Below, one piece after another: positions 1 to 32,782 of a DNA stretch of 32,782 nucleotides. Source of the DNA: a virus (taxonomy: Duplodnaviria > Heunggongvirae > Uroviricota > Caudoviricetes); IMG/VR virus record IMGVR_UViG_2671180643_000012. One strand, written 5' to 3'. Made by a program: the position numbers and the translations under genes. Numbering within the stretch: position 1 is the first letter of the stretch; each line of letters starts with the position of its first letter. The notes beneath the pieces were generated by a model. The model saw only the letters and a list, made by a program, of their open reading frames with translations. It was not told where the DNA came from and ran no database searches.

Positions 1-1362
1 ATGTTTAAACCGGAACTCCTTTCCCCGGCGGGAACGCTGAAAAATATGCGTTACGCTTTCGCTTATGGCGCAGATGCTGTTTATGCGGGCCAGCCGCGTT
101 ATTCCCTGCGTGTGCGCAACAACGAATTCAACCACGAAAATCTTCAGCTCGGCATCAATGAAGCCCACGCGCTGGGGAAAAAGTTTTATGTCGTGGTCAA
201 CATTGCACCGCACAACGCCAAGCTGAAAACCTTTATCCGTGACCTGAAACCGGTGGTGGAAATGGGGCCGGATGCGCTGATTATGTCCGATCCAGGGCTG
301 ATTATGCTGGTGCGTGAGCACTTCCCTGAAATGCCGATCCACCTTTCGGTGCAGGCTAACGCCGTGAACTGGGCGACGGTGAAATTCTGGCAGCAAATGG
401 GCCTGACCCGCGTGATCCTCTCTCGCGAGCTGTCGCTGGAAGAGATTGAAGAGATCCGCAATCAGGTGCCGGATATGGAGATCGAGATCTTCGTTCACGG
501 CGCGCTGTGCATGGCCTACTCCGGTCGCTGCCTGCTCTCTGGCTATATCAACAAGCGCGACCCGAACCAGGGCACCTGCACCAACGCCTGCCGCTGGGAG
601 TACAACGTCCAGGAAGGGAAAGAAGATGATGTTGGCAACATCGTACACAAGTACGAGCCGATTCCGGTGCAAAATGTTGAGCCGACGCTGGGTATCGGCG
701 CACCAACCGACAAAGTGTTTATGATCGAAGAGGCCCAGCGTCCGGGCGAGTATATGACCGCGTTTGAAGATGAGCACGGCACTTACATCATGAACTCGAA
801 AGATCTGCGCGCCATCGCCCATGTAGAACGCCTGACCAAAATGGGCGTGCATTCGCTGAAAATCGAAGGTCGTACCAAATCTTTCTACTATTGTGCACGC
901 ACCGCACAGGTTTACCGCAAAGCTATCGATGACGCCGCTGCGGGAAAACCGTTCGATACCAGCCTGCTGGAAACTCTGGAAGGTCTGGCGCATCGTGGCT
1001 ATACCGAAGGTTTCCTGCGTCGTCATACTCACGACGATTATCAGAACTACGAATACGGTTATTCAGTTTCTGACCGCCAGCAGTTTGTTGGTGAGTTTAC
1101 CGGTGAGCGCAAGGGGGACCTCGCGGCGGTAGCGGTGAAAAATAAATTCTCCGTTGGCGACAGCCTTGAGCTGATGACGCCGCAAGGCAACATTAATTTT
1201 ACCCTTGAGCACATGGAAAACGCCAAAGGCGAAGCTATGCCGATAGCACCAGGCGATGGTTATACTGTGTGGCTCCCGGTCCCGCAGGATCTTGAGCTCA
1301 ATTACGCGCTGCTGATGCGTAATTTCTCCGGGGAAACCACGCGTAATCCCCACGGTAAGTGA
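1..1362 (+). CDS. yegQ: U32-family peptidase-like protein YegQ (TrhP, tRNA hydroxylation-associated); host gene
   Basis: 453-aa ORF starting at window position 1; the translation is recognisable as E. coli YegQ/TrhP (U32 family) from memory. Stop TGA at 1360-1362. Confidence 0.9.
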   Translation: MFKPELLSPAGTLKNMRYAFAYGADAVYAGQPRYSLRVRNNEFNHENLQLGINEAHALGKKFYVVVNIAPHNAKLKTFIRDLKPVVEMGPDALIMSDPGLIMLVREHFPEMPIHLSVQANAVNWATVKFWQQMGLTRVILSRELSLEEIEEIRNQVPDMEIEIFVHGALCMAYSGRCLLSGYINKRDPNQGTCTNACRWEYNVQEGKEDDVGNIVHKYEPIPVQNVEPTLGIGAPTDKVFMIEEAQRPGEYMTAFEDEHGTYIMNSKDLRAIAHVERLTKMGVHSLKIEGRTKSFYYCARTAQVYRKAIDDAAAGKPFDTSLLETLEGLAHRGYTEGFLRRHTHDDYQNYEYGYSVSDRQQFVGEFTGERKGDLAAVAVKNKFSVGDSLELMTPQGNINFTLEHMENAKGEAMPIAPGDGYTVWLPVPQDLELNYALLMRNFSGETTRNPHGK

Positions 1363-1506
1363 TTAATTTCGATTATTTTTCCCGGATGGAAAATTCTTAG
1401 AAACCGATCACATACAGCTGCATTTATTAAGGTTATCATCCGTTTCGCTGAAAAACATAACCCATAAAATGCTAGCTGTACCAGGAACCACCTCCTTAGC
1501 CTGTGT

Positions 1507-1534
1507 AATCTCCCTTACACGGGCTTATTTTTTA
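1507..1534. repeat. ogr-proximal att core (attR): aatctcccttacacgggcttatttttta
   Basis: Exact 28-bp direct repeat of 32280-32307; contains the 27-bp P2 att core as I recall it; lies between the host yegQ and phage ogr. Confidence 0.85.
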
Positions 1535-1593
1535 CGTACAACAAATTGAAATAAAAGGATTTATTTCTGGTCACGTCCACACATTGACCACAT

Positions 1594-1623
1594 CGACAAA
1601 AAAAGCCCCTCGACTGAGGGGCT
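1594..1623 (-). terminator. Rho-independent terminator downstream of ogr (hairpin agcccctc/gaggggct flanked by A-run and T-rich tract)
   Basis: 8-bp GC-rich stem at about 1604-1611/1616-1623 with a 4-nt loop; A7 run on the plus strand immediately 5' gives a U-run on the minus-strand transcript; 'tttctgttt' follows on the plus strand, so it may act in both directions. Confidence 0.5.
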
Positions 1624-1635
1624 TTCTGTTTGTAA

Positions 1636-1854
1636 TTACATCCACATAATTTGCTGCCCTGACGGCAACGGGTGCGGCCTCACGGCGTGGACTTCTCCCG
1701 GCTTCACGATGTATCGCTGTACCGACTCATAAGTGATGAACGTGGCGCTGCAATTCACGTTCTGGCACTGGTGATAACGCTCTTTTGTCGTGTCAGTGAT
1801 ATAGCGGCTTGTACGCGCATGTGCGGCATGCTGGCATAAAGGACAATGAAACAT
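1636..1854 (-). CDS. ogr: Ogr late-gene transcriptional activator (zinc-finger)
   Basis: The 72-aa product MFHCPLCQHAAHARTSRY...QQIMWM matches P2 Ogr with its Cys4 motif; the track ORF 1636..1917 carries a 21-codon upstream extension that I trimmed to the internal Met. Confidence 0.85.
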   Translation of the reverse strand: MFHCPLCQHAAHARTSRYITDTTKERYHQCQNVNCSATFITYESVQRYIVKPGEVHAVRPHPLPSGQQIMWM

Positions 1855-1935
1855 CGCGAGCACCTCTTCCGGTTTTGTTGATGGTGCCATTTTAGTTAAT
1901 TTATCCTTATAAAACAAACAGATAAATAAAACATA

Positions 1936-3099
1936 TCACTCATTATCTTCTGTTTCGTACTCCACATCAGAAAGCCTGACCTCAAGCTCTAAGGACGTCG
2001 TGAAGCCGCTATTATTCAGAAAATGTGTCACCTTAGTGATTGTCCAGTCCTGCTCGTCTATGACGCGCTTAAAGCCTGACACTTTAACCGGTGTTTCCGT
2101 GTAAATATCTGCCCGACCAGTAGCCAGGCTGATGGAGAACTCCGCTACACCCCGTTGCAGCTTATCCCACTTCGCCTGAGCGGCACGCATGGCCTGTGCT
2201 TTCGTGGCATATACCGTGGTCAGGGCAAAAACGTTATCAGCCTCACCGGCCATGTATTCACCTTCGCGCGCTTCCGGTACTTTTGGCGCTTTCTTCTGCG
2301 TGACTGGTTTCGCTTTCGGGTGCTCCAGTGCGCGCAGGTGTTTCTCTTTCTTTTTGCGTTTCAGTTTTACCTTCTGCTTTTGCGGCTTCGGGTCTTTGGT
2401 GTGTAACCACTTTGCCGTTACGCCGGTATAGGCTCCACGGTCAGCAATCGCAAAATGATGACGGTCGCCGTCGCTGCGGGTGATGGTAATCTGCGGGATT
2501 TTTTTACCGCTGGACGTCACCCCCTGCCCCGCTTTGAGAAACAACAGTTTTCCCATTTTTACCGACACCTCACCGCCGTTGCGTTCTGCAAGACGGGTCA
2601 GGAATTTCGCATCAGACTCCTGCGACTGGTCGATGTGCGGGATTTTAATTCCGGCCAGTGACGGAGCGACACTGGCTTCCAGCCTGTTACGGGAGGCTAT
2701 CGCCTCAACAATCGCACCGAGCGTGGTGTCATGCCAGGAGCCTTCCCGGCGGGAATTGAGCGTCCCGCGGAAATCTGCACTCCGGGCGCGGATGGTGACC
2801 ACATCCGGCGCGCCCCGGTGTTCAACCTCATCAACGGTGAATTTCCCTTTGCATACCAGGGCAAAACCTTTCCAGCCGATATACACCGTCAGGACAGCGC
2901 CACGAACCGGCAGCCCGACCTGCCCGTCGGCATCGTTCAGTTCAATATCAAGCTGGTCAGCTTCAAAGCCCCGGTTATCCGTCAGAGTCATGCTCATCAG
3001 ACGGTCGCTGATATTGCCGGTAATATCCCTGCTGTCGAGCATCAGCATGTAATCCGGCGTCAGCGTACTGCCTGCATCAAATGTCAGCGCATCCAGCAT
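1936..3099 (-). CDS. D: Tail protein D (late control gene D)
   Basis: 387 aa, same length and position as P2 gpD, between ogr and U. Confidence 0.85.
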   Translation of the reverse strand: MLDALTFDAGSTLTPDYMLMLDSRDITGNISDRLMSMTLTDNRGFEADQLDIELNDADGQVGLPVRGAVLTVYIGWKGFALVCKGKFTVDEVEHRGAPDVVTIRARSADFRGTLNSRREGSWHDTTLGAIVEAIASRNRLEASVAPSLAGIKIPHIDQSQESDAKFLTRLAERNGGEVSVKMGKLLFLKAGQGVTSSGKKIPQITITRSDGDRHHFAIADRGAYTGVTAKWLHTKDPKPQKQKVKLKRKKKEKHLRALEHPKAKPVTQKKAPKVPEAREGEYMAGEADNVFALTTVYATKAQAMRAAQAKWDKLQRGVAEFSISLATGRADIYTETPVKVSGFKRVIDEQDWTITKVTHFLNNSGFTTSLELEVRLSDVEYETEDNE

Positions 3100-3578
3100 T
3101 ATCCCGCCCCCATCATACCTGTGAATCTGGTCGCCAGACTGCCGGCCTTACCGATGAGCGACTCCGCCTGTTTACCGATATCGCCATAAAGCGCGGCCAG
3201 TGATTCATCAACGCGGGTGAGTGACAGCGTAAAATCAATTTTCCGGGGTGTGCCGTCTGCAAAGAAAATACTCCCTGTTTCACTCACCCTGCTGATGACA
3301 TACATGCCGTAAATCATGCCGGTGCCATCCAGCAACGGCCACGCCCGGCCTTCCTCTGCCATCAGCCTGAGCGTGGTCATCGTCAGCTTCCCGCCGGTCA
3401 GTTCGGGATAAAGCACGCCGGCAAGCGTAATGTTTTCCTCACCCACACCGAGAAACTGAAAGGCATCCCGTTTACCGATACGGGAATTTGACGGCCAGCG
3501 ATAATCTGATTCACGCTGCATGGTCTGGTGTGGCAGCGTCTGGCGCATAAAAACAAACATACCTAACGCGAGCATCAT
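3099..3578 (-). CDS. U: Tail protein U
   Basis: 159 aa, same length as P2 gpU; start overlaps the D stop (coupled). Confidence 0.85.
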   Translation of the reverse strand: MMLALGMFVFMRQTLPHQTMQRESDYRWPSNSRIGKRDAFQFLGVGEENITLAGVLYPELTGGKLTMTTLRLMAEEGRAWPLLDGTGMIYGMYVISRVSETGSIFFADGTPRKIDFTLSLTRVDESLAALYGDIGKQAESLIGKAGSLATRFTGMMGAG

Positions 3579-3592
3579 TTTTCGTCACCTCC

Positions 3593-6040
3593 TTAACCGT
3601 CATGCATCATGCTGGCACGGGCGCGCGCACGTTTATCCCGCTCGTATTTTTCGAGCGCATCCTGTAACTGGCGGTCAAGCTGTGTCCCCGGCGCAGTACC
3701 ACCCGTCAGGCTGATGTGATATTCGTTTTTACTCTGGTCCACATAAGAGCGGCCAGCCGGTGCCGTAACCGGCTGATAAGCCTGATAACCTGCATAAGAG
3801 CTGGTCGCCGGAATATAACCACCGGTGCCATACGTGGCGGCATGAGTTCTGGCGGCGGTCTGGTCAAGTGTGTCTGACTCTTTGTTGATAACACCGAGTT
3901 TTTCCAGTACCCAGTCAATACCGCTGCGCAGTTTGTTGAACGCATTAAGCGGCAGCATCAGCGCGTCAGCCAGTGCCTGCCCGAACATGACGCCCGTGTC
4001 ACGGCAACGGTTCAGGGTGTCCTGGGTGGCTTTGACCGGGGCAATCAGGTTTTTAAACCACTGCCACGCGGCCTGTAACTTTTCACCCAGCCAGTTAAAC
4101 AGCGGCTTAAGTGGCGTGAACAGTTCCCCCACCGGCGCAAATGCCGCTTTCAGCCCTTCAACCACACCGCCAAAGAATGCGCTGACAGGCTCCCAGTATT
4201 TACGGATAAGCAACGCCCCGGCGACAATGGCAGCCACCACGGCCACAACCGGCCAGCTAATCGCACTGATGGCCGTCATAACGGCACTACCAACCGTCGT
4301 GAAGATTGCCCCCATTGCGCCTGCTGCCGCGATAATGGCATTAATGCCGGTGATAACCGGCCAGGCTACGAGGCCAATGGCACCGATGACACCAATCAGC
4401 GCCAGTGCACCACCGACAATGATGCCGATGGTTGACGCCAGTGATTTGTTTTTCTGTATCCAGCCGTCGAGTTTTAACACATACTTTGTGGCCGTCTGCG
4501 TGAGCTTACGCAGTGCGCCTTCCTGCTGGTCAAACAGGTCAGTCCCCACCGCCTCATAAGCGGACTGAAACTCCTTAAAGTCACCGCCGAGGTTGTCCTG
4601 CATGATATTTACCAGCTCTGCGGTCTTCCCGTCTGAGGCTTTAAACGCAGCGGTCAGTTTGTCCAGCTTTCCAGTTGAGGCGGCAGTCATCAGCACGGCG
4701 GCGGCTGAGCTGGCCTCCTCCCCGAAAATAGTTTTCATGTATTCAGCCTGCTGGGCAGTACCGAGCCGGTTTTTCTCAAAACTGGCCTGCATTTCTTTCA
4801 GAATGGTAAATACTGGTCGGGTGTTTCCCTTGCTGTCTGAGGTTTTCACACCAAGCTCTTTGAGTGCATCCCATGCTTTTCCCGTCGGTGCCTGCAGGCG
4901 GCTTAACACGGCACGGCTTCCCGTCCCCGCCATTGAACCAGTAATTTTTGCGTCATGCAGCGCCCCGACCATTGCGGCGGTTTCTTCAATGCTGACACCG
5001 GCATTTTTTGCCACTGGTGCGGCATAGGTCAGCGCATCGCTCATACCGTCAAAATCGGCGGCGGTTTTGTTCATCGTCATGGAGAGAACATCCCCGATAT
5101 GAGCGACCTTATCGTTTGAAAGCTGAAAGGCGGATTTCATCCCCATCAACAGGGCGGCGTTTTCTTCCATCGTGCGACGGTTCGCCAGCGCCATATTCAG
5201 CGTGACCGGCGTTGCCGCCTGAATGGCATCAACATTCCCGCCGGCTTTCGCAATGATAATCTGCGCACCGGCTGCATCATCCGCCGAGGCGGCGGTATTA
5301 TCGCCGAGCTGGCGCGCCTGCTTGCGGAGCGCGGCCATTTCGGCGGAGTCTTTTGCCACACCTAGCACGGCCTGCAATTCTGAGTTTTTCTGCGCAAACT
5401 CATAACCGGGCATCAACAGCTTAACACCGGCCATCGTTCCCGCCGCCGCAATCCCCACACCGGCAGCGCCAACTGAGGCCATATTTCCGGCCAGTTCCTT
5501 TCCGGCCTGATAACGCTGTTTGACTGCGTTAAGTTTTGCCTGTTGTGCACTGACACGCGCCAGCGCGTCACGCTGCCGGTTAAGCTGTGCGGTGGTTTCA
5601 CTGATACGGTTTTTCAGTCCCTGCTCATCATGTGCAAGATTGCGGGTATTAATTCCCACAACGGCCAGTTCCCGCTGCTGGCGTTTAACGGAATCCGTCA
5701 GGCGGTTATATTTCGCCTGTAAGTCCTCCGCCGCACGCTTCGCGGATTCCAGCACTTTCGCCTGAGCACGTGTCGGACGTTCGGTGTTTTTAAACTGTGT
5801 GGCAAGGGCTTCGGCCTCCTGCCGTGCCTTTTCAAGTGCATGACCAGTCACGGCGAGCTGTGCACTGGTCTTGCGAAATCCCTCAATACGGGATGCCTGA
5901 CCGTTCAGCTCGCGCAGTGATTTTTGTGTTTCCCGGATATCCCCCGACAGCGATTTGCTCGCTGTGCGGATGGATTTAAACGGGCGGGATGCCTGGTCAA
6001 CAGCCCTGAGCAATACCTGTAATTTTACATTGTTACTCAT
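3593..6040 (-). CDS. T: Tail tape-measure protein T
   Basis: 815 aa, same length as P2 gpT; N-terminal coiled coil, hydrophobic glycine/alanine-rich middle and C-terminal region typical of tape-measure proteins. Confidence 0.9.
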   Translation of the reverse strand: MSNNVKLQVLLRAVDQASRPFKSIRTASKSLSGDIRETQKSLRELNGQASRIEGFRKTSAQLAVTGHALEKARQEAEALATQFKNTERPTRAQAKVLESAKRAAEDLQAKYNRLTDSVKRQQRELAVVGINTRNLAHDEQGLKNRISETTAQLNRQRDALARVSAQQAKLNAVKQRYQAGKELAGNMASVGAAGVGIAAAGTMAGVKLLMPGYEFAQKNSELQAVLGVAKDSAEMAALRKQARQLGDNTAASADDAAGAQIIIAKAGGNVDAIQAATPVTLNMALANRRTMEENAALLMGMKSAFQLSNDKVAHIGDVLSMTMNKTAADFDGMSDALTYAAPVAKNAGVSIEETAAMVGALHDAKITGSMAGTGSRAVLSRLQAPTGKAWDALKELGVKTSDSKGNTRPVFTILKEMQASFEKNRLGTAQQAEYMKTIFGEEASSAAAVLMTAASTGKLDKLTAAFKASDGKTAELVNIMQDNLGGDFKEFQSAYEAVGTDLFDQQEGALRKLTQTATKYVLKLDGWIQKNKSLASTIGIIVGGALALIGVIGAIGLVAWPVITGINAIIAAAGAMGAIFTTVGSAVMTAISAISWPVVAVVAAIVAGALLIRKYWEPVSAFFGGVVEGLKAAFAPVGELFTPLKPLFNWLGEKLQAAWQWFKNLIAPVKATQDTLNRCRDTGVMFGQALADALMLPLNAFNKLRSGIDWVLEKLGVINKESDTLDQTAARTHAATYGTGGYIPATSSYAGYQAYQPVTAPAGRSYVDQSKNEYHISLTGGTAPGTQLDRQLQDALEKYERDKRARARASMMHDG

Positions 6041-6460
6041 TCGTGTTTCCGCTTCGCCGAAGCGCCTTTTCGCGCCATGTGATGAGTTCGGTCAGGCTCA
6101 TGGGATACAGTTCTGATGGCGGCCAGTGAAATATCACTGCCACATCCGCCATCAGGTCATCGACCGACAGATTTTTCGGGAACGTCACTGCACCGAGTTC
6201 GGCGACAAAAAACCGACCACCTTACCGGCCAGCGCTACAAGGTCAGGCAGTTCCAGTGCGGCGACTTCCTGCTCGGTCAGCATCGGTGCAGTCATGCGCG
6301 GCAGCACCTTAATCAGTGCATCGACTTCGGAGTTTGCGACCGCAGCCAGACTGACACCGCGCAGCGTCCCGGCATTAGGTTTCATCAGCGTGACCTGTTC
6401 GATAACCTGCTCACCACGCTTGACCGGATTGTCCAGGGTAATCACATTTTCTTTGTTCAT
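6033..6460 (-). CDS. E+E': Tail assembly chaperone E+E' made by programmed -1 ribosomal frameshift
   Basis: Slippery motif G GUU UUU UG on the minus-strand mRNA (plus-strand A6 run near 6207-6212) close to the 3' end of E; the -1 frame stays open for about 52 codons and stops at TAA overlapping the T start codon (AATGAGTAA). Predicted product about 142 aa, as for P2 E+E'. Coordinates approximate. Confidence 0.6.
6185..6460 (-). CDS. E: Tail assembly chaperone E
   Basis: 91 aa, same length as P2 gpE; lies immediately upstream of T, as tape-measure chaperones do. Confidence 0.85.
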   Translation of the reverse strand: MNKENVITLDNPVKRGEQVIEQVTLMKPNAGTLRGVSLAAVANSEVDALIKVLPRMTAPMLTEQEVAALELPDLVALAGKVVGFLSPNSVQ

Positions 6461-6516
6461 GGTTTTCTCACTTCTGAATCGGGGTTAACCGGTCAGCCAG
6501 GCTGACCGGATGAAAA

Positions 6517-7035
6517 TCACAGGCCGATATTGCGGCGGTGTTGCTCCAGCCGGTCGACGCCGTTCACCTTCTCAATCATGTTGATGGTGTCGATTTCGAC
6601 CAGCTCCTTACCGTCCATAGTCAGCCGGAAATAGGTGCAGACCACGGAGATTTTCGACTCGGTGTCTTCTCCCTGTTTGCCCTCGCCGGTGTCGATTTCT
6701 TTCTGACGTCCACGCATGACCACCTCGACGGCCACCGTTTCGCCGGTATCGTCGCGCTGGTAAGAGCCTGCAAAACGAATCGGTACGGCATCCACACCGG
6801 TTGCGGCGTAAAGCTCCCAGATAACCGAATCCGGGAAGCCACCGAGCGACCACTCCATTGACAGCGCATCGTCATCAAGGCCGAGGTCTACCGGTGCGCT
6901 GCCGTTCATCCCCGCACCGCGATAGTTTTCGAGCTTACGGGTCAGTTTTGGCAGCGTGACGGACTTCGCGACGCCCTGATAGCTGTAGCCGTTCAGAAAG
7001 ACGTTCATTAACTTGAGTTTGCGCGGCATTGCCAT
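6517..7035 (-). CDS. FII: Tail tube protein FII
   Basis: 172 aa, same length and position as P2 gpFII. Confidence 0.85.
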   Translation of the reverse strand: MAMPRKLKLMNVFLNGYSYQGVAKSVTLPKLTRKLENYRGAGMNGSAPVDLGLDDDALSMEWSLGGFPDSVIWELYAATGVDAVPIRFAGSYQRDDTGETVAVEVVMRGRQKEIDTGEGKQGEDTESKISVVCTYFRLTMDGKELVEIDTINMIEKVNGVDRLEQHRRNIGL

Positions 7036-7047
7036 CGGTCAGGCTCC

Positions 7048-8238
7048 TTAATTGCTGTTAACCGAGGTGACCAGATTTGCCAGGTATTTATCGGTAATAC
7101 GCTGGCGCAGGGTCAGGTTTTCAAGAGGAGGCACCGGTGTATAGTCGTAGTCGATATACAGTTTTCCGGCCTTGAGGGTTTCCGCATCGTTGGATTCTTC
7201 GCTGAACCAGCAGGTCGCATCCACGATATAGCCGTTTGTTTTCAGCTCACGGAATTTGGCATTAATGCCGTCAACGATGTCGCGAATCAGCGTTGCGGTG
7301 ATAGGCTTGTCCACCGCCCACATGTGCGCTTCAGCCATCGTGTCGGCCAGCACCTGCGCGGTGCGGGTGTAGTTTTCAAAGAGGAACAGCGGGTCATCAG
7401 AGCAGGTACGGTTACCCCAGAAGCGGAAACCGTCACGGCGAATCAGCGTTGTGACACCTGACTCGTTCAACAGGTCAGCATCGGTGCCGGACTCCTGCAA
7501 ATCCCAGAATACAGAGGCACTGATGCCGGTAACACCGTTTACCCCGACGTTGGACAGCGTTTTATGCCAGCCCTGCTCCTGGTCGATTTTAGCGCGCAGA
7601 CCCAGTGCACGGGCGGTGGCATACGCGGTGGTGGTGGTACTGGTGACCGTATCCCATGCGAGGAAATCCGGCCAGATGACCATCAGCTCACGCTGGCTGA
7701 AATTCTGGCGGTAGGCTTTCACCTCGGAAATAGTTTTACAGCCCCATGCGCTGATATACCCGAAAGCGCGCAGCTTCTGACAGACTGATGCCAGTGCAAC
7801 AGCCACCTCTTTGGTGTCCAGTCCCGGCACGCCGAGAATACGCGGTTTAACACCAGTTACCGACTCCGCCGCCAGCAGGGCTTTCAGTCCGGTGTACTGA
7901 CCGTTTTCGTCGGTGGTGCCGATGATATTGGAAACGGTCTGCGCGAGTTTCGTTTCCTCGTCGTCGCCGGTGCCGTCTTCCACACGCACGACAACGGTGA
8001 CCGGTTTTGACTGGTCGGCGATAGCCTGCAACGATGCCGCCAGCGTGCCTTTTTCACCGGCCTTTGCAATTGCGCTCTGCACATTGGTAATCAGCACCGG
8101 TTTATTGAGGGGGAAGGTTTCCGCATCCGCATCGCTGGCCGTGCAGACCATGCCAACAATGGCAGTGGATACGGTGGAAATGACGCGGGTGCCGTCGTTA
8201 ATCTCCAGCACCTGCACGCCGTGATGATAGTCACTCAT
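7048..8238 (-). CDS. FI: Contractile tail sheath protein FI
   Basis: 396 aa, same length and position as P2 gpFI. Confidence 0.9.
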   Translation of the reverse strand: MSDYHHGVQVLEINDGTRVISTVSTAIVGMVCTASDADAETFPLNKPVLITNVQSAIAKAGEKGTLAASLQAIADQSKPVTVVVRVEDGTGDDEETKLAQTVSNIIGTTDENGQYTGLKALLAAESVTGVKPRILGVPGLDTKEVAVALASVCQKLRAFGYISAWGCKTISEVKAYRQNFSQRELMVIWPDFLAWDTVTSTTTTAYATARALGLRAKIDQEQGWHKTLSNVGVNGVTGISASVFWDLQESGTDADLLNESGVTTLIRRDGFRFWGNRTCSDDPLFLFENYTRTAQVLADTMAEAHMWAVDKPITATLIRDIVDGINAKFRELKTNGYIVDATCWFSEESNDAETLKAGKLYIDYDYTPVPPLENLTLRQRITDKYLANLVTSVNSN

Positions 8239-8297
8239 CCGTTTAACTCCGTGGTTAATGGGTGAGTGGTATTTTCAGTTGTGCCGGAGATGTCAGG

Positions 8298-8891
8298 CTA
8301 TTTGTCCCGGTTGGCTAAGGGATGACACAATTTATTCTTTGTCGCTGATGAGGGGAATTTTTTATAGAGCGTGGACAGACCAATATCAAAAATCAGCGCC
8401 ACACGTTGACGAGATTCCCCCGCAGCCAGCAACCGTCCGACCTGCTCCCACTCACCCGCAGTGAGTTTCGGTCGTCTGCCACCAATACGACCTTTGGCTC
8501 TGGCCGCTTCCAGTCCGGCGCGTGTCCGCTCGACAATGAGTTCTCGCTCCATTTCAGCCAGGGCACCCATCACATGAAAGAAAAAACGCCCCATCGGCGT
8601 GCTGGTATCAATAGCATCCGTCAGGCTGCGAAAATTAACGCCGCGTTCGCGCAGTTCCTCAACCAGAATGACCAGATGCCGCATACTACGCCCCAGCCTG
8701 TCCAGCTTCCAGACCACCAGAGTGTCACCTGCTGATAATGTTCTGAGCAGTTTTTTCAGTCCCGGCCTGTCGGACTTCGTGCCGCTGATTTTATCCTCAA
8801 AAATCAGCTCACATCCTGCACACTCCAGCGCGTTACGCTGCAATTCCGTGTTCTGGTCATTTGTTGACACGCGTACATAGCCAATAAGCAT
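8298..8891 (-). CDS. Serine recombinase, DNA invertase of the Gin/Hin/Pin/Cin family (tail-fibre invertase)
   Basis: 197 aa; N-terminal MLIGYVRVSTNDQ with the catalytic serine context, conserved resolvase/invertase motifs (LVVWKLDRLGRS) and a C-terminal helix-turn-helix region; sits directly beside the invertible tail-fibre segment. Confidence 0.85.
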   Translation of the reverse strand: MLIGYVRVSTNDQNTELQRNALECAGCELIFEDKISGTKSDRPGLKKLLRTLSAGDTLVVWKLDRLGRSMRHLVILVEELRERGVNFRSLTDAIDTSTPMGRFFFHVMGALAEMERELIVERTRAGLEAARAKGRIGGRRPKLTAGEWEQVGRLLAAGESRQRVALIFDIGLSTLYKKFPSSATKNKLCHPLANRDK

Positions 8892-8946
8892 GATTATCCC
8901 CCTGAATAAAAACCGGGGATGATGCCAGTTAGCTGTTACCTCTGCA

Positions 8947-8972
8947 TTTTCTTAAACGTTGGTTTGGGAGAA
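8947..8972. repeat. gix/hix-like inversion crossover site (left)
   Basis: ttttcttaaacg-tt-ggtttgggagaa: a 26-bp site with imperfect dyad symmetry, similar to the Mu gix site as I recall it. A 13-bp core ttggtttgggaga (8959-8971) recurs in inverted orientation at 10791-10803. Confidence 0.65.
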
Positions 8973-9419
8973 GGTTCTGCATTACCTGTTGGGGTGCCTG
9001 TTCCGTGGCCTTCAGCCACTCCGCCAACAGGCTGGCTGAAATGCAACGGTGCGCCTTTTTCTGCCGAAGAGTATCCGGAACTGGCAAAAGTTTACCCGAC
9101 AAATAAATTGCCTGATTTACGCGGTGAGTTTATTCGTGGCTGGGATGACGGAAGAGGAATAGATACTAGCCGTAGCTTGCTTTCATCACAGGGCGATGCC
9201 ATTCGAAATATAATTGGTGCATTAGTGGATGTCAGGTTTAATACCTATCCTTCTGATTCTGGCGCTTTTACAACCAGCGTCATCGGAGCTGCTTCATCTG
9301 ATTCAATTAACGGTGGTTATGCAAAGCGAGTAACATTCGATGCTTCCAGAGTTGTTCCAACTGCAAACGAAAACCGACCTCGTAACATTGCCTTTAATTA
9401 TATCGTGAGGGCTGCCTGA
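8961..9419 (+). CDS. Alternative tail-fibre C-terminal cassette (Sv'-like), silent in this orientation
   Basis: Open frame through the left crossover site encoding ...GLGE/GSALPVGVPVPW...; it would be fused in frame to the constant part of H after inversion. The ATG at 8919 in the track ORF lies outside the segment and is probably incidental. Stop overlaps the start of the next gene (ATGA at 9416-9421). Confidence 0.6.
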   Translation, partial: GLGEGSALPVGVPVPWPSATPPTGWLKCNGAPFSAEEYPELAKVYPTNKLPDLRGEFIRGWDDGRGIDTSRSLLSSQGDAIRNIIGALVDVRFNTYPSDSGAFTTSVIGAASSDSINGGYAKRVTFDASRVVPTANENRPRNIAFNYIVRAA

Positions 9420-10021
9420 TGAATAAAGCCGTATTAAATAACGAACTCATTGCCATAAAAGCGGGAGACATAACCGTTTATAATTATGATGGTGAAACGC
9501 GGGAATATATTTCCACATCAACTGAATATCTTGCGGTTGGCGTCGGTATCCCGGCATGTTCTTGTTTAGATGCACCAGTTACACATAAAGCTGGTTATGC
9601 AATCTGCCGTTCTGCAGATTTTAACTCATGGGAATATGTGCCAGACCATCGCGGTGAAATCATCTATAGCACCGAAACAGGAGAATCGAAAGAAATCACA
9701 GCTCCGGGTGATTACCCTGAAAATACAACCACTATCGCCCCGTTAACGCCATATGATAAATGGGATGGTGAGAAATGGGTGACGGATACTGAGGCACAGC
9801 ATAGTGCCGCAGTAGACGCGGCAGAAGCACAGCGCCAGTCACTGATTGATGCAGCAATGGCTTCCATTAGTCTGATTCAGCTGAAATTACAGGCCGGACG
9901 GAAGTTGACGCTGGCAGAAACAACCCGACTTAACGCCGTGCTGGATTACATTGACGCGGTGGTGGCAACAGATACCAGCACCGCGCCGGATGTCATCTGG
10001 CCTGAACTACCGGAGGCGTAG
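9419..10021 (+). CDS. Alternative tail-fibre assembly protein (U'-like), partner of the silent cassette
   Basis: 200 aa, translationally coupled to the preceding cassette; C-terminal region has the conserved tail-fibre-assembly ending (DYIDAV...APDVIWPELPEA), mirroring the expressed copy (APDIEWPTPP). Confidence 0.7.
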   Translation: MNKAVLNNELIAIKAGDITVYNYDGETREYISTSTEYLAVGVGIPACSCLDAPVTHKAGYAICRSADFNSWEYVPDHRGEIIYSTETGESKEITAPGDYPENTTTIAPLTPYDKWDGEKWVTDTEAQHSAAVDAAEAQRQSLIDAAMASISLIQLKLQAGRKLTLAETTRLNAVLDYIDAVVATDTSTAPDVIWPELPEA

Positions 10022-10430
10022 GCCATTCAATATCTGGAGCACTGGAAATATCGACCATTTCCAGTGCATCCAGATAATCCAGCCACAAATTATATTGTGC
10101 CAGTTCCTCACCTTTCAGACGACCAATCGCCGCTTTACCAGGCCATTGCTTACTGTTTATGTATTCGTTGACCCGATCAATCAATTGCTGCTTTTCCAGT
10201 TCGGCTGCGGCAATTTGTTCCTCATGAGTTGGCGGTGGAATATCAGCCCAGGCTGGCATTCCATTCACGCTGGAGAGAATTTTCCCCTGCGGCCATACAC
10301 CACCGTATTCCGCTCTTACGGTATCGCTGATTGCAACGGCATCTGATAAATCCCAGCCAGCATCGATATATTCCTGTATTAGGGACTCGGGAAAAAATGA
10401 CAGGTTTGCGGGAGACCATAAAAATTCCAT
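9993..10430 (-). CDS. Tail-fibre assembly protein (functional equivalent of P2 G / Mu U), expressed orientation
   Basis: Follows the H stop by 2 nt; conserved C-terminus. The track ORF starts at an upstream GTG at 10439; I chose the ATG at about 10430. The 3' end overlaps the convergent U'-like gene by about 29 bp. Confidence 0.7.
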   Translation of the reverse strand: MEFLWSPANLSFFPESLIQEYIDAGWDLSDAVAISDTVRAEYGGVWPQGKILSSVNGMPAWADIPPPTHEEQIAAAELEKQQLIDRVNEYINSKQWPGKAAIGRLKGEELAQYNLWLDYLDALEMVDISSAPDIEWPTPPVVQAR

Positions 10431-10432
10431 AA

Positions 10433-11629
10433 TTAACACCCTATTGAATACACCATTACTTCCAGTTGGCTGGATGTATATGTACTGGTTGCAAGAAATG
10501 AAGAAAGATTGTTATTAGATGCACTGACAAACGGACTCGCCGCCACGTTAATGGTGCGGCTTTCAACGTTGGCCCATGACCCAATAACCGTTAATGTGAA
10601 CGGGATTAAATAGTTTGCTGATACTGTAGCCCCTTTAGTACCAGATGCTGCAGGAATAGAGACTTTCTTCCATTGCAGCATCCATTTCTGAGGAAACCGT
10701 ACATATCCTTCATTCAGTTCATTCCTGAATTCAAAACTACCCATATCCGGGATCTGATTCCCCCCTGTGCCCACATCCCGTTTTGCCGCCTCTCCCAAAC
10801 CAAGGTATGCGAGAAGACCAGCTACATCCTTTCCACTCAAATGAGTCAGCGTCTCATCCAGTGGCTGCTTACCTGACAGCGCATTGTTAATGGTGGTACT
10901 GAATTTCGGGTCATTGTTAATGGCTGCGGCAATTTCTTTCAGTGTATCCAGCGTGGCAGGCGCACCGTTAATCAGAGCGGTAATAGCCGCCTGAACAAAC
11001 GCAGTGGTCGCAATCCGCGTGGTGTTATTTCCTGTGGCAGGCGTCGGCGCTTTTGGTTCTCCGGTAAATGTCGGATTATGTTTCTGTGCATACTGGGTAT
11101 GAGGGTCCTGTGCGGCAATGTGTTTTCTCATCTGGTCATCCACATACAGCCTTAATTCCAGGACTTCATCATCCACGTATTTACGGGTCGCCAGTACCAC
11201 CGACGGGTCGATTTTCAGCGTAATAGCTTCGGTATTCGTGACAACCAGAATCATGCGGATAGTCTGGGTACGACCACTTCCTTCCTGCAACTGCGGTTTG
11301 TACGTTTCCGGGCAGTTCGCCACCGCAATGAGTACGCCTTCATCATCATAAAGCCCAATCTCACGGATCCAGAATCCGCCCTCGTTCTCAGGGATGATTT
11401 GCTCCGCAATAATCTGGCTCTGGTTGTTCGGGTCAACACTCAGAAGATTCAGCGGTGCAATGCGTTTCTGATTAATCAGTTTTGTCTGTGCCGGGTCTGG
11501 TGTCGGCAAGACACCATTCGCATCACCAACGGCCATTTGCGTCAGATTCAGCTTACTGCCGAGCATCGTCGCGTTAGCCAGCCGTGCTGCGCCCTGATTA
11601 GTCAGAATGGCGTAGTATTTCACTGTCAT
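10433..11629 (-). CDS. H: Tail fibre protein H (P2-like N-terminal domain; C-terminal about 122 aa encoded inside the invertible segment)
   Basis: 398 aa; N-terminus has P2 gpH-like motifs (GGFWIREIGLYDDEGVLIAVAN, YKPQLQEGSGRTQTIRM); the right crossover site at 10790-10815 lies inside the gene at codons LGLGE. Confidence 0.85.
   Translation of the reverse strand: MTVKYYAILTNQGAARLANATMLGSKLNLTQMAVGDANGVLPTPDPAQTKLINQKRIAPLNLLSVDPNNQSQIIAEQIIPENEGGFWIREIGLYDDEGVLIAVANCPETYKPQLQEGSGRTQTIRMILVVTNTEAITLKIDPSVVLATRKYVDDEVLELRLYVDDQMRKHIAAQDPHTQYAQKHNPTFTGEPKAPTPATGNNTTRIATTAFVQAAITALINGAPATLDTLKEIAAAINNDPKFSTTINNALSGKQPLDETLTHLSGKDVAGLLAYLGLGEAAKRDVGTGGNQIPDMGSFEFRNELNEGYVRFPQKWMLQWKKVSIPAASGTKGATVSANYLIPFTLTVIGSWANVESRTINVAASPFVSASNNNLSSFLATSTYTSSQLEVMVYSIGC
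10790..10815. repeat. gix/hix-like inversion crossover site (right), inside gene H
   Basis: The reverse complement reads ttctcgcatacc-tt-ggtttgggagag, matching the left site at the core and right half. Confidence 0.65.
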
Positions 11630-12237
11630 GCGTTTACTCTCAGGTTATCAATTAAATGAATGGCCGAGGCCGGGAAATAATCCCCTCCGACAATAATGGC
11701 CTCCGGGGTGTAGGGATAAACCGTCAGGGCGTCACCGTGATAGCATCCCGCACCGGCAAAAATGTTGCCGGTTGTACTTAAGCTGATAGCCAGTCCCGTC
11801 AGATGGCGGCTCGCCGGTTTTGCATCAGCAACGAGGCGCTCCAGCTCCTGATACATTTCCTCGGTAATACCCTGCTCAAGCACGCCAACAACGATGCGGA
11901 ACGTCCCCGGCTCCTCGTTGAGCTGCCACCACTCCCTCACCTCAATCAGATATCCGAGCGGCTCCACCACACGCCGGATTGCGCCTATAGTGCCCTTATG
12001 GCAGTGAATGAAATACGCATCGCGGATAACAGCGCGTTTTGTCGCTTCCGGCCATTTATCATCCCAGCGGTCAACCGAAAATGACCACGCCAGCCACGGC
12101 AGCAGATTTGCCGGGCAGGTGTCCGGGTTCCACAGCTCACGAATACTGACCGGCGTTTTTTCAATTTCCGCACAGGCTTTTGCGGCGGCGACTTCAAGCG
12201 GTGATGAGCCAGTCGGCAGCAGTCGCGAATCACTCAT
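11626..12237 (-). CDS. I: Baseplate assembly protein I
   Basis: 203 aa immediately upstream of H with a 4-nt overlap; P2 gpI-like position and sequence. Confidence 0.8.
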   Translation of the reverse strand: MSDSRLLPTGSSPLEVAAAKACAEIEKTPVSIRELWNPDTCPANLLPWLAWSFSVDRWDDKWPEATKRAVIRDAYFIHCHKGTIGAIRRVVEPLGYLIEVREWWQLNEEPGTFRIVVGVLEQGITEEMYQELERLVADAKPASRHLTGLAISLSTTGNIFAGAGCYHGDALTVYPYTPEAIIVGGDYFPASAIHLIDNLRVNA

Positions 12238-13138
12238 CCGAGCCTCCGGTCACGACGCTGTATTCGGTGCAGAAAGACGCCTGCGTACTGTTGAGCACAA
12301 TGTCGGCCAGTGGTGCGGCCAGCTCGACACGCTGCACACCTTCAACATGCAAAGCGGCATAAATGGCAGACAGACGGATGTCACGCCCCAGCCGGTGCTG
12401 TGCCGTGATATACGCTTCCAGTTTTTTCACGGCGGCGGCGCGGATGGGTTCGCTTTCGGGACCAGGGTAAAGGTAAAGCGTGGCGTTTATCTGGTATTCA
12501 ACAATGGCGGCAGACTGCACGGTCACGCGGTCGGCCACCGGCCTGACGTCCTCGCCATTAAGGGCGTTACGCACCACCGCCAGCAGGTCTTCGGATGCCA
12601 CACCGTTATTTTCACGTGACAGCACGGAGATGGTGACGCAGGCCGGAGACGGACTGGTGACAGAGATATCTGCGACACGCCCGTCGGCACTGCGACCATG
12701 ATACTGATAGGCACCCACCGACCCGGCGACGCTTAAGCCCTCAAACGCCTGCTGAATACGCAGACGATAATCGGTGTCAGATTCCATCACTGCCGGTGTC
12801 GGCGGGAGGGTCGAATCATCTGCCGGGGTGATAATCAGGCGCGTGGTGTTGTAATTGGCACCAATCACATCAAGGTCATTACCGGCGGCACAGGCCAGCA
12901 TTATCGCCCGTGCGGCCTCATTCACACGCTGACGCCAGATAAGCTCACGATAAGCATTTTCCTCCAGCAGTTTGACGAGAGGTTCGGATTCCAGCGTCAG
13001 GGTACGGGCGACCGCCTCCTGCTGGTCTTCCGGGTAAAGGGAAATCAGTGTCGCCTTGCGTTCGGCAAGAATGGTTTCAAAGTCCAGCTCCTCGACCACA
13101 TCCGGTGCGGGTAGCTGGTTCAGGTCGATAATCGGCAT
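12230..13138 (-). CDS. J: Baseplate assembly protein J
   Basis: 302 aa, same length and position as P2 gpJ. Confidence 0.85.
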   Translation of the reverse strand: MPIIDLNQLPAPDVVEELDFETILAERKATLISLYPEDQQEAVARTLTLESEPLVKLLEENAYRELIWRQRVNEAARAIMLACAAGNDLDVIGANYNTTRLIITPADDSTLPPTPAVMESDTDYRLRIQQAFEGLSVAGSVGAYQYHGRSADGRVADISVTSPSPACVTISVLSRENNGVASEDLLAVVRNALNGEDVRPVADRVTVQSAAIVEYQINATLYLYPGPESEPIRAAAVKKLEAYITAQHRLGRDIRLSAIYAALHVEGVQRVELAAPLADIVLNSTQASFCTEYSVVTGGSDE

Positions 13139-13142
13139 GGTT

Positions 13143-13490
13143 TCAACTCACAGGGATGGTTAACGAAAGTGGCTGGCCGGTGTCGTTGTGCTGACCGGTT
13201 AACGTGACCGTCATTCGCCCGTCAAAACTGCGCGCCGTGGTGACGGATGACAGGGTGACGCGGGGTTCCCATTTCAGCACTGCCATGTAACAGGCGACCT
13301 TAATCTGCAACTCAAGCGCCGGAGTCTGCGGCTGGTCAATCATTGACGCCAGCAACGAGCCGTAATCACGACGCATCACCCGTGAGCCGACCGGTGTGCG
13401 CAGAATATCGCCGATACTCTGGCTGATATGCTCAAGGTCAGTGACCGTCAGGCCATCACTGCGATTCATTCCGAGATAACGCGCTGTCAT
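13143..13490 (-). CDS. W: Baseplate protein W (gp25-like)
   Basis: 115 aa, same length and position as P2 gpW. Confidence 0.85.
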   Translation of the reverse strand: MTARYLGMNRSDGLTVTDLEHISQSIGDILRTPVGSRVMRRDYGSLLASMIDQPQTPALELQIKVACYMAVLKWEPRVTLSSVTTARSFDGRMTVTLTGQHNDTGQPLSLTIPVS

Positions 13491-14122
13491 AAAGGACTCC
13501 CGGTTGTGCCGCCGCTGTCGCCGGGGTGTTTGTGGGTATGCAGTACCTTACCGTTTGATGAGAGTTCACCGCCGGTGTGTTCAATGTTGCCGCGCATCGT
13601 CCCGCCCTTCTGCACTTCCAGCGTGCCGGTAGTCAGTTTGTTAGTGCAGACCACTTCCGGTGTGTCCAGGGTGACACGGGTTGACGCTTTCACCGTGACC
13701 ACCGGTACCGTGGCAGTAACAGAATCAGAAGCCGTCACGCTGGCCGTTTTAATTCCGCTTACCGTGAGTGCACTGGTTTCGGGTTCATACTCAATCACCG
13801 CCCCGTCAGGGAAACGGATATGCAGGGCATCCGCCGACGCAGACGGCGCGGGGTTATCGCCGGAATAAATCCCCGGCAGAACAAACGCCGTGTCAAGTTC
13901 ACCGCCCACGGCCAGAATCAGCACCTGCTCCCCCACGGAAGGTGCCCACCATGTGCGCGAACGCCCGGCACGACAGGTCAGCCACTGAAGCCAGTCGGTG
14001 CACATGCCGCCGGTCTGCACACGGCAGCGACCGGCGTTAAGGTCGGTTTCGACGATAATGCCGGTGCGAATCATGTTGCGCAGTGCGCGCGCGAGTTCCT
14101 GAATATTTGCGAGAGTGTTCAT
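13487..14122 (-). CDS. V: Baseplate spike protein V
   Basis: 211 aa, same length and position as P2 gpV; overlaps the W start. Confidence 0.85.
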   Translation of the reverse strand: MNTLANIQELARALRNMIRTGIIVETDLNAGRCRVQTGGMCTDWLQWLTCRAGRSRTWWAPSVGEQVLILAVGGELDTAFVLPGIYSGDNPAPSASADALHIRFPDGAVIEYEPETSALTVSGIKTASVTASDSVTATVPVVTVKASTRVTLDTPEVVCTNKLTTGTLEVQKGGTMRGNIEHTGGELSSNGKVLHTHKHPGDSGGTTGSPL

Positions 14123-14188
14123 AACGGGAAGGATGCCGCCGGGTCATACCGGCGGCAATGTGACGATGAGGTGTCGGGGATGGCACAA

Positions 14189-14641
14189 CTAACGGTCGAG
14201 GTGCGCCAGAATAATCTCTTCAATCATCTGCACATCCTCACCGGTAAAGCCGAGCAGAGGACGCGCCGGATAATCAATTTTCTTACCGTCTTTCCGGGTT
14301 TCTTCCGACAGACCGAACTGATGCACGCTGGCGATTTTCGGTGACTTCCCGCCGTAAAACTCCATTGATGCCTGTTCCGGGCTGGCGCGGATATGCAAAA
14401 AACGACTGGTGATAAGTTTCGCAAACATTTTTCGCTTAACACGACCAGTCTTTTTTCTGGCGCTCTGCTGCTGGCGTGGCGCGTAGGGTGTGCAGTCCGG
14501 GGCTTTCTGAGCCATCACCCGACGCTGCTGACTCTGCCGCAGACGTTTCGCCAGTTCGGCGCTCAGTCGCCGACGCCCTGACGGTGACAGCGATTCAATC
14601 AGTCCGGTCAGCCGGTCTTCAAAACGCTTAAACTCATTCAT
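14189..14641 (-). CDS. S: Tail completion protein S
   Basis: 150 aa, same length and position as P2 gpS. Confidence 0.8.
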   Translation of the reverse strand: MNEFKRFEDRLTGLIESLSPSGRRRLSAELAKRLRQSQQRRVMAQKAPDCTPYAPRQQQSARKKTGRVKRKMFAKLITSRFLHIRASPEQASMEFYGGKSPKIASVHQFGLSEETRKDGKKIDYPARPLLGFTGEDVQMIEEIILAHLDR

Positions 14642-15101
14642 CCCACTTGCTCACCAGTTCGCCATTGATATAAAGCTCCACCGGGCGGGTGACCGGCTCC
14701 GGCGGCGTGGGTTCCGGGATATTCTTCACATGCAGTGCGCCGTCCACCTCACTGACCAGCGTGCGCTCGGTCAGCATCAGGCTGATGCTGATATCAAAGC
14801 TGCTGTCATTGTTGATGTCTGCATAAAACGTGAAGCCCTTTTTCTGGCCTTCGTCAGTGGTCATGATGTCGGGCTGATTTTCCCGCAGCCACGCCAGCAC
14901 CGGCACGATGAGCAGGTCAAAATCACCGGTAAAGTCGGTCACAATCACATTGAGCGTGTAACGCTTTTCGAATGACAGCGACGTCGCCAGTGTGGAGGCA
15001 ATACTCCCGTTATCCACGAATATCCGCAGCATCTCGGGGCTGGTTTTCAGCACCGTGACGGCATCAGTCAGTGCCCTGCGCAGGCTGTCGGGTTTGAGCA
15101 T
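14634..15101 (-). CDS. R: Tail completion protein R
   Basis: 155 aa, same length and position as P2 gpR. Confidence 0.8.
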   Translation of the reverse strand: MLKPDSLRRALTDAVTVLKTSPEMLRIFVDNGSIASTLATSLSFEKRYTLNVIVTDFTGDFDLLIVPVLAWLRENQPDIMTTDEGQKKGFTFYADINNDSSFDISISLMLTERTLVSEVDGALHVKNIPEPTPPEPVTRPVELYINGELVSKWDE

Positions 15102-15354
15102 CGTTTTCGTCCTGACAGTGTTTAATCATTTTTACCTGGCTGGCACAACGTGCCAGCGCGTTCTCAAGCTGCCGGATATCGGCACTTAAATCGCCGTTCG
15201 TCTGCGGGTCACTGCCCGGCATCGGGCAAAGGCTCACTTTCGGGCAGGCGTTGTGGACAATCACTGGCGTCGGTGCAGGCCGGACGCTGGTGCAACCGGC
15301 GCACAGCATCAGGCAGGTCAGCGCCGTACCAGCGGCGAAAATCTTCGTTTTCAT
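15064..15354 (-). CDS. lysC: LysC, outer-membrane spanin (Rz1-like lipoprotein), embedded out of frame in lysB
   Basis: 96-aa product MKTKIFAAGTALTCLMLCAGC... with a lipobox (LCAGC); proline-rich; lies in a different frame across the 3' end of lysB; track ORF trimmed to the internal Met. Confidence 0.7.
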   Translation of the reverse strand: MKTKIFAAGTALTCLMLCAGCTSVRPAPTPVIVHNACPKVSLCPMPGSDPQTNGDLSADIRQLENALARCASQVKMIKHCQDENDAQTRQPAQGTD

Positions 15355-15634
15355 TGAGTAACCTCGTGATGGTTTTCTCGCGCTGTGCTTCACGCTTCGC
15401 GGCGTTCTCCAGTTCCTGACGCAGTGCCACCTGCGCCAGCTCGTTTTTGTCTGCCCTGGTGAGTGCAACATGAAGCTGGTTTTTCAGCATGGTGATGGTC
15501 GTCTGCTGTTCACTGGCGACGTTGTTCGCCCTGTCCAGCGAGGCGCGCAGGCTGACATTTTTATGTTTCACCAGAAACAGACCGGCCACCGCCAGCGATA
15601 ACAACACAACCAGCACAATCATCAGCCTTGACAT
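15209..15634 (-). CDS. lysB: LysB, inner-membrane spanin (Rz-like)
   Basis: 141 aa; N-terminal transmembrane helix followed by a charged coiled-coil region; P2 LysB length. Confidence 0.8.
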   Translation of the reverse strand: MSRLMIVLVVLLSLAVAGLFLVKHKNVSLRASLDRANNVASEQQTTITMLKNQLHVALTRADKNELAQVALRQELENAAKREAQREKTITRLLNENEDFRRWYGADLPDAVRRLHQRPACTDASDCPQRLPESEPLPDAGQ

Positions 15635-16047
15635 GGTTCCCGCCCCTCAAGACGCTGACGGCAGGCCGTACATATCAGCCGGAAGAACAGCGACGCCACG
15701 AGATAAATCAGCGCGGTAAAAATCCACCCGGCAGCGACCAGCGAGATAAACGTCGCCACCATCACCACCAGAGCCGCTGCCCGCCTGCGCCACGGCACCG
15801 GCTGCAAACACAGCGACGTGACAATCTTCACGGCCAGCGATTCCGGCGGCAGCTCCCGCCCGTAGCGTTCCAGCACATACTCAGTGGCATACACGCCGAC
15901 ACCAACGGCAACCACACAGATAACCGTCGCCAGAATCGCCCAGGCAGCGACAAAACTGACGGCCACGCTCTGCGGGTAAATCAGGGACAGTGCCAGCATC
16001 AGCGCCAGCGACACGTTCAGCATCAGTGAAAGGGATAATTTCTTCAT
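15622..16047 (-). CDS. lysA: LysA, membrane protein that modulates lysis timing
   Basis: 141 aa with several hydrophobic helices; P2 LysA length and position. Confidence 0.75.
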   Translation of the reverse strand: MKKLSLSLMLNVSLALMLALSLIYPQSVAVSFVAAWAILATVICVVAVGVGVYATEYVLERYGRELPPESLAVKIVTSLCLQPVPWRRRAAALVVMVATFISLVAAGWIFTALIYLVASLFFRLICTACRQRLEGREPCQG

Positions 16048-16061
16048 GGTGTTTACTCCGT

Positions 16062-16559
16062 TTAAGCCGGTACGCCGCCAGCGGTACGCCAGACGGTGAC
16101 CAGTTTTTCCAGTGAATGCTCACGCTGACCGTAACCGGCACCCGGCAGGGACGCCCAGATATTGCGACAGCGTGAAATGGCGCGTTCAATGCGTCCCGCC
16201 CGGATGTCATCCAGTGCACCGCGTTCGCGGATCAACTGAATGGCGAGTCTGTCCTGTGACAACGGACTGAAATCCGGCAGGGCAAGCTGTTTGCGGTAAT
16301 GCGGCCAGAACAGGTAAAGCTGCTGATAGCGACCGGAGGCCGTGGATTTTTCACCGCGACGGTTAAACACCTTCGCCGGTCGGCCATGCGCGAACGGGTG
16401 GTCGCTGTAGTCGGTGAAGATTTCCGGCTTCCCGTCCAGTCCGGTGACTATCACGTCATAGCCCCGGTTTTTCGTCAGCGGATGATTTGCCGTCCCTTCG
16501 GACACGGCCAGCATGTCGAGAAAGGCGGCGATATTCTGATGCGTGTTAATTACCGGCAT
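16062..16559 (-). CDS. K: Endolysin K
   Basis: 165 aa, same length and position as P2 gpK. Confidence 0.85.
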   Translation of the reverse strand: MPVINTHQNIAAFLDMLAVSEGTANHPLTKNRGYDVIVTGLDGKPEIFTDYSDHPFAHGRPAKVFNRRGEKSTASGRYQQLYLFWPHYRKQLALPDFSPLSQDRLAIQLIRERGALDDIRAGRIERAISRCRNIWASLPGAGYGQREHSLEKLVTVWRTAGGVPA

Positions 16560-16840
16560 TACGGTTTCCCCCTGCCCTTAAAGCGGCGCTGAATGGCAAT
16601 CTCAATCACCTGATAACCGGCGATACCCAGCATGGAGCCGATGCCGCACACCGCAGGCAGTGACAGGTCAGGGAACTGCACCAGAACAACACCGGCGACC
16701 ATCGAGACAAAACCACCGAGCAACATGCGCCCGATAAACAGACGCGGGGTGATGGGTTCACCACCGGCAAGCACCTTGCCGACAACAATCAGCACCCCAA
16801 TCATGAAAAGCGACAGGACGCTTTTTTCTTCTGCTGTCAT
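16559..16840 (-). CDS. Y: Holin Y
   Basis: 93 aa with hydrophobic transmembrane segments and a charged C-terminus; P2 gpY length. Confidence 0.85.
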   Translation of the reverse strand: MTAEEKSVLSLFMIGVLIVVGKVLAGGEPITPRLFIGRMLLGGFVSMVAGVVLVQFPDLSLPAVCGIGSMLGIAGYQVIEIAIQRRFKGRGKP

Positions 16841-16843
16841 GCG

Positions 16844-17047
16844 TTACTCCCACAGATTGACAGTTTCAGCCACGGGCGCGGTCTGAACGTCGGGCAGTTC
16901 GACGGCGGTGCCGTGTGGCAGCACCGCACCCAGTTCAGCCAGTCCCGGATTTGCGGCGAGCACGGTCTCAACCACGCCCTCAGTGCGCCCGTAATACCGG
17001 ACACAAATGGCGTCGAGCGTGTCGCCCTGTAGCGCAAAGGTCTTCAT
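16844..17047 (-). CDS. X: Tail protein X
   Basis: 67-aa product MKTFALQGDTLDAICVRYYGR... matches P2 gpX; track ORF trimmed to the internal Met. Confidence 0.8.
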   Translation of the reverse strand: MKTFALQGDTLDAICVRYYGRTEGVVETVLAANPGLAELGAVLPHGTAVELPDVQTAPVAETVNLWE

Positions 17048-17556
17048 CAGATTTGACTCACGATGCAGCGCGGCTTGTCCTGGATACGCGCCACTGCCCA
17101 GCGCATATCCCGCCACAGTTCATCGATGGTGCTGTCAATGCTGTCAGCCTTCTTGTCGCCTTTCGCACTGGCATCCACGCCGCGATAACGCTCATAAAGC
17201 GACGCGGTCGCCATCGCACACACGGCGCGCTCGTAGTAAAAAACTTTGATGCTTTCACCGTCGATGTCGTCCGCCGGGACGTCAGCCAGACGCGTAAAAC
17301 CGGCGGCAATTTTCTGTTCGCGGTACTCGTACAGCTCCGCATTCGTTTCAGCCATGCCTGACTTGATGGCCTCACGCAGACGGGCGGGGGCGACGGTCTG
17401 CTCAAGGCGCATACGTTCCCTGACGCGCTTCGGGTCGATATCGGGAAAAAAGAACGTGTTTTTAATCACCGGCTCGTCGCCTGCCGGTTGCGGGATGACC
17501 ACCGTACCCTCACCGGATACGGGAGCCTCCTTTCGCGGAATAATCAGCGTCATCAT
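17047..17556 (-). CDS. L: Head completion/stabilisation protein L
   Basis: 169-aa product starting MMTLIIPRKEAP..., P2 gpL length; track ORF trimmed. Confidence 0.8.
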   Translation of the reverse strand: MMTLIIPRKEAPVSGEGTVVIPQPAGDEPVIKNTFFFPDIDPKRVRERMRLEQTVAPARLREAIKSGMAETNAELYEYREQKIAAGFTRLADVPADDIDGESIKVFYYERAVCAMATASLYERYRGVDASAKGDKKADSIDSTIDELWRDMRWAVARIQDKPRCIVSQI

Positions 17557-17655
17557 GACTACCTCTGAAAAGTCGGGCGGTGGACGCCGGTGCAGTGTCA
17601 GGTAATTCACCCTCACTGACCGGCGTGCCGCCCTGGCGCGGGGCGCATTCGGTTG

Positions 17656-18399
17656 TTAACTGGCTTTCTTTTTCGGGCGTCCACGTTTTGCCGGTGTCAC
17701 GCTCCGGGTCTTACGCGGGGCGCGGGTGGCCGCTTTTGGCTGCGGCTCCGGCTTCGGTTTCAGCTCCCGCTCCAGTCGTTCAATCTCTTTTTTGACGCCT
17801 GCCTGACAGTCGAGCTGTGTCGCACGTTGCAGGTGAGCCAGCGCACCGGCGGCATCACCACCATCACGCAGAAACAGACCGGTGATTTTGTGCAGCTTTG
17901 CGCGCACTTCATCAGGCATGTCAGCCGTGGCGGTCAGTTCAAGGGTGTCCGTCAGCAGGCGGGTATCCACAGACTCACCGGCAGCGTGAGCACGCATGGC
18001 CGCAAGCGCCACCTCCTCGGTGAACATGTACGGCGGGGTGCGGCGGTGTTTACCCGGCATGGTCAGACCGTACTTCAGGGCATAACGGGCAATCTCCAGC
18101 GCACCGGCAATATCGCCGGTATCCAGACGCCACAGCATGACCGTCATCAGAATGTCATCCTGTGCACCTTTGCCCTGCTCCAGCACACCGTTCACCCACG
18201 GCAACCAGAACGGCAGCAGTTCGCGTTTTTTCGCGGCCTTCAGCTCTTTTGAATAAATCGCTTTCAGTGTGCGCTGGTCTGCGGCGAGCTTAACCAGCAT
18301 CTGCTCATAGACAGTTGCATGTCGCAGCGGGGCGGCTTCCCGCTGCGCGGTCATCGCTGCCGAGACCCGCATCATGTGGCGCTGTGCGGGACTCGTCAT
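17656..18399 (-). CDS. M: Terminase small (endonuclease) subunit M
   Basis: 247 aa, same length and position as P2 gpM. Confidence 0.85.
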   Translation of the reverse strand: MTSPAQRHMMRVSAAMTAQREAAPLRHATVYEQMLVKLAADQRTLKAIYSKELKAAKKRELLPFWLPWVNGVLEQGKGAQDDILMTVMLWRLDTGDIAGALEIARYALKYGLTMPGKHRRTPPYMFTEEVALAAMRAHAAGESVDTRLLTDTLELTATADMPDEVRAKLHKITGLFLRDGGDAAGALAHLQRATQLDCQAGVKKEIERLERELKPKPEPQPKAATRAPRKTRSVTPAKRGRPKKKAS

Positions 18400-18402
18400 C
18401 GG

Positions 18403-19476
18403 TTACGCTCCCGGCTCTGCGGTCGCTTTAGCCAGTGTGGAGAAATCACCGACCTTAATTTTTTCCACCAGACAACCGGCGGCGTAGTCTTCCACCACGT
18501 AATCAATGTTCATTGATTCGTAGTTCTCCACGCGGTCGAGTTTCGGGTTTTCCTCAATCACGCGGCGATGGCTGTCATCCATGTAGTAGATGGACAGGTT
18601 TTCCAGCTTTGTGATGAGCATCGCATCCGCCGGGAAGTACGGGACGCGTACCGCCGGCAGGTTACCGATGCGTTTCTGGCTGATGATGACGTCAGCGGCC
18701 AGCATTTCGCTGTTGTCCTGCTCCTTGTTGACGATGGGAAAATACTTGTCCGCCAGTAGCTGACGTCCCACAATCACCACAAGGTCAGGGTCTTCCTGAT
18801 ACCACGGCTCAATCAGGTTGTTGGTCGCATCCATCACCAGTGCGTCAAGGCTGGCATAATCACCGCCCTTACCCACGCGGATAACCTCAGAGGTCGTGTG
18901 ACCCTCCTCGTCAGTGACCTTGCTCATCACGCGCGCCGGGGCTTCATTGCGGTATTTCTGCAGCCAGCCGACCGCCACATCCTGCAGCATCGGATTGCTG
19001 CTGCGGTCAGAGGTTTCGGCACGCTTCACGCCGTTAAAACCGGCCATGATGAAATCAAGGGACTGGCGTTTGATAATGGCGTTACGGATACGGAGCTGGA
19101 AATCCTGATAACGCGCCCACAGGTCAAGCGTTTTGTAGCGGATATAAAAATCGAAGTTAATCTGGTCGCATTCGTACTTGTTGGACGCCAGCTTCGAGAA
19201 GTCCTTCGGCTGACGCTCGGTGCCACCGGCGGTGTCGGTGGTGCTGGCGATGGAGCCGGTGACACCAATACCAATTTTTTCCCCTTTCATTTCGCTGACC
19301 GGCACAATGTTGATGCGGGTCAGAAAGTCAGAGGACTCCTGCATGGTGTTCATCAGGGTCTGGGTGACCGACGGTTCAACGGTGAATTTTTTCGACACAT
19401 CACCGGTGTCGATGCCGTTCAGTTCGGCAACACGGGACAGGTAGGCATTAAATTTAAAGCGGGTTTCCTGGCGCAT
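18403..19476 (-). CDS. N: Major capsid protein N
   Basis: 357 aa, same length and position as P2 gpN. Confidence 0.9.
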   Translation of the reverse strand: MRQETRFKFNAYLSRVAELNGIDTGDVSKKFTVEPSVTQTLMNTMQESSDFLTRINIVPVSEMKGEKIGIGVTGSIASTTDTAGGTERQPKDFSKLASNKYECDQINFDFYIRYKTLDLWARYQDFQLRIRNAIIKRQSLDFIMAGFNGVKRAETSDRSSNPMLQDVAVGWLQKYRNEAPARVMSKVTDEEGHTTSEVIRVGKGGDYASLDALVMDATNNLIEPWYQEDPDLVVIVGRQLLADKYFPIVNKEQDNSEMLAADVIISQKRIGNLPAVRVPYFPADAMLITKLENLSIYYMDDSHRRVIEENPKLDRVENYESMNIDYVVEDYAAGCLVEKIKVGDFSTLAKATAEPGA

Positions 19477-19534
19477 AGTTTTTCCTGAAATTAAGGGTTA
19501 ATCGTGAAGGTTTTCCCGGACTGACTGACGCCGG

Positions 19535-20389
19535 TCAGCAGTTCGTCATCAGGGCGTCACCGCCACCACCGGTGGCCTTGCTGCGGCGCTGCTGGGTCAG
19601 ACTTTCGGTGTGGTCGAGACTGTTTTTCAGGCGGGTGAATGCCTGGCTGGTTTCATCCGCCCTGTCAGTCACCTCCTGCTTAAGTGCGGAAAAGGCGGTT
19701 TCCATCTCAGCGAGGCGCTGCTCAGTGGCGCTCAGTTTTTCCTGCACATGTTCAGCAACAGCGGTCACCGCTTCATGCACGTCATTCAGACGGGCGTCAT
19801 CGCTGGCCTGTTTGCGGCCAAAAATGGATTTCACCTTTTCGGTCAGGGCGGTGAACACGGTTTCAGGCAGGTCTTCAAATTCCAGCTCAACGGGCGTTGC
19901 CACTGAAATCAGGTTTTCAGGGCTTAATTTGAAGCGGTTCAGGGGGTTGTGTTTTGCGGTGCGGCAGAATTCCAGGTATTCCGTGCCGAGGCTTGCCGGG
20001 TCATCGGTGACGGCCAGCCCCACCAGATAACATTTGCCGGTATTGGCAAAGTTCGGCTGAATTTCCATTGAGGTGTAGACCTTCTGCGCGGCCTTGTTCA
20101 TCGCGATAAGGTCATCGGTCGGGGTGATTTTCGCAAACAGCGCCCATTTGCCTTTCAGCGCCGAATCATCGTCAATCTTTTCGGCCTTCAGTTCGGCCAC
20201 ATCGCCATAACGCTTAAAAATACCGTCAGGCAGGATGCCGCGCAGATGTTCCAGGTTAATGCGGCAACCATAGACTCGCGGGTCAAAGGTTTCGGCCATT
20301 TCCTGAATATCCTGCGCACTGATGACACGCCCGTCACAGGTGTCACCCTCAACGCCGATACGAAAGAATTTTGAGACTTTTTTTGCCAT
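19535..20389 (-). CDS. O: Capsid scaffolding protein O
   Basis: 284-aa product starting MAKKVSKFFRIGVEGD..., P2 gpO length; track ORF trimmed to the ATG at 20387-20389. Confidence 0.85.
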   Translation of the reverse strand: MAKKVSKFFRIGVEGDTCDGRVISAQDIQEMAETFDPRVYGCRINLEHLRGILPDGIFKRYGDVAELKAEKIDDDSALKGKWALFAKITPTDDLIAMNKAAQKVYTSMEIQPNFANTGKCYLVGLAVTDDPASLGTEYLEFCRTAKHNPLNRFKLSPENLISVATPVELEFEDLPETVFTALTEKVKSIFGRKQASDDARLNDVHEAVTAVAEHVQEKLSATEQRLAEMETAFSALKQEVTDRADETSQAFTRLKNSLDHTESLTQQRRSKATGGGGDALMTNC

Positions 20390-20562
20390 TGTCAGGAGTC
20401 CTGAATAGTGATTAGAGGAGTCACATGTCGGCATCAGTTTCCCGACGATGCGCATCCTCCGCCATCAGTCCCGGATGGCTTATCACTGACACAACAGCAC
20501 CTTAGCGAATCGCGGGGCGCGACTCAGTAGCCTTGCCGTGTATTCATCACGGCGAGGTATTC
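20390..20562. promoter_or_regulatory. Divergent late-promoter region between O and P (expected Ogr-dependent promoters)
   Basis: Intergenic region between divergent late operons, as in P2; contains a partial dyad resembling the TGT-N12-ACA activator site (gtgattagaggagtcaca). Exact promoter elements not resolved. Confidence 0.4.
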
Positions 20563-22335
20563 ATGACCATCACCACAGACACCACTCTTTTACACGACCC
20601 GCGTCGTCAGGCGGCGCTGCTGTACTGGCAGGGGTTTTCCGTGCCGCAGATTGCCGCCATGTTGCAGATGAAACGCCCGACGGTGCAGAGCTGGAAACAG
20701 CGCGACGGCTGGGACAGCGTTGCCCCCATCAGCCGTGTCGAAATGAGTCTGGAAGCGCGGCTGACCCAGCTCATCATCAAACCGCAGAAAACCGGCGGTG
20801 ACTTCAAGGAAATTGACCTGCTCGGACGCCAGATTGAACGACTGGCACGGGTCAACCGCTACAGCCAGACCGGCAACGAAGCAGACCTTAATCCGAACGT
20901 CGCTAACCGCAACAAAGGCGGGCGTCGCAAACCGAAAAAGAATTTTTTCAGTGACGAGGCCATCGAAAAGCTGGAGCAGATTTTCTTTGAGCAGTCTTTC
21001 GACTATCAGTTGCACTGGTATCGCGCCGGGCTTGAGCACCGCATCCGCGATATCCTGAAATCCCGCCAGATTGGCGCGACGTTTTATTTTTCCCGCGAGG
21101 CGCTGCTGCGCGCCCTGAAAACCGGCCATAACCAGATTTTTCTGTCGGCCAGTAAAACGCAGGCGTATGTGTTCCGCGAATACATCATTGCCTTTGCCCG
21201 GCTGGTTGACGTTGACCTGACCGGTGACCCGATTGTCCTGGGCAATAACAGCGCAAAACTGATTTTTCTCGGCACCAACTCCAACACCGCACAGAGCCAT
21301 AACGGCGACCTGTACGTCGATGAGATTTTCTGGATCCCGAATTTTCAGGTACTGCGTAAGGTGGCATCAGGTATGGCCTCACAGAGTCACCTGCGCTCGA
21401 CCTATTTCTCCACCCCGTCCACGCTGGCGCACGACGCCTACCCGTTCTGGTCGGGTGAACTGTTCAACCGGGGACGCGCCAGCGCCGCCGAACGCGTGGA
21501 AATCGACATCAGTCATAACGCCCTTGCCGGAGGTCTTCTCTGTGCGGACGGCCAGTGGCGGCAGATTGTCACCATTGAGGACGCCCTGAAAGGTGGCTGC
21601 ACGCTGTTCGACATTGAGCAGCTCAAACGTGAAAACAGCGCCGACGATTTTAAAAACCTGTTCATGTGTGAATTTGTTGACGACAAGGCGTCGGTGTTCC
21701 CGTTCGAGGAGCTGCAACGCTGCATGGTCGACACGCTGGAAGAATGGGAAGACTATGCGCCGTTTGCCGCCAATCCGTTCGGCTCCCGCCCGGTATGGAT
21801 TGGTTACGACCCGTCACACCGTGGCGACAGCGCCGGATGCGTGGTGCTGGCACCGCCGGTGGTGGCCGGTGGCAAATTCAGAATACTTGAGCGTCACCAG
21901 TGGAAAGGCATGGACTTTGCCACCCAGGCTGAATCCATCCGCAAACTCACCGAAAAATACAACGTCGAATACATCGGTATTGATGCCACCGGCCTCGGTG
22001 TCGGCGTGTTCCAGCTCGTGCGCTCGTTCTATCCCGCCGCGCGCGACATCCGCTACACGCCGGAAATGAAAACCGCAATGGTGCTCAAGGCAAAAGACGT
22101 TATCCGCCGTGGCTGTCTGGAATATGACGTCAGCGCCACCGACATCACCAGCTCGTTTATGGCTATCCGCAAGACCATGACCAGCAGCGGACGCAGCGCC
22201 ACCTATGAGGCCAGCCGCAGCGAGGAAGCCAGCCACGCCGACCTCGCCTGGGCGACCATGCACGCTCTGTTAAATGAGCCACTCACCGCCGGTATCAGCA
22301 CCCCGCTGACATCCACCATTCTGGAGTTTTACTGA
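20563..22335 (+). CDS. P: Terminase large (ATPase) subunit P
   Basis: 590-aa product starting MTITTDTTLLHDPRRQAALLYWQGFSVPQIAAML..., P2 gpP length; track ORF trimmed by 10 codons. Confidence 0.9.
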   Translation: MTITTDTTLLHDPRRQAALLYWQGFSVPQIAAMLQMKRPTVQSWKQRDGWDSVAPISRVEMSLEARLTQLIIKPQKTGGDFKEIDLLGRQIERLARVNRYSQTGNEADLNPNVANRNKGGRRKPKKNFFSDEAIEKLEQIFFEQSFDYQLHWYRAGLEHRIRDILKSRQIGATFYFSREALLRALKTGHNQIFLSASKTQAYVFREYIIAFARLVDVDLTGDPIVLGNNSAKLIFLGTNSNTAQSHNGDLYVDEIFWIPNFQVLRKVASGMASQSHLRSTYFSTPSTLAHDAYPFWSGELFNRGRASAAERVEIDISHNALAGGLLCADGQWRQIVTIEDALKGGCTLFDIEQLKRENSADDFKNLFMCEFVDDKASVFPFEELQRCMVDTLEEWEDYAPFAANPFGSRPVWIGYDPSHRGDSAGCVVLAPPVVAGGKFRILERHQWKGMDFATQAESIRKLTEKYNVEYIGIDATGLGVGVFQLVRSFYPAARDIRYTPEMKTAMVLKAKDVIRRGCLEYDVSATDITSSFMAIRKTMTSSGRSATYEASRSEEASHADLAWATMHALLNEPLTAGISTPLTSTILEFY

Positions 22336-23369
22336 TGAGCAAGAAAAAAGGGAAAACACCGCAACCTGCGGCAAAAAAAATGACCGCCAGCGCCCCGAAA
22401 ATGGAGGCATTCACCTTTGGTGAGCCGGTGCCGGTACTCGACCGCCGTGACATTCTGGATTACGTCGAATGCATCAGTAACGGCAGATGGTATGAGCCAC
22501 CAATCAGCTTTACCGGTCTGGCAAAAAGCCTGCGTGCTGCCGTGCATCACAGCTCACCGATTTACGTTAAACGCAATATTCTGGCCTCGACATTTATCCC
22601 GCATCCGTGGCTTTCCCAGCAGGATTTCAGCCGCTTTGTGCTGGATTTTCTGGTGTTCGGTAATGCGTTTCTGGAAAAGCGCTACAGCACCACCGGTAAG
22701 GTCATCAGACTGGAAACCTCACCGGCAAAATATACCCGCCGTGGCGTGGAGGAGGATGTTTACTGGTGGGTGCCATCCTTCAACGAGCCGACACCTTTCG
22801 CGCCCGGCTCCGTGTTTCACCTGCTGGAGCCGGATATCAATCAGGAGCTGTACGGCCTGCCGGAATATCTCAGCGCCCTTAACTCTGCCTGGCTGAATGA
22901 GTCGGCCACGCTGTTCCGCCGCAAGTATTACGAAAACGGCGCACATGCCGGATACATCATGTACGTCACCGATGCCGTGCAGGATCGCAACGATATCGAA
23001 ATGCTTCGCGAAAACATGGTGAAGTCGAAAGGCCGCAACAACTTTAAAAACCTGTTTCTCTACGCCCCACAGGGAAAAGCCGACGGTATTAAAATTATCC
23101 CGCTCAGTGAAGTGGCAACGAAGGACGATTTTTTTAATATCAAAAAAGCCAGCGCCGCAGACCTGCTGGACGCGCACCGCATCCCTTTTCAGTTGATGGG
23201 CGGCAAGCCGGAGAACGTCGGGTCGCTGGGTGATATTGAGAAAGTGGCAAAGGTCTTTGTCCGCAATGAGCTTATCCCGTTACAGGACAGGATCCGCGAG
23301 ATAAACGGCTGGCTCGGTCAGGAGGTCATCCGCTTTAAAAACTACTCACTGGACACTGACAACGGCTGA
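22335..23369 (+). CDS. Q: Portal protein Q
   Basis: 344 aa, P2 gpQ length; start overlaps the P stop (ATGA). Confidence 0.9.
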   Translation: MSKKKGKTPQPAAKKMTASAPKMEAFTFGEPVPVLDRRDILDYVECISNGRWYEPPISFTGLAKSLRAAVHHSSPIYVKRNILASTFIPHPWLSQQDFSRFVLDFLVFGNAFLEKRYSTTGKVIRLETSPAKYTRRGVEEDVYWWVPSFNEPTPFAPGSVFHLLEPDINQELYGLPEYLSALNSAWLNESATLFRRKYYENGAHAGYIMYVTDAVQDRNDIEMLRENMVKSKGRNNFKNLFLYAPQGKADGIKIIPLSEVATKDDFFNIKKASAADLLDAHRIPFQLMGGKPENVGSLGDIEKVAKVFVRNELIPLQDRIREINGWLGQEVIRFKNYSLDTDNG

Positions 23370-23374
23370 ACATC

Positions 23375-23396
23375 GCCGCCTGCGGGCGGCTTTTTT
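23375..23396 (+). terminator. Rho-independent terminator after Q (gccgcc-tgcg-ggcggc followed by T6)
   Basis: Perfect 6-bp GC stem with a 4-nt loop followed directly by tttttt, starting about 6 nt after the Q stop codon. Confidence 0.7.
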
Positions 23397-23538
23397 ACAC
23401 CCCGTCATCACGCCCTCACACGCTCACCACCGCACAAAACAGCCCGCATACACACCAACGCCCCGGCGAACAATCTAAACGCCATCACGACGCGCTCAGA
23501 CGCTGAAAAAATAAAATCAGCACCACCGCCAGCGCGCA

Positions 23539-23557
23539 GTGCTTTCCCCGCCTCGCC
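23539..23557. other. cos site (19-nt cohesive end), reverse complement of GGCGAGGCGGGGAAAGCAC
   Basis: Sequence gtgctttccccgcctcgcc matches the P2 19-nt cohesive end as I recall it; lies about 170 bp beyond Q, where cos sits in P2. Confidence 0.8.
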
Positions 23558-23639
23558 CGCCCGCTTCATGGGGCGGTTTTAATGCAGTTGCATGAGTACG
23601 TTGAATCCTCGCTAGCTGTGACGTAAAGCAATGAGGACG

Positions 23640-23886
23640 CATAACTTTGACACATGCAAAACCATGCACCTGATACATGCATAGTTATTACTTTGTAAAA
23701 ACATAAAAAAAGGAAATCCCATGAACAAAAATCAAACTATTAATAAAAATTTTTATATCTCTTAGAACAAAAGATTTTGCTTGAACAAAGTAAACTTCTG
23801 AGGTAGATCTTTATCGTTTAGCAAAATAATTCATGTTAAACAGCTTAAATATTTATACAATATCATTGGCAATGATGAGGTTTTAA
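23640..23886 (+). promoter_or_regulatory. AT-rich leader/promoter region of the cargo gene, containing three CATGCA repeats inside an ATAACT/AGTTAT inverted-repeat frame
   Basis: Composition becomes AT-rich near 23640; a perfect TTGACA at about 23647-23652; CATGCA at about 23653, 23663 and 23676; a possible -10 tacaat at about 23856-23861; GAGG Shine-Dalgarno 6 nt upstream of the ATG at 23887. Confidence 0.35.
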
Positions 23887-26106
23887 ATGGAACTTAAATT
23901 AAAGAATATAACCAGCTATAAGAAAGATAGCTTCACGACTCTTAATCTCTCAAAAAAAATTAATATACTTTATGGTCACAACGGTTGTGGAAAATCAACC
24001 ATATCTAATTATTTCTATAATCCAAATAACACGGACTACAAAGAATGTGAATGTCCTTTCATAGATACTTTTCGCCTATTGGTTTATAATACTAAGTTTG
24101 TTGAGGATAATTTTTATAATGCAAAAGAGCAAAAAGGAGTATTCACTTTAAGTAAGGAAAATGCTGACATTGAAAAAGAATTGTTGGAAAAAGAAGCTAT
24201 AAGACAAGACCTACTTACAAAATACAAAGATAAAAAAAACGTTATTGAGCGTTTAATTAAAGATAAAAACAATAAAGAAAATGAATATATTGATTTAATA
24301 TGGAATAAAGCAGAACCTTTTAGATCATCTGACTTAAAGAACTTGATGAAAGGTCAGTTAGGAAGCAAGAGATCATTTTATGAGCAAGTTAAAAAAGCCC
24401 CTCAAACCACTGACGTTAACATCGAGTCACTTGCTCAAGAATATAGTATTCTTTTAAAGAACAAAGATAAATTCACTGCATCAATTACACCTTTAGAAAA
24501 ATATATCATTTCAGAAAAAGATAAAGAATCTTTATCCACTCCGATTATAGACTCAAGTAATAGCTATTTGTCAGAAACAATTAAACAACTTCAAAACCTT
24601 GACTGGGTGAAAAAAGGGAAGGAATTATATTTAAATGGCACATGTTGCCCATTCTGCCAAGAAGACACTATTAAAGACAAATTTTTAGAAGCAATTGAAT
24701 CTATCTTTGATGATAGCTACTCCAAGAAAGTTGACCAAATACGCATTATCAGATCGTCTTATGAATCCGCTACCATAGATAATTTAAGAAAAATAAAACA
24801 AGAGATTTCATCTTGTGAATTAATCACCTCAAAAGAAAAAGATATAACATCATCTCATATAGCGTTATTAGAGGAAATAGCAAACAAAAACTTAAAATTG
24901 ATGTTAGATAAAATCAATAACCCATCTATATCTATTATTTTGGAATCCAATAGCGACCTTGAAGCAAAGGTAGTTGATAATATAGCAGAGTACAACAATA
25001 GAATTAAAGAAATAAATATTAAAGTCAAACAATTTAAGGATAGTGAAAAGTCTATACGTTACAAAATATGGGGAGCAATAAGAGAATTATGCAACGCTGA
25101 GTTTGAAGCTTTCTCAAAATATGAGAATGACTATAAAATCATTTATGAACAATATCAACTTGAATTAAATACCATAAAAGAACAAGGAGATAACAATAGC
25201 AAAAAGATCAAAGAGCTACGCGATCAAATATCTAACATTGATGCAACCATAGATTCTATAAATCAACGTCTAAAATTATTAGGAATTTATGGTTTTAGCA
25301 TAAAAAAACACACTGAGAGCAATGATAAATATATTATATCACGTTCTGAAAACACAACAGATAAAGATGTATACAGATCTCTTAGCGAGGGTGAAAAAAC
25401 TTTAATTACCTTTCTCTACTTTCTGGAATGCTGTAAAGGTAAGACAGATAAGAATGATACGGATATGCGAGATGTATTTATCGTTATTGATGATCCAATA
25501 TCCAGCCTCTCTCAAAATTATGTGTACGATATTGCTTCAATAATTCACCATGAAATAATCAACAATAACAAAGCAGTAAAGAAAACATTAATACTCACAC
25601 ATAACCTTTATTTCTTTCATGAACTTATCAAATTAGCTCCTAGAAGCAAAGAAGATAGAACATTCAAGCGTGATTATTATCTTGGACGAGTAACAAAAAA
25701 TGAATATAGCATAATTACAGAAATAGAGAAAAAGAGCATTCAGAATGAATACCAGTCCCTATGGCAAGTATTAAAAGATGCGAAGGATGGAAGGGTAAAT
25801 AAAGTTATAATACCTAACATCATGAGAAATATACTGGAATACTACTTCGCATTTGTTCATAGAACGGATGCATTACAGACAGAGTTAAATAAACTTGCTA
25901 GCGATGATAAGAATAATGATTTTAGAGCATTTTATAGATACATTAATAGAGGTTCCCATTCAGATGCAGTTAATATCACAGACATGGGAGATATATCTCC
26001 AGAGAAATATATGGAGCAACTAAAAACCATTTTTCGTATGACTGGTGATGAAAAACATTATTTGAAAATGATGGACGAAGAGGAAGAGGAAACCGTTACC
26101 GCTTAG
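23887..26106 (+). CDS. Candidate anti-phage defence protein: ABC/SMC-type ATPase with CxxC coiled-coil insert and C-terminal putative nuclease region (PrrC/RloC-like architecture)
   Basis: 739 aa. Walker A GHNGCGKST near the N-terminus, then VFTLSKEN; K/E-rich coiled coil with central CCPFCQ; ABC-signature-like LSEGEK; Walker B VFIVIDDPISSLS; LILTHN; C-terminal about 190 aa with R-x3-E (MRNILEYY) and a His about 40 residues later (NRGSHSD). Strongly AT-rich with many ATA/AAA/AAT codons, unlike the flanking phage genes; occupies the P2 tin/old cargo position. Confidence 0.6.
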   Translation: MELKLKNITSYKKDSFTTLNLSKKINILYGHNGCGKSTISNYFYNPNNTDYKECECPFIDTFRLLVYNTKFVEDNFYNAKEQKGVFTLSKENADIEKELLEKEAIRQDLLTKYKDKKNVIERLIKDKNNKENEYIDLIWNKAEPFRSSDLKNLMKGQLGSKRSFYEQVKKAPQTTDVNIESLAQEYSILLKNKDKFTASITPLEKYIISEKDKESLSTPIIDSSNSYLSETIKQLQNLDWVKKGKELYLNGTCCPFCQEDTIKDKFLEAIESIFDDSYSKKVDQIRIIRSSYESATIDNLRKIKQEISSCELITSKEKDITSSHIALLEEIANKNLKLMLDKINNPSISIILESNSDLEAKVVDNIAEYNNRIKEINIKVKQFKDSEKSIRYKIWGAIRELCNAEFEAFSKYENDYKIIYEQYQLELNTIKEQGDNNSKKIKELRDQISNIDATIDSINQRLKLLGIYGFSIKKHTESNDKYIISRSENTTDKDVYRSLSEGEKTLITFLYFLECCKGKTDKNDTDMRDVFIVIDDPISSLSQNYVYDIASIIHHEIINNNKAVKKTLILTHNLYFFHELIKLAPRSKEDRTFKRDYYLGRVTKNEYSIITEIEKKSIQNEYQSLWQVLKDAKDGRVNKVIIPNIMRNILEYYFAFVHRTDALQTELNKLASDDKNNDFRAFYRYINRGSHSDAVNITDMGDISPEKYMEQLKTIFRMTGDEKHYLKMMDEEEEETVTA

Positions 26107-26353
26107 GCCGCATATCATCGGGTTGGGTAAGAACGACGGTGTTCACACACCGTCTCCCACTTACCGAAACGATAGCGATTGTACTGACGTACTTTCACTA
26201 ACTTTAACATGAGATTATCTCCATGCCAGCACTATTGTTGCCAATAGCAGCCTTTACACCCTTTGTATAAAGCTAATACCAAGAGCAATGCAAGGATACC
26301 CCAAGCGGTAACTGGCGTGGATTCTAGAGCAGCCTAACTAAAAAATCAAAGCA

Positions 26354-28621
26354 TTAATTAAATCCCGGCCACTCATCATTTACCGGATACCTGAAGTTTA
26401 CCCCCTCATAATTTACGGTTGCCCCACGCGCCAGCGCCTCAAGCTCCCATCGCTGAGGCCTGATACCGTTCTGACCAAGGTCAACGCGGATACGGGGGAT
26501 TTGCATTCGTTCCGACCGGGTCAGTCTGGCCGAAGGCGCAATTTCATGCGGTTTTAACGGGCTTCCGTTTCTTTGCTGACGATTTGGTGTTCTCAGTTCG
26601 TGTTTTAATGCCCCCCTGAGCGCCCTCACGACATCCGGGTCATTCCATTCGATAACACCGTCATCGACCAGATTAAGCACGGCTGCGGCATGTTCAGAAG
26701 GTGTGGGAGCCGTTAACGAAGTATCACTGCCGGTGAACTTTCCACAGTTATTGACAGGACTCCGAGGCGCGGCGATGCCGCTTTTTAAAGTCAAAGGCTC
26801 AACGACCGGAACTTTCGGCACAATGCGCCAGTCCGTCGTTCTGGTGATATGAATATGACGCGCGCCGAGATGCGGCGCGTAAATGCCGACCACTCTCTCG
26901 ACTTCTTCCTCGTACTCGTTAACGTCATCCGACGGGCTACGGGCAACCCTGACAGTCTGACAATCGCGCGGGACATTTGCCCCACCCTGCGCGCTGATAT
27001 ACAACGCAAAATCACCACTGTCTGCGGCAGCGCGAGCAGCCTCGACGCGTTCGTCAAACTCATCAGCAATACTGACGCCGCGAGGCAATTTGCGTAGTTC
27101 ACGGTAAGCCCCCATTGTCGGCAGTCCAACCGTTTTAAATTGCGGGATGCGCCACGTTGACGCCCATGCGGTAACAGCCGCGGCAGTATCTTTAAGCGGC
27201 TTACCGGTATCGTTATCGAGCTGACCATCCAGTGCATAGCCGTCGATGTTTTTTGAAATGTATTTCGCGATATATCCCGCAGCACCGCCCCGGTTAAGGT
27301 GCTTTGCCTGAAAACGGTTTCGCGCTGCTCCTCTTTCGTCGCCATCCTCTTTGAGCGCATAGCGACGCATGATTTCGATAATCTGGTTACGCTGGCGCGA
27401 ATTACAAAAAAGCATCATATGCCAGTGCGGCGTTCCGTCGTGGTGTGGCTCGACGACACGCAAACCGTAGACCTGTAAATCATTATCCTTGAATGCCGTG
27501 CGCATCAGGCTCCAGATGCGGCAGAGATAACGCTGCGCATCCTTTGGATTAAATGCCTCATCGTTCCAGCCGTGATTAAGCTGAACGGTTTTACTTTCGC
27601 CTTTTCTGACCTGACGAGTCGGGTGATACTTTGACGGCGCAGTCAGCGTGATAAACATCCCCACATCACCCTCTGCGGCGGCGTAACGCTCAATACCGGC
27701 AATGGTGTTCATCAGCTCCATCCGGCGAATTTCAGGATTAGAAATACTGCCCATCACCTTACTGATAAGGTCGATGCGCTCGCCGGTTTCCCTGTTTTCA
27801 AGGTCACACGATTTAAGAAATTCCAGATTTGCCTGGCGGCGCGCACGCACATCACGAATGGCGTGTTTACTGGCATAAGGAGAACGGTCTTTATTGACCT
27901 CCCCGACAGCTATCAGTAACGCTTCATGCCAGCGCATACGCTGGCCTTTAAGCTGATGAGTCCACCACTCATCGTTAAACAGACGGGCAATGGCAGAATA
28001 TGCCTGCCTCGTGGTCATCTGCCCTTTACGGTATTTTTTCCAGTAGAGAGGGGAAATATTGAAAGCACGTGCAGCGCCAGCAACATGACCATAGAGGTGA
28101 GCCTGCGCCTCATCCGTAAACAGCGATTCTTTTTCGCCATGCGCATCCACCCAGGCATCACTGAGTTCCTCATACATCATGAAAAGCTGCGATGAGATAC
28201 GGGCAGCAAACTTTTTCAGCTCCTTGTCATTCATTCCCGGCAGGCGCGCATAGTGGTCACGCTCTGCCAGAAACAGCAACGACGCGTCGGTGTTCATTTC
28301 ATGGCGCTGATTCACACGCTCAATGCGCGGCCATAAACGACGCTGAAAAGTGGATGTGAGGAAATAAAACCCGTGTACCGGGCTTTTATTGCGCCGGATG
28401 TAGTCATAGCGTGAAGTAAACAGCGAGCGCAAAAAGTAAGGCAGGCGGTTAATCGTGGATAAAACACCTTGCACCTGACGCATCTCGTCACGTGTAAGGG
28501 GTCTTTCGCGCCCGACGGCCTCGCGTGGCGCGTTCCATGCATAAGCACCGGTAAACGCCTTACCGGTGCCTGCAGCAAATGCTGAAGGAGGGACAAAACG
28601 CCCGGAGGCTTTAACGGCCAT
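26354..28621 (-). CDS. A: Replication initiation protein A (rolling-circle nickase)
   Basis: Long ORF with the tyrosine active-site region (GYIAKYISKNIDGYAL) and a P2 gpA-like N-terminus MAVKASGRFVPPSAF; I chose the ATG at 28621. The track ORF starts 14 codons upstream at a TTG (28663). Confidence 0.85.
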   Translation of the reverse strand: MAVKASGRFVPPSAFAAGTGKAFTGAYAWNAPREAVGRERPLTRDEMRQVQGVLSTINRLPYFLRSLFTSRYDYIRRNKSPVHGFYFLTSTFQRRLWPRIERVNQRHEMNTDASLLFLAERDHYARLPGMNDKELKKFAARISSQLFMMYEELSDAWVDAHGEKESLFTDEAQAHLYGHVAGAARAFNISPLYWKKYRKGQMTTRQAYSAIARLFNDEWWTHQLKGQRMRWHEALLIAVGEVNKDRSPYASKHAIRDVRARRQANLEFLKSCDLENRETGERIDLISKVMGSISNPEIRRMELMNTIAGIERYAAAEGDVGMFITLTAPSKYHPTRQVRKGESKTVQLNHGWNDEAFNPKDAQRYLCRIWSLMRTAFKDNDLQVYGLRVVEPHHDGTPHWHMMLFCNSRQRNQIIEIMRRYALKEDGDERGAARNRFQAKHLNRGGAAGYIAKYISKNIDGYALDGQLDNDTGKPLKDTAAAVTAWASTWRIPQFKTVGLPTMGAYRELRKLPRGVSIADEFDERVEAARAAADSGDFALYISAQGGANVPRDCQTVRVARSPSDDVNEYEEEVERVVGIYAPHLGARHIHITRTTDWRIVPKVPVVEPLTLKSGIAAPRSPVNNCGKFTGSDTSLTAPTPSEHAAAVLNLVDDGVIEWNDPDVVRALRGALKHELRTPNRQQRNGSPLKPHEIAPSARLTRSERMQIPRIRVDLGQNGIRPQRWELEALARGATVNYEGVNFRYPVNDEWPGFN

Positions 28622-28886
28622 ATGAGCCAAAAGCCTCTGAACAACGCCTGCTGAGTTGCTCAACCTGCGCGTTTAAATCAGCAAAAGACGTTGCGCTTCC
28701 GGTCAGAATATCGTGATGCATCAGGCCGGAAACGAGCTGGCTTAATTTCGGATAATAACCAACCACCGCCAGCCATTCCTGACCGGCGTTTTTACCGCTT
28801 TCCGCTCTCTTTTTCTCGTGGAGAATAAACTGAAAGCTGTCACTGGTAACGACATAACGTTCGCCAATTTCAATACGAATACTCAT
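28611..28886 (-). CDS. Small early-operon protein (P2 orf83-like), function unknown
   Basis: 91-aa ORF just upstream of A, overlapping its start. Confidence 0.6.
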   Translation of the reverse strand: MSIRIEIGERYVVTSDSFQFILHEKKRAESGKNAGQEWLAVVGYYPKLSQLVSGLMHHDILTGSATSFADLNAQVEQLSRRCSEAFGSYGR

Positions 28887-29107
28887 GCCGTTCTCCGGTA
28901 ATGTTTGTTTTTTGCTTCAAAGACTGACTGGCAGGAAACACAACGCGTGGCTGACGGATAAGCCGCACGACGGGCAGCAGGTATTGGCGCGTCACACTCT
29001 TCGCAAACCAGCGCAGAAGCACCGCAATGTTTTACCCTTGCCGCGTTAATCTGACGCTCCAGTAATTCAGCCTGTTGTTCCTGAATAAAATCTACGTTGT
29101 CCGGCAT
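28883..29107 (-). CDS. TraR/DksA-family C4 zinc-finger protein (P2 orf82-like)
   Basis: 74 aa with two CxxC pairs (CEECDAPIP...CVSCQ) in the spacing typical of TraR/DksA. Confidence 0.7.
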   Translation of the reverse strand: MPDNVDFIQEQQAELLERQINAARVKHCGASALVCEECDAPIPAARRAAYPSATRCVSCQSVFEAKNKHYRRTA

Positions 29108-29412
29108 TACCAGCTCCTTTTGTCGTTAAGTTTTTTAAATTCATCAGCGCAATAGCTGGCAATTTCTGTCGTTAATTTCGTCAGTTCATCCACGGAGGAG
29201 ATTTGCTTGTGAAATACAGCGCGTTTAACAAGTAAATTGACCACATCAGACAGGAGGTTTAATTCATTCTGATAAATCGCGATAACAGATTCAGTGATGT
29301 CGCGTTTTTCTTTATCAAGACAAAGTTGAATAAGAGACAAATCGCCATTTTTCATAACGGCGATTTTTAAGGCGTTATTCAGTAATACAACTGAATGAGA
29401 ACAGGACATCAA
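29107..29412 (-). CDS. Small early-operon protein (P2 orf81-like), function unknown
   Basis: 101-aa ORF in the early operon; visibly lower GC than its neighbours. Confidence 0.55.
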
Positions 29413-29633
29413 AGCACCTCCCCGCGAGACAATCCGATATTGTGAAATTTTTCCGACTCCTGACTGAGCAGCTCGACTATCTCCACGCGGGATAACTCCG
29501 CCTTTGTGATGTGGCGAATCATGGTGTCAAGATGAGAAGAAAAGCGCGTCGCAGCGTCAGCCTGTGCTTCGGTTCTGGCCTGTTGCAGCAGTAATGCGTA
29601 TTTACCGCACTGATTTTCAGAAACTGTATGCAT
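29409..29633 (-). CDS. Small early-operon protein (P2 orf80-like), function unknown
   Basis: 74-aa ORF directly downstream of B in the early operon. Confidence 0.55.
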
Positions 29634-29696
29634 GACTTTCTCCAGGCAAAAAGAAGCCCCGCACGATTAAGTGCGTTAAAAACTCTGGTTAATTAT

Positions 29697-30197
29697 TTAA
29701 TGCAGATATTGCTCTGGTTTTACCGACGTCAGAATTGTCGGTGCATACTCAAACAGGCTGAATAATTCACGTAATGCACGGAATAAAGCATCACGCCAGT
29801 AACATGATTCTTCATTAATTCGCCAGTATGGCTGGTTGAATTCTTTTTCAGTCAATCCGGCATGCATAAATAAAGTACGACGCTGACTGACTGTTAAAAA
29901 ACTAATATATGCATACTCACTTGCGCCAACCTGACGGCGTTTTGAGAATGCCCCACGCAATTCATCAATTGCACAAACCAGCCGTTCACGTTCGACGTCG
30001 TTCATTTCTTCAAAACGCATCGTTGCGTGACGCTGTTTTAACTGCGCATGGAAGCAAACCGTTAACCGTTCGCGCTCCATCATCTGATTATAATAATCAC
30101 ATGTATCCTGCCAGCGAGGAACGGCAAGATGCTTACCAATTATCCGGCGCATAGCTGCTGGCTGTTTTTCAACGAGATTGAGCGTCATCACTGTCAT
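29697..30197 (-). CDS. B: Replication protein B (helicase-loading function)
   Basis: 166 aa, same length and position as P2 gpB. Confidence 0.8.
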   Translation of the reverse strand: MTVMTLNLVEKQPAAMRRIIGKHLAVPRWQDTCDYYNQMMERERLTVCFHAQLKQRHATMRFEEMNDVERERLVCAIDELRGAFSKRRQVGASEYAYISFLTVSQRRTLFMHAGLTEKEFNQPYWRINEESCYWRDALFRALRELFSLFEYAPTILTSVKPEQYLH

Positions 30198-30388
30198 TTC
30201 CAGACCCTCCGGCTTTTCAGAAAGGTCAGAGCCTTTTTTAACGGACTCTGTTTTTTGGTGCGGATAATGATTCCCTTACGCCCCTTACCGTGGGTGATGG
30301 TGAAGTCAATCGCCCTGGGGCTTTCGTTACGCAATAACTGAGCAATACAACGAGGCTCATTCATACGGTTCTCCTTAACGTGGTTCAC
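30194..30388 (-). CDS. Small protein between cox and B (P2 orf78-like)
   Basis: 64-aa ORF starting at GTG (an internal ATG also exists); basic; position matches P2 orf78. Confidence 0.45.
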   Translation of the reverse strand: MNHVKENRMNEPRCIAQLLRNESPRAIDFTITHGKGRKGIIIRTKKQSPLKKALTFLKSRRVWK

Positions 30389-30650
30389 CGAGACCTAACC
30401 ACATCAACCAGCCGTCACGAATCTCTTTAGGACGGCTTTCATAAGCCAGTTTTAGTCCGTTATTCCATGCCGGAAGGTATACCCAATATTCACCAGCACG
30501 CCCCGATACTGACTGAGGGTCAGTAATCTCAATAACTGGTAATTTCCCTTTCTCAATCATGCCCCTTACAGCTCTTGGAGTTTTACCAATGAGTTTTGCA
30601 AACTCCTGATAAGGCACGGCATCAGTCACGCTTACAAGCTGTCTATTCAT
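30375..30650 (-). CDS. cox: Cox: excisionase and repressor of the Pc promoter
   Basis: 91 aa with a C-terminus (GRAGEYWVYLPAWNNGLKLAYESRPKEIRDGWLMWLGLGEPR) that matches P2 Cox as I recall it. Confidence 0.85.
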   Translation of the reverse strand: MNRQLVSVTDAVPYQEFAKLIGKTPRAVRGMIEKGKLPVIEITDPQSVSGRAGEYWVYLPAWNNGLKLAYESRPKEIRDGWLMWLGLGEPR

Positions 30651-30771
30651 CTGCTACGATTCTCCCTTAGTGCTTCTAATGGCTCCTAATGGCTAATTAT
30701 TGCCTAAAAGGATAACTCCAGAAGCACAATATTTCACACTATCAGCAAGAAATTACGCAATCGGAGTAATT
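30651..30771. promoter_or_regulatory. Immunity switch region (divergent Pe/Pc) with tandem direct-repeat operator half-sites
   Basis: Two 9-bp direct repeats ctaatggct with a 10-bp period at about 30676-30684 and 30686-30694, in the intergenic region between divergent cox and C; P2-type C repressors bind direct repeats here. Confidence 0.5.
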
Positions 30772-31071
30772 ATGTCAATAGACGTTTCGGAGAAGTTGAA
30801 GCTAATCCGTGAATCTGAAAGGTTAAACCGTAAAGAATTCAGTGAATTAACTGGTGTAGCCTACAGCTCACTTTCGAGCTATGAGAGCCGGTCAAAAAAC
30901 GCTGGAGTTGAAGCCATAATGAAGGTCTTACAACATCCCAGATTTACTAAATATACTTTGTGGTTCATGACTGATCAGGTAGCTCCAGAAGCCGGGCAAA
31001 TTGCGCCCGCTCTCGCACACTTTGGGCAAAACGAAACAACGTCGCCCCACTCCGGTCAAAAGACTGGTTAA
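30772..31071 (+). CDS. C: Immunity repressor C
   Basis: 99-aa product with a helix-turn-helix N-terminus and a C-terminus (FTKYTLWFMTDQVAPEAGQIAPALAHFGQNETTSPHSGQKTG) like P2 C; GGAG Shine-Dalgarno upstream; track ORF trimmed by 24 codons. Confidence 0.8.
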   Translation: MSIDVSEKLKLIRESERLNRKEFSELTGVAYSSLSSYESRSKNAGVEAIMKVLQHPRFTKYTLWFMTDQVAPEAGQIAPALAHFGQNETTSPHSGQKTG

Positions 31072-31186
31072 CAATTTATCGTGAATATATTCATCACAAG
31101 TGCCTACTATTGGTGGCTAAATTTCAGCCACCACGAAAAAAGCGATTAGTAGTAGCAAAAAAAAGTACCACTCGGAGGGTTTTCTG

Positions 31187-32200
31187 ATGGCAATCAAAAA
31201 ACTCGATGATGGTCGATATGAAGTGGACATCCGCCCTACTGGACGTAACGGAAAACGCATCCGTAGGAAGTTTGATAAGAAAAGCGAAGCTGTCGCTTTC
31301 GAAAAATACACGTTGTACAACCACCACAATAAAGAATGGCTATCAAAACCAACAGACAAACGACGTCTGTCGGAACTGACACAGATCTGGTGGGATTTAA
31401 AGGGTAAACACGAAGAGCATGGGAAATCTAATCTTGGAAAAATTGAAATCTTCACAAAAATAACGAATGACCCATGCGCATTTCAAATCACGAAATCCCT
31501 TATCAGCCAGTACTGCGCCACCCGAAGAAGTCAGGGTATTAAACCTTCGAGTATCAATCGTGATTTAACATGTATTAGCGGCATGTTTACAGCCCTGATT
31601 GAAGCGGAGTTATTCTTTGGTGAGCACCCTATCAGAGGGACAAAGAGGCTTAAGGAGGAAAAACCAGAAACAGGCTATCTCACACAGGAAGAAATTGCCT
31701 TACTGCTTGCAGCACTTGACGGCGACAATAAAAAGATTGCGATTCTTTGCCTGAGTACAGGAGCACGTTGGGGAGAAGCAGCTCGTTTGAAAGCAGAAAA
31801 TATCATCCATAACCGCGTCACGTTTGTTAAAACGAAAACAAACAAACCACGCACCGTCCCGATCTCAGAGGCTGTTGCCAAAATGATCGCGGATAACAAA
31901 CGAGGTTTTTTATTCCCTGATGCTGATTACCCTCGCTTCAGACGAACAATGAAAGCAATAAAACCGGATTTGCCAACGGGGCAAGCCACACATGCACTAA
32001 GGCACAGCTTTGCCACTCATTTCATGATTAATGGAGGAAGTATTATCACACTACAACGGATACTAGGTCACACGCGGATTGAGCAAACTATGGTTTACGC
32101 TCATTTTGCGCCAGAGTACCTTCAGGACGCCATTTCTCTTAATCCGCTAAGAGGTGGTACTGAAGCCGAGAGTGTCCACACAGTGTCCACAGTAGAGTAA
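31187..32200 (+). CDS. int: Tyrosine integrase
   Basis: 337 aa, P2 Int length; C-terminal catalytic motifs (HALRHSFATH ... LGHTRIEQTMVYAHF) with the tyrosine nucleophile; next to the att core. Confidence 0.9.
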   Translation: MAIKKLDDGRYEVDIRPTGRNGKRIRRKFDKKSEAVAFEKYTLYNHHNKEWLSKPTDKRRLSELTQIWWDLKGKHEEHGKSNLGKIEIFTKITNDPCAFQITKSLISQYCATRRSQGIKPSSINRDLTCISGMFTALIEAELFFGEHPIRGTKRLKEEKPETGYLTQEEIALLLAALDGDNKKIAILCLSTGARWGEAARLKAENIIHNRVTFVKTKTNKPRTVPISEAVAKMIADNKRGFLFPDADYPRFRRTMKAIKPDLPTGQATHALRHSFATHFMINGGSIITLQRILGHTRIEQTMVYAHFAPEYLQDAISLNPLRGGTEAESVHTVSTVE

Positions 32201-32279
32201 CGTTTAAGGGCTTTCAGTGGTAATTTATGCCGCTCAAACCCGCATTGTACCGTTGAAAGCCCCTACTGGTGACACCCTA

Positions 32280-32307
32280 AATCTCCCTTACACGGGCTTA
32301 TTTTTTA
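32280..32307. repeat. int-proximal att core (attL): aatctcccttacacgggcttatttttta
   Basis: Exact 28-bp direct repeat of 1507-1534, about 80 bp after the int stop. Confidence 0.85.
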
Positions 32308-32464
32308 TGCATAAGCCCTATCCCTGGTCACCGTCTTCCATTGACCACATCGATAGAATCTCCCTTCATAGCACGATGCCTTTCACGTAACGGCATCGTG
32401 CTCGCACAGGTTCCGGCTAAGCACAACCAGAACGCGCATGTTTGACGCTTACCAAAAAATATTC

Positions 32465-32782
32465 TCACTCTCCACATTTGAATGTCAGACGAGCGACGCC
32501 ATGTAATCCTGCACCTTCTGTCTTCAGGTCAACTATCTGCATTTTTTTGCCCTGAGTAACACAGAAATGGGCTGCATCATTTTTTACTATATTTTCTGCA
32601 CCAGATATTCTGCCCCTGGCTAAAGAAGCTTCGGCTTCGGTGTAGTATTGGTTATCGAGTTTACGCTGAATATTACTTTTATATGCAAGACCAAATTTAC
32701 CGATACTTGTCTCATCATTATGCACAGCACAACCAGACATAATAAAAATACTAATTAATGATATAGCAGCTATCTTTTTCAT
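32465..32782 (-). CDS. yegR: Small lipoprotein, YegR-like (host gene)
   Basis: 105 aa with a signal peptide and lipobox (IFIMSGC); start codon at the last three bases of the window. The gene name is inferred from the size and the yegQ neighbourhood in E. coli K-12. Confidence 0.5.
   Translation of the reverse strand: MKKIAAISLISIFIMSGCAVHNDETSIGKFGLAYKSNIQRKLDNQYYTEAEASLARGRISGAENIVKNDAAHFCVTQGKKMQIVDLKTEGAGLHGVARLTFKCGE

Follow-up and report, generated by a model that had tools for sequence, protein, structure and literature searches.

A highly probable Din-family inversion switch of tail-fibre tips and assembly chaperones in a P2-like Escherichia coli prophage

Between the tail genes H and FI of a P2-like prophage of Escherichia coli, two sets of fibre-tip and assembly genes face each other inside a pair of inverted repeats, and this raises the question of whether the interval is a site-specific inversion switch that determines which fibre the phage carries or a static arrangement in which one gene set is a passenger. 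The anatomy of the locus, the fit of its reading frames, the families of its five proteins, the homology of its sites and enhancer, and exact inversion in relatives are observed, and we consider that the locus is very probably a Din-family switch occupying the slot between H and FI. The observation made in the earlier note on this DNA is confirmed and its interpretation is supported. Knowledge of Din-type fibre switches goes back to the 1980s and to Mu, P1, e14 and p15B. This kind of system is already annotated in phage records, for example that of pro483, and experiments have demonstrated it in P2-like prophages (PMC4272514).

The window, by which we mean the whole 32,782-bp stretch of DNA analysed, carries the Pfam domains GPD, sheath, Tail_P2_I, Phage_GPA and integrase, placing it in the P2-like group (Peduoviridae), and its tail module has the gene order D-U-T-E-FII-FI / I-J-W-V, equal to that of RefSeq-annotated relatives and of P2. 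Comparison with P2 (NC_001895) shows the same flanking tail and baseplate modules, and ~100 bp of the pF promoter region upstream of FI match P2 almost exactly. P2, however, lacks an invertase and has H and G in fixed form, with fun(Z) before FI, whereas in the window an invertase fills the slot before FI and a split H with invertible cassettes replaces H and G. The C-terminus of this invertase is 13 residues longer than in e14 and runs into the P2 pF promoter DNA. An invertase with inverted neighbouring genes has been noted before at the Z/fun hotspot of P2 (preprint 10.1101/2024.10.15.618418). The features of the locus are the following.

8298-8891, minus strand: gene for a 197-aa DNA invertase of the Din family (Gin/Cin/Pin/Hin), a small serine recombinase
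8802-8873, minus strand: predicted Fis-dependent recombinational enhancer, nt 19-90 of the invertase open reading frame
8911-8930, minus strand: terminator-like hairpin between crossover site and invertase start, from a consensus scan only
8947-8972, no strand: invertase-proximal 26-bp crossover site, TTTTCTTAAACG-TT-GGTTTGGGAGAA, central dinucleotide at 8959-8960
8959-10803, no strand: invertible segment, 1,845 bp between the central dinucleotides, inclusive
8961-9419, plus strand: silent fibre-tip cassette B, GLGE and 148 residues, tail-collar domain, stop at 9417-9419
9419-10021, plus strand: silent tail-fibre assembly chaperone B, 200 aa, TfaE-like, Pfam Caudo_TAP (E 2e-31)
9993-10430, minus strand: currently expressed tail-fibre assembly chaperone A, 145 aa, Pfam Caudo_TAP (E 3e-31)
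10433-10801, minus strand: currently expressed fibre-tip cassette A, H residues 277-398, GLGE and 118 residues
10790-10815, no strand: H-proximal 26-bp crossover site, CTCTCCCAAACC-AA-GGTATGCGAGAA, central dinucleotide at 10802-10803, within H codon Leu276
10802-11629, minus strand: constant part of H (codons 1-276), Pfam Phage_tail_fib N-terminal domain (E 2e-62)

The earlier note had placed a perfect 13-bp inverted repeat at 8959-8971 and 10791-10803, inside gix-like sites of 26 bp, and both statements are borne out. A repeat search returned arms at 8947-8971 and 10791-10815 (25 nt, 80% complementary) that contain the perfect core TTGGTTTGGGAGA at 8959-8971 on the plus and 10791-10803 on the minus strand, and both sites fit the Din-site consensus with compatible TT/AA centres. 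By length alone this repeat is no outlier, the repeat list also holding chance-looking pairs of 24 nt (75%) and 23 nt (74%); its significance comes from the match of the arms to known sites, not from its length. The ordinary length and percent identity are what speaks for a chance inverted repeat around static duplicated fibre genes, with the recombinase serving resolution or integration. That explanation is nevertheless already effectively refuted, and we give it a negligible probability: the core, allowing at most one mismatch, occurs twice in the 32,782 bp against 0.04 occurrences expected from shuffles (a count of two was attained in 0 of 100); the Din consensus is matched in the window by these two sites alone; the frame is kept across the crossover; relatives are inverted exactly at these positions; and the prophage has a separate tyrosine integrase at 31187-32200. 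The consensus scan, with a loose 26-mer allowing up to eight mismatches, covered the whole window and returned only 8947-8972 (six mismatches) and 10790-10815 (three), while arithmetic gives ~0.1-0.2 chance matches at eight mismatches or fewer and ~1e-6 or fewer at three. The same pattern recovers the annotated boundaries of the Mu G segment and both e14 sites. The window holds two inverted, imperfectly palindromic sites with identical central dinucleotides (TT/AA), and their 26 bp are the length of Din crossover sites (Johnson and Simon, 1985, as cited in PMC3798978).

The protein encoded next to the segment, on the side of the invertase-proximal site, is a Gin/Pin-type serine invertase. It matches Pfam Resolvase (E 3e-52) together with HTH_7, aligns to the Gin structure (PDB 3uj3, E 1e-93) without gaps across residues 1-182, belongs to PHROG 125 ('DNA invertase') and is 79% identical to Mu Gin, 87% to PinE of e14 and 96% to its counterpart in pro483; NCBIfam returned no specific invertase or fibre family, every match lying under the curated cut-offs. 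The protein has the build of a Din-family recombinase, an N-terminal catalytic domain with the nucleophilic Ser and a C-terminal helix-turn-helix, and retains the catalytic Ser9, the VRVSTND motif and the wild-type Met114, the last of which suggests that its activity depends on an enhancer. The Din enhancer acts in cis, depends on Fis and lies within the invertase gene, in its 5' part (Kahmann, 1985; Johnson and Simon, 1985; both as cited in PMC3798978). In the P1 record an 'enhancer of Cin-mediated C-segment inversion' is annotated at cin nt 19-90, and conservation of the equivalent interval here identifies the putative enhancer by homology. This interval is almost invariant across eight invertase genes, synonymous codon identity being 0.60 over codons 7-30 versus 0.47 over codons 31-180, with peaks at codons 1-12 (0.82) and 25-36 (0.675). 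Two Fis cores tentatively placed here as G-N13-C windows, at nt 22-36 and nt 71-85 of the gene, lie 49 bp apart from centre to centre, against 48 bp in hin; they were set aside in favour of the P1 annotation and the conservation. The hairpin at 8911-8930 possibly ends the late V-W-J-I-H operon. It was rejected as a homologue of the P2 V-operon terminator, its position being equivalent but the homology going no further than the T-run.

Inside the segment lie two convergent cassettes, each consisting of a fibre tip and a chaperone, and the crossover dinucleotide falls within codon Leu276 of H. The reading frames are as the earlier note had stated, with the repeat at the GLGE codons of both H and the silent plus-strand cassette: H reads ...AYLGLGE/AAKRDVG... 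and the cassette ...NVGLGE/GSALPVGVPVPW.... An in-silico flip replaces the present H of 398 aa by an in-frame protein of 428 aa with a collar-type tip, so that the plus-strand cassette can be joined in frame, a point on which the proposal could have failed. The residues of H encoded by the segment are 277-398 (122 aa) in the present orientation and 277-428 (152 aa) once inverted; with GLGE as four residues common to both tips, the net swap is from 118 to 148. The replacement of about 122 by about 148 residues put forward earlier was otherwise right but mixed these two ways of counting, and the exchange of assembly genes that went with it agrees with the presence of a Caudo_TAP chaperone in both cassettes. 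The layout is that of a fibre switch: codons 1-276 of H are outside the segment, the alternative tips and chaperones are inside it, and both tips join in frame. No promoter-like sites were found at the cassette starts by a consensus scan, a type of scan that was uninformative for promoters (8 sites found versus 4.7 expected). The constant part of H is 98-99% identical to H of pro483 and of the OkiPb prophages, whose tips differ, and an exact 29-nt stretch comprising the last 25 positions of the H-proximal site and 4 nt of H-side flank is found with many different tips in 88 metagenome contigs. This constant part, outside the segment, is co-transcribed with the late baseplate operon.

Both cassettes are made up of intact open reading frames. 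Tip B matches Pfam Collar (E 5e-15), PHROG 523 'tail collar fiber protein' (E 3e-72) and the structures of a short tail fibre (PDB 9cuy, E 2e-29) and of T4 gp37 (2xgf, E 4e-15), and is 57% identical to StfE of e14. The start of chaperone B overlaps the stop of tip B (TGATG), and chaperones A and B converge with an overlap of 29 bp, equal to that in e14. Chaperone A is 68% identical to e14 TfaP over its C-terminal 78 aa and has a dN/dS of 0.19 relative to strain H9Ecoli. Tip A matches two PHROG families of tail fibre C-termini, 2557 (E 6e-14) and 1396 (E 3e-8), has no match in Pfam or PDB by sequence search, and occurs in 3 of 5,426 complete E. coli genomes and as the singleton protein cluster WP_261289710.1. 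Its dN/dS of 0.22 indicates that it is under purifying selection, and on these sequence comparisons the expressed tip is the only unusual part of the locus. Tips A and B have no similarity detectable by blastp at E 1e-3 or better, which fits the view that they would bind different receptors. We think it unlikely that the receptor of tip A is one so far assigned to no P2-like or e14-type fibre. The rare tip may be worth a receptor assay for phage therapy or typing.

The locus had been described as a switch of the Mu G or P1 C type placed in a P2 tail module; the class and the setting stand, but the nearest system is another one. Judged by sequence, the closest classical relative is the P segment of e14, the defective prophage of E. 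coli K-12 whose invertase is PinE (Plasterk and van de Putte, 1985, as cited in PMC4272514), because the invertase is nearer to PinE than to Gin (87% versus 79%), chaperone B is 92.5% identical to TfaE and 25 of 26 positions of the invertase-proximal site, read as its reverse complement, agree with the pin-proximal e14 site. Both systems have two convergent cassettes of tip and chaperone with an invertase 54-55 bp beyond one site (the distance from site to ATG is 55 bp here and 54 bp in e14 as well as in Mu), and the segment measures 1,845 bp here against 1,797 bp in e14 (PMC12529663). Whereas e14 is defective, lambdoid and truncated in its fibre gene, the window has a full P2-type H within a complete P2-like prophage, and its tip A is unrelated to the e14 tips. 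Din invertases work in trans, the e14 segment being inverted by PinQ from the Qin prophage (PMC12529663), and deletion of the invertase may therefore not lock the switch. Gene order and sites are also shared with pro483 (KR073661), the 'P2' prophage of O157:H43 T22 (KC618326) and the P2-like prophages of EPEC E2348/69. Tip A, however, is only ~40% identical to the tips of pro483 and of the OkiPb prophages, and this over the first 64-80 residues only, and one of the EPEC prophages carries three sites and comes in four variants (PMC4272514) where the window has two sites. The Mu G and P1 C segments share with the window a constant fibre N-terminus outside, alternative C-termini and chaperones (U/U') inside, 26-bp sites and an enhancer within the invertase gene, at its 5' end. 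They differ in being larger (3.0 kb in Mu, 4.2 kb in P1) and in belonging to another host phage family; the central dinucleotide of gix is TC/GA instead of TT/AA; and in P1 Cin lies on the opposite side of the segment, away from the constant part of the fibre gene. The Mu fibre tips have no similarity to those of the window at E 1e-3 or better, a weak match of U' to chaperone A being the sole match among tips and chaperones in this comparison with the Mu proteins.

That such segments turn over is seen in natural relatives. Among complete E. coli genomes with a near-identical prophage, each covered to at least 80%, 21 are oriented as in the window and 27 are flipped. In three natural pairs of prophages the flanks are identical across 11.6-13.6 kb and exact inversion at the sites is the sole difference bar one SNP: OkiPb01691 and OkiPb01707 (15.5 kb compared) have no flank differences and one SNP within a site, whereas neither strains 12867 and 12089 (13.5 kb) nor the chromosomal and plasmid copies of MS 198-1 (13.5 kb) differ in anything besides the inversion. 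A marker SNP at position 20 of the site travels with the segment in the 12867/12089 pair and so confines the crossover to positions 13-19, and inversion in this pair is not prevented by a mismatch of its inner half-sites. The homologous segments in the inverted pairs measure 1,870 and 1,897 bp. In EPEC E2348/69, PCR and deep sequencing revealed coexisting orientations in two P2-like prophages (Goldberg, 2014, PMC4272514), one of the inversions there spanning ~1,800 bp (PMC4272514).

Whether the copy in the window has kept this ability is a separate matter, and it might instead be a frozen relic, a switch in architecture that no longer inverts through weak sites, low invertase expression or a locked state and in which the plus-strand cassette is a silent passenger. 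The combination of cassettes has been sampled in one orientation only, tip A being joined to H in the window, LR-25 and H9Ecoli, all oriented alike, but this sample is three genomes. Each site of the window is one base off the sites proven in relatives, the H-proximal one having C for T at its first base and the other T for A at position 6; position-1 C, however, also occurs in a functional e14 site, and 12867/12089 inverts despite its half-site mismatch. H has decayed in the nearest relative, LR-25, where it is annotated as a pseudogene, yet in the window the invertase open reading frame is complete, with Ser9 present and a Gin-like sequence all along, the enhancer interval is conserved and the central dinucleotides are compatible. 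The silent tip B and chaperone B, moreover, form 348 uninterrupted codons that are 100% identical to those of another prophage. In our judgement a relic is unlikely, and this exact copy is presumably active now. In exact look-ups among ~15 billion public proteins the predicted flipped H of 428 aa was absent; the native 398-aa H is present in public proteins as a singleton, and the assembly of the isolate with exactly this H, sequenced in run ERR134521, is continuous straight through the segment.

If the switch operates as its relatives do, invertase dimers would bind both 26-bp sites and, together with host Fis at the enhancer within the 5' end of the gene that encodes them, would assemble an invertasome on supercoiled DNA, Fis and supercoiling being presumed requirements. 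Ser9 would then cleave both sites at the central TT/AA dinucleotide, the chemistry expected of this invertase, and after a rotation of one subunit pair by 180 degrees the ends would rejoin with the 1,845-bp segment turned over. The H promoter would remain, with the first 276 codons, outside the segment, so that orientation would set both the C-terminal tip that is fused and the chaperone that follows. As sequenced, the phage would make a 398-aa H from the constant part and tip A, followed by the 145-aa chaperone; inverted, it would make a 428-aa H from the constant part and the collar-type tip B, followed by the TfaE-like chaperone of 200 aa. A population of lysogens could in this way release particles of two receptor specificities, a form of host-range bet-hedging.

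The related e14 segment suggests a further possibility, that the switch mainly serves the lysogen, inversion making or exposing a fibre-derived protein at the cell surface that, for instance, blocks adsorption of other phages. Such a role has been described for StfE2 after PinQ-driven inversion in e14 (PMC12529663), the silent cassette has an ATG of its own (open reading frame 8919-9419, 166 aa), and RefSeq annotates its equivalent as a separate protein. Unlike defective e14, however, this prophage is complete and P2-like, with intact head, tail, lysis and replication genes; a consensus scan found no sigma-70-like promoter upstream of the silent frame; and the classical host-range role explains every feature. 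We regard a mainly lysogenic function as very improbable, and even an additional host-level role, a PinQ/StfE2-like adsorption block with other resident Pin-type invertases acting in trans, would be less likely than a not yet assigned receptor for tip A.

With the host-range switch as the preferred reading, the locus brings no new biology, and its main value lies in correct annotation: H and the opposite-strand 'phage tail protein' fragment represent one gene in two states. When such strains are assembled, the result may show either orientation or break at the sites, and a host-range prediction from a single assembly covers half of the phage's capability. Eight of the 88 metagenome contigs end at the site, which would fit mixed orientations but equally mixed strains, and we gave this no weight. 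A scan of a genome collection for the H-proximal site returned only two contigs, both from one Escherichia isolate. One of them, a contig of 1,860 bp first considered as an 'inversion bubble', was dropped; its 63-bp terminal inverted repeats, which take in the end of the constant part of H on either side, indicate a different arrangement, with a longer repeat or a multi-site shufflon.

Every defining feature of a Din-family inversion system that is open to sequence analysis is present in the window, and a switch of the Gin/Pin invertasome type working by the textbook mechanism is supported. An earlier note had observed the anatomy of an invertible tail-fibre segment here; that observation is confirmed, and its interpretation is supported by the crossover sites, the invertase, the reading frame and inversion in relatives. 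The elements concerned are the following.

1-1362: yegQ/trhP, in the host flank (window 1-1900)
1445-1530: CyaR sRNA (Rfam, 100.7 bits), between yegQ/trhP and ogr
8298-8891, minus strand: DNA invertase, 197 aa, Resolvase and HTH_7 domains
8802-8873, within the invertase gene: enhancer predicted by homology to the P1 cin enhancer
8947-8972: invertase-proximal 26-bp site, TTTTCTTAAACG-TT-GGTTTGGGAGAA
8959-10803: invertible segment, 1,845 bp between central dinucleotides, two convergent cassettes
8961-9419, plus strand: tip B cassette, GLGE and 148 residues, tail-collar domain
9419-10021, plus strand: chaperone B, 200 aa, Caudo_TAP
9993-10430, minus strand: chaperone A, 145 aa, Caudo_TAP
Minus strand, continuing the tail-fibre gene H: tip A cassette, H residues 277-398 (GLGE and 118 residues)
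10790-10815: H-proximal 26-bp site, CTCTCCCAAACC-AA-GGTATGCGAGAA

A complete P2-like prophage of E. coli makes up the window; it is inserted beside yegQ and the CyaR sRNA, and the host flank has 100% identity to E. coli strain L65. Its gene order (D, U, T, E/E', FII, FI, the present feature, I, J, W, V, lysis and head genes, gpA, int) agrees with that of RefSeq-annotated relatives and of P2. The slot ahead of FI, occupied in P2 by fun(Z), here holds the 197-aa serine recombinase. DNA homologous to the pF region of P2, which contains a late promoter and activator site ahead of FI, starts at ~8332, and the last ~11 recombinase codons (8298-8332) run into it; the invertase is longer than the 184-aa PinE because the end of its ORF does so, and the overlap marks where the invertase module ends on its FI side. 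A 739-aa AAA_13 ATPase (23887-26106, plus strand) occupies the P2 tin/old cargo slot, with the head genes on one side and the gpA replicase gene on the other; it is matched by PDC-S06 (E 4e-253), a candidate defence family of PADLOC, and has a weaker PrrC-like match at its C-terminus.

The inverted repeat described in the earlier note is present as the 13-mer TTGGTTTGGGAGA at 8959-8971 and 10791-10803, found exactly twice in the window, once per strand, while dinucleotide shuffling predicts 0.04 matches and gave two copies in 0 of 100 shuffles. A repeat search of the window extends the arms to 25 nt (8947-8971 and 10791-10815; 80% complementary), a length unexceptional by itself given other pairs of 23-24 nt at ~75% identity; the weight of the repeat comes from the known sites that it matches rather than from its length. 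The only matches to a loose Gin/Pin-type crossover-site consensus in the 32.8-kb window are 8947-8972 and 10790-10815, and the same pattern recovers the annotated Mu G-segment boundaries and both e14 sites. The invertase-proximal site lies 55 bp from the invertase ATG, as against 54 bp in Mu and in e14. Between that site and the ATG is a terminator-like hairpin with a T-run (8911-8930, minus strand), without homology to the P2 V-operon terminator; the late V-to-H operon could terminate at this hairpin, which could thus protect the invertase from read-through.

The crossover dinucleotide falls within H codon Leu276, and in-silico inversion of 8959-10803 gives an uninterrupted H of 428 aa in place of the present 398 aa, bearing out the proposal that H could be joined in frame to the plus-strand cassette. 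The segment encodes 122 residues of H now and 152 after inversion, the first four being common to both, so that of the exchange put forward earlier (about 122 residues for about 148) the incoming figure stands and the outgoing one becomes 118. The tip B stop overlaps the chaperone B start, and the genes for chaperones A and B share a 29-bp overlap, as in e14; a promoter scan found no promoter-like site ahead of the tip B cassette. Solved fibre tips (PDB 9cuy, E 2e-29; T4 gp37, E 4e-15) are similar to tip B, which is 57% identical to StfE of e14; chaperone B is 92.5% identical to TfaE.

The invertase aligns without gaps to crystallised Mu Gin (PDB 3uj3, E 1e-93), with identities of 79% to Gin, 87% to e14 PinE and 96% to the pro483 invertase; it retains Ser9 and the wild-type Met114, where crystallised Gin has Val. 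The Cin enhancer is annotated in the P1 record at cin nucleotides 19-90, and the DNA of the corresponding interval (8802-8873) is nearly invariant among eight invertase genes whose proteins are down to 61% identical to that of the window. Among 11 invertase genes, synonymous codon identity is 0.60 in codons 7-30 vs 0.47 in codons 31-180, peaking at codons 1-12 (0.82) and 25-36 (0.675) with a dip to 0.44 between; this is the pattern that would be expected from two protein-binding patches within coding DNA, and as the genes are mutually related it is supporting evidence and not proof.

Inversion is evident in relatives. When window 8250-11700, native and flipped in silico, was searched against complete E. 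coli genomes, 21 genomes had the native and 27 the flipped orientation at coverage of at least 80%. Over 15.5 kb, strains OkiPb01691 and OkiPb01707 differ only by one SNP in a site and an exact 1,870-bp reverse-complement, which lies between the central dinucleotides. Strains 12867 and 12089 likewise differ by nothing but an exact inversion over 13.5 kb. A marker SNP at position 20 of the 26-bp site (the site being 5698-5723 in the 12867 locus L106 and 7566-7591 in the 12089 locus L107) lies on the invertase side of the segment in one of them and on the H side in the other. Since the SNP moves with the segment while the outer half-sites stay in place, exchange occurred within site positions 13-19, consistent with the central dinucleotide; the pair also shows that an inner half-site mismatch is no bar to recombination. 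MS 198-1 carries the same P2-like prophage on its chromosome and on a 66.8-kb plasmid (loci L108 and L109); the 1,897-bp segment is oppositely oriented in these two copies, which are otherwise identical across 13.5 kb. Each window site differs by one base from the sites proven in these natural pairs. An exact 29-nt stretch spanning the H-proximal site and its H-side flank occurs in 88 metagenome contigs, joined to collar-type tips (~44), tip-A-type tips (~24) or others (14), which shows modular use of this junction. A 1,860-bp contig of Escherichia sp. MOD1-EC7003 (L008) ends in 63-bp inverted repeats, both with the site and the end of H-constant (the constant part of H, codons 1-276 in the window), suggesting that this strain has a longer repeat or else a multi-site shufflon.

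Such switches are already known in P2-like phages, from annotations and experiments alike. The annotations of pro483 and of the 'P2' prophage of O157:H43 T22 show an invertase, two fibre fragments and two chaperones; in EPEC E2348/69, deep sequencing and PCR revealed that orientations coexist in two P2-like prophages, including a ~1,800-bp inversion and a three-site, four-variant shufflon (Goldberg et al., 2014; PMC4272514); and the P2 Z/fun hotspot often holds a DNA invertase with adjacent genes inverted (2024 preprint, 10.1101/2024.10.15.618418). The earlier assignment to the Mu G/P1 C type holds as regards the Din family, but among the classical systems the e14 P segment with PinE is the nearest relative. 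Din invertases act in trans, PinQ of Qin inverting the e14 segment (PMC12529663), and therefore deletion of the window invertase alone may not lock the switch in a host with other pin genes.

Only tip A, rare and unclassified, is mildly unusual; together with chaperone A it is present in 3 of 5,426 genomes, in one of them as a degenerate copy that takes the invertase-proximal place in an e14-like element. That element, in E. coli 5735 (L097, 1510-4872), is an invertible segment beside a Pin-type recombinase, with a 401-aa acyltransferase gene between chaperone-gene fragments. Native H forms a singleton cluster (WP_261289710.1) in a 15-billion-protein collection, which does not contain the predicted flipped H, and the isolate assembly with this exact H (ERR134521) spans the segment without a break, oriented as in the window; for this copy, therefore, inversion is something we infer rather than see. 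Relative to the diverged H9Ecoli copy (L098), dN/dS is 0.22 for tip A and 0.19 for chaperone A, with 0.06-0.10 for the invertase and H-constant. Tip B and chaperone B (window 8973-10021) are 100% identical to H9Ecoli whereas tip A has only 84% nucleotide identity, indicating recombination of whole cassettes; this identity and the dN/dS values argue against decay. In LR-25 (L003, 5477-6380), the nearest relative at 98.3% identity over the region, H is annotated in RefSeq as two pseudogene fragments, the fibre gene being broken in that strain.

Follow-up and report, generated by a model that had tools for sequence, protein, structure and literature searches.

A conserved small gene in a structured RNA accompanies the RloC-like gene in the defence hotspot of a P2-like prophage

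The cos-proximal cargo of the P2-like prophage in the window (the whole stretch of viral DNA analysed here, IMGVR_UViG_2671180643_000012, 32,782 nucleotides) combines a large gene assigned to the RloC-like anticodon nucleases with a real small gene that lies in the apparent spacer behind it, is not called by standard annotation, and is under both coding and RNA-structure constraint. The small gene is tightly linked to this RloC-like clade in prophages, chromosomes and plasmids, in either orientation relative to the large gene. Both the hotspot and the RloC-like gene have been catalogued before; for the conserved small gene in folded RNA we found no earlier description. More than one gene probably makes up the system, and we consider it fairly likely that the cassette is an RloC-type abortive-infection module of two genes.

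An AT-rich cargo in the cos-proximal hotspot

The large gene, its leader and the surrounding phage backbone are located as follows (positions in the window):

22335..23369, plus strand: gpQ portal, backbone flank (Pfam Phage_portal)
23539..23557, no strand: cos, cohesive-end sequence of 19 nt, at which the phage backbone ends on the Q side
23587..23616, no strand: left breakpoint zone of the cassette (alignment to P2-like elements)
23617..23886, plus strand: AT-rich leader of the large gene (GC 0.22-0.27)
23887..26106, plus strand: RloC-like anticodon-nuclease gene, 739 aa (Pfam, PADLOC, motifs and AF2 model)
26354..28663, minus strand: gpA replication endonuclease, backbone flank (Pfam Phage_GPA, 7e-122; 96.6% identical to P2 A)

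Positions 23539-23586 are 97.9% identical to P2 33593-33546, its right end, and cosR is annotated at 33575-33593 in the P2 record; cos was accordingly placed at 23539-23557. Six further P2-like phages and prophages were aligned to set the borders of the cassette. On the left, homology stops at 23586 for P2, at 23593-23615 for most comparators and at 23683 for STYP1, and on the right it restarts at 26340-26369, corresponding to the gpA stop codon (26354). The GC content drops from 0.53-0.62 to 0.22-0.35 between ~23600 and 26100 and is back up by 26400. The description of the region in a first-pass annotation as an AT-rich island with sharp boundaries is thus borne out by both windowed GC and the alignment breakpoints, which fall at cos on one side and the gpA stop codon on the other.

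Between cos and gpA, the interval 23587-26353 holds the large gene and the small gene only. Rousset et al. (2022; PMC9122126) define a cos-proximal P2 defence hotspot between gpQ/cos and gpA, and the content of this same interval varies among otherwise collinear P2-like genomes, with Fic/VbhT, DUF4238, retron Ec48, DUF4209 or an exoribonuclease found in other phages. The interval 23587-26353 is the AT-rich cargo of this known hotspot in a P2-like prophage, and the different genes found there in other P2-like phages agree with the earlier proposal of a cargo cassette in the old/tin/orf91 slot. Homologues of P2 Old, Tin and Orf91, already reported as missing, were also not found by tblastn (best E = 0.11). 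The sole match, considered as a possible orf91 remnant in the spacer, was on the wrong strand and was attributed to chance.

The large gene has a GC content of 0.30 and a GC3 of 0.27, compared to a GC3 of 0.54-0.74 for the neighbouring phage genes and the host Peptidase_U32 gene. ATA accounts for 45% of its Ile codons, AGA and AGG for 59% of Arg and TTA for 44% of Leu, while ATA and TTA reach at most 0.11 and 0.14, respectively, in the genes used for comparison; the codon usage is foreign to both phage and host, as had been noted. The accompanying claim of recent horizontal acquisition did not stand. In Escherichia, Yersinia and Serratia, the same P2 slot is occupied by alleles of the large gene whose proteins are now only 46-66% identical, and all keep a GC content of ~0.30-0.33. 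As the low GC has been kept through long divergence it does not date the insertion, and AT-richness appears from these comparisons to be a long-held trait of the large-gene lineage rather than evidence of recent arrival. Related large genes are also found in low-GC contigs (flank GC 0.36-0.40). The leader contains three CATGCA motifs (23652-23682) and a weak sigma-70-like site (23837-23866; 9/12 matches in the promoter scan, which is chance level), and a Shine-Dalgarno sequence, GAGG, was read from the sequence at 23877-23880. Here and below, promoter-like sites denote consensus matches only.

The large gene encodes an RloC-like protein

Judged by sequence and structural model, the 739-aa protein is a member of the RloC-like family with all RloC sequence hallmarks. 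Its domain plan comprises a Rad50-like ABC ATPase with a CPFC hook, followed by a C-terminal RNase domain of the PrrC/RloC type. Pfam AAA_13 covers the full length of the protein (2e-102), PADLOC PDC-S06 (PDLC04886) matches residues 2-732 (E = 4.4e-253), and the PADLOC PrrC model aligns to residues 456-734 only (2.5e-14). Motif invariance was judged in 32 homologues sharing 25-70% identity, in all of which the ATPase motifs (G30-x-N-G-x-G-K-x-T38, i.e. Walker A; L499-S-E-G-E503; D535-D-P537; H572), the hook (C254-P-F-C257) and the nuclease motif (R647-x3-E651-x39-S690-H691) were conserved. The catalytic triad signature of the RloC anticodon nuclease (ACNase) is R-X3-E-X36-52-H, often with Ser just before His (PMC2610378); in the present protein R647, E651 and H691 are spaced by X3 and X39, and S690 precedes the His. 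The AF2 model (pLDDT 82.8) shows a head and long helices, and the predicted long helices 90-141 and 276-446 flank the CPFC hook, so that the ATPase head is split by a coiled-coil insert with a central CxxC (predicted zinc hook) as in RloC. The best fold matches of the model were Rad50 and SMC heads with coiled coils. No sequence relative was found in the PDB, and one distant homologue has been named 'wobble nucleotide-excising tRNase' by its source.

In Table S5B of Rousset et al. (2022; PMC9122126), AAA_13 'RloC-like' is P2-hotspot system number 5, the fifth in frequency, recorded as a single gene at 420 loci, and the proteins WP_000423599 and WP_000423309 from two of the loci compared here (L094 and L095) appear in the same table. 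We found no phage-resistance test of this P2-hotspot system in the literature. Large genes broken by IS elements retain an intact small gene, as in strain ATCC 11775, where the large gene is split by an IS; this is in keeping with the large protein as the toxic and costly member of the pair.

A conserved small gene in the spacer

The 739-aa gene and the 247-bp spacer before A lie as previously described, at 23887-26106 (plus strand) and 26107-26353, and the spacer is indeed devoid of ORFs of 60 aa or more, though a 31-aa ORF is present. This ORF is conserved and set in a conserved RNA structure, and the spacer DNA is 82-89% identical between loci, which speaks against the single-gene system of the first-pass annotation. 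The features of the small gene and its predicted transcript are:

26115..26210, minus strand: small ORF, 31 aa, MLKLVKVRQYNRYRFGKWETVCEHRRSYPTR, pI 10.6 (37 orthologues, coding signature)
26219..26222, minus strand: Shine-Dalgarno sequence GGAG of the small ORF, 8 nt upstream of the ATG
26321..26349, minus strand: promoter-like site of the small gene, TTGATT-17-TAGAAT (consensus match)
26095..26312, minus strand: predicted ~218-nt structured transcript carrying the small gene (folding, 42 modules)
26300..26312, minus strand: 5' arm of helix P1, GUUACCGCUUGGG, pairing with 26107-26095
26095..26107, minus strand: 3' arm of helix P1, CCUAAGCGGUAAC, overlapping the last codons of the large gene (V-T-A-stop) on the other strand
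26250..26273, minus strand: leader hairpin P2, GCUUUAUAC-AAAGG-GUGUAAAGGC (RNAalifold; both-side changes at 7/9 pairs)
26232..26247, minus strand: leader hairpin P3, CUAUUG-GCAA-CAAUAG, with a GNRA loop (leaders folded singly)
26135..26154, minus strand: hairpin within the small ORF, GACGGUGU-GUGA-ACACCGUC (89-97% of cells paired)

The two genes are convergent, with their stop codons 8 nt apart. The orthologous peptides comprise 37 distinct sequences of 31-34 aa, all starting with ATG, and a GGAG-type Shine-Dalgarno sequence precedes the start codon in nearly all orthologous modules. Third codon positions take 59% of the substitutions in the small ORF, and the synonymous fraction, 0.59 in its own frame, drops to 0.11 and 0.04 out of frame. 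The spacer is better conserved than the large gene, its DNA being 82-89% identical where the large proteins share only 46-70% identity, and the peptide is also conserved where the DNA has diverged, e.g. in Vibrio and Pseudomonas. The small gene is unannotated in RefSeq, and the peptide has no family in Pfam or NCBIfam but matches PHROG phrog_21154 (4e-9), which is labelled as of unknown function. Its AF2 model is a four-strand beta-meander (pLDDT 87.6) for which a fold search returned no meaningful match (best E 4.8); the peptide has a net charge of +6.6 and no hydrophobic helix. A likeness of the peptide to T4 Stp was too weak to be claimed. In the literature available to us, an incomplete library, no description of the small gene as an RloC partner was found. 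The promoter-like site starts just past the gpA stop codon and ends ~7 nt before the 5' arm of P1, and its -35 (TTGAyy) and -10 (TAnAnT) elements are kept in three further loci (L005, L008 and L009) in which the sequence between them varies, suggesting that it may function as a promoter.

The small ORF lies within a structured RNA

Folding of 26094-26314 on the minus strand gave -86.6 kcal/mol (z = -5.6), a value equalled by none of 200 shuffled sequences, and comparison across 42 non-redundant modules showed the RNA architecture to be conserved. P1, which joins the two ends of the transcript, is a contiguous helix of 8-16 bp in 42/42 modules despite at least 7 unrelated arm sequences, with changes on both sides at 9/13 pairs; in 35 of the 42 modules its length was reached by at most 2 of 200 shuffles. 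P3 was mis-registered by gaps in the MAFFT alignment and was therefore judged sequence by sequence, which revealed it in every module with differing stems (CCAUUG/CAAUGG, CCUGUG/CACAGG and UCAGCG/CGCUGA). The hairpin within the small ORF constitutes weaker evidence, since its pairs are mostly invariant or changed on one side. In the module alignment as a whole, 91.4% of cells were paired, compared to 35-48% in slid controls, and both-side changes were found at 17 pairs, a number reached by 0/500 shuffles. G-U pairs greatly outnumber C-A pairs, which indicates an RNA on the strand of the small ORF.

An Rfam scan at E values up to 10 gave sub-threshold noise only (RT-6, 19 bits against a gathering score of 46.7). 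The flanking inverted repeats led us to consider a retron ncRNA, but the cassette has no reverse-transcriptase gene, and a MITE or other terminal-inverted-repeat DNA element was rejected in view of the coding signature and the excess of G-U over C-A pairs. Overlap with the mRNA of the large gene is restricted to the 3' arm where the genes are convergent and is absent where they are co-directional, as in a Pseudomonas-type subclade, which weakens the case for antisense regulation through a convergent 3' overlap.

Linkage and distribution of the two genes

The small gene was found in 47/47 evaluable relatives of at least 39% identity, and in about half of the loci at 31-37% identity. It is convergent with the large gene in one subclade and co-directional in another, the Pseudomonas type. 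Among 5,426 E. coli genomes, 94 carry the element, as one copy per genome and in several allelic forms, and in 40/40 of the matches listed it adjoins an AAA ATPase. The pairing extends from P2 prophages to non-P2 chromosomal islets, Vibrio and Pseudomonas islands and conjugative (IncF) plasmids; on the IncF plasmids of Klebsiella and Enterobacter, the peptide gene is again convergent with AAA_13 genes, at 30-31% identity. The two genes co-diverge only weakly (Spearman 0.18, reached by 3/2000 permutations).

Several nested RloC-like subclades, and likewise all sampled relatives below ~30% identity, lack the small gene, and neither an iterated peptide HMM nor a DNA nhmmer search recovered a divergent small ORF at these loci; the nuclease can thus exist alone. 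Conversely, some relatives of the peptide have DUF3800 plus a kinase or an AAA_21 ATPase as neighbours, and others occupy the cI-N position of an Stx phage or the accessory region of a prophage. With other neighbours or alone in these places, the peptide is not exclusive to RloC-like genes.

Proposed function and alternative explanations

RloC is a wobble-nucleotide-excising anticodon nuclease (Davidov & Kaufmann 2008, PMC2610378; Klaiman et al. 2012, 2014, PMC3458546, PMC3874168). By analogy with the Geobacillus and Acinetobacter enzymes, the ATPase region of the present protein would detect a DNA signal associated with phage and set the nuclease free, which would use its triad (R647, E651, H691) to cut tRNA anticodon loops and thereby stop translation and phage growth. 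The most probable role of the small peptide and its RNA would be to control the nuclease, either holding it latent or coupling it to a trigger, and the folded mRNA would set the stability or translation of the peptide. More speculatively, the peptide with its end-paired mRNA could be an unrecognised RloC regulator, acting as latency factor or trigger switch, and at the same time a portable module for ABC-ATPase effectors (AAA_13, AAA_21 and possibly DUF3800/kinase); we offer this extension as a tentative possibility.

A two-gene system in which the peptide and RNA act instead as a sensor or activator for the trigger, or as a pseudo-substrate or tRNA-like decoy, is a less probable variant of this scheme. 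A basic beta-sheet peptide suits nucleic-acid binding better than masking of an RNase, the RNA is more constrained in structure than an ordinary mRNA, and the RloC-like genes without the peptide imply that it is not an obligatory antidote. On the other side, no hairpin with a tRNA-like 7-nt anticodon loop was found, and Rfam gave no tRNA-like or other known RNA family; intact small genes beside IS-broken large genes are equally compatible with an inhibitor. It is quite unlikely that the cassette is a single-gene RloC-like system beside which the small gene is an independent hitch-hiker, such as a self-contained addiction or type I-like element or a moron of unrelated function that only tends to lie near defence genes. 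The peptide relatives without an RloC-like neighbour, the RloC-like subclades without the peptide, the gene's own promoter-like site and its occurrence in either orientation would all suit such an element, as would the 5'-3' fold-back, which resembles that of hok-type toxin mRNAs. These observations must be set against the presence of the small gene in all 47 evaluable close relatives, its single copy per genome beside the ATPase and the absence of any element away from an ATPase among the E. coli matches listed, the persistence of the pairing across P2 prophages, non-P2 chromosomal islets, Vibrio and Pseudomonas islands and IncF plasmids, and the basic, soluble-looking character of a peptide that does not resemble a hydrophobic membrane toxin.

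Two further explanations are highly improbable. In one, the ORF is incidental and the spacer works purely as RNA or DNA, whether as a bidirectional terminator, as a regulator of the large gene (3'-UTR or antisense) or as the terminal inverted repeats of a MITE-like element. The 13-bp repeats, inverted and present at each end, the overlap of the 3' arm with the final codons of the large gene and the high stability of the predicted fold would be in keeping with this, but the third-position and synonymous bias of the substitutions (0.59 in frame vs 0.04-0.11), the conserved ATG and Shine-Dalgarno sequence, and the retention of the peptide in Vibrio and Pseudomonas, where the DNA has diverged, all speak against it; moreover, the co-directional arrangement has no antisense overlap, and the excess of G-U over C-A pairs implies a strand-specific RNA and not DNA repeats. 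The other is the original version, in which one foreign gene arrived recently from a donor of low GC; the contrast in GC (0.30 vs 0.53 in the flanks) with its sharp boundaries and the low-GC contigs carrying related genes lend themselves to it. The diverged alleles of uniformly low GC in the same P2 slot and the several allelic forms of the cassette, shared by at least 94 E. coli genomes, speak against it, and the second gene within the spacer contradicts its single-gene part.

If the regulator reading is true, it would explain how a stand-alone RloC is kept silent and then switched on, a question since 2008, as no equivalent of the restriction-modification partner of PrrC is known for RloC. 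The small gene and its constrained RNA are a concrete and easily mutated candidate for this control. Within the P2 defence hotspot, AAA_13 RloC-like genes rank among the most frequent occupants, and defence-finding tools score them as single-gene systems; constructs cloned as a 'single gene' may miss a functional part.

Comparison with known systems

The present protein resembles RloC in its ABC ATPase head, interrupted by a helical insert with an invariant CxxC, in its C-terminal R-x3-E-x39-(S)H motif and in standing alone, with no linked restriction-modification locus. The likeness is drawn from sequence and model, the protein being only distant in sequence from the characterised enzymes, and the present clade differs by its carriage in a prophage hotspot and by the conserved small gene and structured RNA, which are absent from the RloC literature found. 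PrrC has the same kind of ACNase domain (the model match at 456-734) and ABC ATPase motifs, but is about half the size (~400 aa) and lacks the coiled-coil/hook insert, which here takes up ~350 of 739 aa. PrrC always resides within a type Ic R-M locus, by which it is silenced (PMC2610378), and no hsd genes of such a prr/hsd locus were found in the cassette. The 'AAA_13 / RloC-like' system of Rousset et al. and PADLOC PDC-S06 represent the same gene family in the same slot, recorded as a single gene with no mention of the small ORF or the RNA.

In position and in its direction of transcription away from cos, the large gene corresponds to P2 old-tin, and by our reading it would likewise serve a prophage-borne exclusion function. 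Like P2 Old, its product is an ABC-type ATPase fused to a nuclease, although Old carries a Toprim DNase domain and the present protein an RNase domain; the best blastp match to Old was E = 1.1 and confined to the P-loop, and there was no Toprim Pfam match.

The hok mRNA is compact and highly folded, and its 5' end pairs with its 3' end. The small gene has in common with hok/sok-type mRNAs a small ORF in an end-paired, folded mRNA with the SD/AUG region in a local hairpin, whereas its peptide is basic and predicted to form a beta-sheet, unlike the hydrophobic membrane toxins of type I systems, among whose features linkage to a large nuclease gene does not count. A gene for an antisense RNA was not identified either. 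The adjacency and co-occurrence of the two genes (47/47 close relatives; 40/40 of the E. coli matches listed) are as expected of type II toxin-antitoxin pairs, but the genes are convergent with separate promoter-like sites and do not form a bicistronic operon. A strongly basic peptide encoded convergently behind its own promoter-like site is atypical for a type II antitoxin, and counts against the reading of the small gene as a control element.

An AT-rich cassette in the gpA-gpQ hotspot

A complete P2-like prophage lies in the window, inverted relative to the standard P2 map, with the gene order Peptidase_U32, tail genes, terminase P, portal Q, cos, island, gpA and integrase:

1-1362, host Peptidase_U32 gene
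20533-22335, terminase P
22335-23369, portal Q
26354-28663, minus strand, gpA
31187-32200, integrase

The P2 right end, including the annotated cosR, is matched by 23539-23586 (97.9%), and gpA is 96.6% identical to its P2 counterpart. As the first-pass annotation had stated, homologues of P2 Old, Tin and Orf91 are missing, in this case from the entire window. Between about 23600 and 26100 the GC content drops from 0.53-0.62 to 0.22-0.35. The 739-aa ORF within this island (23887-26106, plus strand) has a GC of 0.30 and a GC3 of 0.27, with ATA accounting for 45% of Ile, AGA and AGG for 59% of Arg and TTA for 44% of Leu codons, compared to a GC3 of 0.54-0.74 and an ATA share of ≤0.11 in the adjoining phage genes and the host gene; the sharp compositional boundaries proposed earlier are borne out by these values.

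Alignment with six other P2-like elements placed the left breakpoint at 23586-23615 (23683 for STYP1) and the right one at 26340-26369, at the gpA stop codon. In other phages the slot is occupied by Fic/VbhT, DUF4238, retron Ec48, DUF4209 or an exoribonuclease, in agreement with the earlier description of a cargo cassette. The large gene has the same position and direction as P2 old-tin, the transcript of which begins about 170 nt from cos and heads toward A. The island is cargo of the cos-proximal gpA-gpQ defence hotspot already described by Rousset et al. (PMC9122126), in whose Table S5B the "AAA_13" arrangement ranks fifth in abundance, with 420 loci, a single gene and the comment "RloC-like"; the proteins of two of our comparison loci, L094 and L095, are included under it.

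Three CATGCA motifs are found in the AT-rich leader (23652-23682). Of the whole leader, only this stretch of ~30 nt recurs at other loci, namely STYP1 (Fic cargo), a Yersinia ruckeri prophage (L009) and a non-P2 Serratia marcescens locus (L008), and it could be an operator or promoter that moves with different cargos. Upstream of the RloC-like gene in the same P2 slot, Serratia fonticola (L011, 4641-5357) encodes an HNH endonuclease and Y. ruckeri (L009, 5029-5947) has three small ORFs (45, 64 and 145 aa).

The large gene encodes an RloC-like protein

The large protein is a full-length AAA_13 member (2e-102) and matches the PADLOC candidate PDC-S06 (4e-253), its C-terminal part also being matched by the PrrC model. 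Across 32 homologues with 25-70% identity, the Walker A motif, C254-P-F-C257, LSEGE 499-503, DDP 535-537 and H572 are invariant, as is R647-x3-E651-x39-S690-H691, which fits the published RloC triad Arg-X3-Glu-X36-52-His, where Ser often precedes His (PMC2610378). In an AF2 model (pLDDT 82.8), long helices that turn at the CPFC motif interrupt an ABC head, and the C-terminal domain is helical. The PDB folds closest to the model are Rad50 and SMC heads, with the defence ATPases PtuA and LmuB ranking next; no RloC or PrrC structure in the PDB matched by sequence. The gene product is, on sequence and modelling grounds, RloC-like and a putative nuclease. PrrC itself was ruled out by the size, the insert and the missing R-M locus.

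The island and its large gene are ordinary and already catalogued, and the new part of the cassette appears to be a conserved small gene with a structured RNA, located in the 247-bp spacer (26107-26353) between the large gene and gpA. For neither was a Pfam, NCBIfam or Rfam family found, nor a description in the papers searched.

A conserved small gene in the spacer

At loci whose large proteins share only 46-70% identity, the spacer DNA remains 82-89% identical, and a portion of the spacer can still be recognised in Vibrio. The minus strand of the spacer carries a short ORF introduced by an invariant GGAGAT-N6-ATG and left unannotated in RefSeq:

26210-26115, minus strand, small ORF, 31 aa, MLKLVKVRQYNRYRFGKWETVCEHRRSYPTR

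It was recovered at 79 of 222 loci. The 37 distinct peptides are 31-34 aa long; all begin at an ATG, nearly all are preceded by a GGAG-type Shine-Dalgarno sequence, and they have in common the core V-R-Q-Y-x-R-[FY]-R-[FL]-G-x-W-E-x-V-x-x-H-x-R-S-[LY]-P. A coding signature is evident: codon position 3 takes 59% of the substitutions, and the synonymous share of codon differences is 59% in frame versus 11% and 4% in the other frames. The system is therefore probably not a single gene, since the spacer holds this conserved ORF together with a structured RNA.

The peptide is basic (pI 10.6), and its AF2 model (pLDDT 87.6), a beta-meander of four strands, had no meaningful match among PDB structures. 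Its sole family match is PHROG phrog_21154, where the function is unknown, with none in Pfam or NCBIfam. At its C-terminus the large protein carries an acidic tail (DEEEEETVTA, 26068-26106), an element before which homologues outside the enterobacterial group end; the opposite charges of tail and peptide are suggestive.

The small gene is embedded in a structured RNA

The predicted folding energy of a 221-nt minus-strand segment is -86.6 kcal/mol (z = -5.6). Each of the 42 non-redundant modules has a closing helix (P1) in which 8-16 contiguous pairs join a 5' arm lying some 95-118 nt before the ATG to a 3' arm 7-17 nt past the stop codon, with arm sequences unrelated between groups (e.g. GUUACCGCUUGGG, GCAGCUACCACC, UACCACUGAGGCACU, GCAGCUCCCCCC, CCCCGGGAU and UGUCGUCACCU); in 35 of the 42, at most 2 of 200 shuffles reached the observed helix length. 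On a structure-blind MAFFT alignment 91.4% of cells pair, versus 35-48% with slid partners as control, and changes on both sides occur at 17 pairs, the observed values being reached by 0 of 500 shuffles. RNAalifold independently recovered P1, the leader hairpin P2 and a hairpin within the ORF. G-U pairs are far more numerous than C-A pairs, which places the RNA on the small-ORF strand. Some 7 nt separate the 5' arm from the end of a promoter-like TTGATT-17-TAGAAT, of which relatives retain the hexamers with a variable sequence in between, and the 3' arm overlaps, on the opposite strand, the last codons of the large gene (V-T-A-stop). A sub-threshold Rfam RT-6 RNA match over the leader hairpins (26241-26274, minus strand; 19 bits, gathering score 46.7, E = 0.68) is probably due to chance; no reverse transcriptase is encoded nearby.

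Linkage to the large gene and possible role

The small gene is present in 47 of 47 evaluable loci with a large protein of at least 39% identity, in about half of those at 31-37%, and in none below this range in the genome sample. In a neighbour-joining tree, the partnership is characteristic of one major clade, in which a few nested subclades lack the whole element. In the subclade of the window the small gene is convergent and no locus was scored as lacking it, and in the Pseudomonas-type subclade it is co-directional with the large gene. Among complete E. coli genomes, 94 of 5,426 carry the element, one copy each, and in 40 of 40 among the matches listed it adjoins the AAA ATPase in a P2-like prophage; a gene-level search fits a near one-to-one relation. 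Klebsiella and Enterobacter IncF plasmids encode the small ORF convergent with full-length AAA_13 genes (30-31% identity) that retain all RloC motifs. Divergence is much lower in the peptide core than in the large protein (26% versus 61%), and co-divergence of the two is weak but significant. A DUF4145-domain gene adjoins the pair in two unrelated contexts, and could act as a third or accessory component of the system in some lineages:

L012, 8735-9289, DUF4145-domain gene (Vibrio)
L230, 2866-3498, DUF4145-domain gene (Enterobacter IncF plasmid)

We infer that the small gene probably controls the nuclease, as the two genes are tightly linked whatever their relative orientation. Expressed RloC is both toxic and self-limiting (PMC2610378) and therefore needs restraint. 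Moreover, the small ORF is intact beside large genes split by insertion sequences, i.e. by the IS21-family ISEc12 in the E. coli type strain ATCC 11775 (L096, NZ_CP033092.2, 1-4011) and by IS5 in another strain (search match H125, NZ_CP146687.1). A simple antitoxin would account for the gene less well, given that the peptide is basic, that the gene runs convergent to the large one from a promoter-like site of its own, and that it is absent from some RloC-like subclades. Very large clusters of truncated large-protein fragments (e.g. protein cluster P0046, n=1,244) suggest recurrent inactivation of a costly gene. Through the small gene and its RNA, the cassette, a putative RloC-type anticodon-nuclease defence, offers a testable handle on the regulation of stand-alone RloC.

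Low GC as a lineage property

The AT-rich codon usage had been taken to indicate recent acquisition, but the P2-slot alleles are 64-66% (E. coli), 58% (Y. ruckeri), 51-52% (E. coli O157 type) and, for the most diverged one given, 46% (S. fonticola) identical, and all remain at GC 0.30-0.33 with flanks at 0.49-0.58, so that low GC is a maintained property of the lineage and no indication of a late insertion. A non-P2 chromosomal islet of S. marcescens holds a large-gene copy with 70% identity, and the Pseudomonas-type subclade has a GC of 0.45-0.55, like its hosts. Xenogeneic silencing or frequent exchange between hotspots are possible reasons for the retained low GC.

Peptide relatives in other contexts and a tail-fibre segment

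In other contexts, more distant relatives of the peptide have no RloC-like gene beside them:

L227, 2956-3090, Stx1 phage SH2026, between cI and N
L222, 5001-5135, prophage accessory region, between endolysin and integrase, alone
L225, 4001-4090, Acinetobacter plasmids, convergent with a DUF3800 gene beside a Ser/Thr kinase and VapBC
L228, 3249-3329, 4.4-kb ColE1-type plasmid, divergent from an AAA_21 ATPase

The cI-N site corresponds to the rexAB position of lambda. These contexts suggest that the peptide is a portable module of mobile-element accessory loci; more speculatively, stand-alone phage copies could be counter-defence mimics.

Elsewhere in the window, a Hin/Gin-type serine recombinase gene (8298-8891, minus strand) adjoins a tail-collar-domain ORF (8919-9419), followed by a tail-fibre assembly gene (9419-10021), the latter two on the opposite strand to a tail-fibre N-terminal gene (10433-11629). 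The segment (8298-10021, 10433-11629) coincides with a second low-GC patch (0.45-0.49) and looks like an invertible host-range segment.

Follow-up and report, generated by a model that had tools for sequence, protein, structure and literature searches.

What is encoded by the markedly AT-rich gene that separates the portal gene from the replication gene of a P2-like prophage, and does its product act alone? The gene lies in a stretch of 32,782 nucleotides (IMG/VR virus record IMGVR_UViG_2671180643_000012; hereafter the window), for which an earlier note had proposed a single-gene candidate defence system in the slot near cos where phage P2 carries old and tin. The open reading frame is present as described there, with an ATG start and 739 codons, and its surroundings are as follows.

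20533-22335, strand not given: terminase gene P, next to portal Q
22335-23369, strand not given: portal gene Q, the left-hand flank of the gene
23539-23557, minus strand: P2 cos core, 19 nt, an exact match to GGCGAGGCGGGGAAAGCAC (0 expected by chance), marking the cos-proximal hotspot
23781-23809, plus strand: promoter-like island TTGAAC-17 nt-TAGATC, a candidate promoter 5' of the gene
23877-23880, plus strand: Shine-Dalgarno sequence GAGG, 6 nt ahead of the ATG, read off the sequence
23887-26106, plus strand: RloC-family gene, 739 aa from the ATG, with an ABC ATPase head, a coiled-coil/CxxC insert and a predicted C-terminal anticodon-nuclease-type domain
26354-28663, minus strand: replication gene A, the right-hand flank of the gene

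The gene sits between portal Q/cos and A; since A is on the minus strand, the two are convergent, as had been claimed. The deviant composition is equally clear, with a GC content of 0.302 in the gene and 0.534 in the remaining window (composition count). The cos core at 23539-23557 was placed with the core consensus of P2 cos, and the backbone beside it is kept in about 90 P2-like phages. The claim that this is the old/tin slot, holding varied cargo, is confirmed by the Q/cos-A position together with the hotspot definition of Rousset et al. (2022), in which the gpQ-gpA interval is a P2 hotspot that carries old and tin in P2 itself. Four allele classes, with 64-70% identity between them, fill the same slot, and a 100% identical gene is found in E. 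coli LD93-1 (WP_021520307.1). Homologues elsewhere include one in Tn7-like cargo adjoining a NERD-kinase-helicase gene and another adjoining a SIR2-domain gene. We conclude that the gene is an AT-rich swappable cassette in a documented defence hotspot.

Upstream, the promoter-like island is kept in three of four aligned alleles despite the divergence of the DNA around it; a generic promoter scan chose another, weak site at 23837-23866. A generic terminator scan found no terminator 3' of the gene, and Rfam and tRNA scans of the cassette gave no match above threshold. The Q-A interval, flanked by portal Q and gene A of the phage, contains neither hsd genes nor a partner gene of the Mre11/SbcD type.

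The motifs on which the earlier reading was built are all present in the protein, and are laid out along the gene as follows.

23974-24000, plus strand: Walker A/P-loop GHNGCGKST, aa 30-38
24154-25227, plus strand: largely helical insert splitting the ATPase head, about aa 90-447, some 360 aa
24646-24657, plus strand: CPFC (C254-C257), a zinc-hook-type CxxC with predicted zinc binding, in the loop between model helices 238-248 and 264-273
25381-25398, plus strand: ABC signature LSEGEK, aa 499-504
25474-25512, plus strand: Walker B/D-loop VFIVIDDPISSLS, aa 530-542, in which S540 is also invariant
25588-25605, plus strand: H-loop/switch LILTHN, aa 568-573
25723-26103, plus strand: C-terminal all-alpha domain, aa 613-739, with R647, E651, S690-H691 and the invariant H724

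In an alignment of 34 homologues with 25-70% identity, the Walker A motif (G30, N32, G33, G35, K36, T38), the hook (C254, P255, F256, C257), the signature (S500, E501, G502, E503), the DDP of Walker B (D535, D536, P537) and the H-loop histidine (H572) are invariant, and so are R647, E651, S690 and H691, which the earlier note had put forward as a candidate Arg/Glu/His set. Invariance of these columns over 34 homologues is far beyond chance. The block that had been called Q-loop-like (KGVFTLSKEN, aa 83-92) is indeed conserved, with G84 invariant and F86, T87 and L88 present in at least 90% of the homologues, but it has no invariant Gln and falls in a low-confidence loop of the model. In the AF2 model the insert includes long helices at 90-141, 276-309, 315-344, 356-381, 383-401 and 403-447; K makes up 14% and E 11% of its residues, a high share of both. 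The hook motif reads CCPFCQ (aa 253-258), its Cys 253 being an extra Cys of this allele. In the C-terminal domain (AF2 model, pLDDT 83, pTM 0.78) the putative catalytic residues lie in MRNILE (aa 646-651) and RGSHSD (aa 688-693) with the spacing R647-x3-E651-x39-H691, encoded at nt 25825-25839 (R647/E651) and 25954-25959 (S690-H691).

Davidov and Kaufmann (2008) described RloC proteins as being of 658-897 aa, with ABC motifs, a coiled-coil insert bearing CX2C and a C-proximal Arg-X3-Glu-X36-52-His, often with Ser before the His. The protein in the window has 739 aa, ABC motifs that are all invariant in the 34 homologues, an invariant CPFC in an inter-helix loop of its helical insert and R647-x3-E651-x39-S690-H691 with all four residues invariant; it is also 65% identical over its full length to a protein in the P2 slot of E. 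coli APEC O1. The profile searches that the earlier note had proposed gave full-length matches both to Pfam AAA_13 (E 2e-102, aa 16-716 on model positions 9-712 of 713) and to PADLOC PDC-S06 (PDLC04886; E 4.4e-253, aa 2-732 on profile positions 4-725 of 727). No NCBIfam model covers the protein, its PHROG family has no known function attached, and Pfam and PADLOC gave no TOPRIM or OLD family match. Among more distant homologues, one that is 28% identical is named 'wobble nucleotide-excising tRNase' by JGI and another, 26% identical and located in Streptococcus prophages, is annotated in GenBank as 'translation-disabling ACNase'; a genome scan for homologues returned no Geobacillus or Acinetobacter locus. 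The earlier assignment of the gene to the PrrC/RloC-type AAA_13 ATPases is thus supported, the protein having all the sequence features by which RloC was defined, and by its sequence the gene is an intact member of the known RloC family in the cargo slot of a P2-like prophage.

The C-terminal domain deserves separate consideration. Searched alone, it hits Pfam AAA_13 in the C-terminal region of the model (E 1.6e-17), and a profile built on it collected 1343 cluster representatives, in which it is nearly always C-terminal in proteins of 700-790 aa. Among the best 150 matches in 1.84 billion representatives we found only proteins of RloC size and fragments of them. Short matches of 345-451 aa were considered as possible PrrC proteins, and all ten that were checked are truncated PDC-S06 proteins. 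The PADLOC PrrC model matches aa 456-734 of the whole protein (E 2.5e-14). Because the C-terminal domain alone gives no match to that model at E <=1, what ties it to the PrrC nuclease is its motif, together with assignments in the literature. The structure model and fold search that had also been proposed showed a Rad50-like ATPase head and a hook-type CxxC loop, but the model of the C-terminal domain had no significant match to any solved fold, and a nuclease (HEPN) fold was not confirmed; sequence and profile searches of the PDB likewise found no solved relative outside the P-loop and coiled-coil regions.

The Rad50-like head, the failure of the C-terminal fold to match a nuclease and the name 'DNA repair ATPase' carried by one UniRef homologue would suit a Rad50- or SMC-like ATPase of repair, partition or conjugation that has no nuclease effector and no part in defence. 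We consider such a function very improbable: the invariant R-x3-E...S-H stands in a dedicated C-terminal domain that is missing in Rad50, SbcC and gp46, the interval lacks the partner gene that such proteins work with, the gene is a swappable cassette of a defence hotspot, and the protein matches PADLOC candidate-defence models from end to end. A second alternative accepts a nuclease regulated by an ABC ATPase and supposes that it cuts mRNA, rRNA or other RNAs rather than being an anticodon-specific tRNase that excises the wobble base. HEPN-type nucleases do include both mRNases and tRNases; both biochemically characterised RloCs and PrrC, however, are anticodon nucleases, and the catalytic motif and its spacing match RloC, so that we regard a broader RNase as unlikely, if less so than the repair ATPase. 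We hypothesize that the gene probably encodes an RloC-family anticodon nuclease, expressed in the lysogen as cargo of the P2 cos-proximal hotspot.

We stress that the gene, its family and its position are already known, RloC having been named in 2008, and the novelty implied in the earlier note, which treated the gene as an uncharacterised candidate, does not hold. Table S5A of Rousset et al. (2022) contains WP_021520307 itself, as an AAA_13 locus of one gene in P2-hotspot system 5, a system with 420 occurrences, and Table S5B labels the family 'RloC-like'; the protein that represents it there shares 48% identity over 400 aa with the one in the window. The system stands outside their reported validated systems and has no row in the HHpred table of cloned systems. 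PADLOC lists the family as PDC-S06. Entry 51 in Table S1 of Davidov and Kaufmann (2008) is YP_852004, of 738 aa, with the neighbours 'Phage replication initiation, Capsid'. From strain, length and flanks we infer that this is the APEC O1 slot protein (WP_000423308.1, APECO1_RS04465), and the P2-slot lineage therefore appears to have been in the RloC orthologue table since 2008. Anti-phage activity of RloC is inferred in the RloC literature examined, in which we found no phage-challenge test of the P2-borne alleles or of any RloC. The sole unreported feature is, apparently, a conserved gene of 31 codons that accompanies the RloC-like gene, to which we return below.

How such a nuclease might act can be extrapolated from the RloC proteins of Geobacillus kaustophilus (GkaRloC) and Acinetobacter baylyi (AbaRloC), the only two for which wobble excision, activation by DNA and ATP hydrolysis, and inhibition through the zinc hook are known. 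In characterised RloC, mutation of the catalytic triad removes both nuclease activity and toxicity, mutations in the hook, such as C291G in GkaRloC, hyperactivate the enzyme, and DNA and the ATPase jointly turn on the nuclease; in vivo, inducers of double-strand breaks activate it, and the targets are tRNA-Glu and tRNA-Gln. By analogy, the zinc hook and the ATPase of the P2-borne protein would hold it silent, and the nuclease would be switched on when the protein bound DNA ends or breaks and hydrolysed ATP. It would then cleave the anticodon loops of tRNAs on both sides of the wobble base, excising that base, a lesion that phage tRNA repair enzymes would not be expected to reverse easily. Translation would halt and the infected lysogen would be removed, an abortive outcome that would protect the clone and exclude competing or superinfecting phages. 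Zinc binding, dimerisation and DNA sensing by this protein are all extrapolations of this kind.

The term 'single-gene' in the original description is only partly right: the main gene is intact, and beyond its stop codon lies a conserved ORF of 31 codons, tail-to-tail with it, in a tail of normal GC content that travels with the cassette.

26107-26353, unstranded: GC-normal cassette tail of 247 bp, accompanying the RloC-like gene
26115-26210, minus strand: basic ORF of 31 aa, MLKLVKVRQYNRYRFGKWETVCEHRRSYPTR, a candidate second component, tail-to-tail with the gene and unannotated
26218-26222, minus strand: Shine-Dalgarno sequence GGAGA of the small ORF, retained in all alleles
26321-26349, minus strand: promoter-like site TTGATT-17 nt-TAGAAT from a consensus scan, a putative promoter 5' of the small ORF

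The small ORF lies 8 nt past the stop codon of the gene, and its distance from the end of the RloC-like gene is 9-31 nt across 11 tail-to-tail alleles. An ORF of this kind follows the gene in all but one of the RloC-like alleles with 35% identity or more (12 of 13), spread over 10 genera; it is tail-to-tail in the 11 alleles just mentioned and co-directional in a Pseudomonas locus. Its occurrence extends to loci that are not P2-like, in Xenorhabdus, a V. cholerae Tn7-like element, V. splendidus, Neptuniibacter and Pseudomonas. Its variable sites fall mostly on third codon positions (4, 5 and 15 at the first, second and third, respectively), and gene callers do predict it. As for the promoter-like site 5' of it, each of the four aligned alleles has the TAnAAT hexamer, and three of them also have a -35 of the TTGAT type. 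The peptide matches phrog_21154 (E 4e-9), a family of no known function, and no family of Pfam, NCBIfam or PADLOC.

The tail is better conserved than the gene it accompanies: between alleles that share only 64-70% identity in the RloC-like gene, it keeps 82-86%. In a set of 50,697 phage records it was found in Enterobacter phage ENT4 only, which is also the one phage carrying the close RloC-like gene; it occurs in 94 of 5426 E. coli genomes, in one copy each, and adjoins the gene wherever this was cross-checked. We considered whether the tail might be P2 backbone and ruled this out, as neither P2 nor about 90 other P2-like phages with the same cos flank contain it.

These observations raise the possibility of a two-gene module, which would add to the reading as an RloC-family nuclease rather than replace it, and in which the peptide would silence the nuclease or be its antitoxin, would license it, or would confer self-immunity and so spare the lytic growth of P2. 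The recurrence of the peptide ORF across genera and loci, its pattern of substitutions, the retention of its Shine-Dalgarno sequence and -10-like hexamer, and the restriction of the tail, among phage records and E. coli genomes alike, to places where an RloC-like gene is found all speak for it, as does the fact that PrrC, of the sister family, requires an external silencer. This support is one of co-location, and the case has been made in the literature that RloC is governed by an internal switch and requires no external silencer. Moreover, the peptide is missing beside P0056, a homologue of 37% identity, and beside every homologue of 34% identity or less; relatives of it stand last in the cI-operon cargo of an Stx1 phage and of Salmonella phage Oslo, with no RloC-like gene present; and no family annotation points to a function, a homologue search with a lambdoid relative of 44 aa having returned 'hypothetical protein' names only. 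On balance, a module of this kind is a tentative proposal, and so, at the same strength, is its general form, namely that gamma-proteobacterial RloC-like genes make a tail-to-tail pair with a basic peptide of 30-34 aa (phrog_21154 family) that controls the nuclease. From co-location, then, the 31-aa peptide may modulate the RloC-like nuclease. If the pair is real, the peptide could be an external silencer, analogous to EcoprrI for PrrC, or could let the prophage turn off the suicide nuclease it carries while it replicates and its cos is cut, and the relatives in lambdoid cI operons would suggest a small regulator that serves prophage defence cargo in general. Given that the small ORF is conserved, one-gene catalogues, and clones that end at the stop codon of the gene, may miss a component.

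Returning to the RloC-family nuclease itself, its closest characterised counterparts are GkaRloC (804 aa) and AbaRloC (826 aa), zinc-responsive anticodon nucleases that excise the wobble nucleotide. Compared through their published features, they have the same elements in the same order, an ABC ATPase head, a coiled-coil insert with a CxxC hook and a C-terminal nuclease. In GkaRloC the triad is Arg-x3-Glu-x40-His (R692, E696, H737) and here the second spacing is x39 (R647, E651, H691), with Ser before the His in both. Like these RloCs, the gene is transferable as a unit with no linked R-M locus; unlike them, it encodes a shorter protein (739 aa), is borne in a prophage hotspot and has a companion ORF of 31 aa that goes unmentioned in the RloC literature examined. 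The APEC O1 protein (738 aa), likewise encoded between Q and A in a P2-like prophage, has the same architecture and the same downstream ORF, and differs in belonging to another allele class, about 70% identical in DNA. System 5 of Rousset et al. (2022) and PADLOC PDC-S06 are catalogue entries only, both as a single gene.

PrrC of E. coli, linked to the type Ic R-M system EcoprrI, shares the succession of an ABC-type NTPase and a C-terminal nuclease with an Arg-x3-Glu...His triad. PrrC proteins are of 341-416 aa and lack the coiled-coil/hook insert, whereas the 739-aa protein here has it; PrrC is always found inside an hsd locus that silences it, whereas the gene here has no hsd neighbours; and PrrC nicks tRNA, whereas RloC excises the wobble base. 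Rad50, SbcC and T4 gp46 have no C-terminal nuclease domain and act with a nuclease partner of the Mre11/SbcD type, which is absent here. Old of P2 shares the slot and the logic of orientation, and likewise joins an ABC ATPase sensor to a nuclease; according to a 2026 preprint it is a tRNase that acts abortively in response to DNA defects and phage replication. Its effector is a TOPRIM domain, unrelated to the RloC/PrrC-type domain, it has no zinc-hook coiled coil, and we detected no homology between it and the 739-aa protein beyond the ABC head. The P2 slot alternates between two unrelated fusions of an ABC ATPase with a nuclease, Old and the RloC-like protein, both of which appear to couple the sensing of DNA state to the destruction of tRNA.

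The window contains a near-complete P2-like prophage, in which the RloC-like gene is flanked by the following features:

left end of the window: host peptidase-U32 gene and ogr
20533-22335: terminase gene P
22335-23369: portal gene Q
23539-23557: P2 cos core of 19 nt, an exact match to the P2 cos consensus
23887-26106, + strand: RloC-like gene, 739 aa, ATG start with a Shine-Dalgarno GAGG 6 nt 5' of it
26115-26210, - strand: unannotated ORF encoding a basic 31-aa peptide, MLKLVKVRQYNRYRFGKWETVCEHRRSYPTR
26354-28663, - strand: replication gene A
31187-32200: integrase gene, at the end of the window opposite peptidase-U32 and ogr

The RloC-like ORF follows P, Q and the cos core and ends 247 nt from the stop codon of gene A; since it lies on the + strand and A on the - strand, the two genes are convergent. 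Its GC content is 30.2%, compared with 53.4% for the remaining window. The gpQ-gpA interval is the P2 hotspot as defined by Rousset et al. (2022), and holds old and tin in P2. Taken together, the flanks, the GC contrast and this definition confirm the proposal of the earlier note that a gene of composition unlike that of the phage backbone occupies the P2 cos-A cargo slot, convergent with A. Elsewhere in the prophage, a serine invertase gene (Resolvase and HTH_7 domains; 8298-8891, - strand) adjoins an oppositely oriented tail-fibre tip with a Collar domain (8919-9419), which is grouped with a tail-fibre-assembly gene (9419-10021); this pair faces the resident genes for assembly (9993-10439) and fibre (10433-11629), and 8298-10439 looks like an invertible host-range segment of the Mu Gin or P1 Cin type.

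The protein matches Pfam AAA_13 over almost the entire model (residues 16-716 against positions 9-712 of 713, E 2e-102), the PADLOC candidate defence system PDC-S06 end to end (E 4e-253) and, over residues 456-734, the PADLOC PrrC model (E 2.5e-14). It belongs to PHROG 2801, a family without functional annotation, and no NCBIfam model matched it. Davidov and Kaufmann (2008) described RloC as distant homologues of PrrC, of 658-897 aa, with ABC ATPase motifs, a coiled-coil insert with a CX2C zinc hook at its centre, and a C-proximal Arg-X3-Glu-X36-52-His set in which Ser often precedes His. All these characters are present, the last as R647-x3-E651-x39-S690-H691. In an alignment of 34 homologues with 25-70% identity, from Enterobacterales, Vibrio, Chlorobiota and metagenomes, we observed invariant residues in Walker A (G30, N32, G33, G35, K36, T38), the hook (C254, P255, F256, C257), the ABC signature (S500, E501, G502, E503), Walker B and the D-loop (D535, D536, P537), the H-loop (H572) and the C-terminal set (R647, E651, S690, H691). 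Every motif that had been quoted was found in its place; the block labelled Q-loop-like is indeed conserved (G84 invariant; F86, T87 and L88 in 90% or more) but lacks an invariant glutamine, and we therefore keep that label as tentative. An alignment-based AlphaFold model (mean pLDDT 81.5) has a β-rich head in which the N- and C-terminal segments of the ATPase come together, a helical insert (residues ~90-447) with CPFC in a loop between helices, and an all-α C-terminal domain.

In isolation, the C-terminal domain matched PDC-S06 and the C-terminal part of AAA_13 (E 1.6e-17), and did not match the PADLOC PrrC model. A profile of the domain retrieved 1343 cluster representatives; among the best 150 of these it forms the C-terminus of RloC-sized proteins or fragments thereof, and PrrC was not seen among them. 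The assignment as a nuclease therefore rests on the triad, which is invariant and spaced as in RloC, and on published mutagenesis of the equivalent residues R692, E696 and H737 in the Geobacillus kaustophilus enzyme, GkaRloC. The original observation is real, and its interpretation as a PrrC/RloC-type ATPase is correct.

The gene is also an already catalogued member of the RloC family. E. coli LD93-1 has an identical copy, WP_021520307.1, under the annotation 'AAA family ATPase', and Rousset et al. include it in their Supplementary Table S5A as 'NZ_KE699267 AAA_13 WP_021520307'; their Table S5B gives 'AAA_13' as P2-hotspot system 5, with 420 occurrences and the remark 'RloC-like', and over 400 aa the representative that they give shares 48% identity with our protein. 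In the 2008 paper, entry 51 of Supplementary Table S1 is Escherichia coli APEC O1 YP_852004, of 738 aa, with neighbours Phage replication initiation and Capsid. APEC O1 has one 738-aa AAA ATPase, flanked by portal and replication endonuclease genes in a P2-like prophage, and this allele type is 65% identical to our protein over its full length. A 2013 HEPN survey, whose type example APECO1_4465 may be this same APEC O1 protein, proposed for prophage-borne ABC-HEPN proteins a role, independent of R-M, in the exclusion of other phages. Among more distant homologues, one at 28% identity is named 'wobble nucleotide-excising tRNase' by JGI, and one at 26%, from prophages of Streptococcus, bears the annotation 'translation-disabling ACNase'.

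Of 5426 complete E. coli genomes, 20 have a near-identical allele and 113 have any allele that blastn can detect; all of these are chromosomal, with almost never more than one copy per genome. In all inspected loci, representing four allele classes with 64-70% mutual identity, it is the sole annotated gene between Q and A. Only Enterobacter phage ENT4, among sequenced phages, carries a close relative. Outside P2, a V. cholerae homologue is Tn7-like cargo adjoining a NERD-kinase-helicase gene and one on a metagenome contig adjoins a SIR2-domain gene; the wider family spans many phyla. In Klebsiella, a heavily deleted P2 remnant (the host peptidase-U32 gene, ogr and a few tail-gene fragments) retains the small ORF and an intact RloC-like gene of 738 aa, after which host yegS-like DNA begins at once. 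The remnant has the same host-ogr junction as the window, and it seems that the cassette was kept while the prophage decayed.

Compared with other RloC-carrying alleles, upstream backbone identity stops near 23594, while some P2-like phages without the gene remain similar to ~23683, which places the start of the AT-rich cassette between 23595 and ~23685. At 23651-23684, ATGCA-N5-ATGCA is followed about 10 nt on by the palindrome ATGCAT; this arrangement is kept in four alleles despite diverged flanks, also occurs in some P2-like phages without the gene, and could be where a protein binds at the left boundary of the variable region. The 247-bp tail between the gene and A is 82-86% identical among alleles, as against 64-70% for the genes themselves. 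We considered whether this tail is P2 backbone and rejected the idea, since among 50,697 phage records it occurs only in ENT4, and the E. coli copies (94 of 5426 genomes, once each) abut the RloC-like gene at every cross-checked locus. The P2 slot in E. coli holds at least four RloC-like allele classes, whose flanks are much closer than the genes (82-86% downstream) and which have the final codons ...VTA stop in common; these sequences suggest either that cassettes are exchanged through a junction at the gene's extreme 3' end or that the protein is under diversifying selection.

The description of a single-gene system requires correction, because the small ORF is conserved and linked to the RloC-like gene in 12 alleles. 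Its GGAGA Shine-Dalgarno sequence and a -10-like hexamer are both conserved, its variable sites are distributed 4/5/15 over the codon positions, and gene callers report it in public assemblies, all of which is evidence for a real gene. Searching all fetched loci with a peptide HMM, we found it tail-to-tail with the RloC-like gene, 9-31 nt from its end, in 11 alleles from nine genera, including E. coli (four allele classes), Klebsiella, Yersinia and Serratia and, in non-P2 contexts, Xenorhabdus, V. cholerae, V. splendidus and Neptuniibacter. At a Pseudomonas locus the small ORF is co-directional with the gene and 275 nt downstream of it, bringing the total to 12 alleles in 10 genera (11 of 12 tail-to-tail), all with RloC-like genes of at least 35% identity. 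The same search did not find it beside one 37%-identical homologue or beside any homologue of 34% identity or less. Pfam, NCBIfam and PADLOC hold no family for the peptide, which matches the functionally unannotated phrog_21154 (E 4e-9). Longer relatives of 41-44 aa, named only 'hypothetical protein', lie at the end of post-cI cargo, immediately before N:

3456-3590 of the Stx1 phage SH2026 locus: small-ORF relative, at the lambda rexAB position
3462-3587 of the Salmonella phage Oslo locus: small-ORF relative, at the lambda rexAB position

These two loci have no RloC-like gene, so the association of the peptide family may be with prophage cargo at large. Within the small ORF, 28 nt beyond the RloC-like stop codon, lies a perfect 8-bp hairpin (GACGGTGT tcac ACACCGTC, 26134-26153), which the alleles keep with some variation in the bases of stem and loop; neither strand has a T-run after it. 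The hairpin might act as a terminator or pause site for both convergent transcripts.

Whereas architecture, conservation and genomic context were established here, the mechanism is inferred from GkaRloC and AbaRloC, the characterised enzyme of Acinetobacter baylyi. [quoted passage not shown] By analogy, a P2 lysogen would express the nuclease at a low level, DNA ends or damage created by an incoming phage would trigger it, and the resulting halt in translation would abort the infection. As the gene is already catalogued its interest is limited; modest value remains in that RloC has apparently never been challenged with phages (we found no literature report of such a challenge for a P2-borne allele or any RloC) and that the small ORF linked to it seems not to have been reported. 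A 2026 preprint describes Old, which canonically occupies this slot, as an abortive tRNase controlled by an ABC ATPase and responsive to DNA defects; the P2 slot thus seems to exchange functional analogues.

Follow-up and report, generated by a model that had tools for sequence, protein, structure and literature searches.

An arm-like sequence beside the cyaR attachment site of P2-like prophages in Escherichia coli as the probable left end of an ancient P2-family relic

Introduction

Genes encoding structured RNAs, such as sRNA, tRNA, and tmRNA genes, can serve as integration sites at which the 3′ end of the RNA gene forms the attachment core, the gene is regenerated by integration, and foreign DNA becomes layered. 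Tabulated insertion sites of this kind include rybB, cyaR, and ssrA (PMC3032704), and the sdsR locus of Salmonella is an RNA-gene site that gathers foreign DNA repeatedly and still serves living phages (PMC3333887). For P2, "cyaR RNA" is listed as insertion site in a comparison of laboratory Escherichia coli strains, in which it is occupied in strain W, in K-12 (by ogr-D′), and in strain B (PMC3032704). The arm-type sites of P2-type phages are direct repeats with the consensus tgTGGaCa, and such repeats are common to P2-type phages with different integration sites (PMC3448106). In Salmonella, the islet sseK2-srcA-steD, which is horizontally acquired, is located between yegQ and yegS (PMC7614968).

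The described element that comes closest to the one reported here is a prophage remnant in E. coli K-12. Its first description is reportedly that of Barreiro and Haggard-Ljungquist (1992). This ogr-D′ (ogrK-yegZ) remnant lies at the cyaR site and is a deletion-reduced P2-family prophage that starts with an intact core and the ogr-side arm by cyaR (PMC3032704). It is young: its arm and its ogr gene hardly differ from their counterparts in living phages. Only K-12-type strains carry it, and its right junction is situated within the far core.

Here, we analyze a stretch of 32,782 nucleotides (IMG/VR record IMGVR_UViG_2671180643_000012; referred to as the window) that carries a P2-like prophage at the same site. 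The host flank to the right of this prophage, at 32308–32402, probably forms the left boundary of an ancient P2-family relic that is flanked by att sequences and is present in nearly every sampled E. coli. Compared with the K-12 remnant, this relic would be much older, with a divergence of about 20–30%, it contains no phage genes, it occurs in nearly all sampled E. coli, and it lies further to the right. Prophage fossils at RNA-gene integration hotspots are well known as a general phenomenon, of which the cyaR relic is a further instance; it differs from the other RNA-gene sites in that both ends of the old insert are recognizable as P2-type arms and in that the old arm is the very flank which is abutted by the present prophages.

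The resident prophage and its attachment core

The window starts with yegQ/trhP (1–1362, + strand), the host gene left of the attachment site, which is a 453-aa open reading frame annotated as yegQ/trhP in the matching E. coli genomes. It is followed by the sRNA gene cyaR (RyeE; 1445–1530, + strand), which scores 100.7 bits with the Rfam family RF00112 (gathering score 47) over model positions 1–85 of 85. The terminator stem-loop and the T-run of cyaR supply the att core, as the core consists of the descending half of the CyaR terminator stem and the T-run, i.e., the 3′ half of the terminator, which was missed by an earlier, sequence-only reading of this DNA. As a result of this overlap, cyaR is regenerated at the left prophage end. 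The approximately 85 nt ending in the core are found downstream of yegQ also in Klebsiella and in another genus, with a conservation far above that of ordinary intergenic DNA, and conservation of the terminator extends to Klebsiella, Citrobacter, and Salmonella, with one stem pair changed in a compensatory way (T-A in E. coli vs. C-G in the outgroups). A perfect core is taken to explain the preference of P2 for the cyaR site. The attB core itself is polymorphic in E. coli: strain M24 carries ACACAGGC (L002 720–724), a G to A change in the CyaR terminator stem, and the K-12-type attB alleles (L001/L003; K-12, cS76a) have seven T residues and not six as in the window (32290–32307). These changes might affect CyaR termination as well as the efficiency of P2 integration.

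The core common to both prophage ends has a length of 28 nt. In attL it is located at 1507–1534 (AATCTCCCTTACACGGGCTTATTTTTTA) and corresponds to the annotated attP core of P2 (AF063097), and in attR it is located at 32280–32307, where it duplicates the 3′ half of the cyaR terminator and is 100% identical to the P2 attP core region. On the ogr side, the annotated P2 genome AF063097 contains, in this order, an IHF site beside the core, a 28-nt Int footprint (GGTCACGTCCACACATTGACCACATCGA, called "P arm"), and the ogr terminator. Mapping of these positions onto the window places the ogr-side arm of the resident prophage, the "P arm" of the P2 record, at 1535–1596, with the IHF-site region at 1535–1566 and the Int arm footprint, comprising the two arm-type repeats GTCCACA and GACCACA, at 1569–1596. 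The ogr terminator follows at about 1598–1626, ahead of ogr on the + strand. The gene ogr is found at 1636–1854 (− strand), where the 72-aa Ogr was placed at an internal ATG (MFHCPLCQ...) of a 93-aa open reading frame tabulated at 1636–1917, and gene D extends from 1936. At the opposite end, int (31187–32200, + strand) is a 337-aa open reading frame, the 3′ end of which contains two copies of the arm-type repeat AGTGTCCACA (32171–32191) that correspond to the Int "P′ arm" annotated for P2. P2-family phages show 96–97% identity to the resident prophage over 83–87% of 24.5 kb. The right core copy is separated by a flank of 157 bp from yegR (32465–32782, − strand), a lipoprotein gene (PF27694) whose start codon is at the last base of the window and which lies within the putative relic.

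A probable degenerate arm in the right flank

The sequence-only reading had drawn attention to a resemblance between 32323–32356 and the phage DNA at 1566–1597, and this resemblance was recovered with coordinates differing by 1–3 bases, as an alignment of 32324–32353 (CTGGTCACCGTCTTCCATTGACCACATCGA) with 1567–1596 (CTGGTCACGTCCACACATTGACCACATCGA). The local score of 38 compares with 15.8 ± 2.3 in 300 shuffles, the maximum of which was 26. The host stretch at 32326–32353 (GGTCACCGTCTTCCATTGACCACATCGA) matches the P2 Int "P arm" footprint without gaps at 22 of 28 positions, and the similarity to the arm is confined to the footprint and the two bases before it, with nothing beyond. One arm-type site of the host arm is intact, namely TGACCACA at 32340–32347, the reverse complement of TGTGGTCA, and the other arm-type repeat is destroyed and reads GTCTTCCA. 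A block of 15 nt, which includes one arm-type site, is identical between host flank and phage. The spacer from core to footprint amounts to 18 nt in the flank vs. 35 nt in P2, and these 18 nt show no resemblance to the IHF-site region of the phage.

Core, spacer, and arm follow each other in the same order, on the same side and in the same orientation at 1507–1596 and at 32280–32353. The flank therefore agrees with a functional P2-type arm in its attP-like side and orientation, but it has one intact tgTGGaCa repeat where such an arm has at least two in direct orientation, and it lacks the IHF-binding region of about 35 nt between core and repeats. With one of two Int sites left and the IHF-site region lost in the common allele, the flank is presumably functionally inert today. 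We interpret 32308–32353, including the arm-like stretch at 32324–32353, as a degenerate ogr-side arm that forms the left end of the ancient relic.

Alleles of the flank in Escherichia coli

Scanning IMG/VR for the core resulted in 122 core occurrences, in which the right flanks of phage type are nearly uniform and those of host type fall into alleles. The common short allele (S) is the one present in the window. Two long alleles, L1 (...TGCATAAGCTGTAAATACGGATTGATCC...) and L2 (...CATAAACCATAGAGACGGATTGATCC...), contain 12 extra nt between core and arm; both are rare, as allele-specific searches in 5426 complete E. coli genomes found L1 in 4 and L2 in 145 of them, and only these two retain a spacer of 30 nt. 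Over the full length from core to footprint, L1 is identical to the phage arm at 47–48 of 63–64 positions, with an alignment score of 24 vs. −10.6 ± 4.4 in shuffles, and the L1 spacer alone matches the IHF-site region of the phage at 20 of 33 positions, which was scored as well by 5 of 2000 shuffles. As judged from these alignments, the likeness to a part of the arm which is missing from the common allele indicates common descent with progressive deletion and not convergence.

The host arm is approximately 20% diverged from all sampled phage arms, while the phage arms are nearly uniform among themselves. Around the surviving arm site, a run of 27 nt is invariant in 21 distinct E. coli flank alleles, for which the probability by chance is about 0.17 by a hand estimate. 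Four of the 122 IMG/VR core occurrences show the attR flank ACGCGTAAGCCCTATCC, in which a phage-type CGCG stands right after the core and is followed by host flank; this suggests either an exchange extending beyond the 28-nt core or host alleles that contain those bases. The sequences of phage (ACGCGTAA) and host (ATGCATAA) remain similar over a further 7 nt past the core.

An insert of about 1 kb between cyaR and yegS

In Klebsiella and another enterobacterial genus the gene order is baeS-baeR-yegQ-cyaR-yegS, with 243 bp from yegQ to yegS and no yegR, and Citrobacter amalonaticus, also without yegR, has 395 bp from yegQ to yegS. Because these outgroup genera proceed from yegQ and cyaR to yegS without yegR, E. 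coli is seen to carry an insert of about 1 kb directly past the T-run of cyaR. Homology to the outgroups resumes upstream of yegS at TCCTCCGACTTTCATCCTG... (L140 position 3501). A cyaR-yegS junction free of the relic was found in 0 of the 5426 complete E. coli genomes.

The right end of the relic lies beyond the window and was characterized in two E. coli loci (L139 and L140). The part beyond the window comprises about 330 nt, a decayed int-side arm, and a decayed core, and it ends about 85 nt before the start codon of yegS. The last 28 nt of the insert (L140 about 3474–3500) match the core at 20 of 28 positions, the part of the int-side arm adjoining this decayed core is identical at 21 of 32 positions, and the last 60 nt match int-side arm and core together at 41 of 60. 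In a position-specified test, the global score of this 60-nt match was 16 vs. −9.9 ± 4.1, reached by 0 of 2000 shuffles; an unconstrained local alignment of the whole 444-nt yegR-yegS spacer with the int end of the phage gave a score within the shuffle range. In multiple alignments, the decayed core is in register with the attR core of the prophage and with the native cyaR terminator of Klebsiella.

The insert is bounded by direct repeats of the core (left 28/28, right 20/28) and contains element arms just inside both repeats, ogr-side on the left and int-side on the right, so that an intact core with a degenerate ogr-side arm at one end and a degenerate int-side arm with a decayed core at the other reproduce the orientation of a P2 prophage. 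It is missing from related genomes that keep the flanking genes (Klebsiella, Citrobacter amalonaticus, and another genus). Residual phage genes are not recognizable in the E. coli relic, which contains only yegR and, in some alleles, a fragment of a partner gene.

A YegR homologue is not carried by any deposited phage, save for records that include the host flank. YegR homologues with 76–81% identity are found elsewhere, in the neighborhood of glutaminase, nitroreductase, and Ivy (L012–L014 and L018, enterobacterial assemblies), and those adjoining yegQ all belong to E. coli assemblies with frameshifts; the position of yegR next to yegQ appears to be specific to E. coli. In other bacteria, the yegR homologues are followed by a gene encoding a 110-aa lipoprotein. 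Some E. coli (M24, 23AR0806) contain an extra 170 bp between flank and yegR (L002 887–1057; L140 about 2679–2850), and this fragment codes for the N-terminal approximately 37 residues of a protein homologous to the 110-aa lipoprotein, with an identity of 41%. The window is without this fragment, which would fall between 32458 and 32459. The yegR cassette was probably once composed of two genes, of which the window has the deleted form.

The same slot in related bacteria

Owing to the strong conservation of YegQ, its 90% clusters do not resolve the species of Escherichia, for which YegS is better suited. A contig of an E. albertii-like genome encodes a YegS with 90% identity to the E. coli protein, and its yegS DNA shows 80–90% identity to E. 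coli genomes. Just upstream of yegS this contig carries cdtABC (L147 142–2284), 89% identical to cdt-V of P2-like phages. It has no int gene; the interval between cdtC and yegS (L147 2430–2531) matches the int-side arm of P2 exactly over 47 nt and includes a diverged core. This core meets the host DNA at the same point as the decayed core in E. coli. By its sequence, the locus resembles a P2 relic with a toxin operon at the position of the E. coli relic, with an attR that is fresher and a right end that is far better preserved than those of the latter.

In Salmonella (CP019409, L148 5153–5235), the cyaR core is followed by GCGTACAATCAAT...AAAATTGACCACAC, a pseudo-arm which matches the P2 arm at 44 of 64 positions, a result obtained in 0 of 2000 shuffles. 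Past the pseudo-arm lie a small hairpin and then sseK2, srcA, and steD (L148 5433–7388). At the yegS end of the Salmonella locus no decayed core is recognizable, and the vestige consists of the left arm only. A repeat of the type (ATGTTT)n is present at about 7416–7470 of L148. The sseK2-srcA-steD islet and the cdtABC locus share with the E. coli relic the cyaR-yegS slot, a P2-type arm vestige at one end, and the presence of cargo genes; the cargo differs, as it consists of type III effectors and a chaperone in Salmonella, of the cytolethal distending toxin in the E. albertii-like genome, and of the lipoprotein gene yegR in E. coli. On the evidence of these vestiges, the 3′ end of cyaR is a recurrent integration site of the P2 family, at which relics with different cargo are found.

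In Citrobacter amalonaticus (L150 3778–3935), about 155 extra nt are located between the cyaR T-run and the conserved block upstream of yegS. This segment, delimited by the inverted repeat CCTAAATCGCG/CGCGATTTAG, shares the 11-mer CCCTGGTCACC with the pseudo-arm of E. coli and might represent a further small scar or else a miniature mobile element.

Origin of the flank

To represent the unoccupied locus, a synthetic empty site was composed of the 3′ end of yegQ, one core, the flank described here, and yegR. With at least 80% of the query covered in one place, it was found in 4565 of the 5426 complete E. coli genomes, in most sampled rows as a single piece with 97–100% identity (loci L003, L004). 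In about 860 of the 5426 genomes (16%) the cyaR site is split beyond the joining distance, which would fit the presence of a prophage or of some other large insert. K-12 carries the flank to the right of, and besides, its ogrK-D′ remnant, the right junction of which is within the far core; the record "Phage TP" (AY639599) represents this K-12-type remnant too. The sequence-only reading had proposed that the flank is the scar of an earlier P2-like prophage, as in the case of ogrK, with extended homology between attP and attB as the alternative, and had named an arm in empty attB sites as the finding that would speak against a scar. Such an arm is what the 4565 genomes contain, so that extended homology applies and the flank is the native right flank of attB. 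Of the scar itself, the derivation from a phage is retained, with an ancient integration as the likely cause of the homology; the strain-level event has to be given up, since so many genomes share the flank and since K-12 has it next to its own remnant.

A recent scar, in which an earlier P2-like prophage was deleted in this strain as ogrK-D′ was in K-12, is thus extremely unlikely. The layout of arm and partial core does resemble the product of a deletion from arm to far core, and K-12 demonstrates that such deletions happen at the cyaR site; however, 4565 genomes have the same or nearly the same flank at a site where no full prophage is present, the arm differs by about 20% from sampled phage arms that are almost alike among each other, and substitutions in common exclude independent recent scars in most of the "empty" sites. 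A resemblance arising by chance in an AT-poor intergenic stretch can practically be dismissed: the shortness of the match speaks for it and nothing more, no shuffle reached the observed score in three position-specified comparisons, and the same pattern recurs in Salmonella and in the E. albertii-like genome. It is also very unlikely that the transfer went in the opposite direction, i.e., that the flank is ancestral host DNA from which the P2 lineage took its ogr-side arm by aberrant excision, with no earlier integration. That aberrant excision can carry along adjacent host DNA is known from the gal and bio transducing phages of lambda, and attB and attP do have core and arm on the same side. 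A transfer from phage to host is nevertheless favored, because the outgroup genera have no such sequence past cyaR, because the segment in E. coli ends in a second, decayed core accompanied by homology to the int-side arm, and because the tgTGGaCa repeats are common to P2-type phages with other sites, which makes the motif one of the phage (PMC3448106).

A relic origin would also be compatible with an arm that is still active, in that the surviving site TGTGGTCA would bind the N-terminal domain of P2 Int. A fossil arm recruiting Int would then help to make cyaR the preferred P2 site, or would alter excision via an attP-like attR, and an old prophage scar would condition the behavior of later phages at the same site. 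The 15-nt block and the 27-nt invariant run are in line with this idea. Against it stand the loss of the second repeat, the shortening of the IHF-site region in the common allele, the length of the invariant run, which does not clearly exceed chance expectation, and the perfect core, which is already taken as the explanation of site preference; an active relic arm appears unlikely to us.

The ancient relic that we favor would have originated as follows. Before E. coli diversified, a P2-type element would have integrated at cyaR, thereby duplicating the core. The left core would have been kept, staying perfect and being reused because it is the working CyaR terminator, and the right copy would have been free to decay. 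The element would subsequently have lost nearly everything apart from about 1 kb, which comprises, in this order, the degenerate ogr-side arm, the stem-loop, yegR (with the partner-gene fragment in some alleles), an AT-rich spacer, and the decayed int-side arm and core. Present-day P2-like phages would use the intact left core, with the consequence that their attR abuts the old arm. We reconstruct this order of events from the homologies, positions, and orientation that are observed, the lack of the insert in three genera used as outgroups, and the parallel relics. As no phage gene survives and YegR is absent from deposited phages, the ancient element need not have been a phage and could instead have been an integrative island of P2 type; alternatively, yegR may have entered later. 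It is possible that yegR is a domesticated cargo gene of the ancient element.

The relic corrects the annotation logic of this region, since apparent host DNA right of the P2 attachment site would be derived from a phage and the core is the cyaR terminator. It would also provide an origin for yegR, which E. coli, unlike three outgroup genera, has between yegQ and yegS, in a slot that has apparently taken up different cargo in related bacteria via P2-type integration. For the prediction of prophage boundaries, it implies that an arm-like sequence past the core marks neither the edge of the current prophage nor a tandem or recent second phage.

Partial core, hairpin, and direct repeat in the flank

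The first 10 bp of the core had been seen to follow the arm-like stretch, and an exact copy of them, AATCTCCCTT, is indeed located at 32357–32366, 3 nt past that stretch; the same sequence stands at 32280–32289 as the start of the attR core. By a hand estimate, the chance that any 10-mer of the core recurs in the 157-bp flank is about 0.005. The partial core is polymorphic in E. coli, reading AATCCTCCTT in K-12 and AATCCCCCTT in others, and a counterpart was not found in the Salmonella flank. It is best read, as a conjecture, as what remained of a core after an intermediate integration with subsequent deletion, in which case it would be the left part of that core, much as the K-12 remnant retains the right part of one. 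The 67 bp between the two copies of AATCTCCCTT were considered as the entire scar, which was ruled out by the real insert of about 1 kb; the scar-free junction predicted by this idea, GTGTAATCYYCCTTMATAGC, gave three chance matches (Planctomycetota, Kiritimatiellae) in genome contigs.

The perfect 10-bp inverted repeat reported at about 32369–32399 is contained in a stem-loop at 32370–32402 with an 11-bp stem (32370–32380 and 32392–32402) and an 11-nt loop. The predicted folding energy is −21.3 kcal/mol, with z = −5.3 vs. shuffles. As a candidate intrinsic terminator the stem is stable, but a T-run is missing on either strand and a terminator scan of the flank returned 0 sites. Neither flank nor hairpin matches an Rfam family, and the stem changes in other hairpin alleles are not compensated. 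The relic model neither requires nor explains the partial core or the hairpin. On the − strand the stem-loop lies downstream of yegR, and yegR transcripts may have their 3′ end there. Most of yegR is flanked by a 12-nt direct repeat, AGCACAACCAGA, at 32420–32431 and 32726–32737 of the window, and one of the 5426 genomes (L152, E. coli FDAARGOS_1077) lacks precisely what lies between the two copies.
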